The notes under the pieces are model-generated. The model searched no databases, was not told where the DNA came from, and was given only the letters and a program-made list of their open reading frames with translations. Source: Tubulanus polymorphus (taxonomy: Eukaryota > Animalia > Nemertea). From it: a DNA stretch of 64,000 nt. Location: positions 3,844,001-3,908,000 of the forward strand of contig NC_134031.1 in assembly GCF_964204645.1 (NCBI RefSeq), given 5' to 3'. The position numbers and the translations under genes were made by a program. Of this stretch, positions 1 to 64,000 are shown piece by piece. Position 1 is the first letter of the stretch. The number at the start of each line of letters is the position of its first letter.

Positions 1-102
1 CCGTTAACTACCGATCCCCGGGCGTTTATCACCCGACGAGCCGTAGAATTAATGAAAACCCGCAGTCGACGCGTACTCCGAGGACCCATTGCCATAACTC
101 AC

Positions 103-118
103 CGGAGTCGAGCGCCAT
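103..118 (-). CDS. Possible first coding exon (MALDS+G) of a gene running off the left edge
   Basis: ATGGCGCTCGACTCCG|GTGAGT within a CpG-rich stretch. Nothing downstream in the window to confirm it. Confidence 0.25.
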
Positions 119-1283
119 AAAAACGCTTTCAACTTATTTATTTGCGGGTAGTTTGCGCGCGGCGCCGAGGGAGACGTAATGGACATCGCGCGACGCACCG
201 GTCATTTGTCTCAATCCAATGACGCGTGAATGGGCGTTATTCGCGCTCATTAACGCCGCGACCGAAGGTGAGCTTGATTGATCGCGAGACGTGCGCGGTA
301 AAACAATGACCATAACGAAGCATGCAAGACGGAAATTATGGACACTGATTGTGCCGACGCGATCTTCCCTCGACGACGACCACGACAACAACGCGGAGAC
401 AAAGAAATGAAAATCACGGAATGCATCGTTGCATACATGCGGAGGATCCCGCGACGAAAACCCCTCCCCTCAAAACCGTACAAACCCTTAAACTGTAGAA
501 ATGATTCACGTAGTGGAGTGACAGGCGCAAATCCATGGCTATAGTGACTACAGCACAGTGAAAAAAGGGCACCAACTTTGAAAAGGGCCAGTATTGATGC
601 CCAGCGAGCGAGTTTGAGTGCCATTCATTGGTATCATGCCAGTAAATTTGCCTTCACATTCAATTCGCTCATTCCTTTTTTAGATTTTTGGCGAAATTTG
701 CCCTTTTTTGATTAAATTTATAGAGCAACAATAATGTCTCTTTTAAAATAGTGCCCCTTTGAGTAAAAAAAAAAATGCCTTAGATTGCCTTTTATGATTT
801 TGGGCAATTTATTTCATTCACATTTTGCTTTAGGCCTAGTACAGAAAAGCAATTATCTTTTATGGCGCACAAATTGTGTGCCCTTTTATTTTCGTTTTTC
901 CCGAAACTTTTCAAGGGCATTTGAAAACTGCGACTACTGCACGTGCTGCATGTGCGATAGTCTGGATCCGCGCCTGAGTCAACTCGTACCCCCTTTCGAG
1001 TCTTAATGGTCCTAACTATGCTCAACTTTGGTCTTTATCCTGCGTAAGTTTCTTGACATTTCATATAGAGTCTCGCTGGTATTTACAAAAATAGAAAAAA
1101 AATTTCATTTAAAACCATCATCAGAAAAGGTGTTTCTTTCATCACAGAAAGCAGAAGTATATTCTTTAGCGTGTAGGCTATGATGGCCTATCTGATGTCG
1201 TAAAATGAATATTCACGTTTTTTTTGCCCAGATGATAACAGGACACATGGCCTCGATCCAAAACTCAAACAGGAAAAATAAGT

Positions 1284-1528
1284 TATAAGATAAAAACCCA
1301 CTATGTACAAATTATAAGAATTTAAAATCGAGAATTTATTTATTCGAACAATCTAAAATACATAAAATACACGACGTTTCGATCGCACCCTAGAGATCAT
1401 CGTCAGGTGTGAGATATTGACTAAAACAGGGGTACCGTAAATAAATTCTCGATTTTAAATTCTTTTAATTTGTACATAGTGGGTTTTATCTTATTGGGCG
1501 TTCACCACGTTTGTGTGGTTATCATACT
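1284..1528. mobile_element. Penelope-like pLTR remnant with inverted arms and a hammerhead ribozyme
   Basis: About 58-bp inverted arms (1285-1342 and 1438-1494). 15-bp target duplication ACAGGAAAAATAAGT at 1269-1283 and 1529-1543. Confidence 0.75.
1369..1410 (-). ncRNA. Minimal type I hammerhead ribozyme
   Basis: ACAC-CUGACGA-U-GAUC(loop)GAUC-GAAA-CG-UC-GUGU: intact core, helices I and II, palindromic ACGU in place of helix III. Confidence 0.8.
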
Positions 1529-2945
1529 ACAGGAAAAATAAGTGTTTTTTTAAAAAGTAGTAGAGGTGAATAGCTAGTCAAAATGCAGGGACAAGTCATC
1601 CAGAAGAGGATATGAGTTGATCTACTACCGAAGAAATGGATTACGTCCCGAATAAGAAATAAGTCAGTAAAGCCAAGTGCGCGAACATCAAGAAATACCT
1701 CGCTATAGTAGAACCCGCTAAATTCGTATTTTTAAAACCGGATTTTCACTTAATTCGGATAAAATATTTGGTCCATTTAACCCGGAACTATACGTGAAGT
1801 ATTATTCATAATTCAGATTTTACTTCAGGAGAAATCTCGGCAGTTGCAATTCAACCAGGTGGCGCTGAATCCAGTGAATTCTACGGTACGAACGACGGAT
1901 TCACAAATGACAAGGGCAAGTGGAACAATTATAAACATCGCATATGACACCTCGATCACACCAACGCAGCAAAGCGACGCGAACATTTTTTTTCTAAATC
2001 TGTTTTTTTTTCGATTCTTCGTCGAACCGGACGTGGCAGTTTAACTCGCGAAGAAAACTAGAAAAATGAGAATGTCAGTGTCATCACGAGAGCAGCGACG
2101 TGACAACGGTAGCTTTTATCTAATCGCATCAGTGTTTCGGTTACCTCACCGTTGGTTAATGTTACACGTACAGTAAAACAAGACGCGTGTCAGCGTTTCG
2201 TTTCGTTGACTCGTAAAGCGGACAACCTTTCTTTCGACGACGACGACGCACCGCTTCACATTTCAGTCGCGTTTCATTTCACTTTCCAAGAATAATTACC
2301 AGGCTATATATATATACATACAATAAAACTGCACTTAGTGAACGCCGCCGATAATGAAGACTTTTTTCTCGAAACAAAGCAAAATTTTTATCGTTCATTT
2401 TCAAATAACAGGGTGGTCACTTTATTTGACTTTCCTTTTCCCCCGACAATTCCCTGACATGCACATTGTTTTCCCTGACTCGATCTGCCTAAGAATCCAA
2501 TCAATGAACGCAGACAAATACATCAGACTTAGACAGAAACTATATGATTTTACGTGATCTAGCAATTTCAACAAATTTCCCTGACTTTTCCCTAATTTCT
2601 AGCTTTTCCCTAATTCTATTAACCATTCCCCGATTTCCAGGTATAAGTGGCTATACTGATTGAGTGAATGAAGTGTCATCCGCCCAGTAGAGAAGTTTTA
2701 CCGTAAAAGTTTTTTTCATAAAGTACACAGCAAAATCGTGGCCAATGCAGCTGTGTTCACACTATTGCTAGTTAGCCTATTCGAATAAGACCCTCAGGTT
2801 AAGAACCGGACCAAATCAATGCTATGCCTCACACACTTTTATCTGTATTCGTCTAAATTAGTGCGTTTTAAAAAATGTAATCAACCAACTCAGAACAGAC
2901 TTCAAACTTGTGTGAATGGTTGGTCCATTCTCAATTGAAATGGAC

Positions 2946-3282
2946 TGAAAGACTGACGGACTGCTACCACCAGGATTCAAACACATGAACCCTGGATTGA
3001 TAAGAGACCAGTGAAAGACTGACCGACTGACTGCTACCACTAGGATTCAAACACATGAACCCTGGATTGATAAGAGACCAGTGAAAGACTGACTGACTGA
3101 CTGCTACCACCAGGATTCAAACACATGAACCCAGGTTTGATGAGAGACCAGTGAAAGACTGACTGCTACCACCAGGATTCAAACATATGAATTCTGGATT
3201 GATGGGAAACCAGTACATGATAGACTGTCTGACTGATATCACCAGGATAAAACACATGGGCCTAAACCATGGATTGATGAGA
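2946..3282 (-). repeat. Tandem array, 5 units of about 70 bp, tRNA-like
   Basis: Anchor (C/T)AGGAT at 2971, 3041, 3111, 3173, 3243 (periods 70, 70, 62, 70). Confidence 0.9.
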
Positions 3283-5521
3283 AATTGCAGCTTAAACTTT
3301 CTAACTACTTGATACGGGGTAGCCTCAAGTAGCCATTGATGCTTAAAACTGTGCACTCACAAAACAAATTCTAATCTAAGCAGAAAACATCTGTCTGGTT
3401 TTCTGATACATATTCCTTCTATTATCATTCTCCTACATACAGCGATATTTGATCAGATACACATGAAACCGACAACAAGTAGTTGTGATTCACATCTGAA
3501 AGTTGAATACCGTCGAGAAAACACCTAGTGATAAATAATGTCCTAGCTGTTGGACACTATGAAAATGTAAGGTGACCGGTATCGGTGTCAGGTTTTATAT
3601 TCATGTTAGTATTGAAGTATCGACATCGTTGTATTCTAGGGCGCATTGTGCTGAGTGTCTCAATGCAGGCTCATAATTCAGAAATTAATAATGACAAAAA
3701 CCTATGAAATACTGATACGAATGCTTGATATGATCTGTCTGTAGTCAAAACAAAAAAGTGGATTACGCAAATTGATGAAATCTAGAAATTTAGCCTGGCT
3801 TTACTGTCCTTATAGTCTGTAACTGGACTTGTTAGGCCTATTCAGATTTACTTTATTTACTATAGAGTATGAATCTGCTATCGAAAAATACCATAGGGTA
3901 TTGTAAAACCTCACCGTTGCAAAAAATATTCACTATAGGGAGGGTCCGGGTCTCAAAATCATCATAACATCACATGCGGCGACGCCTACTATATTCCTAT
4001 GAATTCATAAAGGTTAGGATTAAAAGTGTCATTTGAGCAACGGCATACACCTTTTTGTTACTTACATACCCAATCGACTGAATTTGATTGTTATATCTGA
4101 GCCCCTGCAAATTTTCAATTTTTCACCGCAAAATATCGAAATATGAAATTCCCTCCACACAACTTAAAAACGCGGAACCCATGCGAAAGGGGAACCGTAA
4201 ACACTGGTGGCAGCACTGTACGATTATACGGTGACTGGCCGCGGGCTTCGAAGTTCAGCAAAGAGAAATATATTCCTTGGTCAATGAACAAATTCTTAAG
4301 AAAACACACTCCAGCTTAAAAATGGATTCAAAAAGCCAACAACTAATTGCCTTCAATATAAAGCGATTTATTGGGAAAATATCAATCAACAAGTAGTAGC
4401 AGATAGTACCAGTAGTATGATGAAATTATCAAAAAAGCAGCTATCTAAATAATAAATAAAATCTACAAATAATATTTGTACTCATAAGAAATCAGTATCC
4501 AACCATTCATGGTCCAGTTTCATGAAAAAAGTTTAACTCAAAGGTTCAGTTTGATCACATATTCCTCACTTCACAGGACAACAATTCGAACTTTGCCATT
4601 TTTAGCTGAAACTTTTTCATGAAACTGGAATTTTTAGGGAACCTACTACAAATACTTCTTTCTTTTAACTATCTCATGCTTTTCTTCAGTTCTCCTGCAT
4701 TCATTGGTGGTAGGGTACATAGTATTCTAGCAATTCAAAGGATACATGTACATGTAATTTATATGTTAATTCCAAAATGTGTGTCACACCACCATGGTAC
4801 AAAAGAAAATCAAGAAAATACATAACTTCATAATTCCGATAAAACTGAAAATACATTCATGCACTCCATGCCCTCATATTGTACATCAGCTGTCATTGTA
4901 ATTCAATAAACATTGTTATTGTCAGGGAGAATTGTTATTCTCACCTCCCTGCTATTCTATATCATTACCCGGTATTCTGATCCTGAAAGTTTTTCAAGCT
5001 TTCACTCTGAATTACTACTCTCAACTTATTCATGAACACATGAAATGATTTAAACACTCGCAATACAAAATAATTCAGCTGCTTGATCTATAGAAATGAG
5101 ACATTTAGAAAATATTCTGGGTTGGGATTTAAACTATTATTAACACAGTTCAGTAAAGGTTATCCCTAGCTGATATATGTTACAGATCGAGTTTGAAAGG
5201 AGGTAGTATTTCACAGCAGAGATTTTTCCGACCGAAACTTACCTTGGACTTCAACAAACCGACTGATATTTGGAGTCGGTTTTCTCACTAAAGACACTAT
5301 GGTAGCTCACACACAAAAACTAAAAGATCCAGTTTCACAGTTTTAAGGTTAGAAATCGAAAAACTTCATAACCAAAATCATTCCCACTCAGTCAAATAGA
5401 ATTAAACTGGACCAGATTAAACTGTGGCTAATGTGTCACAGGGAATCCAATGGAATATTTGAAGCTAATGTGGCTTGATGGATACTCATAGGTTGTAGTT
5501 AAAACTTAACTAGACCAGAGA

Positions 5522-5985
5522 GGCCAGTTGCACAGTCATGGCTTAAAGATTTAAGACCAAGGGACGGACTCAGTCCCTGAGCGCTGCAAAGTCAAATATC
5601 CGAGCTCTAATGACGGTGGTGTGGGGTCCCCCCCCCCCAGAAAAATTTCAAATTCAACTGCCTGCAGACGCAATCTGAGCATTTGTGGGGATGTCAGATC
5701 TAAGTTTTCACACATACGAAAGAAGGGTATCCTATTACATTTGAGCTTTGCTCATCCACCATAGCGGTAACAGGAGTAGGTTGGATCCACCTCTGAGTCC
5801 AAGACTATCTTAGTTCTAATTGCTAACAATTAAGAGCAGTCTAAGACCATGTTTGTTCTTATGACTTAATTTACTAGACTAAGACCACCTTAGTTCTATA
5901 GCCAATGTAACAATTAAGACCAGTCTAAAGAATTAAACCACTTAGGCCTATGGATTAAGATCAAGTCATGAATGTGCAACTGGGC
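5522..5985. mobile_element. MITE (TIR GCCAGTTGCACA) with a nested second element at about 5561-5800
   Basis: GCCAGTTGCACAGTCATGGCTT ... AAGTCATGAATGTGCAACTGGGC. Related decayed copies at about 18081-18210 and 18800-19010. Confidence 0.6.
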
Positions 5986-6117
5986 TGTGGGTTTTTAAAA
6001 CCCTACTACTTTTTCTATCAAAATACGGTTTTTAAAGCACCCTAATATACCCTGTATAACAAACAGGCTTACGTGCTATAACTAATAAACATTGTTTGGC
6101 GATAAGATATCAAATAT

Positions 6118-9100
6118 CTATAACTTGGATTGCAGTTTTCCGAGTTTCTGCATATCTAATAGGGTCTTTTCGAACGTTTCGGCGAGTTTCAGAGCGTCGG
6201 TCTCCGGGTCGCTTTTGAACGCGGTTAGGACGTAGAGTAGTTTGTCCGGTTTCGGATTATAGCAGAATCCGTAGCCGTCCGGGTACATCGGTCCGAAACA
6301 CGTTGTAATATCGTACTTCGACGGAACCTGCAAAATTAAAATAAATAAATATCTTTGTCAAATTTGAATAACGAAATTCTTAATAAATCTGCATTAGCTA
6401 GCTTTGAATAAATAGTCCCACGTTTTATAAGAACTACAGCGGAATCTCGTTATGACAACTTCAGATATAACAATTTATCGGTTATTACAAACCACAAATC
6501 TCATCCCAAATAGGACAATTTTGATAATTTTTCATATAACAAAAATATTTTCTGGTCCCCTGAATTCATAATAACGACGTTCCGCTGTTATTCCGAAAGT
6601 TTATCGAAATGAAAACTACCCCATTCCACCTGGCAATGGCTGTGTTTCTTTTGCCCTCTATTGCACATAGAGAAACAAGATTTACCTAAGCGATGGTTTA
6701 AGCCCAATGAGGAGATGGTTTAAACCGAAAAAAAAACTATATTTTCGATGAAAAGCTTATCTAGTACAGTGCCACCCCTATGATAAAAATGCCATGTGCC
6801 ACAGATTGGCTTAATATAACTGCTACATTTCAAGTAGGCCCATTTCAGCTGCATACTCTACTCATACACTTATAGCTAGTAGTAGTACCCTTCACATTTC
6901 ATATGTTTTCCACCGAGTATTTCATGAATGGGTAATAAATCAAGCAGGTGTCCAAGTTTCAATGATGACCAAAACTATATTTTCTCCATAAGTATATTGA
7001 TGATAAGGGAAATTCATTGACAGACTAGTGTCACGTTACGGGCGACCGAGTAAGTGGTTTTTCAAAGCCGTGTTCAGCCTATCCCAAGCGGCGTTCACAC
7101 TACGTTATTCAGAACGACCTAAATCAAAATGGACCAAGCATACACACTAATGAAAAGTCTGTCCTAAATTGGTCCATTCCCTTTTAGACAAGACCAATTT
7201 GGACTGACCTTAAAGACCGATCCAGGGCGCATTCTTAATTTTAGGAGGAACCATTTCTGTGTGCATGTGTGTGAAAAGAAACTGGTTCCAGGTATTCCAA
7301 TTTATACCCCGAACTGCAGTGTAGACGCGCTGATGAAAGGGTTTATCTGGTTACTCTACTTACTTGACTGCTAGATATTCTGAATCGGACACCAGCGTCG
7401 AATGTTGGATCGGTGATAATCTCAGGTACGGGAAGACGATTCGTTAACGCGGCCAGTTTCAATCCGAACAAATGACGATCGACACCATCCCCAGCCATAC
7501 ACTACAAATAAAACATTACGCACATGTTAGCTTCAACTGGACCGTATGAACCATAGGTGTTAGTGGACAGGTGGTGGCTCTACTGGTCATTCAGCTATGC
7601 TGAATCTTATCATTTGGCATCAAATAAGGCGCAGAAATTCCTTCCCCAGAAAATTTTGAAAAATTTATCTAATTTTCATGCATTTTGAAAGCTTTTGAGC
7701 ATTGCTTTTTATTATCTCATATATTACCAATGTACCAATCTCCTGGCCCATCACTGCTCTTGAATTGGAAACTTAGCTAACTACAGCATACTGAAATTTT
7801 AAGTTCTTCATGACTGCCTGACAAAGGAAATTTTGCTAAACAGAGTTCGTTGGTATTCTGACCTCTCTTCTCCATGCAAAAGATGGAAAAGATATGATCG
7901 ATCTATTAGAAATAGTGTATTGCATTCCAAGAAATGAAATTGATTAAACGCAAGTGGTGCTCAAGGGGCTGCGCGATAAGAAAACTAACACAAAAATCCA
8001 CGACCTTGTTCTACTCACCGCTCTGGTATATTTGCTATGTTCGGTGATTGCCGTTTTCATCAGTTCCGTTTTCGTGTCTGCTGGGACATCGGCGTCCATC
8101 GCTTTACAAAAATCAAGCAAAGCGGACGAACACGCTCGAATGGCCTCCGTCCGACCGAGGCGGAAACCCCTCATCGACGCGCTTTCATAACCGGGCGTTA
8201 CTTTGCCATGCATTCTGACCGTAATGATATTAGAAAAAAATAAAATTTAATTACTCAAGAAAATTAAATTTCATTCACTTTAAAAAATTGGACGATACTA
8301 AATGAAATTTTGTCCAAGTAATAGAACCTTTTCAATACTTTTGTTCAAGTCCACTTTAGACGCGATTTAATGACTTTTATTAAAAGCTTTTTAATCTTTG
8401 ATTACTTTGGAGTATCGCAGCAAATTAATTGCCATCATTACTTTCTTGACAAAAGAATTTGATCAAAACAAATTTCTGTCCATGTCGATTAAATTTCTGA
8501 ATACCGGTACTCATTGTCAAGTTCATATTTGAAATCTACATAAAAATTTTTCTTGAAAGATCGGTGAAAAATTGCATTCAGATCAGGCATCAAAATATTA
8601 CTGACCTATAGTAAGCCAGGTGTATCCCCATTTGTATGAACGCGTCTGGACTGAATTTCAACGACTTTGAAATCGTTTTGCTGAAACCAGTGAAATCACG
8701 AGCACGCAATTCTAATCCATTGACAAGTCTGAAATTAAGGACATAATTACTTAATTATACTAAAGGCTAAATCACCCCAACAACAGGATTCAAACCCATG
8801 AACCACAAGGAATTGTCAAAATAATGCAATTACAATCACCACTGTCCTTAAAAAAATAAAGGGATTGTGGAACTGGTCAATGAGCCATGAACCTTTGATT
8901 GGTAAGATAAGACCTTGAATGACTAAGTGTCTTTACTTCCACTTTTTAACCTGTGACTATTGTATTTCAGAGGGGCATTTTCTATCATTGTTTCTCATTT
9001 TACTCCCAGAAGGGAGTGAGTCAACCAAGGAGGTACTGCAATACCAAGGCCAACCCATGGTGATAGGAAGCAAGCTCCTTTAACTTCACCAAGTGCCAAA

Positions 9101-12100
9101 AATCAGACTAATATCATCAAAGTATCAGATATTAAGCTGACAAGAACAGATACTACACTTCGATCTAAGCCATTGCGGCCGAGAAGCGATACTGTAAAGA
9201 TGTCAGCCAAGTAATATATAGATCAAACTTGTATCTACTGAATAAGTGTTCAACTGATTTCACAGAAAAGGAATAAAATTTTGCATCAGCCCATTAAGCA
9301 AGCTCATAAGCAGATTAATGCAAATCTAGTGTAAAAAATAATTCATTCCAAATTTTTTGGCAATATAAATCGCAAGATTTCCTCGAGAAATTCAGTGAAA
9401 TGTGTGAATAAATTCAGATTTTGCCACATCTAATCACAGCTACCCAGGGTATGCCATTCTGACTCAATAAACGTACTGCTGACAAATCTATTGATTACAC
9501 CATTATGTGATTACACCACTAGCACCAGAATAAATACAGACGAATCTAGAACGTTTCTGCATTGGCCCATTGCCAGAAAAAATGGCACCACAGACAACAG
9601 AATGTGGCCAAAATAGCTCTCTCCCTGGGCCCACCTGATTTCGAAATCCAAAATATAGGGAACTAAATAAGGTATTAGAAAACTCTTGAAAACTAGAGAA
9701 TATATATACATGTTGAGATTTCTTGGAATACAGGAATTTGATAAGACTTCATGAGGACTCCTGCTTCTTAGACCAATGATATAGATGCCAGCCTCCGTAT
9801 TCAAATCTAATTATTCAGAACCAAACTTTTAAAAGTGTAAGAAATCTATGAATAAATGTGACTACCCGAGTTAAATCTGAAATAGTTTTATCATAAAGTT
9901 CTTAAGAGTTGATATGGAAACTTCACGCACTGCACCGTGGTGTAATTTGTTGAATTTCCCCTAAGAAGCTATCAGTATTTCACTTACGTATCAATGTTGC
10001 CGGTAGCTTTTTCAATGGCTTCTTGTACATCTTTCGATACGTTGAAATCGAGCTTCTTCGGATCCTCAACTTTACCAGACGACACCTCACTGTACTCCCC
10101 TTTAGACCTATAGAGGGAAAAAGTTACATATTAAAAATCTATTCTTAAATCATCGGTTTTAATTACGAAAAATTCGAAGAAGTCATTTCAAACCATGGAC
10201 TATTAAACGATTTAAGTCAAACTTGCAGCATGAACTTTAACAAATCATACTGCCATATTTGGCTGATCTGTAAGCCTATGATTGAAAAAATTCCGATACT
10301 CAATGGTTGGACCCAGGTCCTAGTTAAAATTTGACTGTAGGTTAAAGCATTGATAAATTAGCTAACTTTTCATAGTGGTGAAGCATACATAAGTTGTGCC
10401 TCATGCATTTTCATATGATGAGCAATAGCATAGTTGAAGTAAGATATTTTAGTAATGCAAGCTTGTGATGTCACAAAATATCTTAGAGAAATATCATGCG
10501 AGCCATTTTAACCTCATTTCAAATCAAACCGTGAAAACAGGTAGTACAGGTATTCATTTTACAAAAATTACAAATGTACGAGCTTTCGCAACTAGTGCAT
10601 AGGCTTCATCAGGTACAAATTTTTATCTGATGAAACTGCTAATGCATAAGTAGTGAAAGCTCCTAATTTCTAATAAAATCAGTCAACCTGTTTTCACACA
10701 TTTATTGATAGAATATCATGAAAAATTCAGCTTCACACAAAATGCAAATCTCTGACATCAAAAATAGTTTGTTTCAGCCAGAAATCAGACAAATAAAGTG
10801 AAGGACGTACTCGAATGCAAAAGCTGCCAATAACTGAGAATCTTTGTGTCATCACGAGCAAGTTGATAAGTCAAATACGTTCACTTACATATGATCGACT
10901 ACATGCTCTAGTACAGATAGCACAACTGTGGCCTCGGCGGGAGAATGCTCGTAACAAGCCCCGAAACTACCGTCCGACCCTACAAACATCTAAAATAGAT
11001 AAAGGCGCCAGTTGCCCGGGCAGATGGATCGTTGAGTCAGACTTTCTGTGAAGTTGTAAATTGTACATGACCAAATTTGTGGAGAACGGTTACTGCCCAG
11101 GGAACATTTCATGGACTGAAGAAACCACGGTAGTTCAAATGTTTCTCAACAGATTGTATGTAGCATATTTTGGATGTAAATAATTTAGGAGGTACCCAAT
11201 GGTAACTACCTAACTCAGGCCTGTACAGTACGCTGCGTACTGGGGTAAAATTTTCCAAAATCTTCAAATTAGCTCCAGCATTTTAGGGTTAGAATTCTCT
11301 CCAGCAACAAAATATTTCGCAAAAAGTTCTGAATTCAGCTATAAATAGGAGGGGATCCATGCCTAGAAATTCAACATAAATGCATCGTGTTAATCTAGGT
11401 ATTCCTACCAAAATCCAGTAGGCCTACCATACTCGGAAGTTAGTTCAAGCAAAATAAATCATTTCATAAACGCAAGTCCACTTTCATTCATTCAAAATAA
11501 CTCACTAAATTTCATTTATCTGAAATCTGGATAGGAAGAGTAAAGAAAATGTTGTCTAAAGCACTATCTATCTATGAGCTGGTGCTACCATTCACTATGC
11601 ATGTGTAAGACTCACATTAACTCGACCGCGTGGTCGAGTATAGCTACTAGGGCTGGGGCTTCAGCTGCTGTATGTTCGTACGCCCCGCCCACCGAACCAT
11701 CAACACCCACTATCATCTATATATGACGTACACAAATTGTCATTTTAACAGAATCAATGCGTTCAAAAAATGTCTATGTCGGCTTGGGCCGGATGCTCAA
11801 AAAAGTTTTATTAGTCGGTATCATATCTTAATATGATAGCTTAATTACAGTAGTCTCTCTGTTTAACATTGTATATATATATATCTCATAATTTTGTTGT
11901 AATTTTAGCAATCCTGAAGACGACTGTTAGGAAATAGTCCAAACGTTCAAATAAACTACTAGCTCAAGGAAACTTCACAGACTCTAATTAAAAGAATTTA
12001 CATCATCAATCTACTATCTTTATCATCATTGCTTATCATAAAACTTTTTTTCTAGGGGCCAGAACGCCCTTGTGATAGTACAGCCTTTATGGCACTGTTT

Positions 12101-15100
12101 AACCCCAATCATCAATTGACTAAATCTATCTATCATATTCCATTTATTTTCGTAATCTTTTTGATGGTGAAATAGATATCATTATCATCATAGGCCTAAT
12201 TCATCCTTATCGCGAGATGTTTATATTATCGAGGATCATCGGTTTCAGAATAATTATTCACTGAACGCACCTGAAACGTTTTATCGAACCAACGATTCGT
12301 GCTGTTGTATTTACTGCCGCCGCCGCAAAGCATCTGATAGCCGATCGCGCTGTCGACGTCCCAACCCTCGGCCGATCGGTCGATTTGTCGATCGAGACAT
12401 AAAACGAAAACGCTGTTCTGAATCGATCGCAGCGACGCCAAGTTCTTCTTATCTGAAAAATCGACGAAAACTTGCTTATTTCGAACGTACTTCAATTTCC
12501 TGTTTCATGTCCATTGCTTCAATATAGTTAGTGTAGACACTTATAGGTGGCGATATCAGCAGTATAATTCAGCCTGCTTGGCTACGTGTGGCAAGAGCAT
12601 GGATTTATGTGCAGCCTATTAATTTTCTTATCCACCGCCTGGTCGCCATTGACCTTCAAACTCATCTAAAGTATCAAAAGTGTAATTTTCTGATAGACAT
12701 CATAATAGATAGTTTTAAGCGTATAAATCCTTGTTTTGCAAGATTTCAAAGAAAGCATAACCTCACCAAATTGATTGAACACTAGGGGAGTCACTTTGAT
12801 CATGTTAATTGAACAGTTCTGGGTCCTACATCTTCAATCCTCAATCCTGACACCCCCTTGGTTAAACAATCTTGCATCTTCGACCATATATCATCAACAA
12901 GCACCAGTATTCATTTTTTCATACAGATAGTTACCTTGTATTAGGGTATCATAAGCGTTGGCCCATGTTGTACGATCTTCGGTGGTCAAAACACCAACGG
13001 GCGACGTAGATTTTTCTCGCGATTGATCGACGATCTTTTCGAGTCCTTTATTGAGTTCGTCGATGCTTAACGGTTTTCCGTCTGCGCCGTAAACGTTAAG
13101 TTCGAAAAACTGCGAATAACGAGATCAAGTTTATCGAAACCGAAGAGAACCGGTAACATCTCGTAAACATCCGCCGAAGAAATACTCACATGGTTATTGC
13201 GTAAAACGGTTACGTGCTTCGATGAACTCGGACCGTGCGGTAATCGGACGATGTTGTCGCTTTCGACTCCGGGAACTCGACAAGTGTTGAGCAGCGAGTA
13301 ATACTGATTCATGCATTGCGGTTGTTTGCCAGCTAAATCGACTGGTAAAGCAAAACTATAAGAATACAAACCAAATCATCAACTATCTCATACTATTCTT
13401 CTTCCATGCAGGTTTCAATCAGCAGCTTGTAACCTCTCTTTAGAAATTCACCATTTTTACCATTAAGTCTGGGCGATCACTTCTTGAATGTGTGGCCGGT
13501 TGCTCATAAGTTGGTTAAAGCTAACCAGTGGATGGTGACAATTAAAATTCCGTTGTTACTATGGTATTCATCCGCTGTTTTTCTTTAACCAACCTTTCAG
13601 CAATCTGGCCCCTGGTGTTTTTAGTTCATTAATCAGTTTCAATTTCAGTTAGCAATGCCTGAGGTGAAATCAGATTTACAATCAATGCTTAAACTTACTT
13701 GTCCAAAATTTTCTTATAGTCGAGAACGCCAGCAATGCACTGTGCAGCAAATCTAGAAAAGATACATCACATTAACAGGGGTTTCGTTCTGAAATGGTCC
13801 AAAACATATATCTTCTCTGCTGGGGTGTAGCTTGAATAACATCACGAGACTGCCAAAAATGAAATATCAATAGAATCATTGCGATAAAGTTTTGATAGAG
13901 TGCGCCCCCGCTTACCGGCATTGTTCTTGTACACCGCTAAATTTCTGTGGTTTGAAAATCAATCCTGGATTTGAATTTATTACGATCGGATCGCGGGACT
14001 TCATGTAGACGTAATGGATGAACCAATCAGATAACTGCATAAACATACAAAATAAATCAGTAAGGTCAGTTTGATAGCAGGAATAAAAAAGGATTTCTAA
14101 TTGGCTAATAATGAGTGACATGATCTAAACTGCGCATTGTAACTGCGCAGTCAGGCCAGTCAGGCAGGGTTTCATACGCTAGCGAGTCTCTGTGCCATCA
14201 GGTTCGAATCCCTGCTGAAGGAGGATGTTGGTACGTTGATGTGTGGGTTCATCAGCCTAGCGGTAGCTTGATTCGAGCGCTGTTTCCAATTTTGTCAAAC
14301 GTTCTCTTACCCAGTTTTCCTTTGTAATTGCCAGATCGAGAAGCATTTTCTGCAGCTTCGGTCCATCTCCATTAGCGTCTAGCAACTTCGCCGCGAGCTG
14401 GAAAAAACCATCATTCCAGTCGGATACAAAAAAGTGAAAAATTCAAAAAAGTAAAACATCAAATTCCAAGCATAAAATGAATCAAAAATCAAATGAAGTG
14501 ACTATTTTTATGTCACCCATAGGAGTCAATTTCTACCTGTGAAATAACCATGAAAATTGGAACTCAAAGACGCAAGCCAACAAGGCCAGATGCCAACACA
14601 AAACGTTTTCACTACTTATAGCCTAATCTTGACCTACCCTATTATAATGTATAGCCTAGGCTAAACCTACCCTATCATAATGCATTAACCAGTAGGCCTA
14701 CCTAACCCGAATGCCCTGGACCAAAAATGTATTTTTGCCTGGACCTAGGCCTATATAAACCCTAGAACTTGAACCCTAAACCAATTACCGATTTGTTACG
14801 TTCATATTCAGGATCGGCGACCAGCGGTCGAATGGACTTCAAATATTTATCGACCGTCTGCTGCAGAGGAGGCACTGGCAAGCGGCCGAGGCCTTCTTGT
14901 TTGACAACAACATGTTTGTTATCACCAGCGCTCGGCAGCGTACTGTAGTAGTGGTCCGGTTGAGAAGCATTCTTGTTGTAGTTGCTACCGGATGTCAACA
15001 CTCTGCTGCTACCCCTGCACACTAACTCCCTGTACTGGACCTGAAAAGTATATCAACATGAAATAGACAATGTTTGACGACACTACGCACTCTGTAACCT

Positions 15101-15363
15101 TCGCCAAATCCGATGCATTTGAAAAGCCAAATTTGTAGAGTAGGCCCTAAAAACCCTCTAAATATAGCTCTGTATGAACTATTCATAGTGCACATATTTC
15201 ATATTCAGCAGATAAATAGTTACTGTGATTTAGTATAGGCCTATATAGAAAAGGCCATTCCCCAATGACAATATTTAAAAAAAAACTTTTTAGGTTTTTA
15301 CTTGTAAAAGAAAATCTTCGAATACTTGGTGCTTACCATCGTCCTTGTCACGTGCCGTAACAT
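6118..15363 (-). CDS. CRAT: Carnitine O-acetyltransferase, 14 coding exons with two alternative copies of exon 9, about 649 aa
   Basis: Exons with GT-AG ends and consistent phases: 15337-15363, 14789-15040, 14311-14397, 13916-14034, 13699-13752, 13190-13355, 12935-13109, 12271-12452, [11616-11716 or 10889-10989], 9988-10107, 8606-8728, 8019-8214, 7364-7501, 6118-6327 (sum 1950 nt). Motifs: LPVPPLQQT, NRWFDKT, YEH catalytic His, SPDAFIQ, YESAS, GRTE, GVDRHL, FGP..PDGYG. C-terminal SKL. Confidence 0.95.
6437..6587. mobile_element. Tc1/mariner-type MITE
   Basis: TA-CAGCGGAA..CGTTAT / ATAACGACGTTCCGCTG termini. Relative at about 45213-45359 shares TTCTGGTCCCCTGAA. Confidence 0.6.
10575..10662. 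ncRNA. Inverted pair of minimal hammerhead motifs in a CRAT intron
   Basis: Minus 10575-10617: UGUAC-CUGAUGA...GC-GAAA-GC-UC-GUACA. Plus 10627-10662: CUGAUGA-A-ACUGCU..AGUAGU-GAAA-GC-UC. Outer inverted repeat GTGAAAACAGGT / ACCTGTTTTCAC. Confidence 0.65.
10889..10989 (-). CDS. CRAT: CRAT alternative exon 9b (MFVGSDGSFGACYEHSPAEATVVLSVLEHVVDH)
   Basis: 101 nt, TTTTAG acceptor and GTAAG donor, same phases as 9a, open frame containing YEHSPAE. Confidence 0.9.
11616..11716 (-). CDS. CRAT: CRAT alternative exon 9a (MIVGVDGSVGGAYEHTAAEAPALVAILDHAVEL)
   Basis: 101 nt, AG acceptor and GTGAG donor, phase 0 to 2, open frame containing the YEH catalytic motif. Confidence 0.9.
11914..11947 (+). ncRNA. 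Degenerate hammerhead motif
   Basis: CUGAAGA-C-GACUGUU(AGGA)AAUAGUC-cAAA-CG-UU. GAAA is mutated to CAAA. Confidence 0.45.
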
Positions 15364-15705
15364 TATTGACACAATTCGCGAGCTATTAAAAACATATCAG
15401 TTCAACAACCAATCGTTTTTAATGGAACACAGAGTTCCCGAAACAAGAACAAGGACGAACTGTCAAATATTCCACTTCCTGGTTCAAATCTACGGATGTG
15501 CGCTATTGCATATTCTAAAAGGTAATTTATTGGTGAATTCGGAAAACCAATAACAGAGACATTAAATGTATTTATAATAGGTAAAATAGAGGACCAGGCG
15601 TACAAATAAATAGAAAAAAGTCTTCGAAGTGATACAAACTTAAATTGAGGGTAATATCTGAGTCTAGGAATGCATTTTACGGGCTACCGTACAGAATAAT
15701 CAAAG
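15364..15705. promoter_or_regulatory. Bidirectional promoter and 5'UTR region shared by CRAT and PTPA
   Basis: Divergent start codons are 342 bp apart. A YY1-type AAGATGGCGGC motif overlaps the PTPA ATG. Confidence 0.75.
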
Positions 15706-18700
15706 ATGGCGGCGCCCATGTCTTCGATGCCTCCGCCGTTGAATCGCGGTGTTTTAGGTAATTTATTACATTTTACGCGGTTTTTAATTTCGTTTCGACT
15801 GTTTTATCCAATTGTGCATTCCCTCACCTATCAGACGGTACCCACTTTTACTTCCGAGTAGTATCTTTTGCGTGTAAAATGGCATGAAGTTCAAATAATT
15901 TCTAGATCTGGTCGACTGTCTGTGACAATTCAATCAAAATCAAATTTATTTGTAACTTAGAGGCAAATCTTAAAAAGTGTTGATCTTGAAATAGGGAATA
16001 GTCTTTCTTTTATTTGATTGTTAGATTTAATTTGATATGATTTTGAATCTGTGGTACGGATGAGTGCAGTCTGTGGCTTGTTGTTGGAGTTTAGAGAGGG
16101 GTTGGTAGCAGCTTGGATCATCAAATTTTTGCTAGCCCGATGTTTTTAAAAGTTATGAGTTCTCGAAATCAATTACAGGCCCAAGGTCACAGCAGCAAGA
16201 TCAGGTGGGAGAGCCCGTTAATATCGAACAACATGAATTCAAGATTCCGAAAAAAGAGATCAGTAATATTGCCGACATGAAAACGAAATGGGAAACAAGT
16301 CAGGTAAAAAGTAAACCCCGCCTTCGATATACCCAATATACCCAACTTTTGACTAAAATGAAAATTATTTATTTCCTATTTTGTTTCTTTGTGATCCTTC
16401 TCAGACTTCTAGGACCAATTTTGCCACCGGTCTCAGTTGGTCCGAGTCTGGCGAGGTTTACTGTGTCGATTGATCAGAATCAGGTGTTCTTACTGTTGCC
16501 TCGTTTTTGTAAATAGATGAATCGAGCAGACGAAAACCCATTATGAGAAACCCACAATATCAATTTTTAAACGACTTTTGTTTTCAAATGAACTCCAAAG
16601 ATGGATGGAAGGATCCGAAATGTAAGAAAATCAAAACAGTTGTTTGAATAGATGTTGCGGGCTTCTCATGATAATATTCATCAAGACTGGAAATAGTCTC
16701 AACTGTTTACAGACTTAAACCCCTTGATTGAGACTATGATAGCTGTTGTAAGTTAAACATATTTGTTTGTATTCCATTACAGGCTTACCACGATCTACTC
16801 GGTTTTATCAGTGCCATGAATTCGTCGGTGAAAGGTAAAAAGATAAGCGATGAATACGTAATATCCGAGGTATGTTCATTTCTTTGATTTGAGATGTATT
16901 TCTTTTTGAAAATTTTTCATTTTGAAATTCCGCAAAAAAATTGATACTTGAGATGGCATTGCTTTTGTCATATCATAGGCCGTAACGAAACAATTGGAAC
17001 TTCTGGAAGCGTTGGAAAAACTGATATCCGATTTCCCGCCGATTGATCAGCCGCAGAGGTTTGGTAACAAAGCATTTCGGTCTTATTTCGATAAACTGAA
17101 GGAGGTACGGTTGATTTAGGTGTAACGTTAGGGGCTTTACTTCAAGCAATTTAGCTGACATAGTTGGTTTTTGGTTCTTGGAATTTTCATGAATATTTCT
17201 TGTCAGAGCCACACAGAGAACCCGTCTCAAATTCCCCGTTAGATACTGACTAGGACTAAAACTGTATAAGCTCTTGTTGCACCTTAGATTCTACCCAGTA
17301 GTTGGTTCTCTGTGAAGGTCATGACTACATCAGCCTCAGTCATTAATTAGGATGTCGTTTGTGCTTGCTGCAAATATAGTGTAGTATAAATTAAGCATCA
17401 GTAACATATGTTCTTTTTTCTTGTTAGACAAGCGAAGCTTTAGTCCGAGATTCATTGGACGAAAAATATCACAAAGCCATTCCGGAAATAACTGTGTATC
17501 TGGTAGAAAGCGTTGGCAATTATACTCGAATAGATTATGGAACAGGTAAGCACAGACGGACATCAGCATCGTCCCTGGGTTTAGATATTCATTTGCTTGA
17601 ATATTGAATAATCAGACTTTTCCATAGCCGCTAGTTTTCATGCACCGCTATCAATCTACATCCTGGTACCGAACCCTTCAGACATTCACCATTGTAGTGA
17701 GAGACAGATTGACAATCACTTATAGAAAGTGAGCTGATAGATGGCTGAAAATACTGGTGATTAGATCAGTGAAAATGTCGTCTCAGGTGATCATGTCATG
17801 AACCCAGGTGTGGGACATGTACTGCAAAAGTATTGAATGTCTGAGGGGTCCAGGCCATCAATTGATACATTAATTTTGAATTACCAGTAAAATTCACCAA
17901 ATTTCTATATCCGTGTTCATTTGTGTTTTATTCTAGGTCACGAATTGGCTTATGTAGCATTTTTATGTTGTTTGTTTAAAATCGGAGTACTTATGCAAAG
18001 CGACGCAATCGCTGTTGTCTTCAAAGTATTTGACAGGTATTTATATTGTCGAAAAAGATCTTAACTTCAAATTAACATCAAGGGCCAGTTCCATAGTAAT
18101 TAGTTGATACTTAAGTCCAAAGATTGGTCTCAAGTTGTTAGATTGGCTATAAGAAGTAAGAGGGTCTTAGACTGGTCTTAAGTCTGAGCCATGAATCGGG
18201 AATCAGCCTCAGGTCATCAACCTACAGATGAATGACGTTTTTTGTTTGTAGATATTTAGAATTAGTGCGTAAGTTACAGCTGGCGTACCGGATGGAACCG
18301 GCCGGATCCCAAGGAGCGTGGAGTCTCGACGATTTCCAGTTCGTTCCGTTCATTTGGGGAAGCGCGCAATTCCTAAGTAAGTATTGAAATTCAATTCAAG
18401 ATCTTAGACAGGCCGAGTCTACTGTATGTTGAATTTTGCATTGTCTTATAGTTGTGTTTTTAATATGTTTTTTGCAGACAATCCGATCATTTCACCGGTC
18501 AATTTCATTGAAGTCGACGTCATCCAACGTTACCACAAAGATTATATGTTTCTATCGTGTATCAAGTATATCAACAGTGTAAGTGAAATAATCGATTCTT
18601 TCAAGAAGATTACCATAGCGCTTTGGTCATTGTGGTACTGCCTCAATATGCGTTGGTGCCTCTCCGCAAGAAAATTTTTAGAATAAGTAGCATTTAAAAA

Positions 18701-19677
18701 ACCAAACTAACAGTCAAGGTTTATATCCATGAATACGCTTTCAGTTTTAATACTAGCTTTGATTCATCAGATGGAGTTTTTAACCTCTTGGTCTTATCTT
18801 CTGACAGTCAAGGCTTAGATTTTCCAGCATAGGACCATCTTAGATCTATCGCCAATCTAAATATATAAGTCTTATGAGTTAATAACACACGTTGACTGCA
18901 CAACTGGTTCCTGGGCCAGGTTGAGCCATCGAACTGTTAGATTGGCTATTGAACTTAGACCGTCTTAGACTAGACTTTAATCTAACTGTCGACTACGCAG
19001 CTGAGTCCTGGAAGTCATATTTGTTTTCTTTTGTGAATTGTCATCATGAATTTTTGATTTTTTTTTTTCATCAGGTAAAAACTGGTCCATTCGCCGAACA
19101 CTCGAATCAGTTGTGGAATATCAGCGCGGTGCCGTACTGGTCGAAAGTTAATTCGGGCCTCATCAAAATGTATAAAGCAGATGTGAGTAGATGTTGTCAC
19201 GAAAATGAATGCCTCAGCCTCGAACCATCCGCTTGGGACATTCATCATTCTAGCATGAAGTCTTGAGTCGCTTCTTGAAAACACTTATAATCAGGCTTCT
19301 TGCAGATCAGAGAAATCAGGCAATTCCAGATTTATCATAACCTGCAGGGAAAATCAGGGGATTCTGATTATTTTCTTGAAAATCATAGAGTTGGATTGGG
19401 TGATGGGTGGTGCATGAAGCCTCTTGAGAAGAAATATGGGATATCTTGAAATCTAATCAGGGAATTTTTGGTCACAGTCGGGGAAAATATCAAGGAATTT
19501 TGGATTCCCTGATCTGTAAGAACCGTGAATAGTATCTGGCGTTCGTAGCCAATGATAGTAAGGTGAACTGTTCATTTATTGTTTTAGGTTTTATCCAAGT
19601 TTCCGGTGATGCAACATTTTCTGTTCGGTTCGCTGCTCGCGATCGAGCCCATTCCCAAACGTGGGCCGCCTCCTTGA
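15706..19677 (+). CDS. PTPA: Serine/threonine-protein phosphatase 2A activator, 10 exons
   Basis: Exons about 15706-15757, 16179-16303, 16783-16869, 16979-17104, 17428-17545, 17937-18036, 18252-18376, 18478-18578, 19075-19182, 19588-19677. Motifs: [70 protein letters not shown]. Confidence 0.95.
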
Positions 19678-20209
19678 ATTAATCGTTCGTAGGACAATCC
19701 ATCGAAATGTACCGCGTTCCTGGTCATTGCTCGTAACATAACGATGAATTTTACAGCGTGTGTTTAGAAACATTATTCGCTCCAATATTGAAAATGCGCA
19801 ATTCAGAATGTCGGAAAACTATAATATTTCACTTTCTTTAGAAAATGTAAATATAGCCATTGATACAACTATTGTGCACTAAACAACGTAATATCGTGTG
19901 AGGAATCATGGAATCTTAAACTAAAGTCCATGATGGCGGAACTAAGGAAAATTTCGACGATGAAAGACTGAAAATAGAATTTACTCAATGAGAATAGTTA
20001 TGCTTGTGTAGATTGTGTAAAAAAAAAACGATTCCAAAGTTATGTTATAATGTATATATGTGTATTTATTAGAATATGCTGTCGAAATGAAATAAAATAG
20101 CTTTTCTATTTACGCAGTTCTATTGCATCTGGAATGCTGTCTCATGGTCGTCTCTATATCAAGAGATATGATACGTTCAAGAAATGTCATTACATCGATA
20201 ACGAACTAA

Positions 20210-20356
20210 AGAGAACATTCAAACTTCGGTCCGGAATTCTTCGAAGAAATCGAAGATTTGAAATATAACTATCGAGAATCTGTGCAGAAAAATGTTCAAT
20301 ACGAAGATAAATTGTCTCAAATATCAGAACAATTCGGTATTTCTATAAAACTATAG
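20210..20356 (+). pseudogene. Fragment resembling the CEP290 extreme C-terminus
   Basis: Reads REHSNFGPEFFEEIEDLKYNYRESVQKNVQYEDKLSQISEQFGISIKL*, matching the recalled CEP290 tail (FFEEIEDLKYNY...SEQLG). In-frame stop immediately upstream, AATAAA at about 20462, and no other CEP290 exons seen. Confidence 0.75.
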
Positions 20357-20554
20357 AAATCGGCTCTTAGAGTTAAAATTTCTTGGAGAGCTGATGGATA
20401 CACTTTAGAACATCGCCGATCTCAATTAACCGGATTAAAGAGACGCACAGATATAAAGTGAAATAAAATTTATTTCAATAAAGAATATTTTGATTTTTAA
20501 TCCTGCACCTAATCAATCGGGGAAGATAGAGGAATTTATTGTTCGTGTGTGTGT

Positions 20555-20993
20555 TTAGCTACATATATCAATATCACACGGTCTGGAACCTCGCCGAATT
20601 GATCTCTGAAGAAGGGCATTTACTTTTTCTTTGTCGTCATCAGCTGCTGCCATGGCCCAGATAGACACGAAAATCCCACAAAGCGGAACAACGAATTTGT
20701 ACATTTCACCTAAAAAAAAATATAGATTAGATTACCTTCTTTTACAAGCATTTACAAATTTAAAAGATTTAAAACAAAATTTATCAATGAAGAATTCGAT
20801 TATTTCAATTATTATTAATGATTATGATAGTCAACTTGGTCTCCCCTTCCCCTGTTTAAGTCATTTCACATATTCACACCGGACGATGGTCTCTAGAGTC
20901 CGAAACGTTTTCTTGTGAATTTCAAATGTCTTATATATACACGTATACATGTAGATAGTTAAAAAGATGAATTCCAGACGACTTACCGATCAT
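20555..20993 (-). CDS. Small secreted prepro-peptide, 53 aa: MIGEMYKFVVPLCGIFVSIWAMAAA-DDDKEKVNALLQRSIRR-GSRPCDIDICS
   Basis: CDS is 20987-20993 plus 20555-20709. Acceptors are T9AG (20710-20720) and TTTCCAG (21023-21029); donors are GTAAGT (20981-20986 and 21176-21181). Hydrophobic signal-like N-terminus, RxxRR site, two Cys, and AATAAA at 20535-20540. Confidence 0.7.
20872..20920 (+). ncRNA. Degenerate hammerhead motif
   Basis: AUUCACA..CgGACGA-U-GGUCUCUAGAGUCC-GAAA-CG-UU..UGUGAAU. CUGA is mutated to CGGA. Confidence 0.45.
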
Positions 20994-21666
20994 TGTAGAT
21001 AACGTGTTGAAGCTGATAAAACCTGGAAACACAAACAATTATAGGCTACTTTCTAGTTATATATGTAAGAGCCGTCGGTTGATGGCGGTGATGTGAATAT
21101 TGGGTTGTTCGGTGGTGTACCAGAACACCGTCCAAACCATTTCCCACAAGCTATGATAATTTCAGTATATATGTTACTTACGTGTTTAGTGGTTGGAGCT
21201 ATGATCTGCTGTTTCTGCTAGTTTCCCTTGAATATATTTCCAGTTAGTTCAGCATATTTTTTCAGCGATAGGAAATAAGAGGAATTTGAAGCCACTTTGA
21301 TGAGTACTCCAAAATGAAATACGAATAAAATTTCGATAAGTTATTCGATATTACATTTCCCAAGTTCAGATGATTCGCTAACTATACATGGAATATATAT
21401 ATAATAGGACAATAAATACGCATGATTTGTCACTGTGTGAACTCAATTTTTACGAGGTCAAAACTGTTCTTAGAGATGCTCTTAGGAATTCAATGATCTC
21501 TTGTTAGAATGAATGAAAAACCCCGGAATCTCCATAAACGACGTGTGTAATGTTAAACGATCTTGATCATGAGGCCTTTCATTTCCTTAATCGAAAGTTG
21601 TACAGGTCTTCAAAGATCTCAGTTGGGGAAGCTTGGGAGACTGGGTGTCGGCAGTCTAGCTTATTA

Positions 21667-22647
21667 GGTGGTTTGTTTCAATCGGTAATCCACTCCCATT
21701 TGTTAAATTGCGACTTCCATGGAAAAAGACAACGTGATTTTTTAAATCCTGTCGAAAATACAGTTAAACAAAATTTGTGAAATTAAGATTGCACACCCTT
21801 ATCGAATTTTAAGGTGGTTTGAACGTAATTTCCTACGCTACTGGCTAACATATAACACTGCGAATACATTTTCCTGAGAGACCTCATAGGACGTGTATCT
21901 TCATTTTGGAAATTCACGGGTCCATAATCAATCGGCACCACTTTTGTTTCCAACCTATAGCAAACGCTGTTCCGAAGCTATGAACTCGAAATGAGGCCAT
22001 TTGCAGTAAATGAAACGGGACCTCAAGTTCTTTCACATTTCTGTCTTTATCAAATGGACTGAAGATGCAACCAATTTGAAAAAGCTTAAAAAACAGGTCT
22101 CTCATTCGGATTTTGGTATTTTATTTCGGTTTGCTGTTTAGGTGAAGTTTCACTTGTGCTATCGAGTTTCACTTTGTTTCTATGATATATTTCATTGATC
22201 GACTTGAACTCTTACAATGTATTATCGAGTTACCGGTAGAATTATAGTACAAGTGGATTCGAATTCCCATCTAAAACCATCTGAAAAATTAGAATATTAA
22301 GTTACAAATAAAAATGATTGAATTCTTATGTTACAGATAAAAGTTCAAGAGGAAGCAAAGACCATACTTCCAAAAACACAAACTTCTCACGTACATATAA
22401 ATACGAATTCGCATCGCATGAACATACTATACGAGGTCTCTCAGGAAACTGTATTCGCAGTGTTTAATGTTAGCAACTGGCGTGCCAAAATCCGTTCAAA
22501 CCACCTAAAATCCGATAAGGGTGTGTAATCTTAATTTCACAAATTTTTCAACTGTATTTTGCGCGGATTTACAAAATCATATTTTATTCTTGTATGGAAG
22601 TCGCAATCTAACAAATGGTAGTCGATTACCGATTGAAACAAACCACC
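21667..22647. repeat. About 220-bp inverted duplication or foldback element
   Basis: 21667-21889 is the reverse complement of 22427-22647 (roughly 80% by eye), with a spacer of about 540 bp. Confidence 0.85.
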
Positions 22648-22720
22648 ATTCTTTGCTGCATGTTAGCTATTACCAAAAATACACAAAGAGGATCTTTAGG
22701 TACCAACTTAACGTATTTTT

Positions 22721-22905
22721 AGATCGATAACCACACTCACACGTCGTGAACGGATAATAAGATAAAAGCAAGAAATGTATTAATTCGAACAATCTAAAAT
22801 GTATAAAATACATGACGTTTCGATCTCACCCCAGAGATCATCGTCAGGTGGGTAAACCTGACTTTAAATTCTTTTAATTTGTTGATAGTGGTTTTTATTA
22901 TCTTA
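22721..22905. mobile_element. Second copy of the same Penelope-like pLTR/hammerhead family
   Basis: Homologous to 1284-1528. Hammerhead on minus strand at 22810-22851. 13-bp target duplication TTAACGTATTTTT at 22708-22720 and 22906-22918. Confidence 0.7.
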
Positions 22906-23300
22906 TTAACGTATTTTTCCTATTACGTACGTATTCTACAGTTTTACCGAATACTGGCCTCACCGAGATTTTATTGAAGAAGTATTTTTGCAAGGATACG
23001 GAGCTTCACAGATTATTTGCATTCTTCTTTTGTTATTCTTGGACTTCAAACGCGTTTACACGCTTCAAATGTGTTCGATGCCTGTCGCGCGCGGTCTTAC
23101 TTCTTAGCCAGTAATAATTACAGAATCAGATCGAGAGTAATCGAGAGTACGTGTCATGCGCCTTGGGTTCGGAAACAAATTAATGATTAGTAGGCGGATG
23201 ACGTGAAAAAGTCGTGATCGCAAATTCAGTTGTTCTCAGCGGGAATTTTGGCTTAGAAAATTTGAGAAATAAACATAACGTAATAAGAACTATACTCTTG

Positions 23301-26300
23301 ATGGAGTTCACGAATAGTGTCGTAATATTAAGCATTTTTATAGTGAACAGTTTGTCGCGGATGATAGTCGAAGGTGAAACTAACACTACTGTAATAACTA
23401 TAGGATTGCTGATTTCGAATAGGACAATGACCGGAACATACGGATGGGCTAGGAGCGCTGCAGCTCTAACCATGGCTGAAGAACAACTCCGCAAAGACAA
23501 AATCATCGACGACAGTATTCAATTCAGGTAAATCTTTACAAAGCAATTTATGAACCGCTTTTCGTCTGATATGATTTTCATTTCCTATCGTTGAGAATCA
23601 ATCTAAAAGAAATAGACCTGGGATATATCACGATACGCGTTTGACATTTCATATTGAAGACGATGTTTTAAGGCTTTTTTCCATTAAACTCGGAATAATC
23701 TAGCATTATAAAAGTAATTTTCGTGGGAATTTTTACAAAGGTTTCGCCAACATTCTTCTGCTGTATGCAATTTATTGTAGTTTCGTTTTCTTCTCTGATG
23801 TTTCGTAAATAAATTCTTTTTCTCGTGAATTATTGGTGGCTTTGTTTTGTGTATCAAGGTATATATCAAAGTCTGCAGTAAGCGCCGCGACTTCCGTCGG
23901 CGGGGCTGTAGAGTTGGTGGCTGAAGGAGCTGATTTACTTATTGGACCTGCTTATTCAAAGAGTAAGTGCGACTCACCGTACATTGAGTGGTTAAAGTAA
24001 AATGTCTTTCGACATAAATGAAAAGACAGAGAACGCCTTAAAAAGTTGTCTAAAGGTGCCTTAAGTTAGGTCGGTTGATAGTCGACACCCGTCCAGCTGT
24101 GTACCAACACACCACTCGAACAAAATTGTGCTTATCAATCAACAACCAACATCGCGGAGGATTTTTTTTCAATCTCTTTCATTTGATTTGATTTCTCGTA
24201 GATATTCAACATGTTACCTCGAGATGAATTGATAGATTGCTTTGGTTTTTTGCCAACCTGTTTTTGTCCACCGCTTACCTGGCGAAAAATGCGCTCAGCC
24301 GGGTTAGATTTGCCTTTTTTTCATTAAACCCCTGTATCATCTCTAGGGTAGTGGTTCTGTAATTAATTCATAAATTTACTTATTGGACAGATACGAAACC
24401 GGCTTTGTATTACTCATCGAACTTAAACCATCCTCATTGGAGTTGGTCTTCGACACATTCGGACCTGACCGACAAGACGGTATTTATAACACTGGTCAGA
24501 ACACTCGGCTCCTATTCCCGATTCGGAGCAGCTCTCGAGGTACTTTTCAATGAAATGCATTGGAGGAAAATGGCTTATTTCATTTACGATAGAGGTAATT
24601 TCCAGTGGAAAGATGTAGTTTTTAATTCGGAGACAAACCTTGAAAGAGTGAAATGGGGATGAAAATTTCTACCTTTGTTTGCAATAAGATAGCCTTTGTC
24701 TTTATTGCTTAGGCCTTCTTTATGGTGGCTGATTCGGGCCATATCAGAAAACTTCTGTACGGGTAGGGCAACGATAAAAAAATTTCACATTGGCCCGTTG
24801 TTTGGTTTTTTCGCGCGAAGATTCAAAAATGTTTGTTTTCTCGCGCGAGATTGCTCTAGCTGTACAGAAATTCTTTTTTCTATGGCTCGAATCAACCACC
24901 ATACTTCTTTCTGGGATGCTAGAATATATTTTTCTAGGTTGGTGTGCGTTTGGTAAGTCATCGATGGACACATATCTGGTTCGTCATATCAATTTCACTA
25001 TAACTGACAGTATAAGTTATACTGATAACTCCTGGTTAACAGATACCTTCATAGACCAATCTTTAGATCGCCTAAAACGCCGCGCCAGAAGTAAGTGATA
25101 AAACCTTAGCGTAGCCTATAGAAAACATTTTCATGTTCCATCTTCGCAGAAAGCTTTGGCTTTGTTGTCAAACTTGTCACTTGGGCGATGTTAGACAAAA
25201 GACGATCGTTAGATATATTGTACACAAAAGCAGTAGAAGTCAATCTTCTCTCAAGAAAAGTGAACAACATATCAACATTTGCCCACTACTTGCGTGCGTT
25301 TCGTGTTACATTGCGAAAATAGGAGACTAGCCTGGCTTTTTAGGAAGGCCTGGGATTTTCTCTTTTCCTCTTAAATTTCACGGTCCATAATCCCGGCCAG
25401 GGTTTTGCAATTCATAACCTACTTTCTATTTTTGTGTGTGTTTCGCTTGCACTTCCAAATTCCGTTCAACCCTCCCATCTAGCTTTTCAGCATAAGTAAA
25501 ATACGCACAATAACTAGTTTACCGATCAATGCTCTTTCATGAAGTAATCGTGCTATGTGCCGGCACCGGATCATCAGTTGTGAAGTATGAACGACGAATC
25601 ATGCTAGCAGCTCGAAGGAAGGGGATGACAAGTGGGGATTTCGTCTTCCTCGTGCCCGGTTCAATCAACGCCGTTCGGACTCCAACCCCGTGGTATAAGG
25701 CAAACTCAACTGAAAACGAAGAGGCCTGGCAAGCTTACCAGGTTGTGATGGACGTAAGTTTATCATTACCATCTTTATCATATAAGGAATAGAAAATATA
25801 TGCATGCATCAACAAAATAAGGTAATAAGAATGAAACGTGGTTTCAAGTATAAGTAGCGGTTTATAAACCTTAAACTGTACGACCGATAAGAAAGTAATT
25901 TCCGGATTTTCAGATATCTTGGGCATCAGCTGAGCAGAAGACCGAACAAGAATTCAGACGTATTTTACCGTACAAAATGACAGAATTCCCGTGGTTCTTC
26001 AACCACTCGTTGGAACGGTACCTGCGTCAAGATCCAAATAGCGATGTAAGTATACGCGCATCCACCGCTATATTTGTTTAAAAAAATGAAACGATGGAAA
26101 TTACTGACTTTCGAAGCGTAGTCAACTGATCTCCAAGTGTAAATTCTACACTATACTGGGATGTAAATATCTGTATAAATAATTGAACATCATCTTTTAC
26201 TTTTTGGTTCGTGTTTGCTAATTACAGGGTGCCCCGTATTCCGTGTACCTTTACGATTTGATGTATCTTTATGGTTTAGTTTTGCGCAAAGCGTGGAATA

Positions 26301-29300
26301 CTAGCGTAGACATTCGCAATGGTTCCGCTTTGTTTGAACTGGCAAAGGGTGTAGAGTTCAGAGGTAAATGTTTATGGTTCATTTATGATAAGATTTGATA
26401 TGGTATGATTTATTTTCAAGTAAAATCTTTACAAAATTAATGAATAAGATGATTAACGTATCTAACTGATAAAAACAGCGGGTTACTTTAATTCATTTTT
26501 ACGATACCGTGATCTCTCAAACAAATAACCGAAATAACAGCTACATGATATGACCAAATAATTCCGAAGATTTTGTCGAGGTGAGATGGCTAAAGGGGTC
26601 GGACTATAACACGTTTAAGGAGTGGCAGAAAAGCCAACAATCCGGCTGAGAAATATCTTGTATAAGTTTCGTTGATGCAGATAAACTAATGGGAATTTAC
26701 AGTCAAATTAAACAGACAAATACGAAAGCATTTGCAAATTAAAGTTTTTTAACTTTTGAAAGGTCCCTGAAGTGGAACCCGCAAGTAGAAATATAACAGA
26801 AAGATCAGGATATTGCGAAATGATAATAATTCGAGTACTGATAATGTCGCAACGGTACTATCTTGTCCCATCTTGTCGACAAACAATGTCGTTAAAATAA
26901 AAAAGGAATTGTTGGTTGTCTTATTTTGTAGGAGCGAGTGGAGATGTTCGGATCAATGATAACGGTGATCGTGATCCGGATTATTGGATTTGGGATTATC
27001 GGGAAATTAACGGCGTGAAAGAACGAATTGTCGCTATTAAGATAAATGCAAAGGACGGAGTAAGTATTATGTTCGTCACTTTTATAAGCCGATTTTCCCT
27101 ATAGAACGATTCCTAGCAGTTGAACATCAAACAAACATGCAAAACATAAAATTTAAAAGATATCATCCTTGTATCATTTACTTAAGTTGGCTGATTCGGG
27201 CTATACTAAAAAAATTTCTGTACGACTAGAGGCACGATAAAATTTTTCACATTGGCCTACTTTTTGTTTTCTCGCGCGAGAATTCAAAACTTTTTGTTTT
27301 CTATTTTATTTCCACCATATTTACTGAATATGCCAGACGATAAAAATTGTAAGTGAACCTTGGTGGAGAACAGCTAGAAATGATCGCCCATCGGATACGC
27401 CGAAATGTGGCTTCAACAACGAATTATGCCCAGAAGATGTTCAAGGTATACACATTTAGTTACCCGCAGTTGGATCTGTTCAAAATTCTCAATGAAACTA
27501 TGATACCATCAGGTGGTATAAACCACCATTTATAAAATCTTATTTCATACTTCAAAAGAGAGAAATAATATGATAGTCGGAATACTGGTCGCTTTGATAG
27601 CGCTGATAGTGGCAGCAGGAGTGGTTGTCTACATTGTCAGGTAAGAATAGACATCTAATGAATCTCCGCCAATACTTTACTTCCGACAGTGGGAACTATA
27701 CGCTGTTTAAAAAACAGAGCTCTAAAATCAGCTTTGTGGAACCTGTGGAAATTTCATGGAAATGAACATGTCAACGTCTACTACTTGTCGGCATTATTGT
27801 ATTGGAGTGTAGAGTATAATGTGAAAGCTGAAACGTAGGGACCCCTCAAGACCAATTCCCACAGCTTATACAAACGCTTGAATTCTCGCAGTACCGCGTC
27901 AGAAATATCAAACTCTTTAAAGACATGACTTCACAATCTGTAATGTCCTTATTTGGCGTTTCATTTCTAATATACAACAGCGCGAGTATTTTGTAAATGG
28001 TGCTTTTCACGTCCAGTTTTAATGGTGTAGTCTAATAGTGATTTTTTAACTTCTAAATGAGCGATCAATGTGAATAAATGTATCCCACCACCTAATAGCT
28101 TCTCGCAGACCACAAAGGAATTGTGTCTTCACGCTGTCCCTATCAATCATCGTATTTTTGAAGTAATCAACGATTTGTCCATTGTGAATCACCTATTATT
28201 TTTCCCTAAAACACTGCTTAATTAGTGTTATATATCGCAAACGACAGATTCGTTTATATCAACGTTCTTTGTTTTTCTTACCATAAAAAATCAGGTGTAT
28301 AGCGCTTGTGCAGTTTCTGTATACATGATTCTTAGATCATATACAAGCTTATTTTCGTAACTCCGTTTTTCTATTGTGGTTCGTAACCTTCTCAAGGTGA
28401 CCTGGACACACGTCTACTAATTAGGCCTATACTAATTAGACAACTGTCCAACGACGTTCATCAGAACTAGAGTAAAAACTGTCGTTATTTTGCGTTGCTT
28501 CTGATGAAATTGTAAGTGTTTGAAGGCGGCTTACTAGGAATCGTAAGGATATAGATATCCATCGATTATTGGGCGCAGTTCGTCGGGTGTTTCGTTTATT
28601 GGCCAAATATATGGGATAATTGTTAACAAATACCTAATGCGGATTTATTTTCTGTTTCTAATAAGACGGCGAAAACTAAAGGACGAATTACAAAGAATGC
28701 TTTGGAAGATTGACTTCACTGAAATAAGATTATCGTTTCAAAGGCGCGGGCTCGGAAGTCAGGTAGATTATGATTCCATTCGTTAATTAATTTGATCATG
28801 CCTGTGACTTCCATTAGTGCTGAGATTACTATTCAAGCATATACCTTTTGTAACTTGTAGCTTACAAGCGCAGTAAGCTTGGCACGCGAATCAGTTCCTT
28901 CCCAGGGCCAGATTTCAACCGAAAAAATGAACTCGCAGCATCCGCATCAGATATTTACGCAAGTCGGGCAATATCGTGGTCAGTTAGTAGCCGTCAAACG
29001 AATCCACAGGACAGCGCCGATAACTCTTACAATAGCGGACCATCTCGAACTGAAGGCCGTATGTGTTCGAATCGAAGTCCCTTTTCGTTGTTCCAATAAA
29101 TAAGGTTTTCTGTAAGGATTCTGCGGATATATCTATCAATCTATCAAGCAATCTACATAAGCAATAGTTGTAGTTAATGAATGTTTATCTGTGTTGAATT
29201 ATAAAATGGCAGATGAATAAAAACAAACTTCCCAGTGAAAACACGAAAGATGTCCACGAATAATTACAAAAATTATTTGTCTTTAAGTCATACCTATACA

Positions 29301-32300
29301 CAACTGTCATTACTGTAATTTCATCTCACAGCAGGTAAGGTGTTATATGGGACGCCAAATAGAAAAAAATCAAACCAAATCTACCAATGAAATAAATAAC
29401 AGGGCCATTATTCTAAGGTCTCAATAGATCAATCACATTCCGAATTTTGATAAGTTTATTTGATCAAATTTGTTTCAGATGAGAGAATCGACGCACGAAA
29501 ATGTGAACCAGTTCATCGGCGCATGTCTGGATCCACCGAACTATTGTCTGCTATATTCATACAGCGCCAAGGGCAGTCTAGTGGTCAGTTACGGAATTCA
29601 TTCCACAAACCAGTTTTCGAATTCTTGGCAAGCCCGCACGGGGCTCGAACGAACGAATCTTTTCGAAATAATCTTTGTTAGAAAATACTGATACATTAGC
29701 CTAATAATCATAGAAATAGCATCTAAATGGCCTTATGTATCCGATCATTCAGGGGCGGAAATAGGGTCTGATTCAGGGAGAAGTGCAACCCCAAAATAGG
29801 CATTTCATATCATATATAATAAGGGCAGCCCAAAAAACTCATCAGAAAAAAAATCAACTAATTTTTGGAAATACTGAGCACCTCTTGCACCCTCCCCTTA
29901 AAACGACCCCGATAATTGTTTAGTGTTGCGAGTTTGGTAGGTATCTAAGACCTATACGATTGATAATACATTTCGCGTTTAGTTAGTTTGCCGGCCTAAA
30001 GACGCATTCTGTATTTCGTGTTTGCATCTTTGAAGTTTTATTTTGCTACCTTACATTACGCACAAGTCAAAGAGAGTTCATATCAAATAATCTGTTTGTC
30101 GTTCGTTCAAAAAGCTGATTATCTGGCCGTGTCGTAAGTGATCATTTCTTTCCATTTTACATGAAAGGATGTTCTGGAAAACGAAGACATCAAATTAGAT
30201 ATTACTTTCAAAACATCAATGATCCATGACATTATAAATGTGAGTACAGAAAAATAGAGTCTTCATTATATCAAGTCAGGAATTTTTTTTCGCATTGTGA
30301 ACATTGTGAATGACGTGAAAGGCAACTACAGTAATCACAGTAAAGATATCAGACTAACGAGATCTTTGAATGTAAAAAAAAAGAAAACAGCGGTAAGCTT
30401 TTGTTGTGCTTGCGTTGCTGAATCTGATACAACAACAGAGAAGTCGATGAAAGAATTCTAATTAACCAAAGTGTAACAACGAAAATGAGACCTTTTTAGA
30501 AAGGAATGTTATGCCTCAAAAGGCAAACCATACTTGATAGAACCATTCTTCGAATGCCGAAAAAAAATACAATTTTTGAAAAAATCCAAGATAATTGATA
30601 ATATTCACGATACGAATCACGATACTCGGGATACTCACGATATGGTGGATTGGCAAATCTTTACGTTCACTGCTGATGATTTTAGGTAGCCTTTGTTAAA
30701 ACATTTTTCCTCGTCAATCTGAATTTATGCTTTCTGGATAACGGATTTTGCCGCTATACGATCGACTGCTGCCAGCTTACAAAAGGTACACCAACTCGGA
30801 CACCTTTTTTCAGGGCCTGGGTTATATACACGGGAACTATCTGAGGCAACATGGACGTTTGAAAAGTTCGAATTGCGTCATCGACAATCGATGGGTGTTG
30901 AAGATAACGGATTTCGGGTTGAATCGACTGAAGCAGGATAATAAACGAAACGTATCAATAAGTGACCAGGAAACCGGAGAACACAAGATATATCGAGGTA
31001 CCGCGGTTCGAAAAATAACATGAACATGAAAATATAGTATATACTTAAGAAAAAAATGTATTCACCATATATATGAAAATGGTAATTTTCAGTTCCTACA
31101 ATATCAGATGTGTGCTAATACGATTTAGAATTTAACATTTTACTCTAACTAGCGAATTGGTTCTAGTCTGGTATTTCTTAATCAATTTAAATCTTAAATC
31201 ATACAATCGCAGTATTTTCGATTCCATGATATCTTCATGGGGCTAAAGAAGCTTCTTCAAAATATACATGTTTTATCATTTGTCAGATTTATGGTGGACA
31301 GCGCCGGAGTTACTGCGAGCCGCCACCGACGTATCACTAACTGGAACCCAAAAGGGAGACATTTACAGCATTGGAATTATCATATATGAAATCATGATTC
31401 GTTCATCGCCTTACAACACAGGAGAAATGGCACCAAAAGGTTTAGCATTAAAATCTTCTGTACTATGAAATTCTGCGGTTTCAACCCTGCCCGCCTGCTG
31501 AAAAACAGGTTTCCTCGTTACGTTAGAAGTATCCGCGTTACCACAATTATCATATTCAACTTCAGACATCATCGAAAGAGTGCAAGCTGGTGGAACGCCT
31601 TCATTTAGACCAACTATCGCTGCAACTGATAATTTGAATTCATGCTGGGTTGAATTGATAACGGAATGTTGGGCAGAGAATCCCGAACTGAGGCCCGATA
31701 CAAACTCCTTAAAGAGAAGTCTTAAAAGCATCAACAAGGGGAAGTACGTAGAAGAGCGAGTCTCAGAACGTCGTCTTTGTGTTTGTCAACTTCTAAAAAG
31801 TGGGCCTGTTATAATCCAAATGTGATCAGACTTGGAAGCCATGGTCAGAGCCTTCATTATAACCGAACAGATTTTGGAAAGAGACTGACTAAAATATTTC
31901 TCCGCACATCTTATATTTCTGTACGAGTAATTCGCCAATGAGTCCCACCCCCCCCCCCCCCCCCAATCTTGAATATACGTTTTCTGATTGCAAATAGTAG
32001 CCACCACCGGATTACGTGAACTACCCAAAACCCAGAAGGGAAAGTGACAGTTACATCCGTCGAGTTAGTCTCTAATCTCCCTGATCATCACTGCTAATCC
32101 TAAGAAATAGCCATTTATGAAATGTGATGTTATCTCCGTGTTTATGTGACTCTTTCTCCAGGGGAATTAACATAATGGATCACATGGTCTCGATGTTAGA
32201 AAAATACGCCAACAACCTGGAAGATATCGTTGAACAAAGGACCCTGGAGCTGATTGACGAAAAACGGAAAACTGATGCCCTGCTTTTTAGGATGTTACCC

Positions 32301-34013
32301 AAGTACGCTTGAGTTATCAAGCATTGTCTTATCAACGAAATGTTATGATTTATGTAGCGAGCATAGTTGTATAAGTATATTCTAATGGCGTGTATTAATC
32401 TTTTTCTCAGAAGCGTAGCAGAAAAACTGAAGCAAGGGCATACGCTGTACCCAGAATCGTTTGATTCGGTCACGATATATTTCTCCGATATTGTCGGTTT
32501 TACTCGCATATCAGCTACAAGTACCCCGATGCAAGTGATTGACCTGCTCAATGATTTATACACAATGTTTGATTCCAATATCGAACGATATGATGTTTAT
32601 AAGGTAAATGATTTCTCCAATAAGCAAGTGCTTCTTGGCAAGGGTTGCGCTTATCTAAATACGTTATCTAGGTGTTATACCCTTGTTTTTATCCAGGAAC
32701 TTGCTTCATAGCCATTCATGATTCGTCTCTATATGGCTTACATTATAACATTGAAAATTAAATGATTTTGAATGTAGGCTCAAATTTAACTTTTAAACAA
32801 TGTTGGGCACTAATTTTGTTTGATGATAAGTTTGAGATTGGTTCTGGAATTTGAAGGTTGAGACAATTGGCGATGCTTACATGGTAGTAAGTGGTTTGCC
32901 TCACCGTAATGGGAATAGACACGTTGCCGAGATTGCAGATATGGCATTGTCTCTTCTGAGTTCGGTTTTAACGTTCACCATGCGCCATATGCCTCAGGTC
33001 CAACTTCAAATACGAATCGGTCTTCATACTGGGTCTTGTTGCGCAGGTAAGGCATCGCAAAGCGGTTACTAACCACGGCATTTCAAATGAAACCATGTGA
33101 ATTACTAATGCGTTACTAATATTAAAAAAATAATCTAAAGTAAACGTATTGGAATATAGGCGTGGTAGGTTTAGCAATGCCGAGATATTGTTTATTTGGT
33201 GATACAGTGAACACAGCATCAAGAATGGAGTCAAACGGGCAAGGTAAACGTGAAACGATTTATCTAACACCTCAATTTGTAGCAGATCAATTTGGTATGT
33301 TCTTGCGAATTTTTGACCGGTCTCTGATTGGAGTAATCAGAATGATTACTCCAAGGGTCTGCAACAGCTTTATTAGTACAGTAAGACCTTGTAGTGTACG
33401 CCAAGGTTAGACTAAATGTTTAGACTGAATCTTATTATTTCATTAATTCACTCAGTATTTTTCATTAAAGGTCTACGAATTCATATCAGCAATGAGTGTT
33501 TTGAATGTCTACAAATATTTGAAGGCTACCAAACAGAATGTAGAGGGATCATTGATGTTAAGGTATTATTTAGAAACGTACCGTACCCGGTACCCGGTAT
33601 TCATTCTGCCACCTGATCATCTGGGCTTCTAAGTTGCATTCGCAAAAAGTTAGATACCAGTAGCCAGTTTACGGTGTTGAACCCCTTAGATATTTTTCCG
33701 ATTTCCTTTTCGGATTCACGTTTTCATTCAATATTTTTGTTAACCTAGGGCAAAGGTAAACAAAACACATTTTGGTTGAATGGTAAAGATGGATTTGACA
33801 AGCGATTGCCATCAGCTGCAGATCTGTAAGTTGAAATGGATCTTACATATTCCAAATTTATCACGATTGTGGTATGAATACTTCTATCATTTATCTAGAG
33901 AGCCGCAGCATACGTCAGACGGATTCCCCATGAGAGCTGAATACAGGCGTGAATTCACTGAGCCTGAAAAAGAAGACAACCTTGCACCACGTAGTCAGAT
34001 TTCCAAAAAGTAG
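23301..34013 (+). CDS. Receptor (membrane) guanylyl cyclase, natriuretic-peptide-receptor type, about 23 exons
   Basis: Signal peptide ([13 protein letters not shown]...). ANF-receptor ectodomain exons 23301-27446 ([34 protein letters not shown]). TM exon about 27559-27640. Kinase-homology domain ([25 protein letters not shown]), coiled coil ([10 protein letters not shown]...LLFRMLPK) and cyclase domain ([38 protein letters not shown]). Stop at 34013. Confidence 0.95.
24721..24903. mobile_element. MITE with 23-bp TIRs in a guanylyl cyclase intron
   Basis: TATGGTGGCTGATTCGGGCCATA / TATGGCTCGAATCAACCACCATA. Partial relatives at about 27186-27300 and 55810-55902. Confidence 0.7.
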
Positions 34014-34451
34014 CAGTCAGTTGAATGGTAAAATGAACGTAGATTTTTAAACTCACTTACGATGCTCAACTTGTTTAGAGTTTTTAAAATGTATCTAAGA
34101 CTTTCCCAGGCATAGACATTTTGTTCATGTTAATTCATATAGCTCAATATAGATCTGCTCTTAAAGTCTTAATTTCGATGTTATTGACTTGCATTTTATG
34201 TTAACATTAGATTGAGAACGTCTCTGCTGAGATCAATAAGAGAACACCAATAATATATAGAATTGTAAATCGACAAATAAATTCTATGTCATGATCAATC
34301 TTATCCGTTAGATCGATTTTAAATGGGATCGAATTTTGTTTGCCAATTCCGGCCAGCCTCAACTTTCCCAAAACAGGTGACTTGTGAAGCTGGTCACCAA
34401 CAGAAAAAAAATTGCAATAAGCTGCATCGATAAGAAAGACCCGTCCAGGTT

Positions 34452-34530
34452 GCCCGCGTCCCGGCGGCCGTGGAATTCCTCATGAATGAAATTGCCTCGA
34501 GAGGACTGAAAAACCTGGATCTGTGTATTC
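34452..34530 (+). pseudogene. Possible RhoGAP-domain fragment
   Basis: GC-rich island reading RVPAAVEFLMNEIASRGLKNLDL, similar to the RhoGAP start motif (P..V..C..EIE.RGL). Stop upstream. Confidence 0.35.
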
Positions 34531-37500
34531 AACCACCTCTGCTAATTAGTGTAGCCAATACCAGATATAAACAAATGCATGTGAAACGTAAATTGGTCGG
34601 TTTTCTCTGGTGCATATAGTCTTTTCATTTAGTAGTGCTTCGTTTTAGTAACACTTGTTGCTTAACTCAACGAATGACAAATTTCAAAATCATATTTATT
34701 CTCATACAACAATTATACAAAATGCCAGGATTGCTCGAGGAATTATAACGTAAGCTCCTCAAACACGTGGACTTTTAAAAAAAACAACTACTCCAACCAC
34801 CATAGGCGTATAAACTGTAAATGAGTGTTTATACGCCCCTTGGTCCAAACATACTCTCTAAAACAAAAAAGTCTATGGCCCAACCATGCACTCAATTGTC
34901 CATGGCCCCCGCACTAAAACCAGAGATAAACCTGGCCAAATACTATGGAAAGCGTAGGATTAATCACTCTGATTTACATTCTTTACATCATTTTATTTTC
35001 ACATATCAAATTATTAACTTTTAGCTTATTTTCTCAAATTTTGATAGCAATTTTATTTCTATTACTATGTATGAAATTGTACTAACTTTAAAATCACAAA
35101 AGTTACATGTAGGGTATTTATAAGTCTTTATATATGATACATTTCCACTACAGTTGATTCATACAAAATGCATCAATGGGAAAATAACAAAAATACACAA
35201 AGAGTTGTAAACTTTGATCCATAAAACACCGAAAAAAGGACTAGTCTGAAAGTCTAAGATTATGAATTTGACAATTCATGAGGTCAATATAACCGACACT
35301 TTGTTATATTTCATGAAATATGAATCTATCATCGTCAACTTTTCAAATGACATCTAGATTGAGGACATCTTAATTATCAAGAAAAAACATTAAACCTACA
35401 AATTCACTCACTCTGGAAAGCGTAAGGTCAACTAATTAATCTTAATTATTACAAGAAAACTAAAAACATTGCCAAATTTTCCTCTTTAAGAGATTTCTTC
35501 AAACATTATCAACTACTTTTTTCACAAATTTTACATTTGTAACAAAGCAGGGTCTGATTTAAGCACTAGTCGAATTGCCCGGGACAAGTATATTTTCATT
35601 AGGGCATGAAGGTTATCATAATCACTCATCCACCGGGCTTGTGTAATTCTATGTCTCAAAGCTTTTATACCACTCGATGCAAGGGATTATTGTGTCACAA
35701 TCAGACTATTCATGTAGAGCAAGTTGATTTTTGAGGGGGCAAGTGATATTACATATATGCTTGCCCCAAGGTCAAGTGGCATTTATTCCTCAGATCAAAC
35801 CCTGCAAACTATTATAAAGGTTTTTCTTCGTGATAATTTAAGATAAATCAAGTATTTTCAAATAAATATGGTTTGATTGACGAAGCTGCGGTAACTTCAA
35901 TTGTTTTATTCAACTTGATAGTAGATATAAATACAACTCTATATAAAGATCAGAAATTCTTCTTGTCCAGATATTACAGGCCCCACACAGACGCGGTTAA
36001 ACTGATAATCAAAACAAAGCTAGGACAATTATTCTATGCTCTCGCTATTTTCGACAGGGCCTTGATTAGATCAGTATTTTATGAACCACTGAAAAGCACC
36101 AAAGTGAAATTTTTGCTATAAGACTTAACAATGAAAAGTTTTAACATGTATTATATATACTCCTCTATCTACAACTGCAGGCATTTTTTCACTGTAATGT
36201 TCTGGGCCCATTTTAAGAAAGCGCTACTGATTCACTGTCACTCCTTAATAATCATTATACACCCCATTTGAAGCTAAGTGATTATTCACGAGAGCCATCT
36301 CGTGATATGGATTTACCCATTACAATAAAAGAAGTTCAAACAGTTATAAACAATGTTAAAACGTTAAAAATTAGTCCTAGCTATAACTTTATGCCTTGTT
36401 ATTCCTAGCTTTACCTCTCAAATGTAAATAATGGTCTCCTTTCAGATTAAGCTTTCTAAGTTTTCAAGTACGTAGATATGATCATCAAACAGATTGATGG
36501 AGGCTTAAATCGAAATCTACGATTCGTTTAAAATTTTTCAAATTGGTAACCTTCGAAAATATCAATGCCATCAAATTTGTACATCTACAATTCAGCAAAT
36601 AGTTAATATTTGTACATCAACACTGGTCTAATGTTATGTTCTATGTTTCCTAACTATGTGATATCTACACGGACAAATAGCCATAGTTGACTATGTTTAA
36701 CTATGGTAAGTTGGAAGATTAAACTCACAATTCATGTTGAAACTATATCTCAGTTTAGGAGTTAACTCAACGACCTACGAGTCAAAACTAGGCACTCAAC
36801 ACGACCATTTACCCTAGTGACTAACTTAACTTATCTATCAACCATGGATCGAAGACCAATATCGTGAATTAATGGAGCTTAGCTTTTATTAGACTCTCAC
36901 ATTGCATAAACATTATCAAATAGTTTCCTCGAAAACACTATATCATTCATCAGATTGGTTTGAAAAAAGTGATAAGCGAAAAAAACAATACTTTACTACA
37001 GAAGTCCGCTATTGTCTTCGCCACTCCTGGATTTCAGTGTTTATAACATGCACTATTATCTATGCTGCTGCTAATAAGATACACTATAGTCTTTGCTGCT
37101 TTTAAAACAGTGTTTATCCTGAATCAGTATTTATGAGATAATCCATTAGCTTTGTCCCTTGAATCAGTGTTTTTAAGATTCACTATTGTCTCTGCTGCTC
37201 CTGATATTTAATGTTTTATAGAAATCAACCGCCGATTGTAGAAGAATCCATCATTGAGTGATTAATCCGTTGCTGGTTCCTCAACTTTTCATCTGGGCTT
37301 CTGCAGTTTTCATCAGCAAATGGGTCGATCAGTATTCATCTACTTGTGAGTGTCTTCTTCAGGCCAATTTTTCCGAGATGTAGTTTGGCTGAAACAAAGT
37401 GAAGAAAGCAAAACATTTCAGACAGATTTATCATAATTTACGTGTCATTTCAAATTACCACCAATTTCAAAGCCACCCTGTTTTTCACAAAGTAAAATTC

Positions 37501-37959
37501 ATTGACATCAATTGCTGATTTAAACCCCAATAATTAATTGCAGTAGTAGGACTAGTTCATCACTGTTTAAGACTAGTGAAGATAAAAGTTCAGCCATGTG
37601 GACCGGTAAATAGATTTTTATGATAGCCACTTATGGAATGATATTCATATGAGGACTGAAATGTCTATATACAGGTAATTTCATGTATATCAATTTACCT
37701 TTAAAGATTGCTGGGTTCAGTTCTGGCTTTTTCTGTGCACCGTTCCAGTTTGTAGATTTTGGACGAGTAGTTGATCTCAAGCTGGGCTTTTTCTTATAGT
37801 TGAAATTCAGCTGCAATGATTGAAAGAAGATATCCTGTAATGACAAAATATTTCACTCAGAATTTATCATAATAATTTCCATAAAAAATCAACTTACATT
37901 TCAAGTTTGCTGGGTTCAGTATCGGTTAAAACAATTGGTTGATGCATTTGATTCAATTT

Positions 37960-39085
37960 GACTATCTATATTACAAGATTAACTTTTTTTCTGCCTAATT
38001 TAATACATTAAGATTTTGGATATCTATATTACAAGCTAAACTTTTTTTCTGCCTGATTTATTACATCGAAATTTTGGATATCTATATTACAAGGTTAATT
38101 TTTTTTTTCTGGCTTATTTTATTACATTAGGATTTTGGATATCTATATAACAAGGTTAACTTTTTTTCTGCCTAATTTATTACATCGAGATTTTGGATAT
38201 TCATATTACATGTTACCTATCAGTCTGGTTTGTAAAAAGGTAATACGCAAAATAAGTCAATACTTTACATTTTCTATTGTCTCTGCTGCTCCTGAATAAG
38301 TGTTTATAAGATACGCATTGTCTCTGCTGCTCCTGAATAATGTTTATAAGATACACATTGTCTCGGCTGCTCCTGAATAAGTGTTAATAAGATACGCACT
38401 GTCTCTGCTGCTCCTGAATAAATGTTTTTAAGATACGCATTGTCTCTGCTGCTTAAAAATAACTGTACATAATATACACTTGGTCTCAGTTGCTGCTGAT
38501 TAGTTGTTTATACATCTGGATATACCGTATCTATATTATAAGGTTAACTTTTTTCTGCCTAATTCATTACAAAGATTTTGGATATCTATATTACAAGATT
38601 AAATTCTTTTCCGCCTATTTTAATGCCGGTACATCAAGATTTTGGATATTTATATTACAAGGTTAACTTTTTTTTCTGCCTAATTTATTACATCGAGATT
38701 TTGGATATCTATATTACAAGATTAACTTTTTTCTGCCTATTTTAATACCGGTACATCAAGATTTTGGATATCTACATTACAAGGTTAACTTTTTTTTCTG
38801 CCTAACTTATTCCATCGAGATTTTGGATATCTATATTACAAGATTAACTTTTTTTCTGCCTAATTTATTACATCAAGATTTTGGATATCTATATTACAAG
38901 ATTAACTTTTTTTCTGCCTATTTTGATACCGGTACATCAAGATTTTGGATATCTATATTACAAGGTTAACTTTTTTTCTCCCTATTTATTACATCAAGAT
39001 TTTGGATATTTATATTACAAGATTAACTTTTTTTACTCCTATTTTGATACCAGTACATCAAGATTTTGGATATCTATATTATAAC
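37960..39085. repeat. About 57-64 bp satellite (GATTTTGGATATCTATATTACAAG...) in two blocks
   Basis: Blocks at about 37960-38210 and 38515-39085, with a solitary unit at about 39535-39585. Confidence 0.95.
38274..38455. repeat. About 41-bp minisatellite (ATTGTCTCTGCTGCTCCTGAATAAGTGTTTATAAGATACGC)
   Basis: About 4.5 copies here, with degenerate copies at about 37010-37220. Confidence 0.9.
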
Positions 39086-40024
39086 GTATTATAAGTAGTT
39101 TAGCTGAAAAAAAGAAAATCCTTTCTAATATCATGGATCATAATTAACATATAAAAGATCAGCAATGTGGACCGATACGCAGATTTTGATAATAGTCAAT
39201 TATTAAACGATATGAATCAGAAACGACAGAAGTATGATGATTATTGGGTTGAAAGGAGAGAGAACTCGGGAGGGGGCGTTAGATCTTTTAGACTCCAGTG
39301 TTTGGTGTAGACAGTTACTACAAACCCACCACACCAATTGAGAGTGAAACGAGGTTTGACTTCGAAAAATCGGAAATCGAAGTACAGATATAGTTGTGTG
39401 ATAGGCGGTCGATTTTAAATAAATTTTTTTTTCTTTAAATCCAAGCACATAATTGGGAATTTTGGTTCCGGTTCATTCAATTAATCTTCCAACCAGTTTG
39501 AACCGGCAAGCGACTGATTGGGGTCAATTAAGTTGACTGCCTATTTTAATACATCGAGATTTGGAATATATATATTACAAGGTTGAAGAACAGGTGGGTA
39601 GATTTTAGATTTTAGGTTTATATCAAGCTGGGCCTTTCCGGATTAAGCTTAGCTGAAATGAATAACGGAACGATATTCTGTAGTTACACAATCCTTTCTG
39701 TATCATAGATCGTAATTTACATGTATATCAACTTAACTTTCAACATTGCCAAGTTCAGTGGCGACTAGGATTTTCTTGACGGCTGTACATCTTTGTCTTC
39801 GTGAGTTTTGTCGAAGCTGAAATTGAGTAAAAGAAAAACATTTAGTAGTCACACATTTCTTCATCATTAATCCTAATTTACATGTGAATCAACTTAACTT
39901 TAAAGATTGCGGACTTCACTATTCTTTTTTCGGCATCATCTGTAGTCGCCTTCTACCATCTTCTTCTTCAACTTCTTGGGAGTCCTGAAATGAAAAAAAG
40001 AGAAGAGCGATGAAAACCTGGTAC

Positions 40025-40797
40025 GGAACAAAACTAATGTTCGAAAGCTTTTCAGCTCTCCGTCGCCGGTCACATGCCAAGAACACCAGACAATGAGCCA
40101 GCCAGGAATATACTGCCCTCTACACGCCCTCACACAGAACACGAAAACCAGAATGACAACCCCTCACATTCCCCATCTAACTGCAGGATGCACTTGGCGA
40201 CGTCAGTAACTGACACACCTGTAAAATTGCTCGAAACACAAATAGCGCAGTACAACCAGCTTGACCGGGATTCAGGATCCCAACTAGCACTCAAAGGCGT
40301 GACAAGAGACTTCATCCACTGCCCGAGGTAGTCACAAGGACTCAATGAAACTAGCACTCACAAGCCGACTAGAGACTTCATCTCTGCCCGAGGTTGTCAC
40401 AAGGACACAATGAAAACTAGCACTCAAACTAGAAATCAAAGGGCGTGACAGTAGAATCATCCCTCAGCCGACTCAGAATACCAGAAACAAAGGGCGTGAC
40501 AGTAGAATCATCCCTCATCCGGGTGGTCACAAGGACCAATGAATGCTAGTGGCGTGACAATCCAGTATAACCACTCCATTTGTATCCCGCGCAATCCCAC
40601 AGATATGCCCGTCATTGACATCACCCAGCACACTTTGTAGATAGGTGGGGGCAGTGAGGCCTCGTCATCCTAGTTTTCGTGTTCCGTATGAGGGCGTGTA
40701 GAGGGCAGAATTTCCTGACCGACTCTTTGTCTGACATCCTCGACACATAACCGGCGAAGTAGAGCTGACGCTTTCGGACATTAGTTTTGTTCCAGCA
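40025..40797. mobile_element. Two inverted RTE-like LINE 3' fragments flanking a tandem repeat
   Basis: 40025-40260 (+) is homologous to the reverse complement of 40560-40797. The minus copy reads VRKRQLYFAGYVSRMSD, like RTE ORF C-termini (RRL.F.GH..RM). About 66-bp repeats at 40284-40560. Confidence 0.6.
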
Positions 40798-41007
40798 AAC
40801 GTTGAAATTCGACAGAGAAATTGGCCCTGAAAAATAAAACGGGTTAATTGCTGAAAAATAGAACGGATTAATAAACACGGAACAGTACAGGACAGCACGG
40901 AGACGAACAGTAACACATAAAACATAAAGACGTCGTTCCTCAGGAAGCAGGAACAGAAGCAGGAGCGGGAGCGCAGTGAAAATCGCCAGGAGGAGAATCC
41001 ACGGTAG

Positions 41008-41194
41008 CAATTTCGTGTTAATTAAGTCGAATTTCGACTTAATAAGTCGAAATTCGACATCGAAAATAAAACTCGAAATTCGACTTAATTAACACGAAAT
41101 TCAACTTATTATGTCGAAATTGGACTTAATTAACACGAAATTCGACTAAAAACTGTGAAAAAATTTTCTCGTATGTCACCTAGGGGCTTCCGTA
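41008..41194. repeat. Palindromic GTCGAAATTCGAC / TTAATTAACACGAAATT microrepeat cluster, probably one end of a non-autonomous DNA element
   Basis: Direct and inverted copies of an 11-22 bp motif, ending in GGGGCTTCCGTA. Confidence 0.7.
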
Positions 41195-41523
41195 GAAATA
41201 AGTCATTTTACACATAAATATTTTCTTCTTATAAATCAACCTTTCAAATGAATTAATAGTCAGAACATTTCCCTTATCGTTATTGTTGAATCATTTTCGA
41301 TATTTACGACGGATCAGAATATTCATTCAACTCAAAATGTTCTTCCATTCGTCTAGCACATGCCTAGATATTTCGCCGTTTCGTCAAACATTGTTGTGAG
41401 TTTGGGTTATTTTCGGGACCTGACATGACAGGTTCTGGAAACTCTGCTGACAGACATCGTTCAATGTGGTGATGGTTGACGACATTTTCACGGACAGTGT
41501 GTGTGATTTTTGGCATTGAGATA

Positions 41524-43585
41524 ATGGTAAGTATTGATGGTTTAATATAGGGATAAATGTGAAATATCCAATTTGTGAAACCTATCACCCGCATTTCGCT
41601 CATGAAGTTGGCGCAACATTCTCTACGGATCAAATCGGACGTTCATCTTTCTTTCTTACACAGTACACAGCGTCCATTTATTTTCAATCAAAGGGCCAAC
41701 GCGTTTACCCAACTCGCCCAAAATACTCCAACGCTTTGATTAGCTTTACAAGATAGCGCCTGTGACTGTGTGACAATAGCGATCGTCGATGGATTAAAAA
41801 GAAAATGGTGGCATTTTTAACTGGAGATAGGGCCTAATTCAGATTCTGGGTTCTAGAGGGCATCATTCATTGTTTTTTTTTTTGAAAACCTTTCATGTTC
41901 AACTTTCATTCATTTTTCAGGCTGACCATGACTACTATCACACGTCGAAAAAACCGAAAAAGGCGAAAAAATGTATCGGTCGACGAAACTGTTGCGTGCC
42001 ATACTGTACGAAATCCGGCTACTACGAGATCGAAGGGCACGGTACCGTATCGTATTTCAAGTTTCCCTCGGACCCCGTTCTGCGTCGGAGCTGGCTGTCG
42101 AACGTACGCCGAGAGGAGGGCGAGTTCTTCAAAATAACGGAACATACAAGAGTTTGTTCGCAGCATTTCGTCGACGCGGACTACCGCGACGTATCGAACT
42201 ACTCCGGGCGTCGGTATCTAAAACCGGACGCCGTGCCGTCGGTGTTTCAGTGCTTCGAAGGTAAAGATTTCGCGTCGACGAGAAAAACCGGACAAACGTC
42301 GCTTAAAAACGGCGGCCCGAAGGTGGGGTCGGCGATCGCGTCGGAAACTAGAGGACGTACCGTACAAAATGAACGGCCGGAGAATGAAGTAAGCGTTGAA
42401 CCGTTTTCGGAAAATGATGTCGTGTCTCCGATACTAAACGGAGCTGCCGATGGAAGCTACGAAGGTAAACTCGAACAATCGACATCGACGGACGTTCGAA
42501 ATCGTCGCGAACTTTTACGAAAAGTAACCGAACTCGAAAGAGAAAACCGCGACCTAAAGTATCGGTTAAAGAATTGTCGTTGCGAAAGTTCGTTCTGCGC
42601 GGATGGATTATCCGAAGATTCGGACGTGTACTTGTACACGGGTTTTCCCGACAAAAAGGTTTTCGAATCGGTTTTGAGTTTTTTGAATCCCGGATCGAGC
42701 GGCGAGAATCTGATGGCCGGTTGTAGCGGCGCGTCGACCGACGGCGGTAAACACGGCGGTTTATCCCCGCGCGATCAGTTCTTAGCGTTTCTATGCCGAG
42801 TCCACCTCGGCTTATCGGAGCTTGACCTAGCCGGTCGGTTCGGCGTGTCGGTATCGAGCGTCACTTCGATCGTTGTAACCTGGGCGAATTTTATTTCTTT
42901 CCGATTGGGCGGCTTGTCGATATGGCCGACGAAGCAGCAAGTTGTCGATTCCATGCCGCGCGCGTTTAGAGAAAATCTCCCGAACGCGCGGGTTATAATC
43001 AACTGTAAGGAGATTGCGTGCGAGTTGCCGCCGTCTCTCATTCAGAAATCGAAGAGTTACTCGAATTCCGACGACAATTCGAACGCGTTAAAGGGTCTCG
43101 TCGGTTTGACGCCGTCGGGTAATGTCTGTTTCGTATCGCAGCTCTACATCGGCGGGATCAGCGACCGAGAAATTACCGAACGCTGCGGTATTCTACAGCG
43201 ACAGCATTTCGATCGCGGAGACGATGTCGTCGCTCGCGACAGTTTCGATATACAGTCATTACTCGACCCTCTCAGCCTTCGTCATATCACGATCTCGTCT
43301 GATGATCAGATCATACCCGTCGATCTAGCTTCCGGTGCTACAACGCGATCGGTCGCTTCTCGACGAATTTGCGTCGAGAGGCTCGTTAGTAAAATGGAAC
43401 GTTTTCGCATTTTCGACCAGGTCATCCCGATCGCGTTACTTGGGTCGGTGAACGAAATCTGGACCTCTTGCGCGTTGCTAACGTTGTTTCAAAGCCCGAT
43501 CGACCCTAAACGAGATTCTATTAACCGTAGCGATACCGAAGTCGAAGTAGGCCCACCGCGTGGTTCAACTGCAGCCACGATATGA
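41524..43585 (+). CDS. THAP zinc finger plus Harbinger/ISL2EU-type transposase-derived protein, about 555 aa, catalytic acidic residues altered
   Basis: ATG|GTAAGT at 41524-41527 splices to TTTTCAG|41921, giving MADHDY.... THAP signature CCVPYC..FP..W..VCSQHF..AVPSVF, then coiled coil, HTH region (DLAGRFGVSVSSV) and DDE_Tnp_4-like core with IINCKE, VARDSF and RICVER. AATAAA near 43905. Confidence 0.85.
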
Positions 43586-46500
43586 ATAGATGGATGAATT
43601 TTCTGCATTTATGAACTTCGATTTCAATCCATGACGATAATCATTTAAATCCATGACGATAATCATTTCTGTTTTTAGTCAGTTTTATTCCGGTGATTTT
43701 TGGAATACAGTAAATCTGTTAAATCATGTGTTCATTAGAAATACTGTAATCGTACTAGGCTCCCAAGTTTGGAGGTTTATCAGATATGTGTAAAATTTCG
43801 ACAATGTGATTAATTTCCGACTATAGATCGAAACCTGATCTCTAGTCTGTTGTGACATGCAGAATGATATTTTGTATGTGTATTTAGTTGTATTTAGCGG
43901 TAAAATAAATGATTTATGAAATTAAAAGCCGAGTTTTGAGTCTGCTGGTAATCGATCTGGACGTATCGGCCCCACTCCACGCCGGATTTACGCGAAGCAG
44001 CATGTTTTGCAGACGAAACATGAAGCCTTAACGGCCGTTTAAAAAGAATTATACCAATCGCAATTGTGAAATAAAAATGAGATAGAACCTAAGTTAAAAT
44101 TCTGGCCATTTCTAAAATTTTATTACTAATTTTTAGTCTGTGCGGAACGTTTAGTTTTCCAACAATAATGAGGGGTGGTAGGTAGTCATGCAATTCAAGC
44201 CATCATTTATTACACGTTACTTCCCTGTTGTTGAAAATCTTGCCAGTCCTGGACCAAACCCCAATGAACGATGTGATCTGTGTGCTGGCCACAAATGCAC
44301 ACAGATCGCTCTACACTACCCATTACACACCCCAGTACCCACAGCTAGCTTTCATATATCCATCCAAATATTTAGTGTCTTTCTTCCTGGATTGGTGTTA
44401 CCTGTCACACGTACAGTTCTATCCAGTTGTACCTCGTATTTCCAGCATTCCCAGTTAACTTATTAGTATCAATCAAGAATCGTAAATTGAACTGTTAAGA
44501 CATTTCATTTCAACACCAAATTACGGGATGGATGATCATAACTACATTGGTGCAGGCCCTATGCTTATATCGTAATAAAACCTCAACATCAACCAAAGAG
44601 TCACTAAAAAGTTGCTTGGTTGATTAGTCGCAGTATATGATGATTGATTTGAGGAGGAATAGGAAACAAGTTTCCGATCAGATAGAACCGCATGTCAGAT
44701 CGACTATCCTGGTGTTGGTGAAAGTTCTGTGGCCTCTCCTTGAACTGTAATGTCCTGAGGCTAAAGCGTTCAGAGGGATAAAAATAATTCAATGAACTCG
44801 TTTTCTATGACAATTCATTTTATTTTCGAAATTCATGTTGTTTTTTTTTCACCAGCCAGAGTTTCAGCTATATATGAATAACTTTTGGTCAAACATTAAT
44901 ATTGGGTATCAATATATACATGCTACTAGTACAGCAAATAAACATTGAAAAACGCTAAGTGAAAAACAAAACATGAGAAACTTGATTTTTGAACATATGA
45001 AGCTTTACTAATATGTGCAAAAGATACATAATAAAGTAATTTCAAGGTACGCCATGTTCTTCCTTCAAATATCTATGATCTATTCTTCTAAAACTTAACA
45101 AACAAACCTATAAATTCAAGGCCACACTCATACATAAGAACAAATCAAAATCAACAATATAAAATTAACTTTCGAGGTTCAATGTTTCAACAAAACCACT
45201 GTCTTGACTACGTAAAGTGGAACCTGGTCTATGACGAACTGAATTTTGCCCTAAGTCGGACAATTTAATCAATTTCCCACTCTCGATACAAAGAACTATC
45301 GGTTAGAGCGAATAGCTTTTCTGGTCCCCTGAAGTTGGTTGTAACAAGGTTCCACCGTATGTATGTCTGCTTAACCAGAAGCGGATCTAGGAGGCAAATT
45401 TCGAAAGACTTGTTGCATCCCATAAGGACACCTTGTCCACTAGGGGCACTACTGCACCGAAATGCACCAATTATCTTTGTTGACAATAGAAAAGGGCACT
45501 CCAAAAAATTTGCTGGACTTGTACAAGTCTCACAAGCTCCCCCGGATCTGCCCCTGTTAACTGATCTGAGGCATTTTTCAAAAGGTTACACAAGACCGAG
45601 AGAAATAGCGAAATTAAAAAGAAATTACAATCCGTTATAAAAATTGTAATACTTTAAGGTCTAGGCTTTAGATTTACATACATCTAACAATCATTAGAAA
45701 AATCCTTTGGGTGAATATTTTATGATCAGTCAAGACCAAAATTTAGTCCTTGTATGAAGCGTACAGCAATTTGGCACAAAAATGATTATCTAAGATATTT
45801 TCCCATCATCATCATGGATACTTATCATGAGCATTTTTCGATAAATGCACATAGGTAAAATTACATTTTTCAAACCTCCCCAAAGGATCTTTTTTTTTTC
45901 TTGGAGAATTTTTTCGAACGTTTTCTTTCTAATCTTTTTCGTAAAAAATCTTCAAAGCATGAAAAGCGACGTGAAAAATTTAATTTCATTTCATGATCGA
46001 GTTGTTCATAAATATACCGATTATGTATTTACGAGATGTGATATAGATGACACATAAATATACAGTAAACCGATTCATTTTAGCTGCTCTGAAATATCTG
46101 CTGTCCAGAAAGTGTATTTCCATTTGCTTGTCTCTTTTATTGAAACAATTTTCTGTCTTTCCTCCGTGCCATAATCTTCACCTCAAAATGATGCATATAT
46201 TCTCATGCATGTAAGATGATCGTGCAGAAAAATCTCTGCACAACCAAAAATGTATTTTCAGTATGACATATCTACCAGCATGTCATCCAGACCTGGAACC
46301 TCTCATTTTTGTACTAAAGACTAATAAAATTGATCTCAGCAATGCGGTCTTCAATTGCTCATAGCACCTTTCAATATGCGTCGTAGACCAAAGAGTTGTA
46401 ACTCTAATTTAGCTTATTAGTCAATTAAGGGGTGAATAGTGCATTTGGTCTATCAAACCTACCCCAGATTTTACAAACAAGTTTCAAGTTTAACACTGGG

Positions 46501-47047
46501 GTTATTCAAATCACTTTCAATTGAGTTACTTCCAGGTTTCGGATAACCATTATCTGAACAATTTGCATCATTTTGAGATGAAGTCCGAAATCAAGCTTTT
46601 TATTCGTCATCAGCACCATCAGTGATTAAACCTTTCTTACCATTATGTCAATTTTGAATTTGGTAATTACAAATCTTCGTATTAAAAATATTTAAATTTC
46701 TATATAATCCATACAGGCAAGTCCATCACATCAACAACTCACGCAATTAAGTACACGTAGCTTCAGATGCCAGTCCCTTTTTAACGCTAACGATATTCAA
46801 GGTTTTTTCATGCGCTTCGCTAACGCCAAAATGTCGCGGTTTAAAGCGACGCGTTTCGTTGCTAGTGCAAATCACAAAAAGTTTCGTCCACTCGAAATAA
46901 ATCGATCGTGCGTTCCGGTTTGTGACGTTCATTATTTTTTCAAACATGTTGTTAAGTCGTGACATCGATTATAGACGGTTATAAATAGGTATTTGATGAT
47001 TAATTTCTTGGCGGCGGCGGCGGCGAAGAAGCGACCGGTCGATGAGA

Positions 47048-50000
47048 TCACTTCTTATCGATGAAAGCTCTGACCAGGTCAATCGGCAGCGGGAATACGA
47101 TCGTAGAATTCTTCTCAGCGGAGATAGTGTTGAGGGTTTGCAGGTAACGCAGTTGTAAGGCGGCCGGCGATTCGGCGATGACGTCGGCGGCTTCTTTCAG
47201 CGCGCGCGATGCTTTCTGTTCACCTTCGGCAGCGATAACCTACAAATTAATCGTCGACGATATACTAGAAAGAACCTCAGGGCACTTTCTTAATGAGGTG
47301 AGGGTTCACTCCTCGTAAAAAATATTTCTTTTTTATGACCGGTAAACTGAATCTCGGCATTCAGAGTTGAAACCCACAGTCCATGATTAAAACATTTTTT
47401 GGCTGTTAGTTTCGGAGTTAACACTACACTCCACCATCAGAGAAACCGAGTAACATGATTAATTATGAAACCGTCAGAAAATAAATGGTTTAACCATGGA
47501 CTGCGGGTTTTTCTTTTTTTTTTTAATGCAAGATATACTGACCTTAGCGCGAGCTTCTCTGGCAGCTTCAGCTTCTGCAGCCATAGCTCTCTGTAACTGT
47601 ACCGGCAAGCGGACATCTTTACTATAAAATAGAATTCAGCCGTTAATATACAAAGAATGTCATCATAATATCTTCGATCAAATAAGGCAGACAACACAAT
47701 TTCTGTTTCAAGTTTCTATTGGTATTGACATGTTTTCGAGATGGAAAATTCCAGAAGCTTTACAACAGCTCTGGGCTACACCTACCCAAGTTTGAAAAAA
47801 AAAAATCTTGCACATTTTCGTTTTGTCATGCGATGATATATATTGATTTGGAAGCCTTAAGTTGATCAAAAATGAATGAATGACTGAGCGCTCATCATGC
47901 CTGCACTATGGCTCGCGATTGAAAAAATGTTCCCGCAGAAAATACCTATTGTCTCTCTATTTTAGAACATGACGGTATATTTTCGACAGAATTTCATAAC
48001 AACTGCTCACGCTCAGCTTGGCAAAATGACAAACTGGATAAACAAACGACATTCCGAGCTTGTAAAAGAATACAAACATCAATACTAATCAATACAGATG
48101 AATGTGCGTCAACTGCGATGTTGATCTCTCGCCACATTGATGTGATGTGCTCTTCTGCTCGAGGGCTGAAAATATTGAGCTTTGAAGTGTCGGAAACACA
48201 TAGACAAAATAAAGGGTTAGTGGCGCCTATACGCTATATTTGATCTAACCCTGAAGTAAAACTCCTCACTTCAGCTGTGGTTATTAATGATTTGGTAACT
48301 ATTTATTACTCCACAGAGTTAATCTGTGTCTTGTTTCCAGATTTTTTAAGGTGGCCATTTTTATTTTACTATTCCTTGACGTGCATGTTGTTTTCTTTGA
48401 CTTGAGTTGCTAAGAATCCGATCAATTTACACAGTCAAATACGTAAGACATAGGTGGTAACTATTTTTGGGCGGTACCAATGTCAACAGATTTCCCTGAT
48501 TTTAGCTTTTTTACAAAATTCCCTGATTTAAAAAAAAAAGAAGAAAATTTCCTGACATTCCCTGATTTCCAAGTAAGTCGCCCCCCCCGTTTTTCTAGCT
48601 GTGTACACTAAAAGCTTAAAGCATGATGCCAATACGTATGTGTAATGGTTAACGCCAGGGATCTCAAGTTTATTATTGCCTAAGAATGTCAACGTAAAGA
48701 TTTTGTCATAATTTCACTTACATTTCGACACGTTCAACCTTCACTCCCCAGTTATCCGTAGCTTCATCAAGATTCGACTGTGGAATAAATATTAAAAAAT
48801 CAAATGAATATTGGTTACACTTTATATTCAATCCTGAAGGCTAGATTAGATTCCGAAAACAAACATTGATGATAGGAAAAAGAAGCCTATAACTTTGTGG
48901 ATGTGGGAAAGACTGTTATAACGCCATCTCTTGAATGCTTAAATCATCTCTTCGTCTCTTTATTACCTTAATATAGTCAACCACCGATATACCGCCCTCC
49001 CATATACCACCACCCCACCTACCGCACCCCACCTACTGCCAGGTGGTATATCAGGGGTTGACTGTACATGTATATACATGTGTGATGCCAAAATTTCTTG
49101 AATAAGCCAAATCTCATTCATATTCAATGAAAATAGCATTTTTCATCTATAAAGCCATGTATTGCTGCTTGGTCCCGGTGCTTGAACAGACTTTTGGCCA
49201 TAACATGTCATTTTCAGGTGATCACACTGACCTGCATCTGGTGGCTGATGTTTTCACGGTCGGACAACAGTTCACTGAGGTTCTTCATACCGAGCACGTT
49301 ACGTAATGTAGTCGCCGATAATAATCGCGTCGATCGACTCGCGTCTTCCACATTCGTTACGGACATAGTTGCGTTATAAATACGATAATAAACAACAGCA
49401 TCGACGGCGACTGTCACAGAATCTTTAGACAGAATCTGAATTTCGAATGGAATATTCGTTAACATCTCATTACTGAGGCCCAACGCGGGCAACGAAACAG
49501 GAGACGGAAACATGTTTCGGAGTGTTTCCCTGCGTTGTCTGTATTTACGACAAGAAACCTGGTTTTGGGAAACAATGTTTCTAACATCAACCATATCTGA
49601 TTCAGTGTTTCTGTTTTCATAGTGCTAACAGGGGTGGATCAAGTTTTTGGAAAGAGGGGTGAACATGAAATATTGGGACACTATTTACATAAGTTTTTGG
49701 CCCATAAAGGGTCCTCCACCAGACTAATTAGAAAAATTTGATGCATTAAGGTGGATTCTGAGCACTTTCCTGGTTGAAATTAGGAATGAAATATGGGCAC
49801 AATTTTACCAGTTTCTAAATAACTTGGGGAGGAAATTCCAAGGTCACTCCGCCGAAAAAAGGGGTGCACCCGTAGATCTGCCACTGTTTTGATACAACTT
49901 ACTTGCCTCCCAGATGCTCTAGAAGTCTTTTACTAATTTCTTCAGTATTCGTAGATTAGATAGAATTGGAAGGCAACAGAGGTAAAGGTTTCTGACCGAA

Positions 50001-50837
50001 TGAAAAGAGCATCCGTGCTACAACCTGGCACAATTTGCTTTTTATAGATTTCTCAAAAAACCATTGGTAATTCCCATAATCTTCAAATCAGACTTACCTC
50101 TTGTGGAGGTACGTCGAATGAAACGGTCCTGAGGTCGATCTTAAAGTATTGATCGGTACACGGTATGATGAAAAAGAGACCGGGTCCTTTAGCGCCTCCC
50201 GACAGCAAACGACCGAGACGGAATATGACAGCTCTTTCGTATTCTTGTACAACCTAAAAACGACATATGTAGGCGATTGCTTGGGCAGTCGGAAGTATAG
50301 TCCGGAAATAGTTCGGAAATTAAGCGCATTCGGTTATTAGTTCCGACCAGTCGACTAGATAAGAAAACCGAATTCGGCACTGGCTGCGATCAGGGGTGAG
50401 TCCAGGGGCAGACTTTGACAAGAGCACTCAGAAATTATTAAAAGGGTATATATACTGAAAAAGGGAAGTTAAGTATCCAAGCAGCCAAAACAAGGGTCTG
50501 AAAAATTTTAAAATTTCAGTGCATTTTCATACAATTTCTAGGCACTCAAGGGATATTCAAGAGAGAATATAGGCTATATCTTGCGCTGCAGACTGCTGTC
50601 TTATTAGTTGTCGATGGAAAAAGTGCACTGAAAAATATTGCATCTTCAAAATGAGCTCGGAAAATTGCGACGGGAGCACTATGCTCCTTGTGCTCCTGTC
50701 CGGATCTGACCCTGAGGCTGGAATACATATACATACCTTCAAACAGAAGGCTAAAGAGAATGGTATAGTACACAGGATGAGCAACCACGACAACGCTGTC
50801 AGGAAGTAACTACAGCATCCCATCTTTTCGTCCGTGG
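47048..50837 (-). CDS. Stomatin / band-7 (SPFH) protein, constant region, 6 exons
   Basis: Exons 50737-50837, 50098-50253, 49232-49435, 48722-48777, 47543-47621, 47048-47239. Hairpin hydrophobic segment with Pro, [69 protein letters not shown]. Confidence 0.95.
48973..49065. mobile_element. Short Tc1/mariner-type MITE, same family as 56569-56766
   Basis: AGTCAACCACCGATATACC / GGTATATCAGGGGTTGACTG. Confidence 0.7.
49629..49886. mobile_element. CAGGGG(C/T)GGATC-type MITE, dispersed family
   Basis: CAGGGGTGGATC ... GATCTGCCACTG. Relatives at about 45380-45556, 50391-50714, 29750-29911 and 5561-5800. Confidence 0.55.
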
Positions 50838-51025
50838 CTGAAATGAAAACATCGAAACATTTAGAATAACATCGTCAGGACAGCGATGATTCCGGTATAG
50901 TACACAGGATGAGCAACCACGACAACGCTGTCAGGAAGTAACTACAGCATCCCATCTTTTCGTCCGTGGCTGAAATGAAAACATCGAAACATTTAGAATA
51001 ACATCGTCAGGACAGCGATGATTCC
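50762..51025. repeat. Perfect 132-bp tandem duplication overlapping stomatin exon 2 and its acceptor
   Basis: 50762-50893 is identical to 50894-51025. Confidence 0.95.
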
Positions 51026-52262
51026 AGCGCTCTTAACTTCCGCGCGGCCGTGAGTGGAGAGTGAAGCTATAAATAGCACATTGTAATAGCATGCTAATCA
51101 ATAGATTCACACAGCGAAGCGCTAATACTGGAAGGATTGGGTGACATTACACATTGCCAACTGCTTTTCCATTTGATGCGATAATCAAAACTACTAAACA
51201 GTAGTTTAACAAAATCAGATTAAGTTTAACGCAGCTGTAAGCCGCGATCACACGAGCATTTTTGTCCCGTGCCGAATTAAGCCAGGAACAACCATTCACA
51301 CAGGTGTCAAATAGGCGTACATTGCCAATTAGGCTGATAAAAAATATAGGACCAGGCCCGAGCCAAACTTATTGAATTGCAACTGGTTCCACAAGTGATT
51401 CACTTCGCTATGTCGTGGCCGTTTAGTATATGGTTTACATGTGAACTCGCTCCCAAGTAAGCCATGGGCCAAATTTGACTTGAGCCTGATCTGGGTTAAA
51501 TTGTCCTGCGTGATCAAAGGCTCGATGTAATTTTTTCATTTTCTATGTTGTATTATTACCCGCTAGCTGAATTTAGTTTTATATCCATATCCTCATGTGC
51601 ATGATACGCAGGCAGCGCTGGTCGCGGATTTGAAAACAAAATGTTATAAGCAAATTTTCATTGTAAGCTGAATTACGTTAATCCCATCAAACTTCGATTC
51701 AGAGATACCTACATCATCTGATAGAATCTGCCGGACAAAAAGCGGACCGGCATAGCACTAGCTTACCTTTGAGAAATATTTCAAGTCAAATAAAAAAAAA
51801 ACTGTTTTACATTCCTACGGACTGAAAAGCATTCCTTTTACAAATCGATGTGATCATTTTTTTCGAACTCAGTATAGATAGATAATGAAACAGTTCTAAC
51901 AATAAACCCAATTTACCGGAACTCCCGTATGTCGCCTCAGAGCTGGAATGTCAAATCCCGGATGTCAACTCTATACCGTGTAACTAATATTGGTCGCGTT
52001 ACAGAGCAGGCGTAAATTTACCTACAAAACATTGACTACCTCCATCTAAACACCATCGTCACTTTGTTTGAGAAAAATTTCAACTGTCATCAAGCAAAAT
52101 TAGTGAAATGATCTTTTCTATCTTAACCCATAAACATTGATCTCTAATGTAATGATTGATCTCAGTGCATCACCCCTGCCATCAGTATCCACCATACTAT
52201 GCATTATTGACCGGCTACGATGATATCTACTCGTCCTTCTCATTCACTTTCACAATTCATAC

Positions 52263-52389
52263 CTTCTATCGACAAACTGTTACTCGGACGATCGGCGATT
52301 TTTGAATGCGAACTTTCATCATCATCGCGCTGCTGCTGCTGTGTATATATCATATTCCTGCTACCGTTTTCGATCACAGACGCTTGCAT
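52263..52389 (-). CDS. Stomatin alternative first exon V1 (MQASVIENGS...NSLSIE)
   Basis: ATG to G|GTATGA, 127 nt, phase 1. Confidence 0.7.
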
Positions 52390-53830
52390 GATTACAAATC
52401 GGCGCACACACTGCCGAGCAGTGACAGTGTATCGGTTACGCCGATGCTATACATACCCATACGACGATGACGGAGAGGCAGAGAGAGTGTGAGGAGAGAG
52501 AGGCAGAGCAGAAAGAGACGTTAAGAGACCTGCCACCATCCACTCTACATGCATATTCCCGATAATGAGAGTGGATGGCGTTAACCAACGCTATTCGGAA
52601 TAACAGATTTGGAATAACGGATAGCTGGGGATGCTGCAGAAATCGATGCTAAATTTCTAGATACTGTCCATAGTTATCAGGTTTACTTTTGACTAGGAAT
52701 TAGGAATTATGAATTCACTTACGCTCCAACCCTTTCCATGGTATATAGAGCGAGACTATATACAATATTTACAAAACAACAGAAAATATAAACTCTTAAC
52801 AAAATATAACAAAGTTATTAACAATACATAGATACACTATCTAAAATATAATAATTCAATGATCTATACAAATCTAAGCCTATTTTGATGAATTTAGCTA
52901 ACCGGGTTGTTAGAGTTCAAGACTATCAAGGTTTCCAAAAGTAAAGTACAAGCTAATAAAACTAATTCATCACCTAAAATATTACAAAATGATTCTATCT
53001 AACTGAAGGTTTGATAATCTATTCGCAGGTAAAAGATAAGACTCAATCCAAAAATTTGAATTAACTGATTACTTAATCATCTGATTGTGTCATGCAACGC
53101 CCCCTGATGAACATACTCAGAAACAGATGACATTGAAACGCGGCACGAGTTACACGTCAACGTGTAACAGCTGAGCAATTTTTAGCTGAAAAGCGAAGTG
53201 AAAATACGCTTTTGCCACTCAACTATTCAATATGAAAATTCTAAAAAATAACCATATGAAATGAGATGGGAAACAGTCAGATATTTCAATACGTACGAAA
53301 ATTGCGTAAGGTTCTACCATACATGTACTTCAAACGTTGGCACTTTTACAAATTTGATCTCGTGGGCGGACTATTGTATTCGCTATGGGCTCGAATTCTA
53401 CTGTCTCAAGATGAATTAGTAGATCGCAATATGCATGACGAAATGACAAATGTAAATTCCAACAATTGTTGCCGGGCTTTTTTAGACTGAAGAAAGGTAG
53501 TTCCCCGAAATAATTCTAGTATTTTCAGATAAACTTATTAAACTCAACAGTTGTGGGATTTGACATTTCTTTTCCAAGTCTAAAATTGACGCCTAGATTT
53601 TGTTGATTTGGATGTTTTGACTACCGTATGATACAACAGTTATCAAAAGCAAACAGTTAGGATAATAAAACAGCCCGTAAACTACATAAAAATCCGATAA
53701 AATGTAAAAATTGTATCTATCCAGAACGAACTTCCTACAAAGTATTTTTTATCACGATTCAGTCGTTCTCGTGAAAAAAAGACAATCAAAACACTTCAAA
53801 AATTTAAAAAAAAAATACCAACAAACCTAC

Positions 53831-53942
53831 CATCTTCTAAATCATCTTTATTTTTTGACTTGAACGTCGTTGATGGGCCCGGATCGGCGTAGCCACCATC
53901 ATCTCGATTATTATGATAAGCGGGACCGACTTTTGATTCCAT
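53831..53942 (-). CDS. Stomatin alternative first exon V2 (MESKVGPAY...NKDDLED)
   Basis: ATG to G|GTAGGT, 112 nt, phase 1. Confidence 0.75.
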
Positions 53943-56568
53943 GTCGATGAATTCGCGATCACGACAACGATATCCTCAAAAATACGACGCGGTTTTTTAA
54001 ATATTCTATCGCTCTTTCCGAACGCCAATGCTCGTCCCCGAGACCGACCGACGAGGAGCTCCGTCGTTACACTAACTATATAAAACAACAGGGAACTCCA
54101 TATATGTATAATTCTAATTATCCAATGAGGCTTTAATCCACGTAGGTACAAATGATACACAACCTGTTGTGGTCATTATTACCTCTACATCATCAATTAT
54201 CATACACAACAATAGCGCACTGTATCATCAACTGCTGGTTACCAGCAATCAATGGAATAGTTTGTGCATAGCTTAACAGTGGTGTCGCAATAATGCGCAG
54301 ACCGTATCCGTTGTGGTGCTGTAACCAGTATGGACATCTATATACTCGCGTGCCATATTTTCTAAAAGATGGATTCATCAAGCGGAATGAGCTCGATGAG
54401 AGAAAAGATAAATTAGGGGCCATCCGATGAAGTTTGTGCCTAAGAAGATTTGTACGGAAGTCTATGAAAAAGCTTGGGAAGGAGGAGAGGTCGATGGACC
54501 TAGAGACTTAGTCGAACTGGACCAAGACCCACCCCCCACCCCCCCCACCGGGGCTGGCTGAGGGACAGTGTGTACTAATAATGATAATATATAAGTGTAG
54601 TTTAAGTATATTACGAAAAAGTTTATGTTTGCTTATGGAGAAAGGTGAGGTTGATGGACATTGAGACTACATTGAGAAAATCACAGAAATTACAAACAGT
54701 TTGGGGAATGAACATGAGCCCCCTCCCTAGACCAGGCTGGGGACAGCGTACTAATTTATCAAGTAGGATTGTCTTTATTTTTATGAACTCTAAATAAACA
54801 CATCACACATTTGTGCTTGAATATAATCTAAAATTCAGAATTACGCCACAGGATTTTTCGAAAGTTGAAATGAGATCATATTCAAAAAATAAAACGTTCG
54901 TTTGATGAAGGCATCATTTGAAGGTTTGTATCGGAAAGTCTAAATCGCGAACGGAACATACAGCAGTATGAAAAATGTCTAATGAAAACATACTGAACTT
55001 TTAAAACATTTATTACTACCGGTACGCAACTGGAATGTCTTACGGAAATTGCATCTAAACATTTCATGTTAGATCGGTCGAGTTTTAAATGTCCCTAATC
55101 CCCACAAGGAAAAATAAATATGCGCCATTTTGTTAGCAAGTTATCTGCAGATTTCAGATATAAGATTTTTCTGAACGTTGAATGCAATAAATAACCATAT
55201 TGTTGTTCTCATAATCTATAATGAATGACTCAATGGAATACCAGGGATGCCCATACATCTACATACTTGCGTGCCATATTTTCTAAAAGATTGATTCATC
55301 AAGCGGAATGAGCTTGATGAGAGATGAAGAGAAATTAGGGGCAATTCGATGAAGTTTGATACTTAATAAATGCAACATCAGATGAGAATACAGAACTAAT
55401 AGTGACCACACCCGATTAAACATCAGTACTTGACACAAGACTTACGTTTCTACTAATCAAACTCCAGACACCCATCAAGATCTGCATGGGTGAGTTGGGT
55501 GTAACTATGATAGGTTATGAAATTTATAATACGCGCTCGAGAAAGCAGCTTCTTAAACCTAGTTCTGTGAAATATTCATATTCAGTGCACATAATTTAGC
55601 AAACAATTCCAGACAATTTTAAATAAACCTTTTTCAAATTTTTGATAACAAAAACTGCGCAAAGAAATTCAGAAACGCGAGAAAACAAACACTACCACCA
55701 TAAAATGAAAATTTTGCTAAATACTTTTATTCGCACCGGCACCAAAACAAAAACAAAAACGTTCCTTCTAATTTCCCCACCAAAACATATATCAACGCAA
55801 CGAAACAAATATTGAGGGTGAGAAAACAAAAATTTGTTTTCTCAAAATAAAATTTTTTTTTGCGGTCAAAAAAATCCGGCATGGCCCGAATGAGCCACCA
55901 TAAATAATCAATTGTCTATGGAAATATTTGGCTTTGCAGGTTTAACCAAGCATTGACAATGGGAATGTCCTTAACATAAATGAATTGACATACTTTATAG
56001 GATCATAAACTTAACTAAGCTTCCTTTATTTTCAATGACTAGGTTCGTACATCAATATAATTTAGGTTCCTGCTTATAATAATGAAAGCAAATTTTTCTC
56101 TTTCAAAACTTAACGATTCCACATGGAAGTAATCTATTTTCTCCCTCCCCTGAGCATAAAAGGACAGTTCTGCCGAGACTATATAACATATAAATAATTT
56201 ACTGATTTTATGTAACGAGCTATGAATGAATAAACTAGGTTTAGCCGAATGAATGCCTCTTGAATATAGGACAAACTGTATCAGTTTGCTTTAGTTGTTC
56301 TTAGTTCCGATAGCTGAACGAGAAATCGATAACGACAGAACTGTTTATTCATTTGTCCGCGAGATAACATATGATTCGATTGATCGACCGACCGATCGTA
56401 ACAATGATCATCGTCGCCGTATCAACATCCATTTATTATTCGCGCGACGACGAATAAAATACGTACGTAAGGAAAGTAAGGAAAATCGATTTCGTTTCGG
56501 ATAACGATTAGATCAGGTCACGAAAATAGTTCACAGACGCGAAACCAATAGATATCCAAATGACAATA

Positions 56569-56766
56569 CAGTCAACCCCCGATATACCACTTACATCGGT
56601 GCAGAACGATTTTGGCGGTATACAAAGTGTGGCTGTATATCGGGGGTATTTTTGCTACGTATTTGTATAGATTTGCTACGTATTTGTATAGAGATGTATG
56701 TTGAGAAAACCTGGCGGTAGGCGGCAGTGGCGGTATATGGAAGGGCGGTATATCGGGGGTTGACTG
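56569..56766. mobile_element. Tc1/mariner-type MITE
   Basis: Perfect TIR CAGTCAACCCCCGATATACC, flanked by TA on both sides. Confidence 0.85.
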
Positions 56767-57628
56767 TATATAGGCATATAGGCTCTACTACTTGAGGCAG
56801 ATCCATTTGAATTGGATATCTATTAAACAACAACATTTTCAATGCCATATTTGAAGTCATCAGTGGAGATATTCATATCTTTAATCTCTTATTTATTTGA
56901 CTGGTAATTATCAAAACTGTTGCGATTAGATTTCGTTTCGATTCGTTTTGATTACGAACCCACCACACCTGCCGGGTACGAAACGGAGCGCTAGATTTGG
57001 AAATCGGAAACCGAAGTACAAAATCTATATTCTTGACCCAAAAAAAGGATCAGACACCTTGCACTGAATTTCATGATTCCCTTTTAGGAACATGCCACCC
57101 CCTCCACCCAACAAGTGATGAATTCTGGTAACGCCAACAAATTACTAGTACTGAATAGATATTACACTGATAATTATAAGGATTTGTAGGAGCTTACATA
57201 CTGCATGTATGGCGTATACAACAATGATCCCGATAAAGAATTGGCAAAATATTTGTCGTTATTATTGATTTTCCGTTTATGCAATAACACGAACAGGATA
57301 TTTCTATTTGAGTTCGGAGCGTATCAATACACCACCCGTGTGGAGGCATCGGTACTACCACTCCGCCTACCTGTACCAAAACTAAACCCACTTCTTGCCC
57401 TAACAAAGGAACATAATTTCTGAACGCTCCCCTACAATTCCTATATACTACAAAGAGAAAGCCTTACTTCGAGATGCATCGTCGATGTGATCTCCCGTAT
57501 AATGAGAAGTCGAAGTGGAAGTCTTCACTGGTTACTCCTGTACCAAAATCTAAACCCAACTCCCTCCCCTAACAGTTCCGAACGCCCTCTAACATGAATT
57601 CAAATATACTACGAATAGAAAGCCTTAC

Positions 57629-57740
57629 TTCGAGTTGCATCGTCGATGTGATCTCCCGTATAATGAGAAGTTGAAGTAGAAGGCTTCACTGGGTTCCCTT
57701 GCTTATCCATCGGGTAAATACGTTCTCTACTGTCTGACAT
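57629..57740 (-). CDS. Stomatin alternative first exon V3 (MSDSRERIYP...HIDDATR)
   Basis: ATG to A|GTAAGG, 112 nt, phase 1. Confidence 0.75.
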
Positions 57741-58124
57741 GACGCACTAAAATTGCCGGTGCTCGAATATCACACTCTATTCGTACGCTATTTACGACCT
57801 GTTTACCGGCAGCCCTTAGCGCGTTATCTGTCATATGACTTTTAATCATATGCAAATGCGTCGTTATGCTGCATATTTCAATCGAACACACGTAAAATCA
57901 TTTAGCATGAAGGCAAACTAATACCATGAATAACGGTCGGTTTATTTTTGTTTCTGCGTGTGATCAACACGACTGAACACTCTGATTGGCTACGCGTCTG
58001 TCACTACATATCCTGTTTTAGTCCTGTATAGAATAGCAATAGGCCGTTGATATATACCGGTTATGCAATTTGTCAGAAAACCGAAAAAATATATGGAGGC
58101 AAATAACAATTGTCGTTCACTTAC

Positions 58125-58224
58125 ATTTCAATAGGTCATCGTCCTTATTATCATCGAGCATTAATACATCGTCACGGCCAGAATTGACCGCCGTTAAGCC
58201 GAAATCTGCATCCGTATTTTCCAT
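58125..58224 (-). CDS. Stomatin alternative first exon V4 (MENTDADFG...KDDDLLK)
   Basis: ATG to T|GTAAGT, 100 nt, phase 1. Confidence 0.75.
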
Positions 58225-58576
58225 AGTCTCCTTAAAATTCTGGAGTTTACTTCCTTTACTCTTTAAGACTTTACGTCGCGTTTTTAAACTTATCTTACAT
58301 ATCACATGACTAGGGTAGCATATTTCGATTGAAGTCGATGACTTATCTACAGTTTGATTTCGCTTTTTTTTAACCTGACACTACAGTGCTTGCAACACAA
58401 TCTAAGTGTGGACCAGCTCACAAAGCTGAGTTTTCAGGTTAGTTTTCGCGTGGTTACCCCCTTATCCCGGAAAGGTAGATCCGATTTTTTCGGGACGCTA
58501 TAGGCGTATAGGCGGGTGCACCGGCAACTAGTGAAGCCCCTCGATCTGACCCTGCCGCATACTTTACAGCATCTAA

Positions 58577-59041
58577 AGCCTAGCGCACATCGACACTGCG
58601 ATTGGAGACAACTAGTTGCCAGGTAGTTTTCGGCGCATGAGAGCAACTGGCTGGATACAATCAGTTGCTCGAATTTGTCGATGTGAGCGAGCTTACGACT
58701 GGTTAGCGTCCATCTATCTCCAGTTCCACCCAGTTGCTCATGTTCTACTTTTGAGCAACTAGTTGTACTCAGTTGCTCTCATATCCGTCGATGTGAGCGC
58801 TCCATATTCAAAAACACATGGTTGTAACTGACTAAAACAAAGCGATTTGTCACGTGACTTGTGATACCCTCAAGAATATTTGCTAAACCACATCTCAGTT
58901 GCTGTCGATGTGTGCGCTATGGACCTAGCGACTGGCATGAGCCACGCAGTTGCTGGTTTTTACTAAATTTTCGATGTGCGCGGGGTACTCGCTCACTAAC
59001 AACTAGTTGTCTCCAGTCGCTTTGTCGATGTGCGCTAGGCT
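58577..59041. mobile_element. PIF/Harbinger-type MITE
   Basis: About 42-bp TIR AGCCTAGCGCACATCGACA..., TAA target duplication (58574-58576, 59042-59044), repeated internal TCGATGTGNGCG motif. Confidence 0.85.
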
Positions 59042-59356
59042 TAACTCATCAGTTGTCTCTCCAGAATACCGATGATACTTGTTAGAGGATTGCCATCGAT
59101 TCGATCAATAACACCAAGCACGGATCTATAGGCATGGACATATTTCTATTCCACGCTGTATATTTCATCTGTGCGCGTGCTAGAACAAAAACCCCTCCAG
59201 ATTAAGAAGCAATGAACGAGTCCCAGAGTCAATCTCAAGAGGTAAAGAAATACCAAAGAACAGTCAGTCGAAGATCAAAGATTTGAACCGATGAACCCAT
59301 AATCGATGGCCGACGAGTGACCGCTTGACTACTGGTTAAAAAACGTTTTTACTCAC

Positions 59357-59414
59357 ATTTCTGCAGATCGTCATAATTGCTTTTTGAGTTCGACACAATA
59401 TTTGACATTTCCAT
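59357..59414 (-). CDS. Stomatin alternative first exon V5 (MEMSNIVSNSKSNYDDLQK)
   Basis: ATG to T|GTGAGT, 58 nt, phase 1. Confidence 0.7.
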
Positions 59415-60313
59415 GATGATTTGATTCGATGTATCGAGAACATAGATCTACGTTATATTCAACATTTGCCGAACAGAACTTCCTGTTCATTTTTTATCGT
59501 TATATGATTTCATTCCTTTAATCTTCAATTCAGTTTTAGGACATGAATTAATACATGTCAACAAATAAATCAATATCAATGGGCACAATTTAATTCATTT
59601 AATCTCCATATCAGTCCTATGATACATTTAATGAGTCGTTAAATGTCTGAAATAAATCAATATCAATGGGCATTGAAATGGGTTTTTCTGTGGCATCTGG
59701 GATTCCTCCCGGAGAAGACAGGTTCCCTTTTGTAGTTAACGCTTCAAATTCGCTTACGAGAAATCAAAATTTATCCCCACGCATATTTGATAAGTGTAAG
59801 AGACGATTTAGGCAATAATAAATATATTTCGTCATGATTTACCGGTATTTAGAAATGCTTGTAAAACTTTAACGCATAAGCATCTGCCAACATACGCATG
59901 ATCAGCCATGAATCCTGGTTATCGAATTCAAATTCTAAAGCAATCAAATCAGAATTTAGCTAAACAGATTTTGTCGAATTCAAATATGCGATCAGAAGAT
60001 TTTGCAAGATCAAAACTCAACATTTCGATTCCGTTTTCCATTTAAGCCGCTTTAGGGCTCCTAATGAAGGGTCCAGATGTCTCATGCGTGGAACTACCTT
60101 TCGAAAGGAGACAATCATACATTTCTACTCATTCAGACTATCAAAATATTACGACTTAGGTGATTTTCCTAATTGAGAAAATCTTTTCTCTGAACATTTC
60201 CTTTAAATTAAGCATCTATCCAACTTATGGATACTGACTGAGAAATCGGCGACTGGTTGCCGACTCCTTACGACGCTCGGTTGGACCTTACGCGACCCGA
60301 ATCAGGCTTTAAC

Positions 60314-60592
60314 CCTTTCAGTGCTGACTAATTAATACCCTATAGTGCTGGAGATAATTTGAAAATTTTTAAAAATTCCACTCTAGTGTGTTGAATAACG
60401 GGAATACCACTATAATGGATCTACACCACGGCGCGGTGTATCATTAGTTACTAGTATTTCACTATGTCTGACAAGTGCTGCCATCTTTCAAGGGAGATAA
60501 TTACTAATTACATTAATACACATAGTGCGGTGTACTAGCAAAATCTATCACTGATTTATACACCGCACTGCGGTGTAGATGCACTGAAAGGG
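60314..60592. mobile_element. piggyBac-type MITE
   Basis: TTAA-CCCTTTCAGTGC ... GCACTGAAAGGG-ATAA. Confidence 0.75.
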
Positions 60593-60718
60593 ATAAGCCG
60601 ATAGCCAAACACAGCAAGAAACAACAACGAAACGCGAAAAACATTAGTGTTTCAACGATTCATTCGGCCGCCAAATTTTACAAAATGAGAGGACAACGTT
60701 ATACACATTATAGCCTAC

Positions 60719-60842
60719 CATCGTGAGCGTCGTCTACGGCTCGTTTGCCGTCGGCGGACGCGCGTTGGCGCGATAAATCAGCCGTCGGAGCGCCTCCGTT
60801 CACCGCGCTCGCGTCCGGAACGTTCGAATCGGTTTCGCTCAT
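60719..60842 (-). CDS. Stomatin alternative first exon V6 (MSETDSNVP...AVDDAHD)
   Basis: ATG to G|GTAGGC, 124 nt, phase 1. TATA-like TTATATAA at about 60907-60914. Confidence 0.75.
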
Positions 60843-62095
60843 CTTTAATCTAAGGTGTTTTACTCGCCGGAATAACGAACGACGATCTCGTCTCACGTAC
60901 AACGCGTTATATAATGGTGTCTAGCGAGAGCGCGTGCGATGTGAACTCAAGGATGTTCGGTACCAGAGGCAGCTGCGACTGATTCTACGGTGATCTGGGT
61001 GTGGTGTCGTATATACGCGCCCCACCCCTTTTCAATTACGCCCGCCGGCAATTAAAGCGAGCAGAAACACGAACGATCAATCGCTCGAGTCTCGAAATCG
61101 ACAATTCATCTATTATGACGGTTTTCCATTTAAATTTTAAATATTAATTGCAAAATTATTATTATTACCATTTTTACGTTCTCTGTCTCCCACGAGAGAG
61201 AGTTGTCTAATCATGTACGAGGCCAGTTAGCAGCAGTAGCAGCGACGGCGGTGACGTGCCTCGTTTGAAATTTTCAACTGCCACGCCCGGTTAAAATTAG
61301 AAAATTACCTCATTTCATAAATTTCGTCTCAGCCTACTGAATATGCAACAAAAATATTTACTTATCGGCTTATTTCTTTTAAAGAACGCATACGCCCTCC
61401 AGTTACAGCTCTGAGGGCCCAGAGAAAGGGGGGCGGGGGTTTGTCTTCCTCAAATATGTGAATTTTCAATTAACATGTAATTGATCATTATTATTTTTTT
61501 GACGCTGTATAAACTGTTATAATAATCTTCATATACATTTATTACTACGTGTTATTTAAGGGAGTTTGGTGTGAGGCGATGTGCACTTCATCAAGATTGG
61601 CTAACATAACTTTAATGATCCTTCATATCATATAATTTATATCATAATAATTATCGTCAACAATATTAAGCAATATATGTATTATTTTTGAGGCGTCAAC
61701 AAACTTTCAAGTTAGTTTTTTTGTTTATATATATTTATATATATAGTTATGTTTATATATTTGAGAAATAAATAAATCAATCGATCAATCAATTCATTGA
61801 TTCATTCATTGTTGTTATAACTAGTTGTTATAACCGAAGTGTTTTTAACGAATGAAGTTCAACTGTATCATCAGGGAGAGAGGTATCCTCCCCATCATCT
61901 AAATAAAAGTGAAATAGCCCTGGCAATAATGGCCCACGTAACTTTCGAGCCCACCACTACCAATTTTCTAACATGAAAAAACCCTAAAATAAACTGTACT
62001 TCTTATTTCGATCAAAATCAGGCCATTCAGACTATTAAATATTTTTCTGTCGATTAAGCGCTTGGTTAAAAAAACCTAAAACAGTTAAGACGTAC

Positions 62096-62318
62096 TATCA
62101 GCCGCGTCGTCTTTATGGCGTGGTCTTTCGTTGGTTGACTCGTATTCCGGAGGAGGCTGTTGCGGGGGAGGCCGCTTCGGAGGATCCGCGTCCGAATTCG
62201 CTGATGTTTCGGGTCGACCCGACGAATTCGTATTCAAATCGGTACGCTGTCTCCATTGACCCGGCGTCTCGTAATGGGCGGGATTACCCGCCGTCCCGTC
62301 TGGTTGAAACTGTTCCAT
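62096..62318 (-). CDS. Stomatin alternative first coding exon V7 (MEQFQPDG...PPPEY...HKDDAAD)
   Basis: ATG to A|GTACGT, 223 nt, phase 1. Strong acceptor at 62379-62380 and a candidate upstream non-coding exon donor at 63325-63329. Confidence 0.75.
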
Positions 62319-62444
62319 GTCTTCGTGTCCGATCTTATGTCCGTACATTTAACGCGATGACGATAACTAGTCCCAGATCTACGGTGGAAAATGAAAAAAA
62401 AGAAAGAAATAGACATTCGTTACCCGTCTGACGCGCGAATCAAT

Positions 62445-62725
62445 AGCAGCGATCACACGGAGACGATTTTGCCCGGGCAAACTTGGCACGGATCAGGCTC
62501 GGGCCAAATTTGGCCCGCGCCTAATTAGAGAGCGCATTCACACGCAAACCATTCCCTCGATACTCAGCAATGCTAAAACAAAGCGAAGTGGATCATTTCC
62601 GGTGCCAGTCAAACGCAATCATTTGTCTGGTGCTAAAATTTGGCTTGGGCCCATTTGGCACCCGTGTGAACATTTGTTCCGGGCCAAATTTGGCCTGGGC
62701 CAAAAACGCTTGTGTGATCGCGGCT
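62445..62725. mobile_element. Harbinger-type MITE, with an older inverted copy at about 51240-51518
   Basis: TIR AGC(A/C)GCGATCACAC, 3-bp AAT duplication, internal GGGCCAAATTTGGC motifs. Confidence 0.75.
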
Positions 62726-64000
62726 AATATTAATAGCATCATGCGACTATCCACTGACTAGATTTTCAGACAAGTCTACGAAATGGAATATGTTCTTAGA
62801 AGCCTGATACAAAATAAGCCATCTTCGCATGAGTTCCGGTGGAGAAAAATTTTCAAGGCCTTCGCCCAGAGTGGTCTCCAAAATTGCAATGTCGTGTTAT
62901 TTGTTTTTGATTGATTAATGATTAATTTCTTCAAAAATCTTTTGATTTTTATTTTCTGAACTTATCATCGATCCTCCACGTCGTGTCTGAAGTGGAGCTA
63001 TTCTACCAATGTCCCAGCTATTCGAGTAGGTGAAAAAATAAACAATTCATTTACAAGTTATTATAAAAAACAGTTATTATTCATCATAATATTTTATGCC
63101 ACAATTAGACCCTATTAACGAATTATTTCAATTCTACTATTTCCAAAAATGATCGGTTGCTAGGGTGTTAGGTAGATAAATGAAAGGTAATCTTACTACA
63201 CAAAATCTTTTCAAGCCAATTAAAGACTTAGGTATTTGAAAATGAAAATTTTCTAAAGAATCAAAAATTTCGAAAAACAAATCTAAGCGCGACTTTGGAA
63301 ATATTCACTAATTTCAAAGATAGCCTTACCAGTTGAGGTGATCGATTCCCCGCGCAGAATGAGTATAGAAGTATACTGCGAGTGCACGTATTCAAACCGG
63401 CAAACCAGTTGGCATTACCAGTACGTAGTATAAAAACATATACACAGCGCAATGGGACATTGTGTGACGACTGAGCTAGACAACAGCACCGTCACAATAC
63501 GACAGAATAAGCGTCCGAGTCCAATCATAATGCCATTAGAACGAAATAATGCGTATTTATTGATATTCATTATGTTGGCGTTGGTTTTGGTTGATTGAAT
63601 TTTAAAAACCGGGTTGCCATTAGCGTCGCTAAAAACAAGAAATCTAATTTGAACTATTTACTGGTTCGAGTTCTACTTATAAATACGAAGAATACACTAG
63701 GGCTAAAAAAGGATACAAATATTATAGCACCTTCTTTATGAACTCGAATCGCTATTGAGTGATTTTAGACTTATATAATATATATATATATCTTTCATTC
63801 AGGTCAAATCCTATGATTAATGGAAATATCATAAACAGTAAAAACTCTCTGTATAGTGAACGCCAGTGGTACCGAGCTAAAAGTGTTTACTATTCTGTGT
63901 GTTCACTGTTCACTACTATAGGGAGGTACTGATGTATGTTTTTTAGATATAGCTTTCCATAGCCATAGCTTTTCCTAGGCCAGGAAAAAATTCATATGGA

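Follow-up and report, generated by a model that had tools for sequence, protein, structure and literature searches.

Either/or duplicated exons that tune enzyme cores are already known from several genes. In vertebrates, KHK-A/C, exon 3 of ACOX1 and the gate exons of ACSL1 and ACSL6 are of this kind, the exon variants of ACOX1 and ACSL differing in acyl-chain preference; these enzymes have folds other than that of the carnitine acyltransferases, and the duplication events are not homologous to the one described below. Similarly, PKM1/PKM2 is a metabolic enzyme tuned by either/or duplicated exons, again a vertebrate gene with another fold and a non-homologous event (PMC7954323). For the homologous mutually exclusive exons of human, mouse, fish and fly treated by Lam et al. 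(2021), the fold is kept while residues at or near the functional site are changed, and nine events affect catalytic sites (PMC7954323); carnitine acyltransferases are unmentioned in the main text of that study. The coq-2 gene of helminths, annelids and molluscs carries exons 6a and 6e, equal-length homologous mutually exclusive exons of 134 nt (not a multiple of three) that remodel the enzyme core, one copy being ancestral-like and the other derived (PMC7434440). Within the choline/carnitine acyltransferase family itself, either/or exons are known from Ixodes ChAT (exons 13/14; PMC7524744).

The exon pair considered here belongs to the CrAT gene of the nemertean Tubulanus polymorphus. It shares with coq-2 the equal length, the homology of the two copies and the combination of one ancestral-like with one derived copy; unlike the coq-2 exons, it carries the catalytic base itself. 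A substrate switch shared across phyla has been shown for coq-2 (PMC7434440), whereas the Tubulanus pair is known from one species so far and its function is predicted. As in the cases of Lam et al., the fold appears to be kept and residues close to the functional site are exchanged, but the catalytic residues, which change in some of those cases (PMC7954323), are invariant here. The Ixodes exons lie well downstream of the histidine exon, are unequal in length and sequence and are no duplicates, in contrast to the Tubulanus pair. A literature search, whose coverage excludes most subscription journals, returned no report of such duplicated exons in CrAT.

The window, i.e., the whole stretch of 64,000 nucleotides that was analysed (NC_134031.1, positions 3,844,001 to 3,908,000, assembly GCF_964204645.1), contains a choline/carnitine acyltransferase gene on the minus strand that runs from 15363 to 6118 in window coordinates and has 14 coding-exon positions, the ninth of which is doubled (9a and 9b). 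The first coding exon (15337..15363) provides nine codons that start an Arg-rich leader and is placed by its match to the RefSeq N-terminus and its GT donor. Exon 2 (14789..15040, 252 nt) follows from the frame test of the spliced model and from the RefSeq protein, exons 3 (14311..14397, 87 nt) and 5 (13699..13752, 54 nt) from the frame test, while exon 4 (13916..14034, 119 nt) carries F127 and Y132 at the positions of CrAT Trp102 and Tyr107. Exons 6 (13190..13355, 166 nt) and 7 (12935..13109, 175 nt) are spliced in an RNA contig, in which the constitutive exons upstream and downstream of the pair, exon 8 (12271..12452, 182 nt, exit phase 0) and exon 10 (9988..10107, 120 nt, entry phase 2), are both joined to 9b. 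The same contig includes exon 11 (8606..8728, 123 nt) with the CoA-binding residues K445, K449 and D456 (Lys419, Lys423 and Asp430 of CrAT). Exon 12 (8019..8214, 196 nt) holds the carnitine-site residues Y478, S480 and T491 (Tyr452, Ser454 and Thr465), exon 13 (7364..7501, 138 nt) holds R543 (Arg518) and the STS motif in its SSS form, and the last coding exon, exon 14 (6118..6327), holds T589 at the Met564 pocket-gate position, M594 (Val569), a C-terminal SKL and the stop.

The preliminary description of this DNA had reported two tandem 101-nt CrAT exons, and these are present with matching peptides, 9a at 11716-11616 and 9b at 10989-10889, separated by an intron of 626 nt. Both are flanked by AG and GT, enter in phase 0 and exit in phase 2, and they are identical at 57% of DNA positions and at 16 of 33 residues; the splice signals of 9a fall inside the range of the other exons of the gene. 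In a frame test, either copy alone gives an open 649-aa protein through the stop in exon 14. That inclusion of both or of neither breaks the frame, as had also been stated, holds in detail: 9a followed by 9b meets a stop 7 nt into 9b, and with neither copy a stop follows 3 nt into exon 10. In the genome the 9a region has no second copy, and the only other similar exon is on the contig labelled C4. Chance resemblance is excluded, as are an assembly or haplotype duplicate and an allelic origin of the pair: the 9a region is single-copy, the 300-nt flanks of 9a and 9b align no better than shuffles and synonymous sites are near saturation.

On the evidence of sequence and structure model, the gene product is assigned as a CrAT orthologue. 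The best matches among solved structures for the full 9b protein are mouse and human CrAT, with 568 bits compared to 403 for ChAT, and the model of the 9b isoform (pLDDT 89) superposes on human CrAT 1nm8 with an rmsd of 1.3 A and a TM score of 0.97 by target. In a tree, made in a quick version only, the protein falls on the CrAT side with a long branch. Both isoforms keep H369 (His343) and E373 (Glu347) in addition to K445, K449 and D456; the roles of H343, K419, K423 and D430 in CrAT have been described (PMC11852590). Equivalents of the carnitine-site residues Y107, Y452, S454, T465, R518 and F566 are likewise retained, while W102, otherwise invariant in the alignment, is Phe. At the Met564 gate the constitutive part of the protein has Thr589, a residue found there in two of 66 aligned proteins, with Met, Leu or Phe in 60 of the 62 that have a residue at this position; the second protein with Thr is a divergent hagfish protein, which also has Ala348. 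Judged by these residues, the enzyme would be a CrAT orthologue lacking the bulky Met564 gate, and its chain range may differ from that of CrAT. The Arg-rich leader resembles a mitochondrial presequence and, together with the C-terminal SKL, suggests mitochondrial and peroxisomal targeting. Mammalian CrAT (1nm8, 1ndb) and CROT thus agree with the Tubulanus protein in fold, catalytic, CoA and most carnitine residues and in having an N-terminal leader and a C-terminal xKL; the Tubulanus CrAT differs from the mammalian one by the equivalents of W102F, G348A, M564T and V569M, by its long branch and by the doubling of a catalytic exon that is single in all outgroup loci checked. As for the last of these substitutions, the worm wild type has Met (M594, exon 14, at about 6270-6290) at the position of human Val569, and human CRAT V569M has been linked to one case of Leigh syndrome (PMC11852590).

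Elsewhere in the genome the family is represented, judging by exon fragments, by a ChAT-type gene (contig C4), a CROT-like gene (C6), a CPT1-like cluster (C1) with a further CPT1-like gene (C12), a CPT2-like gene (C31) and a pair on C10. As these are of other types or very divergent, the window gene seems to be the only canonical CrAT in the genome. The ChAT-type gene (C4:3823800-3834900) has Val and a non-Arg residue at the carnitine-carboxylate positions, finds its best match in a centipede ChAT and shows the catalytic motif His-x3-Glu-Ala, as do both CrAT exons. The tandem cluster at C1:23184000-23226000 consists of one canonical CPT1-like gene and roughly five divergent CPT1-like copies whose carnitine-site motifs are altered. 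At C10:1381000-1396000 there are two tandem, very divergent carnitine acyltransferase-like copies, in which the profile recognised no catalytic-histidine exon.

According to the model, exon 9 encodes residues 355-387, which form a beta hairpin, His369 and a helix (374-390), and the original placement of His343, Glu347 and Asp356 on this exon is correct. Residues G361, G364, Y367, E368, H369, A372, E373, A374 and H383 are identical in the two copies, among them the equivalents of E342, H343 and E347, while 17 of the 33 exon residues differ, leaving the isoforms 97% identical as proteins. Since the catalytic residues are the same, the swap alters second-shell and pocket-lining residues and not catalysis itself. 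The idea that splicing switches the active site and the acyl-pocket wall is therefore retained for putative pocket-lining and second-shell residues, and is dropped for the catalytic ones. At His+13, the Asp356 position, 9a has D and 9b has E, as first noted, and Asp356 is said, in work by Cordente from 2006, to affect acyl chain length together with Met564. Glu356 also occurs in the single-exon CrATs of Argonauta and other cephalopods, however, so that the D/E difference alone is weak evidence; non-Pro residues at 349 are found in several ordinary CrATs, and most of the swaps are conservative. Ala in place of Gly348, against Gly in 125 of 129 family homologues, was likewise read correctly; being common to 9a and 9b (and present in the T. 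polymorphus ChAT-type gene and a snail CrAT as well), it is no part of a switch.

Better candidates than D/E356 are, from sequence comparison, the changes at His-4, His+6, His+7 and His+8 in combination with the constitutive Met564-to-Thr replacement, which the preliminary description had overlooked. Positions His-4 (G/A) and His+8 (L/V) match C323 and M335 of CROT, which line the bottom of the octanoyl pocket and for which C323M and M335V mutant structures exist. By its spacing from His473, P479 of CPT1A corresponds to His+6 (P/T), and CPT1A P479L lowers activity (PMC10076611). Conservation in the family is high at His+6 (124/129), His+7 (124/129) and His+13 (125/129). Overall, with Pro at His+6 and Asp at His+13, 9a stands nearer to the canonical CrAT form, while 9b, with Thr and Glu, is the more derived copy; 201 of 222 homologues resemble 9a more than 9b, so that the copy found in RNA is the more derived of the two.

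The explanation that we favour, with confidence in the whole of it a little above even, starts from an ancestral 101-nt catalytic-histidine exon of CrAT. On the line of descent to Tubulanus, a tandem duplication would have given two copies, each retained under purifying selection and the two spliced one at a time. Each product would be a carnitine acyltransferase, and the two would agree in fold, catalytic residues and carnitine-binding residues, the 17 differing residues being predicted to lie on the strand before the His, in the loop after it and in the following helix. In solved relatives, the strand, loop and helix around the catalytic His line the acyl-group pocket. Because Thr replaces Met564 at the shared gate, the pocket probably stands wider open than that of mammalian CrAT, and with a smaller gate residue the exon-swapped positions could become accessible to longer chains. 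Swapped pocket-region residues and the Thr gate together point to a quantitative difference between the isoforms, not to one in reaction type; it would concern turnover, the preferred acyl chains (short as opposed to short-to-medium or branched), or both. That the isoforms act as two enzymes of different specificity, as the preliminary description had it, is plausible by sequence, and on balance we lean towards expecting a kinetic or specificity difference large enough to be measured. A further-reaching version, in which the widened pocket and regulated 9a/9b splicing toggle the protein between a short-chain CrAT-like enzyme and a medium-chain or differently regulated CROT-like one, is put forward tentatively and appears rather unlikely; if true, it would give the engineered pocket mutants of CrAT a natural counterpart and be, by literature search, the first such switch found in carnitine acyltransferases.

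Alternatively, both exons may be used while the isoforms are near-equivalent enzymatically, the pair being kept by tissue or stage subfunctionalisation, by slight differences in how stable the isoforms are or how they are regulated, or as a valve that couples splicing to decay and so adjusts the CrAT level. The identity of the catalytic residues is consistent with this reading, as is the fact that many changes are conservative and inside natural CrAT variation, and a decay valve would agree with the early stops carried by the both and neither forms. On the other hand, more than half of the exon residues differ in spite of the strong family conservation at His+6, His+7 and His+13, and 9b has moved away from the family, yet it is the expressed form. 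We consider near-equivalence possible but somewhat unlikely.

Support for the use of the two exons comes from annotation and from RNA. A search with exon 8 alone finds a RefSeq protein of 649 aa identical to the gene, and its RefSeq cluster has two Tubulanus polymorphus members, XP_074655246.1 (isoform X2, 9a) and XP_074655245.1 (isoform X1, 9b), whose sole differences are the 17 residues separating 9a from 9b. Automatic annotation hence already holds the either/or pair, without comment. In RNA run X4, a contig of 1,683 nt with a depth of 82.8 splices E6-E7-E8-9b-E10-E11 at the predicted junctions. Of the four junctions that the original proposal had predicted, 12271>10989 and 10889>10107 are thus present, while the two for 9a (12271>11716 and 11616>10107) are absent from the contigs, which stem from one individual. 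These contigs are assembled, filtered records rather than raw reads and lose minor variants, so that a missing 9a junction is not proof of absence. In the one RNA sample the 9b form predominates, and 9a is probably a minor or tissue-restricted one. A fourth RNA run (X5), from 2015 and labelled as the same species, has no sampled words in common with this DNA and no match at 88% likeness; it may come from a different, look-alike species.

A third reading takes 9a for the ancestral copy, recently silenced or polymorphic and replaced by 9b, with RefSeq X2 stemming from protein alignment or noisy splicing. It fits the RNA, which shows 9b only, and the resemblance of 9a to the homologous proteins an aligner would use. 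It also fits a gap at about 11490-11860, a region that contains 9a and of which 11502-11829 is free of contigs in all three runs from one individual (X4 together with X2 and X3, which are from the same sample and look genomic). Further holes common to the runs occur in plain intron, however, so that holes carry no proof; the one over 9a is probably due to low coverage or to filtering, a polymorphism for the presence of 9a being possible. Silencing is also hard to reconcile with the sequence of the exon. Between 9a and 9b, pS is 0.73, near saturation, and pN is 0.33 (Fisher p=5e-4), a pairwise comparison that very recent silencing would escape and with which a very recent loss is therefore compatible. 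The differences fall on 13 of 33 first, 7 of 33 second and 23 of 33 third codon positions, and different codons are used at 10 of the 16 residues the copies have in common. In a neutral simulation at distances of at least 1.0, none of 20,000 runs kept splice sites, open frame and 16 of 33 residues. In spite of the saturated synonymous divergence, 9a has kept AG and GT, its exact length, an open frame, every family-invariant residue and the full profile score (60.5 versus 60.7 bits for the two copies), besides splice signals within the range of the other exons. A silent 9a is accordingly judged improbable. We regard true either/or splicing of 9a and 9b, in contrast, as highly probable: frame logic, purifying selection, the 9b junctions in RNA and the RefSeq isoforms all argue for the mutually exclusive use first proposed, with the use of 9a itself drawn from the RefSeq model and from selection.

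An exon of 101 nt with the same boundaries is single-copy in seven outgroup CrAT genes (Owenia, Lingula, Ptychodera, Lymnaea, whose locus is partly N, Liolophura, Argonauta and Mytilus trossulus). Together with the saturated divergence of the pair, this indicates a duplication that is old but lineage-restricted, and by sequence the pair is taken to be old and selectively maintained. A representative search with exon 8 and homologue searches yielded no second nemertean CrAT, the closest hit being a fragment on a contig of 796 nt, and no isoform pair at the catalytic exon was seen for other species in ten clusters. Exon versions in Ptychodera and Elysia are no isoform pairs either, the two of Ptychodera sitting in two genes and those of Elysia belonging to paralogues or different species. 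That gene conversion from the ChAT gene had produced 9b was rejected by inspection, as 9a and 9b have mutual features and neither is especially close to the C4 exon. In Owenia fusiformis, the CrAT gene (L015:30715-32270) has, directly behind the catalytic exon, a 51-bp unit repeated in tandem about 31 times; this unit corresponds to the 3' end of the exon plus its splice donor, and the array is a separate case of duplication, of part of the exon only, at this site.

A shift of 9b towards choline acetyltransferase activity, which would make the pair a CrAT/ChAT switch, is very improbable. In its favour, 9b taken by itself has a slight edge for rat ChAT over CrAT in the PDB (E 0.0036 versus 0.0083), and some of its residues resemble ChAT, namely Ser at His+1 and Glu at His+13, together with the lack of Pro-Pro. 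Against it, constitutive exons retain, as T491 and R543, the carnitine-carboxylate pair Thr465 and Arg518 that is replaced in ChAT, the full 9b protein clearly scores higher against CrAT, and the genome has its separate ChAT-type gene on C4. This leaves the choline option of the preliminary description unlikely.

Returning to either/or splicing, no physical device for exclusion was detected at the locus: the intron between the copies is not short, all donors are U2-type without any U12/U2 mismatch, and no intron duplex of the docking-selector kind stands clearly above shuffled controls. Such a device is unnecessary, as frame-based decay can suffice. Since double inclusion or double skipping leads to a premature stop, full-length protein comes from single-copy mRNAs only, and the frameshifted products would be cleared by nonsense-mediated decay. 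The simplest account of exclusion would accordingly combine regulated or competitive exon choice with decay of the two frameshifted products. The introns near the pair hold further elements. Short multi-copy intron elements, recognisable by depth spikes and loose contig ends, lie around the pair at about 11912-11985 and 10645-10690, and 10577-10665 is an imperfect inverted repeat. In the intron after exon 10, a full-length U2 snRNA-like sequence occupies 9011-9190 on the minus strand (Rfam, 118.7 bits). Its stem-I loop is altered, and one base is inserted directly ahead of the region that pairs with the branch site. Positions 9015-9169 of it are covered by a contig of low depth from the RNA run, and it is either a variant U2 or a pseudogene.

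The mapping of chain-length selectivity in carnitine acyltransferases has relied mostly on engineered point mutants, the M564G pocket mutants of mammalian CrAT (1t7n, 2h3w) among them. Here, two natural, nearly identical proteins differ only around the catalytic His, so that one enzyme assay would show the contribution of the strand-loop-helix segment. If the isoforms differ, the splicing of a single gene would allow the worm to adjust its mitochondrial and peroxisomal acyl-CoA buffering.

Follow-up and report, generated by a model that had tools for sequence, protein, structure and literature searches.

A stomatin gene of Tubulanus polymorphus with a predicted array of alternative 5′ coding exons

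Constant region of the gene

The window analysed here, a stretch of 64,000 nucleotides from the nemertean Tubulanus polymorphus (contig NC_134031.1, positions 3,844,001 to 3,908,000), contains a stomatin gene on the minus strand, the six constant exons of which (C1–C6) span positions 47048–50837.

C1, 50737–50837, minus strand: constant exon with a phase-1 acceptor, encoding the membrane hairpin and a Cys-Cys pair and containing an in-frame ATG; both edges confirmed by a spliced contig
C2, 50098–50253, minus strand: constant exon in which the Band 7 domain starts
C3, 49232–49435, minus strand: constant exon, Band 7 domain
C4, 48722–48777, minus strand: constant exon, found in the spliced contig and in homologue matches
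C5, 47543–47621, minus strand: constant exon
C6, 47048–47239, minus strand: constant exon, including the stop codon

C1 accepts phase 1, because its two opening bases complete a codon; the phase-1 start that the initial annotation had given to the first constant exon (50737–50837) is thus borne out. Its assignment of the gene to the stomatins is likewise substantiated by the domain search, solved structures, and homologue matches exon by exon. C2 and C3 carry a match to the Pfam family Band_7 (PF01145), C3 matches solved stomatin chains with an E-value of 1e-24, and C2, C3, C4, and C6 share 72–92% identity with mollusc stomatin/MEC-2 proteins in an exon-by-exon search, with 89% identity for the best word-index match of C3. 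In C1, the Cys-Cys pair is followed by a hydrophobic stretch of ~25 residues with Pro-Phe-Ser, and the hairpin could be aligned with that of an Elysia stomatin at 67% identity. Both characters of the stomatin family, namely the Band 7/SPFH domain and a hairpin with the conserved Pro preceded by Cys, are present. A search of representative proteins with C1 (33 residues) gave only 16 weak fragment matches in other animals; they show that an acidic stretch can stand right before the Cys elsewhere too, inside the same exon.

The upstream edge of C1 was examined in RNA contigs from one RNA-bearing run, over one 6-kb stretch covering the C1–C4 side of the gene and the two nearest candidate variable exons (E1 and E2, below). 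A spliced contig joining C4, C3, C2, and C1 has a depth of ~834 and ends exactly at 50837, as against a depth of ~35 for the collinear intron contig at this position. The C1 acceptor at 50837 is therefore real, and nearly all transcripts are spliced there to something upstream. The acceptor also has a perfect tandem copy of 132 nt on the minus strand (50894–51025), comprising the C1 acceptor and the first 76 nt of C1. Use of this copy as a splice target would lead into a stop, and in two samples the DNA contigs are interrupted 30 nt into the repeat.

Candidate variable exons and their common ending

Seven candidate variable exons (E1–E7) lie upstream of C1 on the same strand, together with a partial duplicate of one of them.

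E1, 52263–52389, minus strand: 127 nt, 42 residues, polar, ending in SLSIE, without the DDxxx motif
E2, 53831–53942, minus strand: 112 nt, 37 residues, ending in DDLED
Duplicate of E3, 57436–57540, minus strand: partial tandem duplicate (pseudo-exon), 89% identical, with a spacing of 161 nt
E3, 57629–57740, minus strand: 112 nt, 37 residues, ending in DDATR
E4, 58125–58224, minus strand: 100 nt, 33 residues, ending in DDLLK
E5, 59357–59414, minus strand: 58 nt, 19 residues, ending in DDLQK
E6, 60719–60842, minus strand: 124 nt, 41 residues, ending in DDAHD
E7, 62096–62318, minus strand: 223 nt, 74 residues, ending in DDAAD, with a PPxY-type motif (PPPEY)

All seven are as the initial annotation had described them: each starts with ATG, is free of stops, has a length that leaves a remainder of 1 on division by 3, and is followed directly by GT, which gives a phase-1 donor. 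The DDxxx ending, reported at the same distance from the junction in six of them, was found there, followed by one base and then GTR. The described range of tail lengths (19–74 residues) also stands, except that the frame of E7 extends to an earlier ATG at 62348, from which it would encode 84 residues. E1 is the weakest member of the array.

Apart from the motif, the exons share no DNA similarity, in agreement with the earlier description of them as otherwise dissimilar, and both kinds of Asp codon are used for the DD pair across the exons. For these two reasons, the constraint on DD appears to act on the protein, with each exon having been maintained on its own. Of the two origins initially proposed for DDxxx, exon duplication or a shared constraint, a shared protein constraint is the better explanation, and a recent duplication is disfavoured on the same grounds. 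The array itself grows by local duplication, as the partial copy of E3 shows. This copy retains the donor and a DDASR ending, which is the seventh copy of the motif (57468–57483), and is regarded as a pseudo-exon because a stop lies upstream and the ATG is lacking. An eighth variable exon is likely to lie just outside the window, where a further candidate, with a predicted donor at position 3911529 of the contig, is found 5.2 kb upstream of E7; beyond it lies a different gene (DUF4456), by which the array is bounded.

In the sole close paralogue in the genome (contig 7, 8.66–8.68 Mb), the hairpin exon likewise follows a phase-1 acceptor, and no DD-type array was found in the 21 kb upstream. 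Among five loci of relatives obtained by exact protein look-up, one from a distant compact genome has no comparable array, and the others are contigs ending just upstream of the gene or 1-kb metagenome pieces. Word-index searches with the E7 frame and with the C1 frame gave no candidates, and no homologue of any variable exon was found; these blanks are uninformative given the length filter and the lack of close relatives.

Selection of the variable exons

We consider it rather probable that the locus is a single stomatin gene, in which 5′ coding exons that exclude one another, arrayed over 10–15 kb, feed C1; the alternative first exons are probably real. Each of them would contribute a start codon and encode a cytoplasmic tail of the length given above that is short, polar, and probably disordered, and each phase-1 donor could join only the acceptor at 50837. 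The spliced product would carry Asp-Asp-(Ala/Leu)-x-x 11–12 residues ahead of the Cys-Cys pair and hairpin of C1, so that the tails vary while the membrane-proximal acidic motif is kept. Because the variable exons have no usable acceptors, the start of transcription would be the likeliest selector, with each exon having its own promoter and its donor being the sole partner for C1. No in-frame, phase-compatible acceptor was found for E1, E3, and E5, and only poor ones for the remaining exons. Serial joining of the exons into one long N-terminus is accordingly ruled out by phase and by the missing in-frame acceptors. A promoter element common to the array was sought in the eight upstream 500-nt stretches, which share no 9-mer or 10-mer; one 8-mer is common to four of the eight, within random expectation.

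The variable exons might instead be internal, though mutually exclusive, with a single promoter and a non-coding leader common to all of them lying upstream and the choice being made by splicing. AG dinucleotides do precede the ATG by a few bases in E3, E4, and E6, and the genuine acceptors of the stomatin gene score only −0.1 to 3.2 with a generic matrix, so that weak acceptors are conceivable. However, in the 200 nt preceding each variable exon, acceptor scores do not rise above background: for seven of eight exons the best score does not exceed the background median, and E5 has no site above −4.9. Moreover, a search for docking/selector pairing of the Dscam type, in which the 760 nt of intron directly preceding C1 were compared with the 500 nt after each donor, found no common site with at least 9 nt of complementarity. 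We therefore regard selection by splicing among internal exons as unlikely.

It is also conceivable that just one or two of the upstream exons are used, with the rest being unused or decaying relics of duplication. E1 and E2 have a depth of ~13–35 in the RNA-bearing run, equal to the intron background, as compared with ~834 for the constant exons. Within the 6-kb stretch of this run that includes E1 and E2, no joint from either exon is among those listed, and no read or contig linking a variable donor to 50837 was seen. The absence of the motif from E1 and the presence of the decayed E3 duplicate point in the same direction. On the other hand, six exons have diverged beyond DNA similarity and yet keep the ATG, the open frame, the polarity, the DD motif, and the phase-1 GT donor, features that relics would have lost, as the E3 duplicate already did. 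The frame of E2 is, in addition, intact in both of its haplotypes, between which there are two synonymous substitutions and a single conservative one (Gly to Ala). Altogether, an array consisting mostly of relics seems improbable to us.

The variable exons are not chance segments, as evidenced by the enrichment of the motif, by polar, Cys-free peptides that differ from background frames, and by the lack of usable in-frame acceptors. In the window, GAYGAY-N10-GTR matches at 11 sites, compared with 3.29 ± 1.71 in shuffled sequences, and seven of these sites fall within 53.8–62.1 kb of the minus strand; thus, this DNA form of the motif occurs seven times in ~13 kb of one strand, where ~0.3 would be expected. 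The pooled variable peptides contain 15% hydrophobic residues, no Cys, and 14.5% Asp, versus 41%, 3.6%, and 3.7%, respectively, in the background open reading frames of the same region (n = 112), and an excess of polar segments that open with ATG and end at a phase-1 donor is seen solely in this strand and phase. Short ATG-to-GT segments are indeed common, an example being the hydrophobic, motif-free segment at 59843–59909, but in view of the enriched motif, the restriction to one strand and phase, and the biased composition, it is very unlikely that the whole set arose as functionless open frames within intronic or intergenic DNA.

Under the favoured reading of a single gene with alternative first exons, each variable exon would be transcribed from a separate promoter and spliced to C1, and the tails may alter the partners or the sorting of the stomatin oligomer. 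As a far more speculative extension, to which we give little credence, eight promoter-selected tails might be specific to cell or neuron types and be mixed in the oligomer; the invariant, membrane-proximal DD(A/L)xx might serve acylation or channel docking, and the tails might recruit different partners, e.g., with the PPxY motif of E7 binding a Nedd4-type ligase, providing a combinatorial tail code by which mechanosensory or acid-sensing channels are tuned from one gene.

Significance and comparison with known systems

The N-terminal tails of the stomatin family are poorly understood, and in vertebrates they vary among paralogues. A literature search turned up no paper that describes stomatin genes with alternative first exons. 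In C. elegans, variable ends determine which neurons can use a stomatin protein (PMC8934639). If the present interpretation is correct, seven or eight tails with one acidic motif beside putatively acylated cysteines would suggest that two functions can be separated, that of a constant motif next to the membrane and that of a recruiting tail open to exchange, and would offer a natural set of variants for testing both. The array would also be a small, non-adhesion addition to the few known arrays of variable first exons. We regard it as a gene architecture that is known from other loci and new to this family, and as a well-founded prediction of gene structure in a non-model animal.

The layout resembles that of the Pcdh and UGT1A loci, in that seven tandem 5′ exons in the window, and one candidate beyond it, have their own ATG and donor and no usable acceptor at the sequence level. 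In the vertebrate Pcdh alpha and gamma clusters, tandem alternative 5′ coding exons, each of which brings a start codon and a donor but no acceptor, feed one constant set. The Pcdh variable exons are ~2.4 kb long and clearly paralogous, encode the whole extracellular and transmembrane part, and have a conserved promoter element. The stomatin array resembles them in having 5′ exons with their own ATG and donor that would lead to common constant exons, but its members, known here from genomic sequence, are only 58–223 nt long, would encode a disordered tail only, share a five-residue motif, and have no common upstream element. In UGT1A, variable first exons, each presumably under a separate promoter, are joined to shared downstream exons; these first exons are clear paralogues and encode a folded substrate-binding domain, whereas the variable part of the stomatin is short and probably unstructured.

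Within the stomatin family, vertebrate STOM, STOML3, and podocin have the hairpin and the Band 7 core in common but differ in their N-terminal cytoplasmic tails, and the main palmitoylation site of human stomatin is the Cys just before the hairpin. The diversity of tails among the vertebrate paralogues comes from separate genes, whereas here it would come from one. The C. elegans stomatin gene mec-2 produces isoforms with disordered variable ends that are used in different neurons, and two isoforms are required together, probably as heteromers; the variation lies at the C-terminus and arises from an alternative 3′ splice site and a cassette exon under MEC-8 (PMC8934639). The nemertean gene would thus resemble mec-2 in giving several isoforms with disordered variable ends from one stomatin gene, but would vary at the N-terminus by means of alternative 5′ exons.

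The stomatin gene and its constant region

The gene lies on contig 7 of the assembly (268 Mb in 77 contigs), the window being 3844001–3908000 of this contig, and is a genuine stomatin, as proposed in the initial annotation. Its constant region consists of the following exons, all with AG/GT borders and consistent phase.

Constant exons of the stomatin gene
50737–50837, minus strand, C1
50098–50253, minus strand, C2
49232–49435, minus strand, C3
48722–48777, minus strand, C4
47543–47621, minus strand, C5
47048–47239, minus strand, C6

Pfam Band_7 was matched by C2 and C3, solved stomatin chains were matched by C3 (E 1e-24; several belong to 16-chain entries), and the constant exons aligned, exon by exon, with mollusc stomatin/MEC-2 proteins at 67–92% identity. 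The best match of C3 in the protein collection was 89% identical, and the named matches were from molluscs, a flatworm, and a nematode, a set that suits a spiralian rather than an insect. C1 begins in phase 1, as initially described; its two leading bases complete a codon and are followed by Thr-Asp-Glu-Lys-Met-Gly-Cys-Cys and the hydrophobic hairpin. The C1 acceptor, together with the first 76 nt of this exon, is tandemly duplicated in a perfect 132-nt repeat (50762–51025), and splicing to the upstream copy (acceptor 50969) would reach a stop within a few codons. In two samples, the DNA contigs are broken 30 nt into the 132-nt repeat on both sides, indicating that the reads, and not the assembly alone, contain the duplication.

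Variable exons and the DDxxx motif

Upstream of C1, the initial annotation had placed at least seven first exons, six of them ending in a DDxxx motif; this observation is confirmed and extended here, with seven exons in the window and one good candidate outside it.

Variable exons
52263–52389, minus strand, E1 (without the motif)
53831–53942, minus strand, E2
57629–57740, minus strand, E3
58125–58224, minus strand, E4
59357–59414, minus strand, E5
60719–60842, minus strand, E6
62096–62318, minus strand, E7
3911529–3911616 of contig 7 (L003:3529–3616, in the stretch L003 just past the window), minus strand, candidate for an eighth variable exon, located 5.2 kb upstream of E7

All seven segments in the window start with ATG, contain no stop, are 1 modulo 3 in length, and are followed directly by GT, the donor being in phase 1 as annotated. 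Six of them close with Asp-Asp-x-x-x, a single base separates the motif from GTR, and its distance from the junction is constant; the third residue of the motif is Ala or Leu in every case, and the predicted junction codon with C1 encodes Ala, Thr, or Ser. The open frame of E7 extends to an earlier ATG at 62348, and a proline-rich stretch of this exon (62120–62170, minus strand) reads PPPEY, a PPxY-type motif.

The pattern GAYGAY-N10-GTR was matched 11 times on both strands of the whole window, as compared with 3.29 ± 1.71 in shuffled sequences (none of 100 shuffles reached 11), and seven of these matches fall on the minus strand at 53.8–62.1 kb, where ~0.3 are expected. The pooled variable peptides contain 15% hydrophobic residues, no Cys, and 14.5% Asp, against 41%, 3.6%, and 3.7%, respectively, in the 112 remaining ORFs of this region that begin with ATG; all seven peptides, including that of the motif-less E1, fell below the background mean. 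For polar segments that open with ATG and run to a donor, enrichment was seen on the minus strand in phase 1 only (19, with many overlapping alternative starts and donors of the same exons, versus 6 in phase 2, 1 in phase 0, and 0–4 in control stretches). Altogether, motif count, composition, and strand and phase controls show that the seven segments are not due to chance, and on sequence grounds there is good support for reading them as alternative 5′ coding exons.

The seventh minus-strand match in the array (57468–57483) lies inside a partial duplicate of E3, 89% identical and 161 nt downstream of it, which has kept the donor, contains a stop, and is without an ATG. When the 30 kb following the window were scanned with relaxed criteria, one further good candidate emerged, the eighth exon listed, with an ATG start, 29 polar residues, phase 1, and a good donor (GTAAAA); it contains DDAAP and ends in DESGA. 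This candidate is located ~1.6 kb downstream of a separate DUF4456 gene on the same strand (exons from L003:5218), by which the array is bounded. E2 and E3 are separated by 3.7 kb, in which two direct repeat copies lie (54334–54436 and 55255–55358; 91–94% identical, ~921 nt apart), probably marking the insertion of a repeat element.

With the E3 duplicate set aside, GAYGAY and GT are all that the variable exons and their flanks have in common at the DNA level, in line with the dissimilarity noted initially, and both Asp codons are in use across the motifs. Of the two origins first suggested for the motif, exon duplication and a common constraint, these results favour a protein constraint kept separately in each exon over recent duplication. 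In stomatin fragments of other animals, an acidic stretch is found just before the pre-hairpin Cys, in the same exon, which is consistent with a need for acidic residues close to the membrane, to be supplied here by each of the alternative exons. Neither a common element upstream of the variable exons nor docking/selector complementarity was found.

Probable first-exon usage and RNA evidence

Serial joining of the variable exons into one long N-terminus, named initially as an alternative, requires an acceptor of the right offset between the upstream in-frame stop and the ATG of each exon. It is rejected, because no in-frame, phase-compatible AG was found upstream of E1, E3, and E5, and the candidate AGs of the remaining exons are all without a pyrimidine tract. 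With the frame ignored, seven of eight exons had no acceptor scoring above the background median in the 200 nt upstream (none above −4.9 for E5), a weak test since the true acceptors of the gene also have modest scores. The sequence thus points to true first exons rather than cassette exons.

Five runs were found: four from one 2024 study and one from 2015 guessed to be RNA. Mapping covered 48700–54699, including C4–C1, E1, and E2. Nothing from the 2015 run aligned to this stretch, which is not a sign that the gene is silent. In X2, a run of the 2024 study with its kind listed as unknown, spliced mRNA at ~834-fold stands over a genomic-like background of ~24-fold, indicating an RNA or mixed run. 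A 517-nt minus-strand spliced contig with GT-AG introns (depth ~834; blocks 48722–48777, 49232–49435, 50098–50251, and 50735–50837, namely C4-C3-C2-C1) terminates at 50837, where a collinear contig from the intron into C1 has a depth of only ~35. Therefore, 50837 is a used acceptor, and nearly all transcripts run on into something upstream. The predicted splicing of variable donors to 50837 is borne out as to the acceptor; as to the donors, no joint of E1 or E2 to 50837 is among the best 15 of 36 joints, and over both exons only collinear contigs were found, at intron depth (~24; ~13–35), so that these exons are at most minor in the X2 sample. The main 5′ exon either lies upstream of 54699 or was missed. 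The X2 data confirm the hub acceptor, lower the confidence in E1 and E2, and neither confirm nor refute the array.

X2 depth is also raised at 51700–51899 (~137, versus ~24–35 nearby), almost without excess in the DNA run, and near 51766 there is a strong donor (AAG|GTAAGC) that is not preceded by an open frame. One possibility is a non-coding leader exon in this region, with translation then initiating at the in-frame C1 ATG and giving the N-terminus Met-Gly-Cys-Cys; the depth could equally be an artefact of a T-run (~51790–51800) drawing poly(A) contigs. The other end of the spliced contig is exactly the C4 donor edge (48722), a possible sign that splicing between C4 and C5 is alternative; a search of the C4–C5 intron gave no second C5 copy.

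Predicted isoforms and comparison with known loci

Most likely, each variable exon has a start site of its own and serves as a first exon whose donor is joined to 50837, the sole available acceptor of the right phase. The products would then carry a different disordered cytoplasmic tail for each variable exon, a constant acidic DD(A/L)xx 11–12 residues before Cys-Cys, and an identical hairpin and Band 7 core. Short motifs differ between the tails. PPxY-type motifs are bound by WW domains of Nedd4-family ubiquitin ligases, and the PPPEY of E7 may serve as such a binding site. Stomatins form large homo-oligomers, and co-expressed isoforms could accordingly mix.

Under a length filter that makes blank results uninformative, the open frames of E7 and C1 had no match in the protein collection, and the loci retrieved for five protein matches were truncated, very small, or distant. 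The genome contains just one close stomatin paralogue (contig 7, 8662498–8678904, minus strand), which has a hairpin exon with the same phase-1 acceptor, C2 split in two, and introns of >10 kb; no DD-type first-exon array was found in the 21 kb upstream. In the literature, no report on alternative first exons of any stomatin gene was found. The closest described case within the family is C. elegans mec-2, whose neuron-specific and jointly required isoforms vary at the C-terminus (PMC8934639). The layout works like those of the clustered protocadherin and UGT1A loci, from which the present locus differs in the size of its variable exons, which show no paralogy to one another and have no promoter element in common; the stomatin locus would add to this known kind of locus.
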